DNA of 63,648 nt, counting the filler, from Octopus bimaculoides (taxonomy: Eukaryota): NCBI RefSeq assembly GCF_001194135.2. It is 4 parts of 4 records of this genome, joined end to end, with 100 filler letters (N's around TTAATTAATTAA, not from the genome) between each part and the next. Parts side by side here need not be neighbours in the genome. Positions count along the whole stretch, not along the records: positions 26,213 to 52,172 come from NC_068981.1; 3 more parts are not named here. One strand, given 5' to 3'. The notes below the pieces were generated by a model. It saw nothing but the letters and a program-made list of their open reading frames with translations. It had not been told where the DNA came from and did not search any database. The position numbers were made by a program, and so were the translations under genes. Numbering within the stretch: the stretch's first letter is position 1; every line of letters begins with the position of its first letter. Of the stretch, positions 1 to 63,648 are shown piece by piece.

Positions 1-18400: not shown

Positions 18401-18854
18401 TATANNNNNNNNNNAATTAAGAAAAAAAATGGAGAATTAGCGGTTAATATTTAGTTATTAATAAATTAATAATCATTTCTTCCTACAGCTGTTTCCATAT
18501 GTACTCATTGAATAAATTACAAATTTATGCATTAAATTTGCATTTGTGAGTTATGGGCAAAATATTATCAGGGAAAATTAGGCATTAAAAAATTACACGT
18601 TTATTCCAACAGACTAAATATATTGAATTGTTTTATTTTTTATTTGTGTATGCGCGTGAGGGTTAACGGATTAATTTGAATATTAAATTTTGTTGTGTCT
18701 GGGGAGAGTCATTTTCTTTTAGTGACTTATAATTTAACACACTCACTGGTAAAGTTTCCACTCATTTATTTATTTTACCTAAAATTTTCGTTGCGTCTTG
18801 CAACCTTTTCTAATCCAAAAACGAGATTGGATATCAAAAAATAAAGTAAAATGA

Positions 18855-18990
18855 ATTAGGTTGATATCAGTACTTTCTTTTATCGACCCCGAAAGGATGA
18901 AGGGCCAAGTTGATATAGGTAGTATTTGAACTCTGAATGTAAAGAACCAGAAGAAATGCCGCTAAACATTTTGTCCGACGTGCTAACTAT
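18855..18990 (-). mobile_element. Family A SINE fragment
   Basis: tatcgaccccgaaaggatgaa..tttgaactctgaatgtaaag..gtgctaac. Confidence 0.7.
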
Positions 18991-19337
18991 TCTACCTATA
19001 TATTTTTATTAATATTACTTGGAAAATTCAACATAGTTTGGAAAGAGAGAAGTCTCCAACAGACCAGACATGTCTAACGAAAATCAAAACCTAAAGGTCG
19101 ATTTCTATCTTGTCAATACCAGGATATTGGTTGTGGTATTCTGAAGAATCTTCTAGAACGGAAAGGAAGCAACAGAAGATTTTATTCAATTTATCTACAG
19201 ATCTTATGGAAGAATATTTGATGCTGTTTTAATGCCAGACAAATGGTTAAAAACCAAAAAGTGTTAAAGTATTAATATTTTCACGCTTCCATTTCGTTGA
19301 CTTTAAAAAACTATCTTCGAAGTTACCTTTGCCTGAC

Positions 19338-19488
19338 GCTCCACCGATTCCGTTAGTCAACGACCAACATTTTATCTGCTGCTCCACCGATTCTGTTAGT
19401 CAACGACCAACATTTTATCTGCTGCTCCACCGATTCCGTTAGTCAACGACCAACATTTTATCTGCTGCTCCACCGATTCTGTCAGTCA
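19338..19488 (+). repeat. 43-bp minisatellite, about 3.5 copies
   Basis: Unit gctccaccgatt(c/t)cgttagtcaacgaccaacattttatctgct-like; units start at 19338, 19381, 19424, 19467; no spacers. Confidence 0.95.
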
Positions 19489-20325
19489 GCTGATCTTAGG
19501 CAAACAATATTGATTCCTTCATGTTGTTGTTGTTGTTTGGCCCCAGGTCGACTCTGGTTAGGCAAACTTATGAACAGAACATGACAGAAGATCCTATTTC
19601 TCTTTTATTTTTTTACTTATTTCAGTCACTGGACTACGGCCATGCTGGGGCACTGCCTCGAAGGGTTTTGTTGAACAAATCGACCACAGTATTTTTTTTT
19701 TCAAAGCAAAACCAGCAACAAGAGAACAACAATAAGAAAAACTGCCGTACTATGAAATCTAGAATGATCAGATAATTGATATGACAATAAAATACTAGCA
19801 TATAATCTACTATATCGATAAGTATCTTAGAAGATACTGAAGTATATAGACAGAGATAGTGGGAGATAACAAAATATGTGGATAAACATATTAGGAAATA
19901 ATAAAGTATATCGATAAAGGCATTTTTTTCTAAAATGGGAAAAATTTTCGTTTAATTGCATATTCTGCTTTTTCATAGCCAAAAATAACGATTTGACGAA
20001 AATGACCGAAGCGATCAAATAATTTTATTGGGTGTGTGTGTGCATGTGTGTGAGAGAGTATTTTTTCCATCGTTCTAACGATTCTGCCGACTCGCTGCTT
20101 TAAGAACAATAACACTCTCACTTCCTTCTCATTCTATTCTATTCTCCTATGAAAATATTCATAAGGGCCTTCGTCTTTCTTAGTGCTATATTTTTACGGA
20201 GTAATTCCGATGAATAGAGCTGGCAACATTTGCTTATGTGACGGGGTTTTATGCTTACGTAATTCATACTTTCCCGCTCTCATGAAACACGTGTAAACTG
20301 TATAAACTATTAGTTTGTGTTCCTT

Positions 20326-20364
<39 letters not shown>

Positions 20365-20587
20365 ATTCATATATATATATATATGCATTCATACAGATAT
20401 ACATATTTATATTTGTGTTTATGTATCTGTATGTATATATATGTGTGTGTGTGCCTATATATATATATATATATATACGTGTTTGTATTTGTATTATGTA
20501 TGTGTGCATATATACACAGACACACATATATACATATATACATATATGCATATATGCATAAATATATACATCACAGAACCTCCAATG

Positions 20588-20621
<34 letters not shown>

Positions 20622-21479
20622 AACGCTGTACGTTCCTACCACTCTCTCCGCTGAGGATCGTAGGCGAAAGATCCGAAACTATAACGAATCCAATAAGCCA
20701 CAGGAAGTTCGATTTCAATCAGGATTAGCACTAAGAGGATTATTTTAAATCCTTACTCATGTTTCACACATTTACAAGTCTATTTTACATCGCTTGTAAC
20801 CCGACACGCAACACACACATGCACACACGCAACACACACATGCATACATGCAAACATATATATATACANNNNNNNNNNNNNNNNNNNNNNNNNNNNNNNN
20901 NNNNNNNNNNNNNNNNNNNNNNNNNNNNNNNNNNNNNNNNNNNNNNNNNNNNNNNNNNNNNNNNNNNNNNNNNNNNNNNNNNNNNNNNNNNNNNNNNNNN
21001 NNNNNNNNNNNNNNNNNNNNNNNNNNNNNNNNNNNNNNNNNNNNNNNNNNNNNNNNNNNNNATATATATATATATATATATATATAGATATTTGGAGGCT
21101 TTTGTTTTCTTCAACGGTATCCGTTTCACGTTATAAGTCCATCTAAGAATAGCTGATGTTTTAGTAGAAGTGGGCGATTCTTTAATGGGATAAAAACAAT
21201 ATTATTTTGCTTTTCTATGGTCTTACCGATTCTGACACGAGAACTTCACTACCGTCTCTTAGGAATAACCAGTTTTTACTTTATTTTATTTTATTTTATT
21301 CGTTTCTTTTTTTTATTATATATATATACTTTTTTAGTCGAAGACAACGACTTATTTCTTGAACGTTAAATTTATTCGACAACGAAACATGTTTTTTTCT
21401 CTCTGTTTGTTGAAGAGTTGACTTCTGGTACATTTTAATCTTGCATTGTTATCTATATTATTACTACTACTACTACTAC

Positions 21480-21531
<52 letters not shown>

Positions 21532-21654
21532 TTATACCTGTTGCTGTTGTGATAAGGAGATGAAGGATAAGGTGGGAGGAGGAAGATCATGAAGTAGTAG
21601 AAGAAGCAGTAGTAGTGGTGATGGTTGTGGTAGTACTCGTATTGTCATTATTGC

Positions 21655-21688
<34 letters not shown>

Positions 21689-21698
21689 NNNNNNNNNN

Positions 21699-21735
<37 letters not shown>

Positions 21736-22117
21736 CATTTTTTTGTGTGTATATATATATATATATTATTTTGTTTGTATATATTTATTTTTCACTCCAT
21801 TATTACATTTCTGCTGAAGGCTATTTCAGGAATATTTCAAAATTGATAGACCAATTTCCGTAATCCAGATTAACACACAAGAACAAGCTTATGCACACAC
21901 AAACGCATGCGCACCCAAACGTCAACACACACATATATAAACACACGTTTCTATACACATACACACATTTGTTTGTGTGTGCGTGTATGTGTGTGTGCGT
22001 GCATGTATGTATGTATGTATTCATTTATATATGTACAAATAAAGATAAATATATGCATACGCATATATGTACCTAAATGCACATATATGCATATACATAG
22101 ATATGTATATGTTTGTG

Positions 22118-22158
<41 letters not shown>

Positions 22159-22910
22159 ATGCATGGGGATATATATATGTGTGTGTGTGTGTGTGTATAA
22201 GTATATGTATGTGCATGAACATATGATGCGTTTATATGTATATACACACATATACAACACATATGCGTAGATATATAGATATATAGATATATATATACGT
22301 GCATATATACATAAATATTCATATAAATGTATATATATATACTTATATATAAATTACACACTCGCATGTATATACACGCACACATTTTCAATACAGACAC
22401 ATACATATACGTGCGTATTTATATATGTGTGTATGTATGTATGTATGTATGTACGTACGCATATATATATCTAGGTATACTTATGCATAGATATAAAAAA
22501 AAATGTCGTATTCGATCGTTAGGCGGAGAAGAAATTGCAGATCGACGTTGACAGAACAATAGTAGAAATAAAACACGAACCGCCAGCAAAACATTCATCT
22601 GGAGGTTATCAATCAAATGTTTGGCCAATGTAAGATATAATCTGAATGTTATTTTCTCTCCCCACCATGGCACAGCCTTCCCATCATGCATCTTCTCTAC
22701 CGCCATTTTGTACAGTATGTGCGCTAATGTTGCAGGATTCTTTTTTCCGACTGAAATATCTTTTGAGTAGTTTGTGATGACGGTGTTTGATATATATATA
22801 TATATATATCATTCTTAAGCAAGAATATTATTGATAGCGACTTCGAAGTTTCAGCCACTTTAAGAATGATAAATTGTGTTTATTATAACAGAACATAACA
22901 ATAGACCTTA

Positions 22911-22972
<62 letters not shown>

Positions 22973-22976
22973 TTAT

Positions 22977-23900
22977 ATTAGGTTGCCCAAAAAGTTATGA
23001 GCGTTTTATATAAATAATTGACTTTACAATAAATTTTATGCAGTGAAATAATTTTTCCATTATTATTAATGACCTTTACCCATCTTTCAGACAATTTAAA
23101 TATTCCATCAACATAAAATGTGACTTGTTTAGAAGAAAAAAGTTATCTCGATGCATTTTGACTCCATCGAAATCGTTCAATGTTTTTCCTTGCAATGAGT
23201 TCTGTAGAGACAAATGCAAGGGTAGTCGGATGGCGCCATATTGGAAGAATATGGTGGATGGGGCAAGAGATCCCAGCCAAGTTCATGCAATCTTGTTCGG
23301 ATAGCCAAAAACACGTGTAGTCAGGCATTGTCTTGTTGGAACACTGCCCCTTTCCTGTTGGAAATCTCTGGTTTCAATTCTTTGAGTTTTTTTTTTTGTT
23401 TTTTTTGGCTTATATTAGCCAGCTGACGACAGTACACATTAGAATTAATGGTCTGGTTTTGTGGAAGAAGCTCATAATAAATAATGCCACCAAACACAAA
23501 GCATGGCTTTTTTGGTATGGATATTCGTCTTTGGTTGCTGTTTTGGGGGCTTCTTACGCAAATTCCAGGATCTTTTTCCCACTACGTTTTCGTACACAAT
23601 CCATTTTTCATCTCCAGTCATAAGTTGTTTCAAAAAAGATATTTTTTCGTTCCATTTCAAAAGCACATCACAAACAGAATACCGGTCCAAGCAATTCTTT
23701 TCTGAGAGTTTCTGCGGGACCAATACACTGTAGCGAGAAATCTATCCTAGCTTTACTTGGTGTTCGTGAGCCGTACTTTTAGAAACTTCCAACTCCTCTG
23801 CATGTCCTCTAGTTGTAATATTTGAGTTTTCTTCGATTTTTGCCTTCAAAACATTTTCATTCAATTTTGAAGGTCTTCTACTGCGACTGTCATCTTCCAA
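22977..23900 (-). mobile_element. 5'-truncated mariner element (same family as 62335-63588)
   Basis: TIR ttaggttgcccaaaaagttatgagcg at 22978; minus-strand pieces LMTGDEKWIVYEN, KKAMLCVWW, QQDNA*LH, PYSSNMAPSDYP. Confidence 0.9.
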
Positions 23901-25715
23901 GCAACGAAAATTTTGGGAAAGAAAAAAAATATAAATAATAAATGAATGGAAATTGAACCGGTGAGTGCGTTAGATATAAAGGCAGTAAGACTCTACCCAG
24001 ATAAAACAGAAGTAGAATACCAGTAATATGCGTGAGTGTTATTAGCGAGTGTGAATGTCTCAAAGCACAATTATATCTGCCGTAGAACACGAGTTCTCAT
24101 CAAGAATCTTGTATTTTAAATAAATAGTTCAAATATTGGTTAGCATTGGTGAGAAGTGTTTTAAACAAAGGTACAGTGTTGTCCAGAAGGTCACATTATA
24201 TAATATAGTTCTAGATAGACCTAAAAAGACAAAAGGATGATCACAGGTAGAACGCTTTTGATAGTGCATCTACTCAGTTGGATTAAACAACATCTCTTAA
24301 ATATTTCAGCAATTTTTTTCCTCTTCCGAATAGCTCTTAATGTTTTGATAAAGTTTTCTTTAGAAAAGTAAACTTAAAAAAGCATGTTTTAACTAAGAGA
24401 GAATAGATTTTAAAGAATAGTATCTTAATGTTGTTTCAGTTTTTGACTAAATGTAACAGTAGTAAGTCTGACTCAATGTATTTATATAACAGTGCGTAGT
24501 TTCATACAAATACATCCTAAGTTCAAATAGCGCTGGGGTGCCGATAGTAAAAAATAGGAAAAAAAGAGAATATTAATAAAATGTTATTTGTATAGAAAAC
24601 AATCCTTTAACCGAATTACACTTGGATTTGTCCACAAAGAAAAAAAAACATCCGAATATTAAATGTTTTACTTTAGTTACTTCAGACAAGACCTTAACAA
24701 CATCGAGACAAAGTTTGCTTTTTAATGGTGGAAAACTTAAAATGTGTTTTTAAGTGACATAGAATACATTTTTAAGAATGGTATTTTCATGTTATTTAAG
24801 TTTCCGTCTAAATGTAATTTTTAAATCCATCACATACTTTTCTCTCTTATATTCTTGTATGTATTAACATCATTTCGTCAATAACAGATTTTTTCCTTCT
24901 CTTTTACAAGAAAATGAATCTATTATATTTTCTTATTTGAATTTTATGAATATATTTGTATTATTGAAATATTTATTTCATTTATATATTTATATATTAT
25001 CTCATGCATTATATAAATATATACATGTATGTATGCATATGTACGTATAAAAATATATATAAGTATATGTATATATATATATATATATNNNNNNNNNNNN
25101 NNNNNNNNNNNNNNNNNNNNNNNNNNNNNNNNNNNNNNNNNNNNNNNNNNNNNNNNNNNNNNNNNNNNNNNNNNNNNNNNNNNNNNNNNNNNNNNNNNNN
25201 NNNNNNNNNNNNNNNNNNNNNNNNNNNNNNNNNNNNNNNNNNNNNNNNNNNNNNNNNNNNNNNNNNNNNNNNNNNNNNNNNNNNNNNNNNNNNNNNNNNN
25301 NNNNNNNNNNNNNNNNNNNNNNNNNNNNNNNNNNNNNNNNNNNNNNNNNNNNNNNNNNNNNNNNNNNNNNNNNNNNNNNNNNNNNNNNNNNNNNNNNNNN
25401 NNNNNNNNNNNNNNNNNNNNNNNNNNNNNNNNNNNNNNNNNNNNNNNNNNNNNNNNNNNNNNNNNNNNNNNNNNNNNNNNNNNNNNNNNNNNNNNNNNNN
25501 NNNNNNNNNNNNNNNNNNNNNNNNNNNNNNNNNNNNNNNNNNNNNNNNNNNNNNNNNNNNNNNNNNNNNNNNNNNNNNNNNNNNNNNNTAATTTTTATAT
25601 ATTCTTCTATTTGCAGTGTTTTCTAAATTCATGTGGATTTTCTAAGATACATTTTGCTAATTTTTTTTCATTTACTTTTTTTCTTTTCCCCATAAATAAT
25701 GACAACAAAAACAGC

Positions 25716-25767
<52 letters not shown>

Positions 25768-26079
25768 GCGGAGAAAACACAATCTATGTCATAGAACACG
25801 CAACCTGCTAAAATAGATGTACTCAGAAGAGATATCATTTATTGTATTTTTTATTTCTACATGGTATTCAGATATCTAATGCATATATAATGTATGTGTT
25901 TGTGCGCGTGAGTGAGTGTACAAATGAAAAAAGAGCACTCAATACGTGGTATAGAGTACATGTTCATGGGTAAACATGTAATGATCCACGGCGACAATGA
26001 CTTTACGTGAATCTATGAAGAGCATCTGAATGGTTGCAGAAGTTTTGCAAGCGTGAAGCAATAGTAATATACTAACCAA

Positions 26080-26112
<33 letters not shown>

Positions 26113-26212
26113 NNNNNNNNNNNNNNNNNNNNNNNNNNNNNNNNNNNNNNNNNNNNTTAATTAATTAANNNNNNNNNNNNNNNNNNNNNNNNNNNNNNNN
26201 NNNNNNNNNNNN
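26113..26212. other. Artificial scaffold-join linker (N44-TTAATTAATTAA-N44)
   Basis: Identical 100-bp structure also at 52173-52272 and 58130-58229; the 12-mer puts stop codons in all six frames. Confidence 0.9.
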
Positions 26213-26300
26213 ATATATAGATTCAAGGTGAATATGGTACTTAAGTTTAGGCACCAGAGTTAAGTATGGTATTATCCAAACAATTCCAAAATAAGGTGAT

Positions 26301-26476
26301 TAAAATCAAAATAAGCGACAAGGATATCCAAACTTAATGCAGTACAATCATTTCATGTGACTCCATTTAATTAAGCAATGTGAACATTACATCAAATGTT
26401 TACGTTGCTTAATTAAATGGAGTCGCATGAAACGATCGTACTGCATTAACTTTGGCTATCCTTGTTGTTTATTTTG

Positions 26477-26483
<7 letters not shown>
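26301..26483. repeat. Long near-perfect palindrome (arms about 88 bp), probably a foldback/MITE core
   Basis: taaaatcaaaataag..gactccatttaattaagcaatgtgaacatt pairs with aatgtttacgttgcttaattaaatggagtc..tattttgatttta; centre near 26392. Confidence 0.9.
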
Positions 26484-26525
<42 letters not shown>

Positions 26526-26980
26526 ATAATTTTATGCCCACTTTCTGTAGTATATACAAAATTGGAGCTGAACCAAATGGGGATAGAAATACAACATTCA
26601 CTTTATTAGAACACACTAAACAGATCGTTTTCCTTCCTTCCCCTGTGTGTTTATGTATGTATTAACTCTCACCCAAAACACCGAATATATAATATTAATA
26701 GTAATTTAATTACAGTAGCAATAGAAAATTATATCACATCATATCACCACCTACTATAGAGGTAAAACATTACAGTAAAGACATATATTCTACTTTTGAC
26801 TTCAGTAGATTTATAATCACTACTCTCATACTTGCTTGAGACACATATTCCTCGCATATCTGTTAATTTCTTCCTCTCCGTGGTCTTCTGTTAACTCTAA
26901 ATACATGACTCTTGAGTTTAAAAAACAAATGGAGAGAGGGGTAGCTGTTGTTTTTGTTTTTCATTTTTTTAAATTTACAA

Positions 26981-27150
26981 CTACACTCTCTGAGTGGTTG
27001 GCGTTAGGAAGGGCATCCAGCTGTAGAAACTCTGCCAAATCAGATTGGAGCCTGGTGTTGCCATCCGGTTTCACCAGTCCTCAGTCAAATCGTCCAACCC
27101 ATGCTAGCATGGAAAGCAGACGTTAAACGATGATGATGATGATGATGATA
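26981..27150 (+). mobile_element. Short retroposon copy of the RTE-type 3' tail with (GAT)n end
   Basis: gagtggttggcgttaggaagggcatccagctgtagaaac..catgctagcatggaaagcagacgttaaacgatgatgat; same as 37120-37320 and 40463-40625. Confidence 0.85.
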
Positions 27151-28904
27151 ACAACTGGCTGAAGTCATGGCAAATGAGAGGTGTCAGTGTCAAGCGTTTC
27201 AATCAATGTCACAAAATTACAGACACTTACAAAGTGGCAGGCAAGCTGGCAGAATCAATTAGCATGCCGGGCAAAATGCTTAGCAGCATTTCATCTGTTT
27301 TTATGTTCTGTGTTCAAATTCCACTGCAGTCGGCTTTCCCTTTCATCCTCTTCTTTTTTCTTTTTATAGTTTCAGCTCAGAGCTGCGGCCATGCTGATAC
27401 ACGGTACATGGAACTGTACCGAGTATGGTCTCACTACCCGGTAATAGTCACAGAGACTACAAGAAGTTATGGAATATACCCTGTTCGAGTCCTCAGCTGG
27501 CAACCAGGGGACAAGTATTTATGTTCGACATGGTGGAATGGGATTTCACTGCACAAAAAAAAACTATACTCCGAAGAGTACAGTAAAATCAGCTCCCGTT
27601 TGCCACTTTACAAGACTATCTCAGCAATGATCTTGTAAATCATGTTGTAAAGAAGTTGCGAAAGTACTAGGTCAATGTAATCAACTTATTACGAACACTT
27701 ATTTTATTGTACTCATGTTAAGAGATCACTTAACTGTATAGATATTCAACCAGCACCAGTTCTACCAAGTCTCTTCTCTCAGAGCAGAAATGGCAATTTA
27801 TACATGCCTTTTCCACAGAAGTATCAACAACAGAAAGGAAGGAACTGGGAGTTGAACCTATGGTAAACTCTGTATATACAGCAGCATCACACTACCAAAT
27901 AGATTATTTCCTGTACAGCTATGATGTTGCAAATTTATTGAACAGGGATTTTTATGTTTGACGTCATTTTCCGGTAATGTGAGAGATCGAAGCTCTACTT
28001 ATCAACAAGTCCTAAAGAAAAAGGCTATATGTAATTGATACGAGACACTCCAGAAGATGAGGAAAAGAAGAAACATCTACTTGACCATCATCATCAGCAA
28101 CATAAGCAGCATAATCATCATTTAACATCTGCCTGCCTTGCTGGCATGGGTTGATCGCTTATAATTCAATTAACATCTAGGATGCATTATTGGAATATTA
28201 AATCGAATCTGTACTTAATTGATAGGCATCCTAACGATAGGCATCGACCCCAGAAAGATGAAAGGCAAAAATTTTCCTGGGTGGGATTTGAACTTGGAAT
28301 GTAAAAGGCCTTAACTAATTATTGCAGATGTTCTGGTTCTGCCAACAGAAGTGAAAACCATTTACTGCTAATTCCTCAAACCAACATTAGTTTATATTGG
28401 TTATCTGTGATATTCTTTCACACTCCCAATAAATTCATCTATTTCATAACACGGATGGACACAAAAAGAATTTATTTTAATATTTAGAGAATGGACTAAG
28501 ACTAGGATCAATAAAACAGAAATTAGATTAGTGGTGGAGAGGAGGGTAGCAGATTAGTGTATGAACGATAATAGTTAATATCACTGTCAATAAGGTTCTG
28601 TAACTAATACCTCCAACTATAAATAAGACTTAATACAAACCAAGAGTTCTATATGGTCATTCGATCAGCTAGAAATAACAGCTAAATCCCTTTCAAATCA
28701 CCCCCTTATGTTTGAATTCCAAGTGAAGCCACTAAATATAAGAAAACACCCACTGAACATGATTCTATAAGTCGTCATGTCAGACAAAAGATGTTGAAGA
28801 AGGACAAAGAAGTCAAGCACCATTTATGATACCTCACTAATAAATAATATTAATATCCTCACAGCCGAAAATTCCATCCAATATGTTTGCTGTTGAAAAT
28901 AGTA

Positions 28905-29363
28905 TTTATTATTATTTCTAAGTTTTGTCATAGGGCCGGCAATTTTGAGTGGGGTGAGAAGTTGATTACACCGACCGCAGTGCTCAACTGGTACTTATTT
29001 TATCGACCCTGGAAAAATAAAAGGCAAAGTAGACCTCGGCGGAATTTGAACTCGGAATGTAAAAAGACGGAAGACTTAGCGAGCGCTAAGCATTTTGTCC
29101 GACACACTAACGATTCTACCAGCTCGCTTTCATAATAATAATAATAATAACAATAATGGTTTCAAATTTTGCCACAAGGGCAGCCATTTGAGAGAGGGTA
29201 AGTCGACTATATCGACCCCAGTGCGTAACTGATACTTGATTTATCGACCCCGAAAGGATGAAAGGCAAAGTCGACCTCGGCGGAATTTGAACTCAGAAGG
29301 TAGCGACGGGCGAAATATCGCTACGCATTTCGTCCATCGTGTTAACGATTCTGCCAGCTCGCC

Positions 29364-29365
<2 letters not shown>
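28905..29365 (-). mobile_element. Two tandem family A SINEs separated by (TAA)n
   Basis: Copies at 28905-29130 and 29158-29365. Confidence 0.85.
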
Positions 29366-29417
<52 letters not shown>

Positions 29418-29908
29418 TAATGATGATGATGATATCGGCTCTCCTTCCCTTCACTGTTTCTCTCTAAAAAAAAAAATCGAAGCCAGGATTAGTAAAGGCT
29501 ACAGGCACAAAACCACATATTTTGGATCGGGGTTACAATCAAATCCAGCACCTCGACTTTATCGATTTCGATGGATGAAAGACAAATTTTACCTAAACCA
29601 GATTTGAACTCCTCNNNNNNNNNNNNNNNNNNNNNNCTCAAGAGTACATATACCCCTTTGTCAAATATGTGTCAGTGTGCACTTGGGTAAGTAATTAACT
29701 GCAACCTTAGAACCAAAGCAAAATTGTTTCGTTCTTTGGGGGCGGGGTTTCAGAATTACATGTTATTTTTCTTGGGTTAGAAATTATGATTTAAAAAAAA
29801 AACAGGCTATATTTGGCCAATATAAACACCGTATTCAATTTTATTTTCATTGATTACTTTATATATATGTGTGTGTGTGTGGTGTATTTATATATATATA
29901 CATATATA

Positions 29909-29961
<53 letters not shown>

Positions 29962-30858
29962 TGGGGAGAGAGAGCAATCGTAGATATACAACTAAAAATT
30001 TCCATACATAAAACATATAACTGAATAAACTAATATGGAATGTGTACACTTGTGTTTTAAATAGCCACTGTGTGTCTACGATAATAACCTGTATCATAGG
30101 TTCAAGGCCATAAATTAAGAGGGAGTACAGTCGATTATATATATATCTATCCCGAAAATATGAATGGCAAAGTTTGACGTAAGCAGGATTTGAACTCAAA
30201 ACGTAAAGAGGCGTTACATATCTTAGTTTCAACATTCGATTGCAGATCAAATCGGGTGCAGGGATTGAGGGGGGGGGGGGGTAACATCAAAAATTCGCTT
30301 CNNNNNNNNNNGGGGGGGGGGGGTAACATCAAAAATTCGCTTCGTAATTTGATGCTGTGCGGTACCTTATGTAAGTAGTTCTACTAAAGCTTCGAGCAGA
30401 CCAAAATTGTGTACGTAAAAATTGGTAGACGGAAACTTAAGTGGAAGCACGTCGGTGGCACCGTTCCTATTCTTGGGGTAGACTGAATTCGTTACTAGAT
30501 TTAATACTCCCACCTGAGTAGTAGAATCTGTTCCGTTGCAAGCATTCGGGCCAGATGTCCGGTTCCCCTACCTCCCATCAGGAACGGAGACTCCAAAAGC
30601 GCTATGGGCAACGTTCTACTTCTAAACCTTAAAAAGAATCGCATAAAAAAAATTCGCAGAAAGAAAGGGCATGAAGAAACAACTGTAAAAGTTTACTTGA
30701 ATGTGGATATATCACTAAGTGTTGCAACATGGATGAAAAAAACCATTGAACGAGGTACACACACACACACAGTGAAAGAGAGAAATATAAGTAGATAAAC
30801 AGACAGAAGTGAGAGTTGTGTCAATCTGCCACACTTCATTCATCATGAGGACATACAA

Positions 30859-31034
30859 GTGGGGTGATGTCCTCAATAAAGATTTTGGAAAGTCCCATTG
30901 AGTAATCGAGGTAAGAGTGGTGTTGACTATGATGTTGGGAGTGGTAGCAGTGGTGGTGGACAGGTAAGTGCCTGAAAAAAGGTGTGTAGTAGAATGTTGG
31001 TGACAAATGTAAAGGTGGTGTGATTAGTGGGCGG
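30859..31034 (-). promoter_or_regulatory. Candidate SREBP-binding intronic enhancer (two SREs plus GC box)
   Basis: Minus strand: ATCACCCCAC (canonical SRE-1) at 30859-30868, ATCACACCAC at 31015-31024; GGGCGG at 31029-31034 on the plus strand. Confidence 0.4.
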
Positions 31035-32493
31035 TCAGGTAGGACATGGTAAAATTATAGGCACGATATGATGGTTATTTTGGATCTGTAATGGATCAGT
31101 TCCACATGAATCCAGTCATTGTTTGTTGATACACATACAATCACATCAAACCAGAAAGAGAGCCCTGAAACCGTCACTGGAATTACTAGAAATAATAGCC
31201 AAATTAATCTTTAATCACAGATTATGTGGGTCTCAAAAAAAAAAGAATCTTTTTATGAAAAACAGGATGCTCATGGATGGAATGCTTTTGATCTTAAGCC
31301 TCCTGGAGCTAAATAACATCAACACAATGTATTTGGAAGTTGGAGTGGTAGTAGTACACTATGCATATTTGTGTGATATGACAATTTATCAGCTTCGAAT
31401 AAATGGGATGCACATGTTTAGCGCGCACTTACCACTAGAGATGACTCGTTTAATACAGAGCAGAGTTTGGTGTTTTTGTTGCAAAACACGATCTCTTAGA
31501 TTGAACAGAGCCACGATCAAAAGGCGTTACAATTATGATCATCCTATTGTCTTTAAAGCATAGTTTACCCCTGACTATATTATCCTTTCGGTCATTTATA
31601 TGTATTTTTTTTAAAGAGAGAGCGGTCTGAGGGAGAATTAGCTGCTATTTTTGTAGGTCTAGTGACCTGATAGTGGCTCTCCATTGGATCGACATCGACA
31701 GAGTTAAAGATCCAGGTAATTCTCTGAATGTTTGTGCAAGTACTATTCTACAGACTGATGCTACCATAAAGTTTCATTGCAATCACAAATGATATAAGTA
31801 TCAATACACCTTAAACATACATTATATATATAAGCAATATACATATTAGAATACAGTATGATGCAATTAGCAGATTTGTTATAACTGTAACATGGAGCCA
31901 ACATACATATACATGCACACACACACATATTATATATATATATATATATNNNNNNNNNNNNNNNNNNNNNNNNNNNNNNNNNNNNNNNNNNNNNNNNNNN
32001 NNNNNNNNNNNNNNNNNNNNNNNNNNNNNNNNNNNNNNNNNNNNNNNNNNNNNNNNNNNNNNNNNNNNNNNNNNNNNNNNNNNNNNNNNNNATATATATA
32101 TATATATATATATATATAGTGTGTGTGTGTGTTAATGTTTACTTGGATGTATCTATCAAAAAAAGATATACGTGTCTATCAACATTAAACATGTCAGTCT
32201 ACTATATAGTATGTGGAGAACAGTTTATTAAGCATTAGTACACTCATTGATATAATCAAAACAAGCACAGGTTGTTACATTTACAATCAGTATACACAAA
32301 ACACTACATAAGGTAATCGAAATGTCGAATGGCAGATTGATCCCCGATATTGTAACCACCGTGTGTTACTGAGTGATGTGGTGTGGTGTGGTGTGGTGTG
32401 GTGTGTGTTTATGTGCGTGTGTGAAACGCAAGAAGGAGCAATCACAACGGTACCGTAATGTCAATGACGGACAACAATACTACAAGGACTTAC

Positions 32494-32605
32494 CATCAAG
32501 ACCATTTAGCAAGACATTGTCGAGATCGGACGATGTAGTAAGGTCCGGCCCTAAATCGGGCAAAGAATCCGAAGAGATGTATAACCACCTCTGCGAGTCT
32601 GCCAT
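32494..32605 (-). CDS. First coding exon of a second gene; best guess SREBP (sterol regulatory element-binding protein)-like acidic N-terminus
   Basis: ATG in aaagATGG context with an in-frame TGA 12 nt upstream; strong donor GATG|GTAAGT; 37 codons + 1 nt: MADSQRWLYISSDSLPDLGPDLTTSSDLDNVLLNGLD|G. The end resembles SREBP-1a exon 1 (CDLDAALLTDIE|D, also phase 1). No downstream exon found in the window. Confidence 0.6.
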
Positions 32606-33225
32606 CTTTGTTGTTCAGTGAAGCTTCAACTAACGCCACGAGACGTCAGCCAATCAACACACGTCTTTACCATCGGATGATATTTCGTCATCACAGCTGC
32701 CGCTCTTGTTTCTACCACTGCCCCTGCTGCCGCGGCTCTCTCTCTCTCTCTCTCTCTCTCTTTTTCGCTCTCTCTCATTTTCGCTCTCTTCCTCTCATTT
32801 TCTCTCTCTCTGTCTCACTCTTTTTTCCTCTTCCCTGTTTTATTCGTATATATATTTATATACATTCTTATATATATAACATATATATATAATTTATAAG
32901 TGTGTGATAGAAATAGCTCTAGATATCATTACATATGTGTGTTTATAGCTGTGTATAGTGTATATAAATGTGTGTGACTGTGTGCGCGTGTGAGTGTATA
33001 TATATATGTGTGTGTGTGTGTTAACTCCCACCACACCTTGGAGCTATTGGTAACAACCCGTTAACGACTTGCTATCGTCACTTCCGCTCCGGTTACGTTT
33101 TATCCCGTTGCGCGGGTTTTGTCTCCCGTAAATATTGATTTACTTTGAGCTGACATAAAGCCAATCATATTATACAGTCATGTAGTCAAAGCCAGTTATA
33201 TTATCGGTGCTTATTCCATTGGTAC
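32606..33225 (-). promoter_or_regulatory. Promoter/5' UTR region of the 32605 exon
   Basis: NF-Y box AGCCAATCA at 32648-32656 and 33159-33167; CRE-like TGACGTC at 32642-32648; ETS+CRE composite CGGAAGTGACG at 33076-33086; local CpG enrichment around 33055-33130 against a CpG-poor background. Confidence 0.55.
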
Positions 33226-33990
33226 CAGGCAAATAAAAGACAATGTCATCTCCAGTTAGACTGAATTCCAAACCGAGAGTAGCTAAACTAAATATTAAGT
33301 TATCTAGTGTGATGATGATACAACTGAGATGGAAGTGGTCCTAAACAGGTTCCATTTATGAGTGAACAACTGATGTGAAAGTGAATGAGCCATAGGAACT
33401 GGTAGGCGAGTGAATGACGGGAATAAAACCTGGGTGATGATATTTTTGTGCTATGTGTTTCCTTTGCATCCATAATCAAATTTATGACCCCTAAATCAGA
33501 AACATTGGAGGAAGGGGATTGTTGGTTTTATTGGCCAGAATATGGTTCTGAGGTTAATAAAACAACTTAATTCATCATTTTCCAAAGAGATGACACCCCA
33601 AATAGTTTCCGGTTGGGTATGAAGTTTGAACCGACATACCGCATTCTTGAGCTCAAATCTTTACCGTTTCTGTTATCCATCGAGCCCATTTTAATACTGG
33701 TTTCTAACTTAGATACAAAGCCACATCTTGTGGGAAGACTACACTCGAACAAATCGGTCACAGTGCTTGGCTAATATTTATTTTATTGATTTTAAAAGGC
33801 AAAGTTCACCTTCTGTGGGATTTGAATGTAAAGTAATGTTACTAACTACCATAAGATGTTTTGTCCATCGCTCCAACGTTCGATCGTCGATTACTCATCA
33901 AACATCATAATGAGTAGGCGGATTTAAAATTAAACGGGCGCTATTTAATTTTTCCAATAACAAAAGCAAGCAGTCTATATTTACTTAGAT

Positions 33991-34311
33991 CAGGGCTGGC
34001 CAACCTGAGGCCCGCGGCTCGCAGACTTCTATCTTGCGGCCCGCTTGATACTTTCTTGAAATGGATTTATTTAAACAAACATTTAAAAAAAATTTTCAGA
34101 AATTAAAGATCGTAATGAAAAGTAAAAAAGAAAGATATTACTGTTTTTGCAACGATAATACTTCATGTTGAATCAACGATCACTCATTCATTATTGTAAT
34201 AATAGCATGAGAAAGCAAAACGCTTTCAATTCTGTCAGTATACAAGCGGCCCTCAAAAAAACTTTCTGTGAAAAAAGTGGCCCGCAATGTTATTCGAGTT
34301 GGCCAGGCCTG
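33991..34311. mobile_element. hAT (Charlie-like) MITE, 321 bp
   Basis: TIRs CAGGGCTGGCCAAC / GTTGGCCAGGCCTG (13/14 match), subterminal GCGGCCC repeats; degenerate 8-bp flanks acttagat / ctttagac with central TA. Confidence 0.85.
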
Positions 34312-34989
34312 CTTTAGACCGTTTCATATAATTGGTTTTGTATGAAACCTACGTACGAAGGAAACATCCGACAGTTTGGAATCAGTTATAAGGTGTTATA
34401 AGTTTGTGATGTACTTATAAATCAATTATAAGTGCATTACTTAGATAAGAACACATTACAGACAGAATGAAAGCTGAAGGATACCTGTCGTTAGAACTCA
34501 GGACACATAAAAACTTTATCACTGTGGACGAAATCTTGCAGAGTGCTTTGATTGTATGTCAGTCGTAAAGCATTCTGGAAAAAGTATATGTAACATCAGA
34601 ACTGATATAATAAGGAGCAAACGTATCTAATAGCAAAACGCAACCAAATGCTGGCTATCCTTCCCACAAAGATCAAAAGAGTCGAATCCGACAGTGGGTG
34701 CACACAAACGTTTTCATAACGTTTGAACCGACATACCACATTCAAAATGAGAATGGAACTAGATGAGAATAATTATTGAAGTGTTCATAAAAACACTATA
34801 ATGGTTACAGATTCAGTAATTATTACCGTTGTAAGGAAAACAGATTAATTAGGTTGTGTACATGATAGACATAGCTAAGCACTAATTCATAAAATATATT
34901 TTCTGTGTCAACTGTTTTAACCAGGTAAAATGGTGAGATAAATAGAAAATATTATATCAAACTAGACAACACAAGTGGGAGTATAAATT

Positions 34990-35385
34990 TTGGTTTCAGA
35001 TTTTGGTACACAGCCAGTAATTTCAGGAGAGTAGGGAAAGTCAATTCCAGTGCTCAATTAAGGTGAAAGCCAAAGTGGGATTTGAACTCAGAACATAAAG
35101 TCAGACTAAATGCTACTGAGTATTTTGCGTGGCATGCTAACAATTTTGCCAGCTCGCTGCCTTAGGAAATATAGATATTTGTTTCAAATTTTGGCACAAG
35201 GCCAGCAATTTTGAGGAAGGGGATAAGTCAATTGCAGCTACCCCAGTGCTCAACTGGTACTTATTTTATCGATCCCAAAAGGATGGAAGGCTAGGTTGAC
35301 CTTAGCAGAATTTGAACTCAGAATGCAAAAATGGATGAAATGCCACTAAGCATTTTGCCTGGCATGCTAATGATTCTGCTAGTTT
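34990..35385 (-). mobile_element. Two tandem family A SINEs
   Basis: Copies at about 34990-35160 and 35178-35385. Confidence 0.75.
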
Positions 35386-36082
35386 GCCTTCTTCAAGAAC
35401 ACAACGCTTTGCCTGGTTCAGGAATCAAACACAAGTCCTTATAATCATGATCCCAACACCATACTCTCTTGGCTACACATGTTCATGTAAGAAGTATAAA
35501 TTTTACTTAACTAGTGTGCTGCTGTTTTTTGTTGGGTATCTAGGACCACATTATCTAATTTGCATTTTCTGTTTCTCAAGACTGGTTTTGAGATGAAATT
35601 TTGCTGCTATTTTTACATATTGAATAACCACATTGTGAAGGCTGGTGTTTCAGATCAGACTGTCAATAAGTCATGTATGTTAAGTTACATGACAGGCAGT
35701 ATCTTGTCAGTCATCTAGTCCCACTTCTGATAAACTGGTGCTTTAAAAAAAAATCTCAAAGGTTAGTTACTTAGGGGCACCATTCACCTGAAAGACAATA
35801 GTGAAATTAATGTTAACATATTTAATGTGGTAAGTGCAAAAAATCTAATGAAAATGTGTATGATGAGAAAAGGATATTTGCTAAATTTTCACAATGATTA
35901 AAATAATATTAATCATTGAGATAATGTCTTTTTCCTTACTAATTAGATTTGTAATGCTCCTTATATTAAATATAATTAACACTTTCTATAAATAGTTACC
36001 ATTGGAAAATATAAAGCCAGTCAATTGGCATAGCCATTAGAACATCAAATAGAATTCATTGTAATATATGTTGAGGCTTTAA

Positions 36083-36290
36083 GGCAGCGAGCTGGCAGAA
36101 TCGTTAGCATGCCGGGCAAAATGCTTAGCAGTATTTTGTCTGCCTTTACGTTCTGAGTTCAAATTCAGCCGAGGTTGACTTTGCCTTTCAACCTACCAGG
36201 GTCAATAAGTTAAGTACCAGTTGTATACTGGGGTCGATCTAATCGATTGGCCCTTCCCCGAAAATTTCAGACCTTGTGCCTAGAGTAGAA
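36083..36290 (+). mobile_element. Full-length family A SINE
   Basis: aaggcagcgagctggcagaatcgttagc..ctgagttcaaattcagccgaggttgactttgcctttca..cttgtgcctagagtagaaa. Confidence 0.85.
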
Positions 36291-37119
36291 AAGAATATTT
36301 GTTGGGGCCCTGTGTTGTGAGTAAAAATCCTGCCATGGTCAACTTTACCATTCATCCCTTCTGCAGTCAATAAAGTGCTAGTACACCTCTCTCTCACCTG
36401 CTGACAGATCCTGGTTGTTCTGTGAGGTCAAAAGTGGGAGAATCAAGAGGAAATGTGTCTGCTCACAATTCCATTGACACCCAATACCATTAACAAACAC
36501 ATGCCACTTGCTTATATTAAGTCATCGACAATGAGCAACTGCCGTAAAAAGTTTGCTTCCCAACCACTTGGTTCCGGGTTCAGTCCCACTGCATAGTACC
36601 TTAGGTTCCAGTTTGCACCAGGTTCCAGTCCATTTTGGTTTGGTTTCTACAGCTAGATGCCCTTCCTAACACCAACCACTTTATAGACTGTACCAAGTGC
36701 TTTTTATGTGGCATCAGTATCTGTGTTTTTCACATGGCACCATGGTTTTAGGATACTAATTCTGTTGTGGAGGATGAGTGTTCTTGAGTACAGCAACACA
36801 CCATATATCTTGGCTATATAAGATATTCAGAGGATGAGGGACAATGCAAAATGATCTTCAGAGATTGCTGAGATTGATGTTGTTTGAGCATCTGTTGGAA
36901 AAATAGTTGAAGAAAGTGTTTATTGTAGGATCTTCAAGATTAACGTGATGGAAAGAGACGTGGGTGAGCTTAGGTGAAGGAAATATTTAAATAGACACAC
37001 GTACACACACACACACACATAAACATACATACATATATACATGAACAAAATATTGGACTGACTCCTGTGCAGGTGGCACATAAAAAATACCATTTGAGCG
37101 TGGCCATTGCCAGTACTGC

Positions 37120-37320
37120 TGGACTGGCCCTTGTGCCGGTGGCAAGTAAAAAGCACCCACTACACTCTCGGAGTGGTTAGCATAAAAAAGGGCATCCAGC
37201 TGTAGAAACTGCCAGATCAGATTGGAGTGTGGTGTAGCCATTTGGTTCACCAGTCCCCAGTCAAATCGCCCAACCCATGCTAGCATGGAAAGTGGACGTT
37301 AAATGATGATGATGATACAT
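37120..37320 (+). mobile_element. Short retroposon copy of the RTE-type 3' tail
   Basis: Same motif set as 26981-27150; ends in (GAT)n. Confidence 0.8.
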
Positions 37321-37329
37321 ACATACATA

Positions 37330-37690
37330 CATGATGGTCTAACTGTGGATATGTTAACTACCTTGTGGTTTTTGTGCTGGAGATAAAAGGTTTTCTTCAG
37401 GATGTCAAAAAATGTTTTTGGAATGTCATTTTTAATTAGCATTGAGAATGGAGAATTATACCAAGTTACATTATGTTTCCTAGACCTTATCTTATTGTTT
37501 TCAGTGATATTCAGGTGATGGTTATCCGAGATACAGTCGTTGTTTTTGTAATTAATATTGGTTTCCATAGGGTGTATATTTACATTGATACAATTTATAT
37601 AATCCAAATGGTTCATTCTGGAGTTGGACATTTCCCTTTGACTGGTGGTGTTTGACATTGGTATTATTAGTTTTTCTGTTATGATTACTG
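37330..37690 (-). mobile_element. Penelope-like element relic (RT-to-endonuclease linker)
   Basis: RKHNVTWYNSPFSMLIKNDIPKTFFDILKKTF..HKVVNISTV resembles the PLE motif RKRKIIWFNPPFS..FL..HF..HKIFNRNTV (recall). Confidence 0.65.
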
Positions 37691-37859
37691 GTTAAGTCTG
37701 TTCTGAAACTAACTATTCCTTGTGGGTTAGTTACAGTGTTTGTTCCTTTTCTATGGTCCTTCCTATCTAGAGTCTCACCCATTATATTATTCTTATCAAG
37801 GTGGCAAGCAGGCAGAAACTTTAGCACGCCAGACGAAATGCTGGATAGACAGTGTATGC

Positions 37860-38301
37860 AATAGAAGGCCGTATGTGTTTCAGTAAGACTCTGCACTATC
37901 ACACATGGCTCTAGTAACAGGAATGGATGGCTGAAAATTTTTATGATCACATAACCCCTAACATTTGGCTTCCTAATTCCCCAGATCTCAATCCATTGGA
38001 CTATCACATGTGGAGCGTTGTTGAGAGAGAGGTCAATGAACATGCCCATAACATCAAAGATTCTTTGAAAGCTACCATAGTCAGAGTAATGTTCAAAATG
38101 AACCAGGACCACTTGATTCGAGTATGTAGATGGTTTAGATCTCATATAGAAGCAGTTGTTGAAGCTGAAGGTGGCTTTATTGGATAACATTATAGAAAAG
38201 AAGGTTCATTTTTATCTGCACAGCATTTTTTGATAAATAAAGTTACTATCTGTTTTCTTTATAAACATAAATCTGTCCTCAAATATCTTATACACCCTGT
38301 A
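37860..38301 (+). mobile_element. Tc1/mariner (probably DD37D/maT-like) transposase 3' relic with right TIR
   Basis: RPYVFQ*DSA, WLPNSPDLNPLDYHMWSVVE; ends ..tacaccctg|ta. Confidence 0.85.
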
Positions 38302-38324
38302 TATATATCCTTTGTACTGTAGGC

Positions 38325-38700
38325 ACAAGGCCTGTAATTTGGTGGGAAGGGCCAATCGATTACATTAATCTTAGTACTTGATTGGTATTTATTTCATTGA
38401 CCGCTGAAAGGATGAAAGGTAAGGTTAACCTTGGTGACATTTGAACTCAGAATGTAAAGACATGAAATGGTACAAAGCATTTTGCCTGGTGTGCTAAGGA
38501 TTTTGCCAGCTTGCCTTTATATACATACACACACACACACACACAACATCACAACATTTCTGTCTACCAAATCTACTCATAAAGCTTTAATTGGTATGGG
38601 GCTATAGTAGAAGACACTTGCCCAAGGTGCCAGACTGTGAGAGTAAACCTGAAAGCCATGTGGTTGGGAAGCAAATTTCTCAACCACACACCTACAGCTG
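38325..38700 (-). mobile_element. Family A SINE (38325-38515) and family C SINE head (38565-38700)
   Basis: Motifs as in other copies. Confidence 0.7.
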
Positions 38701-39769
38701 CACTTATATGTTGAAACTGTTAATTATCCTGCATCTGTATGCTGAAGGTATTATCTTGAATATTGAAACTATTAACTGACCTCAACCCAAATGATGTTAA
38801 TTTGGTCTTAATCAGAAAATGAGAACATATTGAAAGAAACTGCTGATTGGAAGGGACACAAAAACAGCCTTCCCTAAAGACATATCAATGAACTCTAGAC
38901 AGACAGTGCCAGCAACGATATCTGGTGTTTAGGAAAACTTCCCAACCAACCAACCAACCAGATAAACTGCAGTAATAGTTAAAAGTTATTTATTGTAGAA
39001 TGAATAAAGTTCAGTTAATAGAATACCTTCCAAAACATTGATTTAATTATATGTTATATTCTTCTGAAGCAGTATCACAATGCAGATACATTGCGAAGGA
39101 CAAATTAACTACAGTATTTGTCCAGTGATAATATCCCTTAAGGATGCATTGTTTAAAAACACCAAAATATATCAGTAGCAGATGAAAACCATTCAACCAG
39201 ACAGTTAAAAGCAACACCATTGATTTTTCAGTCACTGTTTTTCTATATGAGTAGTAATGAATTATGTCATAGCATGTGGCACTGGCAGTGGATACATGCT
39301 GCTGACAAAGCCTGAGGTAGAAATACTTGTCTAACATTATCACTGTCCACACTGGACAATTTTCATCTACAACTGATATATTTTTGTTTTTAAACCATAA
39401 GGGACATTACCCTGGATGAATACTGCATTTAATTTGCATTTTTATTATGATGTTACAAACATGGCTATTGTTATAATTAGTCAGAATGTCTCTAAAATAG
39501 ACAGGTCATTGTGTTGTACCTGTGGCACTTAACATCATGTATCAATTTCACTGATGGGATTTAAGAGGAACGAAAAAGTTTAATGGTTTGGAGTAGGGAG
39601 AGCATCCAGTTCCAATACAAATGCATTAACAAGGCTTCTTGTCCATACAAGCATTAAAAAACACGTGCAAATTGAAAGGTGCTGCCAGTAAGGTGAAAGT
39701 TAGTCAAGTGTACAGTGATGAATTTAATGTATAGGTAGACGTTCACCAACCCTCAATTCTCAGTCCCCT

Positions 39770-41625
39770 CTTATTCATCACTGTCCTTCACACCATAACA
39801 GAGTAATTTAAGATCAACTGTCATTGGGAACTACTATATGCTGATGATCTTACTCTTGGAGCAAAATCTGTAACACAATTAGAAAAGAAATTGCAGGTGT
39901 GGAAGCAAAACCTAGAATCTAAAGATCTTAATATTAACTTAGCAAAGAGTAAGGTTCTAGTAAGCAAGAAAACAGACAGGACACTACCCACCTTAGATAA
40001 ATGGCTTGATTGATATATAGGAAAGGTGTAGTTAGTAATCCCATACACTGTACCTAGTGCAAGCTATGGACACACACGAGGTGCAGTGGAATTGCAGGAA
40101 GGTTAATGGAGAGAGCAGTCTTTGTTTGTGGAAGATGCACAATTGCCATAAAGTCTGTGGTCACATGAGAAATTGATTTTCTCAAATGTTCTGGAGGTAC
40201 TAGATTGCTTCTGTTATCTACATGACCTAATTAGCAGTGGAGGATGTTCTGAAAGTGTAGTCACTAGAATAAGAGTAGGATAAAGTTCTGAGCTATAGCA
40301 TCTGTAGGTAACAAAAGGTCCCTCTCTACAAGTGAAAGGCAGATTGTATGATGCTTGTGTATGTACAGTGATGCTACATGGTAATGAGACATGGACGCTG
40401 AACACAGAAGACATGCAAAGACTTGAGAGGAATGGAAAAAATATGCTCTACTGGATGTGCAATACTCTTGGAGTGGTTGGCGTTAGGAAGGGCATCCAGC
40501 TGTAGAAACTCTGCCAAATCAGATTGGAGCTTGGTGCAGCCATCTGGTTCGCCAGTCCTCAGTCAAATCGTCCAACCACCCATGCTAGCATGGAAAGCGG
40601 ACGTTAAACAATGATGATGATGATGTATGTCAAAGTGCAAATGCATTGAAAGAAAAATTAGGTATTAGAGGAATCAGATGTAGCATACAAGAGAGAAGAT
40701 TGCATTGGTTTGATTATGAATATGGATGAGGGCAGTTGCATAAAGAAGTGCCAGTCACTTGAAGTGGAGGGAAGTTATAGAAATGGGAGACCCAGGAAGA
40801 CATAGGATGAAGTATTGAAGGCTGATCTCAAGATGTTGAGTCCTAAAGAGATGACAAAGGACTGGCATCTTGCTGTGCTCAAGAAGCCCTGCCCATCACA
40901 GCAAAAATGATATCATCCTATAACCCACATATGCTTGTATGTTTGAAGCTGTGTCCCCACTCTTTCCCTGACATGTCAAACATACCTTCTCCACCCATAC
41001 AATTGCCTCCTGTCACTGCCCTTTTAGCCATTACACACCATTCTACCCTGCTGTCATTCTCAATATCTTCCTTTATCTACCACCATAACTCACCTACTGT
41101 AAGCCCCTTATATATCCCAGCCTCTCCCTCTCCACAGCTCTTACACCTTGTTCTACTACTTTCCAGAATCACTCCAATATTTATCAACTCACACCATTGT
41201 TTTTCACTCACTACTGTTTATTCGCCTCACACTTATAAAAGTATTCACTCATCCCCTTTCATGCTCCTTGTTAAGTTTGCTCTAGTACCCCATCACTACC
41301 TTCTTATTACCTTCTCTATAGGAAGACACCTGTTCTTATCCCTCAATCATACTTTAACCTTTCACCCTCTGGCATACAGCCACTCATCTCCACTTTCCCC
41401 TCCCAAATACTTAGTAGTAGGAGCCTTTTCCTCGTCTTGAAAATTACAAGACAGCCTCACTAGGATTAGTGGCACACGTAAGGCACCCAGTACAATCTGT
41501 GAAGTGGTTGGTCTCAGGAAGGGCATACAGCTGTAAAATCCATGCCAAAGATGACAATGAAACTCACCAGTTCCATCAAACCATTCTACCTATGCCAGCA
41601 TGGAAAGCAGACATCAAATGATTAT
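39770..41625 (+). mobile_element. 5'-truncated, decayed RTE-clade LINE (RT C-terminus, Cys/His finger, 3' UTR) with a nested insertion at 40463-40625
   Basis: WELLYADDLTL..KKLQVWKQNLESKDLNINLAKSKV (RT YADD); HCT*CKLWTHTRCSGI..FVCGRC; KGRLYDACV..MLHGNETW; LKEKLGIRGIRCSIQERRLHWF; ends in the ggaagggcat..catgccagcatggaaagc tail. Confidence 0.85.
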
Positions 41626-42194
41626 ATCCATGTAATTTCAAAGTTCTTAGAAGTTGAGCATTAATGGTCACTGAGTGAAAATTCGTTGATTTTTCAGTTG
41701 TAATGCTTACAAGTTAGAAGAAAGAAAAACTTTGGAAACAACAGCATCGCAAACGGCTGCAGCCTTAGAGAGAATTAGGGAGGTCTAGTAGAGTGTCTGA
41801 TGTGACACACTAATAAGTTCAGAAAGGCAGCAATTAATGTAATAGTGGTGGTAGAAGTGCACTGGTGAGGGTTAATCAGGCTAGAGGTCATTTACTTTTA
41901 ATATTGCTTACATAGTGTTTTGTCTTATAAGCGTCAGCAACAATTTAAGGTAGCTGAAGTATCTTCAAACATGGTACCTGTTCAGACATCAAGTATTTGA
42001 AGGCAGCATGGCTTTACCTATGGTGATGAATAATAGGAAACATGAGATGTGTTCTTTGTTCACCATCATTCAATATCTTTTTCCATGCTGGCATGGGTAT
42101 ATTTCTGTGGCACCAGCACAAGTGAGGTCACCCATTTTGTGTATGTGCATATATTCAATTTACATACATTCATAATAAACATTGTGCAACACAT

Positions 42195-42256
42195 GAAGAA
42201 AAAAAAAAAAAAACAACATCAGAAACAATATAACATTGTAAGACATTTATTTTATT
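42195..42256 (-). terminator. Probable polyadenylation site of the p62 transcript (3' UTR about 1.1 kb)
   Basis: Two overlapping AATAAA hexamers on the minus strand (42246-42251, 42251-42256), followed by a GT/T-rich tract (gttatattgtttctgatgttgtttttttt). Confidence 0.5.
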
Positions 42257-43241
42257 GAATAAATACAGAAATTACAGTGAAATGATCTCATCATTACAGA
42301 CTACTACAATACAATAGATTATAAACAGATACTTGTCTGTGTTAAAACTTCTTAGAGGATTATATATATTTACTAAATATAAGCAAAACCGAGGAAAAAA
42401 AAAAGAGAAAAAAAAAAGCTAAGTTTTTAAGAACTAATTTTATTTAGATTAAGAGTAGAAAATTGTCATCCATACACACACATATATATAAATAAAACAG
42501 AAATTCAGAAGTCCCTTTAGCATTTAAATGGCAAATAGCGCTTTTTTGTTACAATTTTGTTGTGTGCGTGTGTATATATACATACGCATATGTGTGTAAA
42601 GAAAACAGTCATTATGAATAGAAGACAATATTCATGGATTCAGAACTGATTCAACATAATCTTGTTCACTGATCTGAGTATACTTTGTACTGCCTTGGGC
42701 AGCTGCCCTGACAGATAGAATAAATGATGATAGCTATCCTGTAATCTCAACTATGGTAGTAAACAGAGTGAATGGTGTTTGGGAGAAGGTGTTAAACGAA
42801 TGCAGTGGGTAGTCAGGTGGAGACTATAGAGAATAGGTGGAATTTGTGAAGTATATAGAAATGAGGTAACAGGACCTAAATTAAGAAGTTCAAGAGACTT
42901 CAGTGTCAGCTGATTTAATGCTGCAGAGACTCTTGAATCACTTTGTGAGTGTGTGTCCCCATTATATATATATATATATATCATTTAATGTCTGTTTTCC
43001 ATGCTGGCATGGGTTGGACAGTTATATGTAGTGACAAGACTGATGTGAACTAATAACTACTTAACACAGTCAGGTTCTGCTGATGGTATAGAAACAAGAA
43101 TTAGAAAACTATACAAACTACAATACATAAAAATTCATAGTGAATAAAAATAGTAACAAATTTAAATTCAATAAGATAAAGTAAGGCTATAATATACTGT
43201 TTAGACTATCTGAAATAATATCTGTCCATGAATAACTTAAG

Positions 43242-43280
<39 letters not shown>

Positions 43281-43373
43281 CAAATTATTTACTTAGCAAT
43301 TGATATACTTTCATGTACATGACAAAAGAATTAAATGAATAATATAGAAGTGTGAGTTGCAATAGGATGAAGA

Positions 43374-43661
<288 letters not shown>

Positions 43662-44409
43662 TCAAATATAACAGCACCAGAATATTTAAAAAGAGCTGAT
43701 CTCAATTATCAGATGGACTACAAAATGTTACGATTATCCATTTCCAGCTACCTAATAACATCACCACAAACCTGCATTCAGATTACTCTGTCAAATGTAA
43801 GGTTAATTTATTCTCATTGTTTTTTAATTAATCATGCATTATCTTGTAGCTTCGAGATTTCAGAGATGTGACTTTATTTTTAATACGACATTGTAGGATA
43901 GGTGTGAGAGGCCATATCAGGCCAGTTTAAATGTTAAAGGGCCAAACACCCACAAATTTATCATTATTATTAGAACTGCATTACAGAAAACCAAGTATTT
44001 TGATTAATCCATACTAAAATTCCAACCAATATATAAACATCTAATTCCTTTAGTAGCCATCATTTGGTTCTTGTCTTGTGCAAACAAACTGCATTTAATA
44101 TAAAAACTTTATTCTGCCAGAATGAAACTAAGTAAAGTGTAAATTATAATAAATCTAATAAATATTTGATACAAATAAAAATTAGTTAAAGTACAACATG
44201 TAGCCTACAGCTTTTCAAAACCAACACAGAGAAAGTAAAATTTTGATGCTGTTGATATTTGCTGTAAATGTGACATCAAAAACGAGTGGAAAGACATTTC
44301 AGAAGTAAATTAAAAGATCTAATTCAAGTTTACAGATGTAAAAAAAAAAAAAGAAAAAGAAAAGAAAGTCATAAAACAAAACTAGATTTCATGTAGCTTT
44401 AATCCTTAC

Positions 44410-44533
44410 CTGATGGATAATACAAAGAGTTATCTTGTTTGATGTTTTCACTGACCATCTCATAAGGTGCAGATTTGCGGCTTTCAGGAGATAGATCATT
44501 CTTAGGTGAAAGAACAGTCCAACCATCAGCACA
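44410..44533 (-). CDS. SQSTM1: Sequestosome-1/p62 exon carrying the LC3/Atg8-interacting region (LIR)
   Basis: Acceptor ttttatgttcttttag, donor TCAG|GTAAGG; 124 nt, phase 0-1, exactly bridging the neighbouring exons. Reads CADGWTVLSPKNDLSPESRKSAPYEMVSENIKQDNSLYYPS(D); DGWTVL matches W-x-x-L (vertebrate DDWTHL). Confidence 0.92.
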
Positions 44534-45199
44534 CTAAAAGAACATAAAATAAAAGCAATCATTACAATTTTATCATCATCATTTAATGTCTGCCACACAC
44601 ATACAAACATCTGTATTTTGTGAAGCAAGTTTAGAAGGATGAGTTGGTACTGACAATTGTTAGTAGTTTACAAAGAGATTAAAGCATTCCAAAAATTTGG
44701 TCTGTTATGTTAACCAGCTTAACAGTTAATATATTATTGCGGGTTAATCTTCTAATATTTTATGTCCATTTCCCCATGCTGGCATCGTCTGAATGGGTTG
44801 TCACAGTCTGCATCATCTTTCATCCACAGCAACACAAAATCTACCAACATTTATGAATATCTACATTGCAGACCAACTGCATTTATCTTGCCACAAGTAC
44901 TAAAGAAGTTCTCTATCCTACACCAGTTATCTGGGTCTACTATCCTCCTAGACAGGCAGCTTTGTACAGTAGTTTTAAATTTTAATTCCTGATTATGTCT
45001 ATGTGCAAAAGCAGAAAAATCACTTATTAAAACAGAAGAGGCTCAATTTTTTTTTTTTTAAATAGGAAATGATAGAAATAAATAAGGTCTCAAAAGAAAA
45101 CAAGGGTTATAGAAATAGTTGTAGCAGACTAAACAACTACCCTCTTCATTGGTTTGCATGGATAAACAAAAAAATTAAGAAAACTTTAAAAAAACCTAC

Positions 45200-45696
45200 C
45201 AAGGTTTCACCAGCAGCAGGGGGAGCTTTAGTAGTTTCCTCATTTGCAGAGTAGTCAGTAGTGGTGCTAAAATCCCCACAAGTACTTTCTGATTTCTCAA
45301 CAGGTTTTTCAGGGGTAGTTTCCTCTTTCTTCTCGGCACCAGCTGCAGCAGCAGCAGAAGCTGCAGCTGCGGTAGCAGCAGCAGTGGCAACTGCATGGGC
45401 AATCTTATGAGCTTTTTCAGCAATATCAGCTGGTGACATATTAGGATCGGCAGCAGCATCATGATGAACATTGGTGAAGACATGTGGGCCACTAGTAAAC
45501 ACATGTGGACCGCTGGTAAATACATGTGGTTTGTGTGGGCCATGGGGACCCATAGGAGGAACTCCAAATGGTCCAAAGAAACCAAATGGAGGTGGTGGTG
45601 GTGGTGGGGGTGGATGTGGTCCATTTGCACCTGGGCGGCCACTGAAAACTTTATGGAATTGACCCTCTTTTTCCAGTTTCATATCCAACTCAATAC
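45200..45696 (-). CDS. SQSTM1: Sequestosome-1/p62 exon: GIELD motif followed by Pro/His/Gly/Ala-rich low-complexity region
   Basis: Acceptor tcattccttttag, donor TTG|GTAGGT; 497 nt, phase 1-0. Starts (G)IELDMKLE (vertebrate GIEVDIDVE), in the frame of ORF 45146..45688. Confidence 0.92.
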
Positions 45697-46267
45697 CTAA
45701 AAGGAATGATAAACATTAAATGAAAAATCACCAAAAAAAAAATTAAAATAAATAAATAAATAAATAAATAAAATTAGCGGGTAACAGAACTAATGAAATG
45801 GTTTCATATTTGACAATTAGACAAATTGCATGAATGAAAGTTAATTTGGTTTAAAACTGAAAAAGTTGTAAACAAGATTACTTAACCCTTTCATTACCAA
45901 CCCAGCTGAAACCGGCTCTGCCTGAGTATAAATGTCTTGTTTTCATAAACTTTGAATTAAAATCTTCCAAACCTTAGTCACAATTTATGTTCTTAACATT
46001 AGCTGAGTAATAACTAAATTATTTTACTAAATTCTTTGTTATATTTAAAGTAATTGAAAGAAACACAGAGCATCTCAAAATAAATACAGTAACGAAAGGG
46101 TTAAAATGCTGAGAAAATTTCCATTTAAGACAAAATATGAAAATAACAGCAGTAGTTATCTTAAATCAGATGATTTTTTTTTTTTTAGTACAAGAAGCCT
46201 TTAAAACAGGTTAACTTTTCTGTAATTAGATTGGCTAGCAAACTAATAGTTTCATGAGATCTCTTAC

Positions 46268-46481
46268 CAAATGGGTTCAGCACAGAGGATAAGTGCTCTC
46301 CAAGATTTTGGAACATGTTTTGAGCATATCCTGGAGGTCTTTTAGCTTCGTCTTTGTCTTTTTTCTCATCTGGTGTCTTGTTGGTAGTAGAAGAGGATGA
46401 AGTTGTTGAGCTGAAAGAACAACCTCCGGGGCCAGCAAAAGTGAAGCTATAATCACCACCATCTTTTGGGCAATATTGAGG
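46268..46481 (-). CDS. SQSTM1: Sequestosome-1/p62 exon: Ser/Thr-rich linker ending in the conserved NLGEHLSSVLNPFG helix
   Basis: Acceptor atttctattgtacag, donor TTTG|GTAAGA; 214 nt, phase 0-1. Reads PQYCPKDGGDYSFTFAGPGGCSFSSTTSSSSTTNKTPDEKKDKDEAKRPPGYAQNMFQNLGEHLSSVLNPF(G); compare vertebrate NVGESVAAALSPLG. The ORF-track ORF here is a different frame. Confidence 0.92.
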
Positions 46482-46694
46482 CTGTACAATAGAAATATTC
46501 CATTAGTTAAAAAACAAATTCAGTTGAGTTTTTGCATTTTAGTCATGGGTTTTTTAAGGAAGTATTTGTGTACATACAAAGTTTTCAATTCTTATTCACT
46601 ATACTTTTTATACATGGGCAAACACTAACAAATACATTTTAAATTGCTTAAAATTTTAATATTTGAGGATTAAAAATTTTTTTTAATATTTTCT

Positions 46695-46895
46695 ACTCTA
46701 GGCACAAGGCATGAAATTTTTGGGGAAGGGGCCAGTTGATTTGATCAATCGATCCCAGTACTTAATTTATTGACCTCGAAAGGATGAAAGGCAAAGTTGA
46801 TCTTGGCGGAATTTGAACTCAGAACGTAAAGACAGATGAAATATCGCTAAGCATTTCGTCCGGTGTGCTAACATTTCTGCCAGCGTGCCGCCTTA
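46695..46895 (-). mobile_element. Family A SINE in a p62 intron
   Basis: Full-length motif match to 36083-36290. Confidence 0.85.
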
Positions 46896-47254
46896 AAATT
46901 TAAAAATATCCATCTAAAACTAATTTTGAAACCTGATATTAAAATACAACTAGCTGCCAGCAAGGATACAGTATTTCATTTTGTAACCATAATATACTTT
47001 ATAGTATATTAAAGGCTCACATGATATTGTGCCTTACTTTAGTGTTAGCAGTTTAATGCGATCGAAAATAAAATATAAGTAATGGGTCTAAGCGCATATT
47101 TCAAGAGTTACTGCTTTCCATCAACTTCACATCCAACCCATCAATTGCCCACACTAGTTGATGGAAGTGCAACTGGCTCCTGTCAACTGTCCTACCCATG
47201 CATGCATGGAAGATTTACATTAAATGATGATTATATATATAATAAATAATAAAT

Positions 47255-47504
47255 AAATGCGCCCTTTTAAAGCCTAGCCAAGTTCAAGGGCCTAGTTTCC
47301 CGGTTTCAATGGTGTATGTGTTCCCCAGCTGGATGGGACGCCAGTCCATCGCAGCGTTACTCATTTTTGCCAGTTGAGTGGACTGGAGCAACGTGAAATG
47401 AAGTGTTTTGCTCAAAAACACAACGAATCGCCCGGACCAGGAATCGAAACCACAATCTTACGATCACGGTGCTGACACCCTAACCACTAAGCCACACACC
47501 TCCA
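47255..47504 (-). mobile_element. CORE-like SINE (family B, tail type 3) in a p62 intron
   Basis: Same head and centre as 7971 and 8440, but tail gctgcgatggactggcgtcccatccagctgggg..gaaaccggg..aaaagggcgcattt. Confidence 0.8.
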
Positions 47505-47744
47505 CATATATATATATATCAGGTGATAGCTGTGAATGCCACTGTCATACAAGCAGTGTCATTTACTTCCAACATCCAGCATAGACATGTCTGGCCATGG
47601 GAAAATATTACCTTACTTGGAAACTGAGAAGAGATAACAACAAGAAGGGCCCTAGAAATTCAACCATGTAATGATTGAGAGCATGAAAAAAAAAATGGAT
47701 GTTAAAATGATAATGAATTTTTGGGGGATTCTTATACCTTATAT

Positions 47745-48070
47745 CCCTTGCTCAAGTCATCAGACTGCGACCATGCTGGGGCATAGCTTTGAAGTCTGAC
47801 AAGTAGAAGCCAGTACCTTTTTTTTTTAAAGCCTGGTACTTATTCCGTTGGTCTCTTGTTCCAAGCACGCTGACACCAATTGTCAAGTGGTGGTGGGAAA
47901 CAAACATAAGGCACAAAAACACACATACATATATACATGATGGGCTTCTTTCAGTTTCTGCCTACCAAACCCTACACACAAGGCTACAGCTGCCCTAAGT
48001 ATCATGCAATGGGACTGAATCTGGAACCAAGAGGTTGGGAAGTAAACTTACCACACAACCATGCCTGCAT
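47745..48070 (-). mobile_element. Family C SINE in a p62 intron
   Basis: Colinear with the reverse complement of 61896-62297. Confidence 0.75.
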
Positions 48071-48170
48071 CTATATTAATCGATATAGCTTTTTACAGAG
48101 CTCTTTGTTAAGCAGCTTCTTGAAAAGAATTATGTTAAGATTAATATAAAAACCCGAAATCAACACTTAC

Positions 48171-48376
48171 AGGAACCATTCCTGGAATAGGAATCTTCAT
48201 CATTGGATGTTCTGGATGACAATCCTTTTTCTCACACTCTTGGCAAAGATCATAGTCAGGACAAGCAAGACATTTGAAACGAGGACCACTTATTTGTTTA
48301 TCACAACCATCACAGATCACATGAGGATGCACTGCTTCATCAGCTCCAGTTTCAGGCATTGGTTTCGAATCATTTA
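48171..48376 (-). CDS. SQSTM1: Sequestosome-1/p62 exon: ZZ-type zinc finger
   Basis: Acceptor ttctctatttacag, donor CCT|GTAAGT; 206 nt, phase 1-0. Encodes HPHVICDGCDKQISGPRFKCLACPDYDLCQECEKKDCHPEHPMMKI (ZZ Cys/His pattern). Lies within ORF 48141..48458. Confidence 0.96.
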
Positions 48377-48385
48377 CTGTAAATA

Positions 48386-48945
48386 GAGAAATATTCAGAT
48401 CTTTTTTAAAACGGGGGCCACATTTTTCATTAACGAAACACTTTGAAACTTGGAACACTGGTAGAATGTGTCATATAAAACATCTTTTTCTCTTAGTCTT
48501 TAAAAAAAAAGAAATCCATAACTTATTCCATGTTAAAGTTGTCGTATTTCTGTAATTTCAACCAATCACTGACGTCCATTCAGCCGATATACATTAAGTG
48601 CCAACTACATAAACAAACGATTCTGAAACAATTAACCCTAACCCTAAGGTTAGGGTTAGGGTTAAAGCAAATAAAACGAAGGTATGGAGATTAAATACAC
48701 TTTACATCACTTAATCAGCCAAAGGAGTAAATATAAACAACTGAATACTTGTCAGTGATTGGTTGAAATTATCGAAATAAGACAATTTTTTTACATGAAA
48801 TAAATTTGAATACAAAAATATTTTTCTGTTCTATAACACAAAATAGATAAGTATACGAAGTTTGAAAGTCTTTCCGTACCAAAAACACTACGTAAAACAT
48901 TAATGAAAAATGTGGCCCCCATTTTAAAATAGATCCAAATATTCT
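48386..48945. mobile_element. Foldback/MITE with nested inverted repeats and a central telomeric-repeat palindrome
   Basis: Outer IR gggggccacatttttcattaa (48413-48433 / 48900-48920); inner IR ttgtc.tattt..taatttcaaccaatcactgac (48539-48573 / 48751-48785); centre ttaaccctaaccctaa-gg-ttagggttagggttaa. Confidence 0.85.
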
Positions 48946-49984
48946 TAATACAGAGATAATACAGGATATGTTTCATCACAAGCTATAAATACTGAGTAAA
49001 TAAGGGAACTGATCCGTTTCAACAGTTAAGTATTCTCTTTAACCCACAACAATTTGAACCAATTAAGATTGGAGCAATTAGTTAATCTAGTTATATTTAG
49101 CTTGCAGTTTACTTTCAATTACTCTTACATAGGGTTTATTCTTCTCATATCCAACTTCATAACTAATTCCTTCAAGTACTTACTAGTACATCTCAGTTTC
49201 AAGATATCAGAACTGTGAAATCTAAAGCAACACCTATCACTGTGAGTCTAATCAGAAGCTATTAGTTAATTTCCAGTGTTATTCTACACAACCATCCATT
49301 GAAATTGTTTATTTTCGTCACAAACCAATGCTTTGTAAAGGCTACCAAACTTTCTTAGTCAATGATAGAATCTAGAATCCAAAAAAGGTATATAAGCCTA
49401 TGAACTCTTAGGCTTAATTTCCTAATGAATACTTGTATAATGCACTAATACTTTGACTGGCTTTGGTTAGTGGACTACAGCAATGCTGGCACACTACTGA
49501 CAAGGTGTTCAGTCAGTTATAATCTATTGCCAAAACACACAATGGAGCCTGGTGCAGTTCTTTGGCTTGCCAGCTCCTGTCAAACTGTCCAACTCAGGCC
49601 AATATGGAAGATGAGTGTTAAACGATAAGGATTCTCAAATGGTTAACTTGGCACAAAAGGATGATTCACACAATAAAAATCCACAAGAAATTTCTACATA
49701 AATTTATAGTCAATCCAGTGCAATTCATTCGAACATAATGGGATTATGTACAAGCTGCCTGCCAAATTTCAGCAAAAGACCTGAGCCCAAACTATCACAC
49801 AAAAGTATTTAACTCAAAAATAAACAGATGCAAAGCAACATTCTTAACTACAAAATTATTCACATTGTAGCAAGCCTGCTACTCTTCAAATGGTTTATAA
49901 AATGTAAGTGTTAATAAAAAATCATTTCTCTTCAATGTCTATTAACAGTAAAATAGCCAGTTACTGAAATACATATTCTTCTCT

Positions 49985-50365
49985 ACTCTAGGCACAAGGC
50001 CCAGAATTTTGGGGGGAGCGGCCAGTCAATTAGATCAACTCCAGTATGCAACTGGTATTTTATCGACCCTGAAAGGATGAAAGGCAAAGTTGACCTTGAC
50101 AGAGTTTGAGCGCAGAACATGAAAACAGTCGAAATACTAAGCATTTCGCCCAGCATGCTAACGTTTCTGGCAGCTCGCCACCTTCGGTGCTGAAATATGT
50201 ATTTCTTTATTGCCCACCAGGGGCTAAACATAGAGGGGACAAACAAAGACAAAGGGATTAAGTCGATTACATCGACCTCAGTGTGAAACTGGTAAAGGAT
50301 GAAAGGCAAAGCCGACCTCGGCAGAATTTGAACTCAGGACATGCTAACGTTTCTGCCAGCTCACC
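49985..50365 (-). mobile_element. Tandem family A SINE copies in a p62 intron
   Basis: Copies at 49985-50185 and 50195-50365; the second has the same ttattgcccac..ggggacaaacaa tail variant as 232-345. Confidence 0.85.
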
Positions 50366-50544
50366 AATTTAATTACCAAAATATATATTGCCATAGAACT
50401 ATCAGAGGAAAGAAAGGTAATGCTGGTAAAACTTTCTATTATTACACAAGCAATATTACAATACTGTAAAAATGTCCATTTCAACCCTGATATGGAACTT
50501 GTGTATTGATATTTTAATGGAGATGTGAAATTTATATAACTTAC

Positions 50545-50640
50545 CTTTGATTATGATTTTAAAGATTGAACTATCAAGAGAAGTTACAGCTTCGTTTAAC
50601 TCATTGTCACTTGTGAATCTTATCAGATCAGTATCAGAGT
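50545..50640 (-). CDS. SQSTM1: Sequestosome-1/p62 exon: C-terminal (acidic OPCA) half of PB1 domain
   Basis: Acceptor ctttattttttctgcag and donor G|GTAAGT; 96 nt, phase 1-1. Reads (D)SDTDLIRFTSDNELNEAVTSLDSSIFKIIIK(V), matching the p62 motif [32 protein letters not shown]. Not in the ORF track. Confidence 0.93.
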
Positions 50641-53553
50641 CTGCAGAAAAAATAAAGAAGTGAAATGTTATATATTTTAATCAATAGAATTAACAACATC
50701 CAACAGAAACTTTATATACATGTAGGCGTGTGAGGATATATAGGTAGTAAACCATTACATCAAGAATTGTGTGAAATGACAATGCAAAATAATTAAAATC
50801 ATAAATTATTCCAGTATACTGTTTAATTTATAATGAATACTCCATAAAATAAAACATTTTCCCACTGACTGCTATCAATTTCATTTAAGCACCCCCCCCC
50901 CCAAAAAAAAAAGAGAGGCTAATGTTGGAACCACCTGTAGACGGAAACTAGAATGAGATTCTGCGCAGGTTGCCTACCAAATTTCATCAGAAGCACTAGC
51001 TGACCTTAGCCAAAACTATCACGCAATAATATTCAACTTAAAACAACATGGTTGCACAGTAAAATTCTTAACTACAAAATTATTCACACAAATCCTCATC
51101 AATAAATTCACGGTCACTTTGAAGTTCTATAAACACACTTAGCTTCAATAGACATGGTGGAGGCTTCCAATATTGTTATTACTATATAGAATGGGCCGTT
51201 TTCTCAATATCAGCTCGCATTTGAAATTTGTTTCAAATGTGCAGCCACCCTCAATACTTTTTAACTGGCCAAGTTTAAAAAGAATTCCTTTGGTATTCTG
51301 TAGAAAAATAAATCCATGATTATCTAAAATATCTCAATCCCCAATGGATACATTTTGTATAGGGATGGCGTAAAAAAAAAAAAAAAAAAAAAAAAAAACT
51401 TTATCAGTGAAATATATTTGATAATCATTCGTCATAAATCTTCAAAATAATCCTTTCTGCAGCCATTGGCAGTGAATAGAGATAAGAATCGTGGGAAAAT
51501 ATATATACATTTTGTCCTTCAATGCAGAGGATAGAAAAGTTTCTAGAGAATATGGACAGGTCAGATATATATAGAATTAAGTGGAGGGCAAGAAGGAGCC
51601 GTCATAGAATTATTCCACTCATTTGCTATAAGTTGCATTACTGAGGATACCTTGAGGAAAGGCATTAACACCACAACTTTAACGTTAGTAAAGCTTTATA
51701 CTTTGTAAAATTAAAAAAAAAAAAACAGCAGTTAATTGTCAATATATCTGGCCTAAAAAAGCTAAATTGCACAATTCCCATGAATCTCTCTCAGTCAAAA
51801 TACATTCATTCAGAATTAATAAACGCAATTAGCTAGCACTGATTTTATATTACATATATAGTGACATTCATAAACAGTCCTGCTCACAATATGCTGCGAG
51901 TCCTATTGGAAAAAAAACATTGTTGCCATATCAACGATTAGTACACATATTCGTTAGATATTCACACACAAATAAATCAATCAAGGGAATAAATATCGAT
52001 GCTTTACGTTTTGCAAGAAAGATGTACATCGATACTCCAGTTCTATACACACACATATTGTATAGGAACAACTATGATCATTGCCTTTTAGTCAAAACAG
52101 TGAAAATACTGGTTTGGATATCAAAACTAATAGCATTTTAAAAATAAACATTACAAAAAAAAAAAAAAAAAANNNNNNNNNNNNNNNNNNNNNNNNNNNN
52201 NNNNNNNNNNNNNNNNTTAATTAATTAANNNNNNNNNNNNNNNNNNNNNNNNNNNNNNNNNNNNNNNNNNNNTATATATATATATATATATATGTACGTA
52301 TATATATGTAATATATATATTACTCGTAATAAGACCGCATAACATTCACACCCTTATCAAAGAACGTAAGCTGGCTTCAGCTAAGATTCGGAGATATTCC
52401 ATGGAAAAATCAACACTGGAGATTACTTCTTGGTTTACGGAAAAAAAAACAGAGAAAAATAATATTTTTCATATATGGTCCAACGAGGTACATGACCTAC
52501 ATGACCATGAGTAAAAGGAAACTAAAGCTTCCTCAAATCTCGTCTTATCGTTCCCAAAAGGGCAGTGCGAGACATCTCCCAGCATGGCCGCAGTCTAATG
52601 AATGAAACAAATGAAAGAGAAAAGATAAATGTTGTCAAAAACGTATAATCCACCGCAAAGATATTTGCATTCATTCGTCAGTGTAAAGCAGGCTGTTGTA
52701 ACAGCTACTCTCACAAAATAATTGTTTGAATCCTTTTCAAAAACAATTCTAAGAGATATTATATACGCTACAGCACAAGTGTTAAGCAATTCAACCTCAA
52801 ATGCCTTAATTCTAAATCATAGATTCTTGTTTCCCCGATAAGAGGCCTCTTGTACACTGAGGGTTGTGATATTATCGCTTGCAATGAAAAAAATATAAAG
52901 AGATAGTCAATCTTCAAAAGGTCATTCGCATGTTACATGGAAGATCGCGCAATATATCTTGATAAAACTGTAATTCTTTATCAACCCTGCTCTGGAAAGC
53001 TGAGCAGAAACCATAAAATAACGAAACACGATACAACTTTAGCAATTGTATCTTACTTCAAGTATCTTGTCATCATGTTAAACAGAGGGTGCATACTTTA
53101 ATGACGAGATCGCAACTAGAATACAGAAGTTGTGGATATCTTGTAGATATCTTTTTATTACAGTCTGAATAATTTACACAAAATATCACCTCCAAAACAA
53201 GCATTTTTGTGTGTCGCATTTTATGGCTTTTCAATATAGACAGTAAATTCAAAACATGCCAAGCAGTTGGAAAGTTTTCAGCAAAAATGTCTTTGATAAT
53301 TATTAGATGTATGTTAGATTTTAAATGAGTTATGTAATATAGCAGACGAAAGTTTGCAGGTTATATAATTTCATATAGAAGAAAGAAGACCCCCCAAAGT
53401 GTCTATTCTTATGGAGAGCTATGTTCTGGCGAATGGCTTCCGAACAAGCCAAATTTAAGATGCAAGAACTACCTTAAGTCTGATCTTCAAAAAGACAATT
53501 ATGAAAGTAGAAAGTTCGGAGATTATTGCAACTGATAGGAAATCGCAGAGAAA

Positions 53554-53600
<47 letters not shown>

Positions 53601-53816
53601 NNNNNNNNNNNNNNNNNNNNNNNNNNNNNNNNNNNNNNNNNNNNNNNNNNNNNNNNNNNNNNNNNNNNNNNNNNNNNNNNNNNNNNNNNNNNNNNNNNNN
53701 NNNNNNNNNNNNNNNNNNNNNNNNNNNNNNNNNNNNNNNNNNNNNNNNNNNNNNNNNNNNNNNNNNNNNNNNNNNNNNNNNNNNNNNNNNATATATATAT
53801 ATATATATATATATAT

Positions 53817-53960
53817 AGGGAGAATTCACAAAAAAAAAACCAACAGACGAAGACAGGTGGTGTAGAAAACAAATAGATGTATTAGTATAACGTTCGGGAA
53901 TTGAAAAAGTCTTTAACGTTTCGAACCTACGCTCTTCCACAGAAAGGAACACAGAAAGAT
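53817..53960 (-). mobile_element. Penelope-like terminal-region relic
   Basis: Homologous to 1741-1910. Confidence 0.45.
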
Positions 53961-54547
53961 ACAAGGAGAGAAAACAAATGTATATACCATAAGGAGTCTA
54001 CTATAGACTTTTAGGGAGAAATCTCTTGCTATATTGGTAGCGATTACGTGTTTATCTCATTATCAACACATTGTGGAGATATCATCAAATACAAAACATG
54101 TTTTGTATTAAAAAATAATCAACCGATGTGGTCCAATTTGTTTTTTTGTTGATCAAAAGTTTTCTCCATTTTCTGATTATTTAAATTATGTGTGTGAGAG
54201 TGTTTGTGTGTGTGTGTGTTTGTGTGTGTGTATACCAGTTGAATAAAGTTAAAACATGGTCTGGTTTATATATATATATATATATATAGAACAGAACTGT
54301 CACGACAACCATATGAACCCGAAGATTGCATAAATGCAAGAAAGTATACTAGTTCAATAAGAATGGGACATTATAATATTTCATTTGTTCAATAAGAATA
54401 TACAATTAATTCTTCATTTCATTTATTTTGACTATAGCATTTTTTTATCTTATATTAATATTATAAGAATATAAATAAAGCGTGAAAAACAGAGTTGGAA
54501 TTCCTTTGAGTAATATATTCTTCTGTTCACAATCGTGCAAATGCCTT

Positions 54548-54591
<44 letters not shown>

Positions 54592-54689
54592 TGCAGTGAA
54601 TATGTATTGTCTAAATTACGCAAAAATGAAAATAACACTGATATCTCATTTTGACTGATATATTTACCAAAATTACATAAAAATGTCTT

Positions 54690-55335
54690 GAAATACTAAA
54701 GTGTAAATTCTTTCAATAAAATTGCCATTGGCTTCAGCCACGGACTCCAGACGACGTGGATTCTCCTGAAGATCTTCTGGATGGTCGCCTTGTTTAAGTT
54801 GGTGAATGCTGCTATAATCCTTGTCCTCAGTTCATTTTTGGTTTTACAACGAGTTTTGTTGGTCTCTTGCTCAACTGCTCCCCACAAGGAGATTGCAGTC
54901 TGGGGAGTTAGGTAGCCAGATGTTAAGGGTGATGCGGTCGCAGAAATTGTCTTGACAGGCATAACTTGGTTCTCCTGCTTGTGTGGCAGGGTGCAGAGTC
55001 CTGTTATTAGACATAGGGTCTTCCAGCAGCCACCCTCTTTACCCAGGGCAGCACTACCTCCTCCAGGCACTTTATGTAGGCCTCCGTGTTGAGTCTGAGG
55101 CCGTGTGGGAAGATGAATGGAGGCATAACCTCGCCATCACTAGTGATCACTCCAAACACCATGATGTTGACTGGATGTTTGATTTTTATCACTCTCGGTA
55201 CATGTTTTGGGGACACGGCAAGCCAAGGGATTGACACCTAAACACTCTGAAATGTTCGTACAGAAGCTTCCGGCGCGAATGCCAAGCAGTACCATATGTC
55301 GTTTCCAAATTTCTGGCTGAATGAATTGCGTCATA
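54690..55335 (-). mobile_element. Tc1/mariner (probably DD37D/maT-like) transposase relic, same family as 37860-38301
   Basis: KHPVNIMVFGVITSDGEVMPPFIFPHGLRLNTEAYIKCLEEVVLPWVKRVAAGRPYV; WLPNSPDC; EQETNKT..ELRTRIIAAF. Confidence 0.85.
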
Positions 55336-55474
55336 GACCTGTTTTTCTCACAGATGATGCCCAACTAACCCTACTTATGCTGTGGTAGTTGACAAAACGA
55401 AAAAACAAACAATGCGCATGGGCGAAATTAAAAATATAAAATGGCGACAATTTACCCATCGCAGACTCTGTGTA

Positions 55475-55535
<61 letters not shown>

Positions 55536-56574
55536 NNNNNNNNNNNNNNNNNNNNNNNNNNNNNNNNNNNNNNNNNNNNNNNNNNNNNNNNNNNNNNNNN
55601 NNNNNNNNNNNNNNNNNNNNNNNNNNNNNNNNNNNNNNNNNNNNNNNNNNNNNNNNNNNNNNNNNNNNNNNNNNNNNNNNNNNNNNNNNNNNNNNNNNNN
55701 NNNNNNNNNNNNNNNNNNNNNNNNNNNNNNNNNNNNNNNNNNNNNNNNNNNNNNNNNNNNNNNNNNNNNNNNNNNNNNNNNNNNNNNNNNNNNNNNNNNN
55801 NNNNNNNNNNNNNNNNNNNNNNNNNNNNNNNNNNNNNNNNNNNNNNNNNNNNNNNNNNNNNNNNNNNNNNNNNNNNNNNNNNNNNNNNNNNNNNNNNNNN
55901 NNNNNNNNNNNNNNNNNNNNNNNNNNNNNNNNNNNNNNNNNNNNNNNNNNNNNNNNNNNNNNNNNNNNNNNNNNNNNNNNNNNNNNNNNNNNNNNNNNNN
56001 NNNNNNNNNNNNNNNNNNNNNNNNNNNNNNNNNNNNNNNNNNNNNNNNNNNNNNNNNNNNNNNNNNNNNNNNNNNNNNNNNNNNNNNNNNNNNNNNNNNN
56101 NNNNNNNNNNNNNNNNNNNNNNNNNNNNNNNNNNNNNNNNNNNNNNNNNNNNNNNNNNNNNNNNNNNNNNNNNNNNNNNNNNNNNNNNNNNNNNNNNNNN
56201 NNNNNNNNNNNNNNNNNNNNNNNNNNNNNNNNNNNNNNNNNNNNNNNNNNNNNNNNNNNNNNNNNNNNNNNNNNNNNNNNNNNNNNNNNNNNNNNNNNNN
56301 NNNNNNNNNNNNNNNNNNNNNNNNNNNNNNNNNNNNNNNNNNNNNNNNNNNNNNNNNNNNNNNNNNNNNNNNNNNNNNNNNNNNNNNNNNNNNNNNNNNN
56401 NNNNNNNNNNNNNNNNNNNNNNNNNNNNNNNNNNNNNNNNNNNNNNNNNNNNNNNNNNNNNNNNNNNNNNNNNNNNNNNNNNNNTATACAGAGAGAGAGA
56501 GGGGGGAGGGGGGAGAGAGAGGGGGAGAGAGAGAGAGAAAGAAAGATATATAAATAGATGTTTATGTATATACG

Positions 56575-56730
56575 TATACAACAGGCTTCTTTCAGTTTTC
56601 GACTACCAAATCCATTTACAAGGATTTGGTTCTTCCGAGGCAGTAATAGAAGACATTTGCTCAAGATTGTCTGCTGTAGACTGAATCCTGAATCAAGTGG
56701 TTGAAAAGCAAACTTTTTACCGCACATCCA
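56575..56730 (-). mobile_element. Family C SINE head
   Basis: caggcttctttcagttttcgactaccaaatcc..gtagaagac..ctgaatcc. Confidence 0.65.
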
Positions 56731-57061
56731 ATACTACCACCACCACCACCACCACCACCACCACTACTATTACTACTAAATAACTACTTTAATTGAGGTA
56801 AAAAGAAGTCAAATTTCTCTTTCACATGATTCTATAAACGAACGCAATTTATTTCCGAGTACATATGAAGTTATGTAACGTATCAAATGAAATTAGTGCT
56901 TATTCACTTCTTCAGAGATTTTAATTTGAATTATAATTAACTTATAAGATAAACCAGCAATGCAGGATGAATTTTCACGGGGCGTGTCAACAGCCGGGCA
57001 AATACGTTAAATATTCTCGGAATTGCATAACTTCATATGTAATATAAAATACATTGAGTTC

Positions 57062-57177
57062 TTTCACCGAAACATACGTAACTTCTCTTCCGTCAGTCAC
57101 TCGACACTATGCTAGTCAGGTTTCAGCATGAGGTGTTGATGAGATAATCGCTTGGCTTCTACTTACACTCTCAAATG

Positions 57178-57212
<35 letters not shown>

Positions 57213-57425
57213 TTGATTTCGTTCACCGAAACGTACGTAACATTAATTTGACTTCTCAGTTAAATGCCCTTTTGATATGCGTGCCTTCTATTGGTGAAGT
57301 TGTCCTTTTAAATTAAACGAACAGTAACTCATCATCCTTCGGTCATTCAGACCCTATGCTAGTCAGGATCCAGCATGAGGTGTTGATGAGGTAACCTCCT
57401 GGCTTCTACTTATACTCTCAAATGG
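57062..57425 (+). repeat. Two-unit diverged direct repeat
   Basis: ttcaccgaaac.tacgtaac at 57063 and 57222; ctatgctagtcagg...cagcatgaggtgttgatgag.taa....tggcttctactta.actctcaaatg at about 57107-57177 and 57354-57424. Confidence 0.85.
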
Positions 57426-58351
57426 TGCGCGCGTGCGCGCGTACATGTACACATTGCTTCAAGTATTGATGTCCTGGTTCGGGAGTTTCAAGGTCATGAG
57501 ATGTGTAAAACTAAACCCGTATCATTATTGTCTATTTTGACCTGAGATAGTGTCACCTGAGAAAGGAAAAGGCCCAGGGGAGTCAACCTCGAGAGAAAAT
57601 CAAGGTGTGGAGTACTCGGAGTGTCCAATGCCCTCTCTGACACCCATTCCGGCAACAACTGGGTCGGTGGAGCTCTTTAGCCTTGTAAGACCATTGCCCT
57701 GAGAGCAGGCCACTCCAGAGTAAAAGCTACAGCTTGTTGATCACAGAAGCTGTCAGAATCGGCTGAGTATCTTTCGTTAGACCCCCAAAACTAAAGAATT
57801 GAGTGGCATCGGACTGCGCGAACTAACTCTCCCTAAAAAACCCACTAAATGCAAGAAAGAAGAAAAGCATCAAGAATCGGTCTACAAGGTCACTTAAGGG
57901 CGTGACACTCACCTTCGTGATATGTATGTATGTATGTATGTCTGATGTGTGTATGTGATATGTGTGCGCGCGCGGGGATGTGTGTGAATTTGATTTCCAT
58001 GTACAGCTATAAAAACATTCAATACCTTTCTTTCAGCGGTCACGTTTTTATGAACTTTTTAGAAAGAAAGGGCATATAATACACACTCACACACACACAC
58101 GCACTCACACACCTATACACACACACACANNNNNNNNNNNNNNNNNNNNNNNNNNNNNNNNNNNNNNNNNNNNTTAATTAATTAANNNNNNNNNNNNNNN
58201 NNNNNNNNNNNNNNNNNNNNNNNNNNNNNTATATATATATATATATATACATACGCACATACATATAAAAGAATAAAAAATGTCCTGCCCTGTGTGTCCT
58301 TCACATTTTCTCTTCTATCTATCTACCGATCTATCCATCTATCTATATATC

Positions 58352-58412
<61 letters not shown>

Positions 58413-58592
58413 GTCTGTCTTCTGTCTGTCTATCTCTTTATCTCTCTGTGTCTTTATCCTATGCATTCTGTCAGTCTATCTTTACATATCTAATAGTCTC
58501 TCTTTCTATCCACGTTTCTTTGCTTTTTCTCTTTCTTTATTTCTTTCTCTTTTCCCTTAATTCTCTCTCTCTCCCTCTCTTTCTTTCTTTCT

Positions 58593-58623
<31 letters not shown>

Positions 58624-59074
58624 ATGTGTGTAACTGCTTATCTATTCACCTGTCTGTTTGTCTCTCGGATATCTTTCATTCACATACATCCCTTATGTTC
58701 GTACCCCCCTCTCTTTCTCCCCCCACTTCTTTCTTTCTTTCACTGTCTCCGACACACAGGAGCCTTTATGTAGAGCATTAGACGAAAATATATTATACCG
58801 GCATTGCATGGTGCACAAGATGATTTTGATGACGATGACAATGATGATGATGGTGATGCGGTGCTCTATGGCGATATTGATAGTTTTGTGTTCACTTCGC
58901 GCCTGTGTGGCTTGTATGTGCATACGTCTGTAAGTTTGAATACACACTCATACACAAACACATATTCACACACACTCACACACACATAGATTCAAACATA
59001 CATACATACATACATACATACATACATACATACACATATACATACATACAAATATACATACTGCACAGCGGATG

Positions 59075-59325
59075 TCAATGTACAACCAAAAGTTCAGGAA
59101 AAAGAGGATATTTATGATGAATTAATGCAGAACTTACATCTCTTGTACCCTGACTATAAATTCTCATTTGTACCTATAATCATAGGTGTATTAGGGTTGC
59201 ACAAAATCCTAGGAATACTCGGTTTCACGGAGAAAGAGCAAAAGAAACTGATGCGGACCCTTCGAATCCAATGCATTAGTGGCACAGTGAAGATATGCAA
59301 GACATTTCCAATATTCTCCATTTGA
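59075..59325 (+). mobile_element. C-terminal relic of a restriction-like-endonuclease non-LTR retrotransposon
   Basis: KVQEKEDIYDELMQNLHLLYPDYKFSFVPIIIGVLG..ISGTVKICKTF; VPIIIG(A/V)LG motif as at 13330-13370. Confidence 0.65.
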
Positions 59326-60492
59326 GATTTTTATGTGAATAGATGCATACACTTGTGTGTATGTATCAAAAGCTCAAACTACACGCCAACTCAACCACAT
59401 ATTTACCAACAACGAGAATTCTCTTAACTCGAAAATGTTGTCGCTTTGTTAGCTTGAACTCACTCAATAAGAGCTTAAATGAAACTCAAAGGAAAAACAT
59501 ACACACATACATACATACATACATACATACACACATACATACATGCATACATGCATATCTACAAGCACACACATACATACACACATACATACATACATAC
59601 ACACACAGAGAGACACACATACATACATACATACATACATACATACATACATACATACATAAAACAACTTAGTCAGAAGGCATTTGCGAAACTTAACATT
59701 GAGTTTTCAACAAACTATTGACATTTGAAAAATAAGAATTATGTTAAACACTTTTACTGACACTTTATTTCCAGATTAATTTTGTACACGAAAATATATC
59801 CAATTTTGAAAAAGTTATCTGTTGATATAGAATATTTTATACATACATACATTGCATCGAATATAATCGAGGATCTATTTATGTGCATAGTTCAATCAAG
59901 AACTCGATTTCTTTTTGAGGAAAAACACTTTTCCTGTTCTGCGGTATACGAGTGGGTGCTGAGAATTTTCTGGCTATGGGTAAAAGAAAATATAAGAGGA
60001 TTAGTTAATTATGATTTTACTCAACATATTCCCCTCTCTGATTCATATACTTATTGCAGCGATCCTTCAGTTTTTCTAAGCACTGTGAAAGAACTCGGAA
60101 AGTGATAAAGCGCAATTAGAGTACGTTCTGTTCTTTATTTTAAAAGTCCAAAATAGAATAAAAATTTCAATATGATCAAACATACAGTCCTATGCCAAGT
60201 TTCTATGTCATCACTTACGGCACTTTTTTCCAAGGATATGAACTTCCTCTAAATATCTTAAAGTGTTCTTCATCTCACACTGTGAAATTTCTTTCGCTTG
60301 AGAAGCACAGAGACATTCTGGCCATATTTGTGCATATTTTCTTATAAGAAACTGTTGGTTTTTTACCATTTTGTTTTTCTACCACTGTTTTTCTTCGATT
60401 ATCTTTTCCGTACATTTGGTATTTCGGTCAATACGTTTTCAGCCTCTGTTCATTGAGCTATCTGTATGTTTATTTATGTATGTATGCAGGTG

Positions 60493-60524
<32 letters not shown>

Positions 60525-60879
60525 TTTATCTATCTATCTATCTAACTATCTATCTATCTGTCTATCTAGACACACATCCACACATACACGCACACACACA
60601 AGGGTGGAGTGAAAAGTTCAGAGAATGGCTATGAAGGAATCATGCTAGAGCTGTGAAATGTTACATACATTAATTTCAATACCCCTTATTAATGACTGCA
60701 TTATTTCTTTCCAGGTAAACTGGTATCTGATTGTTCAAAGATTTCAAAAGTAACAAGATCACTCAGAGAGCGCAAACGTCCGACAAGGCAACACTAACGT
60801 CCTCTCAACGATTTGCCAGAGATAATTTTTTAAATGAAAATATTTTAAATAAACTCGGTGGTTCTGACAAACGAGAATA

Positions 60880-61108
60880 CAAAAAATGAACCCGACTGCT
60901 CTCAAAAATTAAGTAGGAAAAATAATCCAGAATATTGTACGGTACCGGATCGATCCCAAAATCTAATCAGTTCGTGCCAGTCACGAGGCCAAACATCCCT
61001 GAAAGTTTCATCCGAATCCATCCAGTGGTTCTTGAGATATCTTGTCCACGGACAAACAAACAAACACGACTGCAAACAATACCTCCACTTTCGCTGAGGC
61101 AGAGGTAA
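60880..61108 (+). mobile_element. Non-autonomous DNA element, Helentron/HINE-like 3' end
   Basis: ..gaaagtttcatccgaatccatccagtggttcttgagatatc..(caaa)n..caatacctc<loop>gaggtaa with terminal hairpin tacctc/gaggta. Family name from recall. Confidence 0.45.
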
Positions 61109-61215
61109 GTAGTAGAAACTAAGCATTGCATAAAATAAATTTATCACAAGCTGCTACTGGAAGTTTGAAACACAGACGGAATGCATATATGTATACACAC
61201 GCATACACACATATG

Positions 61216-61399
61216 TACGAGGAAGTGTTGAGAAGTTCTTGGCTTTAAGGGAATCGTGAAAGGCCTGGCTGGAGGCTTAACCTTTCAAGTTCTTTTACAG
61301 GGCTTAAAAATTTAAAGGACTGCTGCAAAATGTGTGTGGATCTGATCCTCTTTTTTTTTCTTTTACCCAAAACCTGGGACTTTCAGTACCCCTCGTGTA
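61216..61399. mobile_element. Mariner-derived MITE
   Basis: Degenerate TIRs tacgaggaagtgttgagaagttc / ggactttcagtacccctcgtgta. Confidence 0.55.
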
Positions 61400-61895
61400 T
61401 AATAAAACTGGAGAGTGGAAAAATTTATTCATCATTACATGTGTTTCATTTTATAATAGGAGTTAAAAAATTGATGCATATATTAGAAGACATGTAAGAC
61501 ATCTACTATCAGCAATTGTTCACACAGAGATTCAAATAATACCACATTTAGACATTAGATGAACCATCATATAAAGTTCGTACTTAAGAATACTTTAGAG
61601 GGGTTTCCTGATTACTAACTATATATAAACATTTTGTTCAAATCTAAGTTTTGTATTGTTTGATTTTGTTTCTAAAACTTTCTAATACGAAATATCATAC
61701 ATAATTTGTACCAGATGAACAATTTTGTAACTCCTATTAGCAAATGAAACATACGTAATGCTAAATAGATAATATCCAACAACAGGAGATACCAAACCAA
61801 TCTCTTGTTTTGGTATTATTACACTGCAGGAAATATTTTCCAGTAGTTTCACCTCATTTACATACTTCACACAAATATAACATCTATATATATAT

Positions 61896-62295
61896 AGGCG
61901 CAAGAGTGACTGTGTAGTAAGTAGCTTGCTTACCAACCACATGGTTCCGGGTTCATTCCCACAGCGTGGCACCTTGGACAAGTTTCTTCTACTATAGCCT
62001 CGGGCCGACCAACGCCTTGAGAGTGGATTTGGTAGACGGAAACTGAGAGAAGGCTGTCGTATATAAGTATGTGTGCGTGTATATGTCTGTGTGTCTGTGT
62101 TTGTCCCCCCCCAACATCGCTTGACAACCGATGGTGGTGTGTTTACGTCCCCGTAATGTAGCGGTTCGGCAAAAGAGACCTATAGAATAAGTACTAGGCT
62201 TACAAAGAATAAGTCCTGGGGCAATTTGCTCGACTAAACGCGGTGCTCCAGCATGGCTGCAGTAAAATGACTGAAACAAGTAAAAGAGTAAAAGA

Positions 62296-62297
<2 letters not shown>
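61896..62297 (+). mobile_element. Full-length family C SINE
   Basis: Ungapped copy colinear with 11044-11625. Confidence 0.9.
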
Positions 62298-62334
<37 letters not shown>

Positions 62335-62335
<1 letters not shown>

Positions 62336-63588
62336 TAGGCTGTCCGGAAAGTTCTAAACGTTTTCAAACTAATTCTTTTAACGCTTCATTGAACACGCTT
62401 GAAACGTAACATAGTTAAAGTTTTGATGTTGCTTGATGTGGTAGGGCATCAATTCTCTGTTTCTAACTAAAAATACATTTATCTTTCATTCCGGTTACCC
62501 TTTATTGACATTTGTAATGCCTTTCCAATTTTAAAAAAAGGAGAAAATGCTGCGAAGACTTGAAAAAATATTTGTGAAGTTTATGGTGATGATACTGTAG
62601 GTCAATCAAACGTTCGAAGGTGGTTTGCAAAATTTAAAGCTGGAGAGTTTAGCTTGAAAGGGGACAGTCCCATTAGAAGACCTTCAAAATTGGATGAAGG
62701 TGTTTTAAAGGCAAAAACCAAAGAAAACTCAAATATTATGACTAGAGAACCTGCAAAGAAGCTGGAAGTTTCTAAAAGTACGGCTCATGAACACCTAGTG
62801 AAGCCAGAATACATTTCTCACTATAATGTATGGGTCCCTCAAAAATTCTCAGAAAAGAATTGCTCGGACCAGTATTCCGTATGTGATATGCTTTTGAGAC
62901 GGAATGAAAGCATGCGTTTTTTGAAACAACTTGACTGGAGATGAGAAATGGATTATGTTCGAAAACGTAGTGCAAAAAGATCCTGAAGTTTGCGTAAGGA
63001 TCCTTTCCCACAAAACAGCAACCAAGGATGAGTATCCATGCCAAAAAACTATGTTTTGTGTTTGGTGGGATCATAAAGGCATTATCTATTATGAGCTTCT
63101 TTCACAAAACCAGACCATTATTTCTAATGTGTACAGTCGTCAGCTGGCTAATTTGAATCAAAAAATCAAAGAACTGAGGTCAGAGATTGTCAACAGGAAA
63201 GAGGTAGTTTTCCAACAAGATAATGCCCGACCACATATATCTTTGGCTATCCGAAAAAATTTACATGAACTTGGTAGGGATCTCTTACCCATTCACCATA
63301 TTCTCTCGATTTTGCGCCATCCGACAACCACTTGTTTTTGTCTCTATTGAACTTATTGCAAGGAAAAACATATATAGATTTAGATGGAATCAAAATGAAT
63401 CTAAATAACATTTTTCAACAAAACCAGTCAAATTTCATGCTAATGGAATTTCTAAATTGTCTGATAGATGGGTAAAAGTCATTAATAATAATGGAAATTC
63501 TTTCATTGAATAAAATTTATTGAAATTTCAGTTATTTATATCATCTTTTGCAAATTAAGAAATGCTCAGAGCTTTCCAGACAACCTAA
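62335..63588 (+). mobile_element. Full-length decayed mariner element (about 1.25 kb, DD34D type)
   Basis: TIRs ctaggctgtccggaaagttctaaacg / aatgctcagagctttccagacaacctaa; transposase pieces KNICEVYGDDTVGQSNVRRWFAKF, WVPQKF, TGDEKWI, FQQDNARPH, PYSLDFAPSDNHLF, broken by frameshifts. Confidence 0.93.
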
Positions 63589-63648
63589 CACACACACACA
63601 CACACACACACACACTATTGTATGTATATATATATATATATATATATA

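What the first reader, a model, noticed from the sequence alone, without database searches (positions are those of the whole stretch)
32494..32605. Hidden first coding exon of a probable SREBP gene, invisible to the ORF track
Seen: a 37-codon acidic peptide (MADSQRWLYISSDSLPDLGPDLTTSSDLDNVLLNGLD) starts at an ATG with an in-frame stop just upstream and ends at a consensus GATG|GTAAGT donor, beside a CpG-rich promoter. Known: SREBP-1a exon 1 ends ..DLDAALLTDIE|D with a phase-1 intron, and SREBP N-termini are acidic activation domains. Inferred: this is the SREBP orthologue, with a first intron probably longer than 32 kb, since no exon 2 was found downstream.
Basis: partly seen in the sequence, partly recalled or inferred. 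Interest (0 to 1): 0.72.

Follow-up and report, generated by a model that had tools for sequence, protein, structure and literature searches.

The report
First coding exon of octopus SREBP
This short stretch is the real first protein-coding exon of the octopus version of SREBP, the master regulator of lipid synthesis; it is an ordinary, conserved gene part, but it sits next to a promoter module that is recognisably the same from octopus to rat.

Summary
On the minus strand an ATG at 32605 opens 37 codons (MADSQRWLYISSDSLPDLGPDLTTSSDLDNVLLNGLD). An in-frame TGA lies four codons upstream. The exon ends at 32494 in GATG|GTAAGT, a phase-1 donor.

A cuttlefish transcript (L002) carries the orthologous peptide, 76% identical. 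It is spliced at the same position, in frame, to an 1134-residue SREBP body with the HNAIEKRYR basic region. Limpet, abalone, scallop, zebra mussel, hemichordate and amphioxus SREBPs start with the same motif. The phase-1 intron position is identical in Pecten, Patella, Aplysia, Dreissena, amphioxus, and rat and frog SREBF2.

The window is Octopus bimaculoides. Its UniProt SREBP model (A0A0L8H136) lacks this exon. No octopus RNA evidence was available.

This is an ordinary orthologous exon. The more interesting result is a by-product. At 29-86 nt upstream of the ATG lies a module, ATGACG-N4-ATCATCCGAT-N15-TGATTGG-N6-CTCGTGG. It is conserved in molluscs and amphioxus and has the layout of the functional SRE plus CCAAT (NF-Y-type) box of mammalian SREBF2. 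That suggests ancient SREBP self-activation.

The parts
32494..32605 (-). Coding part of SREBP exon 1. It holds the ATG (32605-32603), 37 codons and the first base of codon 38, and encodes the N-terminal acidic activation segment.
   Evidence: Searches give the sequence and translation. One search gives 76% identity to the cuttlefish peptide. Searches show the orthologous exon spliced in frame to SREBP. One search aligns it with other SREBP N-termini.
32488..32493 (-). 5' splice donor GTAAGT of intron 1, a phase-1 intron. The exon side reads GATG.
   Evidence: The same position and phase occur in Pecten, Patella, Aplysia, Dreissena, amphioxus, rat SREBF2 and Xenopus SREBF2.
32615..32617 (-). 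In-frame TGA four codons upstream of the ATG. It fixes 32605 as the start codon.
32606..32721 (-). Conserved 5' leader / proximal promoter. It aligns with the cuttlefish 5'UTR.
   Evidence: L001 49-266 aligns to window 32721-32502 at 73.5% identity, E = 3.5e-32.
32672..32691 (-). ATGACG (32691-32686), then a 4-nt spacer, then the SRE-like decamer ATCATCCGAT (32681-32672). The human SREBF2 promoter has the same layout, ATGACG-N4-ATCACCCCAC.
   Evidence: The human sequence comes from mutagenesis primers in PMC5517566.
32647..32656 (-). Inverted CCAAT box, TGATTGGCTG. Its reverse complement is CAGCCAATCA, an NF-Y-type site. It overlaps a CRE-like TGACGTCT at 32648-32641.
   Evidence: It is conserved at the same spacing in six invertebrate loci and in rat SREBF2.
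32634..32642 (-). Conserved CTCGTGGCG box of unknown factor.
   Evidence: TCGTGG is shared by octopus, cuttlefish, Patella, Pecten and amphioxus.
32300..33200 (.). CpG-rich, unmethylated-type region spanning exon 1 and the sequence upstream of it.
   Evidence: CpG o/e is about 1.0-1.5 here, against 0.43 for the piece.
26213..32487 (-). The part of intron 1 held in the piece. It contains an assembly gap of 143 N at 31950-32092 and no further SREBP exon.

Best explanation
Bases 32605-32494 on the minus strand are the coding part of exon 1 of the single SREBP orthologue of Octopus bimaculoides.

What the exon encodes:
- Translation starts at the ATG at 32605.
- The 37 residues are 7 Asp against 1 Arg. 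They form the first half of the N-terminal acidic activation domain.
- The conserved core ...D-L-D-N-x-L-L-N-G-L-D|D-M-I-x-Y is completed by exon 2.

Splicing: the exon is spliced from the phase-1 donor G|GTAAGT to an exon 2 beyond the left edge of the piece. Intron 1 is therefore longer than 6.3 kb.

Inferred from established SREBP biology:
- The full protein is an ER-membrane precursor.
- Its N-terminal bHLH-Zip half, carrying this activation domain, is released by S1P/S2P cleavage when lipid is scarce.
- The released half activates lipid-synthesis genes.

Inferred from the conserved module 29-86 nt upstream of the ATG (SRE-like site, inverted CCAAT box, CTCGTGG box):
- The gene is probably driven by SREBP itself together with NF-Y.
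- Mammalian SREBF2 is regulated this way.
For: Shown here:
- ORF, upstream stop and donor.
- A unique database hit to a cuttlefish peptide, E = 1.7e-10.
- My predicted exon1+exon2 junction protein matched a real 1193-aa transcript product at 100% identity and 100% coverage (P0002). L001 and L002 differ only by a 112-nt insert exactly at that junction.
- The transcript's protein is an SREBP. It carries [16 protein letters not shown], DRSR and NP in TM1, and an RxxL loop. Its best PDB hit is SREBP-1a, and mollusc SREBPs are its best named hits.
- N-terminal alignment: 50% identity to Patella and Haliotis, 42% to Pecten.
- Identical intron position and phase in seven other genes.
- Coding-type substitution pattern.
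- The window is O. bimaculoides. Its p62 exons are 100% identical to XP_014776341.1.
- That species has an SREBP model (A0A0L8H136) lacking its N-terminus.
- A p62/SQSTM1 gene also neighbours SREBP in Pecten and amphioxus.
- Promoter module: one hit in the window with 0 expected, and one hit just upstream of the SREBP ATG in each of 7 loci. Upstream alignments give z = 8-16.

From the literature:
- The human SREBF2 SRE ATCACCCCAC is functional (PMC5517566).
- SREBP1c and SREBP2 are self-activated through SREs (PMC10815951).
- SREBP-1a exon 1 encodes 29 acidic-rich residues (PMC10815951).
Against: - No octopus transcript or spliced read was available. Neither protein search returned an octopus product containing this peptide.
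- Exon 2 and all later exons lie outside the piece. Linkage to the O. bimaculoides bHLH model is therefore inferred, not shown.
- In cuttlefish an isoform (L001) inserts a 112-nt stop-containing exon after exon 1, so exon 1 is not always translated into SREBP.
- The octopus SRE-like decamer matches the canonical SRE at only 7 of 10 positions.
- In cuttlefish the module lies inside the transcript. That is unusual for a core-promoter element.
Confidence: 0.93

Rival explanations
1. The 37-codon frame mostly acts as an upstream ORF or leader. A stop-containing cassette exon would be spliced in after exon 1, as in cuttlefish contig L001. SREBP would then be translated from the Met at the start of exon 2. 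The product would be an SREBP-1c-like protein lacking the exon-1 acidic residues, or an NMD target.
For: - L001 carries exon 1, a 112-nt insert with a stop, then exon 2.
- L010 and L012 carry the same insert.
- Seven of 10 cuttlefish contigs break exactly at the first base of exon 2, as expected at an assembly-graph branch.
Against: - The in-frame isoform exists. It is represented by three cluster members of 1193 aa (P0002, P0397, P0399), seen on 6 contigs.
- The peptide is conserved as protein from molluscs to vertebrates, which a mere leader would not be.
- No sequence similar to the cassette is found in the octopus piece.
- This reading complements the main one rather than replacing it.
Confidence: 0.05
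2. The exon is a relic or duplicated fragment that is no longer connected to a working SREBP gene.
For: Only that no downstream exon is visible within the 6.3 kb available, and that no octopus transcript was found.
Against: - The ORF is intact, the donor is a perfect consensus, and the Kozak context is strong.
- The codon substitution pattern indicates purifying selection.
- The upstream module is strongly conserved.
- The region is CpG-rich.
- The p62 neighbour is conserved.
- Cephalopod introns are commonly long (general knowledge).
Confidence: 0.015
3. It is the first exon of a different membrane-bound transcription factor, such as a CREB3/ATF6-type bZIP, or a chance ORF.
For: None was found. 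Acidic N-termini are common in activators.
Against: - The orthologous cuttlefish exon is joined to an SREBP, not a bZIP.
- The motif MAD..W...PDLGPD...D.DN..L..(I/L)D|D is specific to SREBP N-termini.
- Chance is excluded by E = 1.7e-10 against 5.8 billion proteins and 3.5e-32 at the DNA level.
Confidence: 0.005

Closest known systems
Mollusc SREBP genes: Pecten maximus, Patella caerulea, Haliotis discus hannai SREBP-1, Dreissena, Aplysia
   Same: - The N-terminal motif is the same, with 42-50% identity over 37 residues.
- Exon 1 has the same size (36-38 codons plus 1 nt).
- The phase-1 donor sits at the same position.
- The upstream module and its distance from the ATG are the same.
   Different: - Octopus intron 1 exceeds 6.3 kb, against about 1.8 kb in Pecten.
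- Bivalves keep a near-canonical SRE (ATCACCCCAT). Octopus, cuttlefish, Patella and amphioxus have ATCATCCGAT.
- The p62 neighbour is head-to-head with SREBP in Pecten but in tandem in octopus.
Sepia esculenta SREBP transcripts (Logan contigs L001, L002)
   Same: - The exon is orthologous: 76% aa and 75% nt identity.
- The 5' leader is conserved.
- The splice point is the same.
- The full SREBP ORF lies downstream.
   Different: - The cuttlefish leader has an in-frame upstream ATG (MATSVSDW...). The octopus frame is closed by TGA.
- The cuttlefish 112-nt cassette exon is not found in the octopus piece.
Human SREBP-1a exon 1 and SREBP-2 exon 1
   Same: - Both encode a short acidic first exon. 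SREBP-1a exon 1 has 29 aa with 8 acidic residues (PMC10815951).
- The motif ends in ..LL.DI(D/E)|(D/E)ML.
- I read the phase-1 intron directly in rat and frog SREBF2.
- The region functions as a transcriptional activation domain.
   Different: - Identity is low (30-33%) outside the D-x-D..LL..I-D core.
- Vertebrates have two genes and, for SREBF1, alternative first exons 1a and 1c. Octopus appears to have one gene.
- I did not read the human SREBP-1a exon boundary itself from genomic DNA.
Autoregulatory SRE + NF-Y promoter of mammalian SREBF2 / SREBF1c
   Same: - The order and spacing match: ATGACG, 4 nt, the SRE decamer, then GATTGG(CT) after 16 nt in octopus and 17 nt in rat.
- Literature states that these SREs mediate feed-forward self-activation (PMC10815951, PMC5517566).
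   Different: - The octopus decamer differs from ATCACCCCAC at 3 of 10 positions.
- The module lies 29-86 nt upstream of the ATG, and within the cuttlefish 5'UTR. In rat it lies about 300 nt upstream.
- Binding and lipid responsiveness are untested.

Membership tests
SREBP (SREBF) gene | The N-terminal acidic segment is homologous to SREBP N-termini, with core D-x-(D/E)-N/x-x-L-L/x-x-(I/L)-(D/E). | tested here: met
   identity is 76% to cuttlefish, 50% to Patella and Haliotis, and 30-33% to vertebrate SREBP1. The peptide has 7 Asp against 1 Arg.
SREBP (SREBF) gene | Exon 1 ends one base into the codon after the ..(I/L)(D/E) motif (phase-1 intron), and exon 2 starts (D/E)-M/I-.. | tested here: met
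   The window reads GAT G|GTAAGT. The boundary is identical in Pecten, Patella, Aplysia, Dreissena, amphioxus, rat SREBF2 and Xenopus SREBF2. The junction is realised in cuttlefish mRNA.
SREBP (SREBF) gene | A bHLH-leucine zipper with Tyr in the basic region (..IEKRYR..). | not testable with these tools
   These exons lie outside the piece. The feature is present in the orthologous cuttlefish transcript. It is also present in the O. bimaculoides model A0A0L8H136, whose linkage to this exon is inferred.
SREBP (SREBF) gene | Two transmembrane segments, an S2P DRSR/NP motif, a luminal RxxL S1P site and a C-terminal SCAP-binding domain. | not testable with these tools
   These lie outside the piece. 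By eye, the cuttlefish P0002 has MLDRSRIATCMF..AFNPF and GRNLLS. The O. bimaculoides P0003 has MLDRSRLALCMF..AFNPF and SRSLLV.
SREBP (SREBF) gene | The exon is spliced to SREBP exons in the organism's own RNA. | not testable with these tools
   No octopus transcript containing the peptide exists in the searched collections.
SRE + NF-Y autoregulatory promoter (SREBF2 type) | An SRE decamer ATCACCCCAC or a close variant. | tested here: inconclusive
   The octopus decamer ATCATCCGAT matches at 7 of 10 positions. It is identical in cuttlefish, Patella and amphioxus. Pecten and Dreissena have ATCACCCCAT, matching at 9 of 10.
SRE + NF-Y autoregulatory promoter (SREBF2 type) | An adjacent inverted CCAAT box at a fixed distance, with the conserved ATGACG flank. 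| tested here: met
   The pattern TGACG-N4-ATCANNCNA-N10-22-ATTGG gives 1 hit in the window with 0 expected. It gives one hit upstream of the SREBP ATG in each of L001-L005, L007 and L008.
SRE + NF-Y autoregulatory promoter (SREBF2 type) | Bound and activated by SREBP and NF-Y, and lipid-responsive. | not testable with these tools
   This needs EMSA or ChIP and reporter assays.

The most novel reading that the evidence does not exclude
The module next to this exon has four parts: an ATGACG flank, an SRE-like decamer, an inverted CCAAT box and a CTCGTGG box. It may be a single orthologous cis-regulatory element inherited from the protostome-deuterostome ancestor. It is still alignable between octopus, gastropods, bivalves and amphioxus, and its SRE/CCAAT core is still alignable with mammalian SREBF2. 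If so, SREBP self-activation with NF-Y would be more than 550 million years old, and this would be one of very few promoter sequences conserved across Bilateria.
Probability: 0.55. Interest if true: 0.6.

Novelty: already known. Interest (0 to 1): 0.3.

Why it matters
As a gene feature it matters only for annotation. It restores the missing N-terminal activation domain to the Octopus bimaculoides SREBP model; UniProt A0A0L8H136 starts about 160 residues too late. It also fixes the gene's start and promoter.

The by-product matters more. The promoter module is sequence-conserved from molluscs and amphioxus to the experimentally defined SRE/NF-Y unit of mammalian SREBF2. That gives a directly testable case for ancient feed-forward control of lipid homeostasis. 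It is also a rare example of non-coding conservation across Bilateria.

Tried and rejected
- **Exon 2 in the piece.** I searched 26213-32493 (minus strand) with tblastn using the cuttlefish protein. I repeated it with sensitive tblastn and a D[MILV][ILVM]x[YF][IMLV] regex, using five mollusc exon-2 segments and the O. bimaculoides model. Nothing credible turned up.
- **The 112-nt cuttlefish cassette.** It has no match in the piece.
- **miR-33 or any Rfam family in the piece.** There were 0 hits at gathering thresholds.
- **Upstream in-frame extension as coding.** The cuttlefish extension MATSVSDW... is rejected. The octopus frame has a TGA, Pecten has a stop and no ATG, and amphioxus reads the shared DNA in another frame.
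- **A conserved uORF in the leader.** Rejected for the same reason. Octopus would have a 21-codon uORF from 32691 if that region is transcribed.
- **NCBIfam scan of the cuttlefish protein.** No hit; that library covers prokaryotes.
- **Genomic look-ups.** The O. bimaculoides model (P0003) and the Ptychodera protein (P0058) are not on record.
- **Literature.** A search for SRR8281669 and SRR8281677 gave no relevant paper. The species was obtained instead through SRR23936182. A search for a prior description of the invertebrate SREBP promoter module found none, but the library is incomplete.

Full report
**1. The observation**

The feature is on the minus strand.

- The ATG is at 32605-32603, in the context AAAG-ATG-G.
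- It opens 37 codons, MADSQRWLYISSDSLPDLGPDLTTSSDLDNVLLNGLD.
- One further G (32494) is followed by GTAAGT (32493-32488). This is a consensus donor that interrupts the next codon after its first base, so the intron is phase 1.
- An in-frame TGA lies four codons upstream (32617-32615).
- The peptide has seven Asp, one Arg and no Glu or Lys.
- CpG observed/expected is about 1.0-1.5 from 32300 to 33200. The 26-kb piece averages 0.43. The "CpG-rich promoter" remark therefore holds.

All elements of the observation are confirmed. The gene runs towards lower coordinates, so only 6.28 kb of "downstream" sequence (26213-32493) is available. That stretch includes a 143-N assembly gap at 31950-32092.

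**2. Is it more than chance?**

A 37-codon ORF by itself means nothing, but three results show it is real.

- A search of 5.8 billion proteins with the 41-residue ORF returned exactly one candidate, P0001, at 76% identity and E = 1.7e-10.
- P0001 lies on a 4,072-nt transcript contig (L001), upstream of an 1134-residue ORF with an HLH domain.
- At the DNA level, L001 49-266 aligns to window 32721-32502 at 73.5% identity, E = 3.5e-32.

Within the exon, 15 codons are identical, 13 differ only synonymously and 9 change the residue. Differences by codon position are 11/1/16. That is the signature of a translated sequence.

**3. What it belongs to**

The 1134-residue ORF is an SREBP.

- It contains [22 protein letters not shown], the Tyr-containing basic region.
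- It has MLDRSRIATCMF...AFNPF, the site-2 protease motifs in the first membrane segment.
- It has an RNLL in the loop and the long C-terminal regulatory domain.
- Its best solved-structure match is the SREBP-1a bHLH-Zip, 1am9, at 9.4e-30. SREBP-2 is next.

In L001 the exon-1 frame and the SREBP frame are separated by 112 nt that contain a stop codon. I predicted that removing these 112 nt would give ...LLNGID|DMIKYMYPEGQ. This resembles vertebrate ...LLSDID|DMLQLI. I then searched with that hypothetical protein.

- It matched a real product, P0002 (1193 aa, contig L002), at 100% identity over 100% of the query.
- L001 and L002 are collinear, apart from four minor differences downstream, except for the 112-nt insert. 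The insert sits exactly between the G that ends exon 1 and the AT that begins exon 2.

So in this relative the exon is spliced in frame to SREBP, at the position where the octopus sequence has its GTAAGT donor.

**4. Species**

An upstream gene on the same strand encodes ZZ (2.4e-11) and UBA (6.4e-17) domains. Its six exons in the piece are 100% identical, inside exon boundaries, to Octopus bimaculoides sequestosome-1 (XP_014776341.1 / A0A0L8H131). They are less similar to the O. vulgaris/sinensis protein. The window is therefore O. bimaculoides.

The comparator transcripts are from the cuttlefish Sepia esculenta. One of the runs that encodes the identical protein, SRR23936182, is an S. esculenta larval library (PMC10571815).

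The only O. bimaculoides SREBP model I could retrieve is UniProt A0A0L8H136 (1039 aa, 66% identical to the cuttlefish protein). It begins at MLINQPQLQ..., which aligns to cuttlefish MIISQSPLQ... about 160 residues into the 1134-residue ORF. It therefore lacks this exon. No protein in the searched collection contains the octopus exon-1 peptide.

**5. Comparison with other SREBPs**

The N-termini of SREBPs from the following species align with the octopus peptide:

| Species | Identity to octopus peptide |
|---|---|
| Patella | 50% |
| Haliotis | 50% |
| Pecten | 42% |
| Dreissena | 44% |
| Ptychodera (hemichordate) | 42% |
| Amphioxus | 33% |
| Frog and bird SREBP1 | 30-33% |

The shared motifs are MAD..W, PDLGPD and D-x-(D/E)-N-x-x-L-x-x-(I/L)-(D/E).

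I read the exon 1 boundary directly in genomic DNA of eight species:

| Species | Exon 1 end |
|---|---|
| Octopus (window) | GATG\|GTAAGT |
| Pecten | TTTGAAG\|GTAAGG |
| Patella | GTAGATG\|GTAAGT |
| Aplysia | CTTGGAG\|GTAGGA |
| Dreissena | ATTGATG\|GTATTC |
| Amphioxus | ATTGACG\|GTGAGT |
| Rat SREBF2 | ATCGACG\|GTGAGT |
| Xenopus SREBF2 | ATTGACG\|GTAAGA |

The position and phase are identical in all eight, so this intron predates the protostome-deuterostome split.

A review states that human SREBP-1a exon 1 encodes 29 residues, eight of them acidic, and forms part of the activation domain. It also states that the shorter exon 1c gives a weaker activator (PMC10815951). By homology, the octopus exon encodes the first half of the activation domain.

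**6. What is not there**

- No exon 2 is present between 26213 and 32493. Intron 1 therefore exceeds 6.28 kb.
- No Rfam family, including miR-33, reaches threshold in the piece. In other animals miR-33 lies in a far-downstream intron (my own knowledge), so its absence here says nothing.
- No octopus RNA evidence could be obtained. Use of the donor is inferred from orthology.

**7. Mechanism**

Shown:
- the start codon, acidic peptide and donor;
- orthology to a spliced SREBP exon;
- the conserved intron phase.

Inferred from established SREBP biology:
- The precursor sits in the ER membrane.
- When lipid is scarce it is escorted to the Golgi and cut by the site-1 and site-2 proteases.
- The released N-terminal half uses this acidic segment to recruit co-activators, and uses the bHLH-Zip to bind SREs.

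**8. The promoter module (by-product)**

Immediately upstream of the ATG, the octopus sequence reads as follows:

| Element | Coordinates (minus strand) |
|---|---|
| ATGACG | 32691-32686 |
| AAAT spacer | 32685-32682 |
| ATCATCCGAT | 32681-32672 |
| 15 nt | 32671-32657 |
| TGATTGGCTG | 32656-32647 |
| ACGT | 32646-32643 |
| CTCGTGGCG | 32642-32634 |
| 28 nt | 32633-32606 |
| ATG | 32605-32603 |

The same arrangement, at nearly the same distance from the ATG, occurs in:
- cuttlefish (ATGACGTAATATCATCCGATGG...TGATTGGTCAACGTCTCGTGGCG);
- Patella;
- amphioxus (ATGACGTAAAATCATCCGATGT...TGATTGGTCCGATTCTCGTGGTC);
- Pecten (GTGACGAAAAATCACCCCATCC...TGATTGGCTGTTGGCTCGTGGTG);
- Aplysia;
- Dreissena, which lacks the TGACG part.

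Statistics:
- The pattern TGACG-N4-ATCANNCNA-N10-22-ATTGG occurs once in the 52-kb window, with 0 occurrences in 100 shuffles.
- It occurs exactly once in each of seven loci, always just upstream of the SREBP ATG.
- Local alignments of the 120 nt upstream of the octopus ATG with the other invertebrate upstream regions score z = 8-16. None of 2,000 shuffles reached the observed score. Against rat SREBF2 the score is z = 3.

The reading frames across the block differ between species, so the constraint is on DNA or RNA, not on a peptide.

The link to known biology comes from mutagenesis primers published for the human SREBP-2 promoter. They give the sequence CGATGACGCGCC-ATCACCCCAC-GCACCGCTTCG, and the paper calls this SRE canonical and functional (PMC5517566).

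- Rat SREBF2 reads ATGACGCGCCATCACCCCAT, then 17 nt, then GATTGGCTAATG.
- This is the same ATGACG-N4-decamer-spacer-inverted-CCAAT layout.
- CAGCCAATCA is a textbook NF-Y site (my own knowledge).
- SREBP-1c and SREBP-2 are known to activate their own promoters through SREs, with NF-Y sites alongside in the SREBP-1c promoter (PMC10815951, PMC2582599).

I therefore propose that this module is the ancestral autoregulatory unit of the SREBP gene. There are three reservations:
- The octopus decamer matches the canonical SRE at only 7 of 10 positions.
- The cuttlefish transcripts include the module in their 5'UTR.
- Nothing about binding has been tested.

**9. Verdict**

The feature is the first coding exon of the octopus SREBP orthologue. 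It is a known kind of exon in a known gene, of interest mainly as an annotation repair.

The interest score is low to moderate. It rests mostly on the conserved promoter module, which I could document but not test functionally.

Noticed in passing
window 32634-32691 (minus); L001 83-140; L003 2915-2975; L004 1923-1985; L005 1928-1990; L007 1912-1965; L008 1195-1245: A promoter/5'-leader module sits just upstream of the SREBP start codon. It consists of an ATGACG flank, an SRE-like decamer, an inverted CCAAT box and a CTCGTGG box. It is conserved in octopus, cuttlefish, limpet, scallop, sea hare, zebra mussel and amphioxus. Its SRE/CCAAT core is shared with rat and human SREBF2.
   Followed up: yes
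window 43377-50659 (minus): exons about 50659-50546, 48386-48171, 46490-46266, 45700-45197, 44533-44411, 43523-43377: The sequestosome-1 (p62/SQSTM1) gene of Octopus bimaculoides lies about 10 kb upstream of SREBP on the same strand. Its first exon is outside the piece. A PB1+ZZ+UBA gene also neighbours SREBP in Pecten (L003) and amphioxus (L007). There it is head-to-head with SREBP, so the adjacency is ancient but the orientation differs in octopus.
   Followed up: partly
L001 275-386; L010 about 394-505; L012 1-112: Cuttlefish SREBP transcripts include an alternative 112-nt exon between exons 1 and 2. It carries a stop codon, so the product would start at the Met of exon 2 and lack the exon-1 acidic residues (SREBP-1c-like), or the transcript would be degraded. 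Seven of 10 contigs break exactly at the first base of exon 2. L010 has two extra T before the cassette, so the acceptor is uncertain.
   Followed up: partly
L001 395 (A) versus L002 326 (G): An A/G difference changes Lys to Glu in the fourth codon of exon 2 (DMIKYM versus DMIEYM) between two cuttlefish runs. It could be a SNP or A-to-I RNA editing. Two other differences (G/A, C/T) argue for ordinary polymorphism.
   Followed up: no
window 33040-33130: A second CpG-rich block lies about 450 bp upstream of the ATG. It has an ETS-like CACTTCCG, a CCAAT and a TGACG half-site. It may be an upstream or divergent transcription start, and it has no counterpart in the cuttlefish contigs.
   Followed up: no
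window 32626-32691 (minus): If transcription starts upstream of the module, as in cuttlefish, the octopus leader holds a 21-codon uORF (MTKYHPMVKTCVDWLTSRGVS*). It ends 20 nt before the main ATG. It is not conserved as a peptide in other species.
   Followed up: partly
window 31950-32092, 32360-32410, 32740-32800: There is an assembly gap of 143 N flanked by (AT)n and (GT)n inside intron 1. A (GGTGT)n-type microsatellite lies just inside the intron, and a (CT)n tract lies just upstream of the conserved leader. The gap means the true intron sequence near the donor is incomplete.
   Followed up: no
window about 27026-27127 and about 40427-40534 (plus): Two copies of a dispersed repeat translate to ...ETLPNQIGAW.... 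It is probably a transposable-element fragment in intron 1 and in the intergenic region.
   Followed up: no
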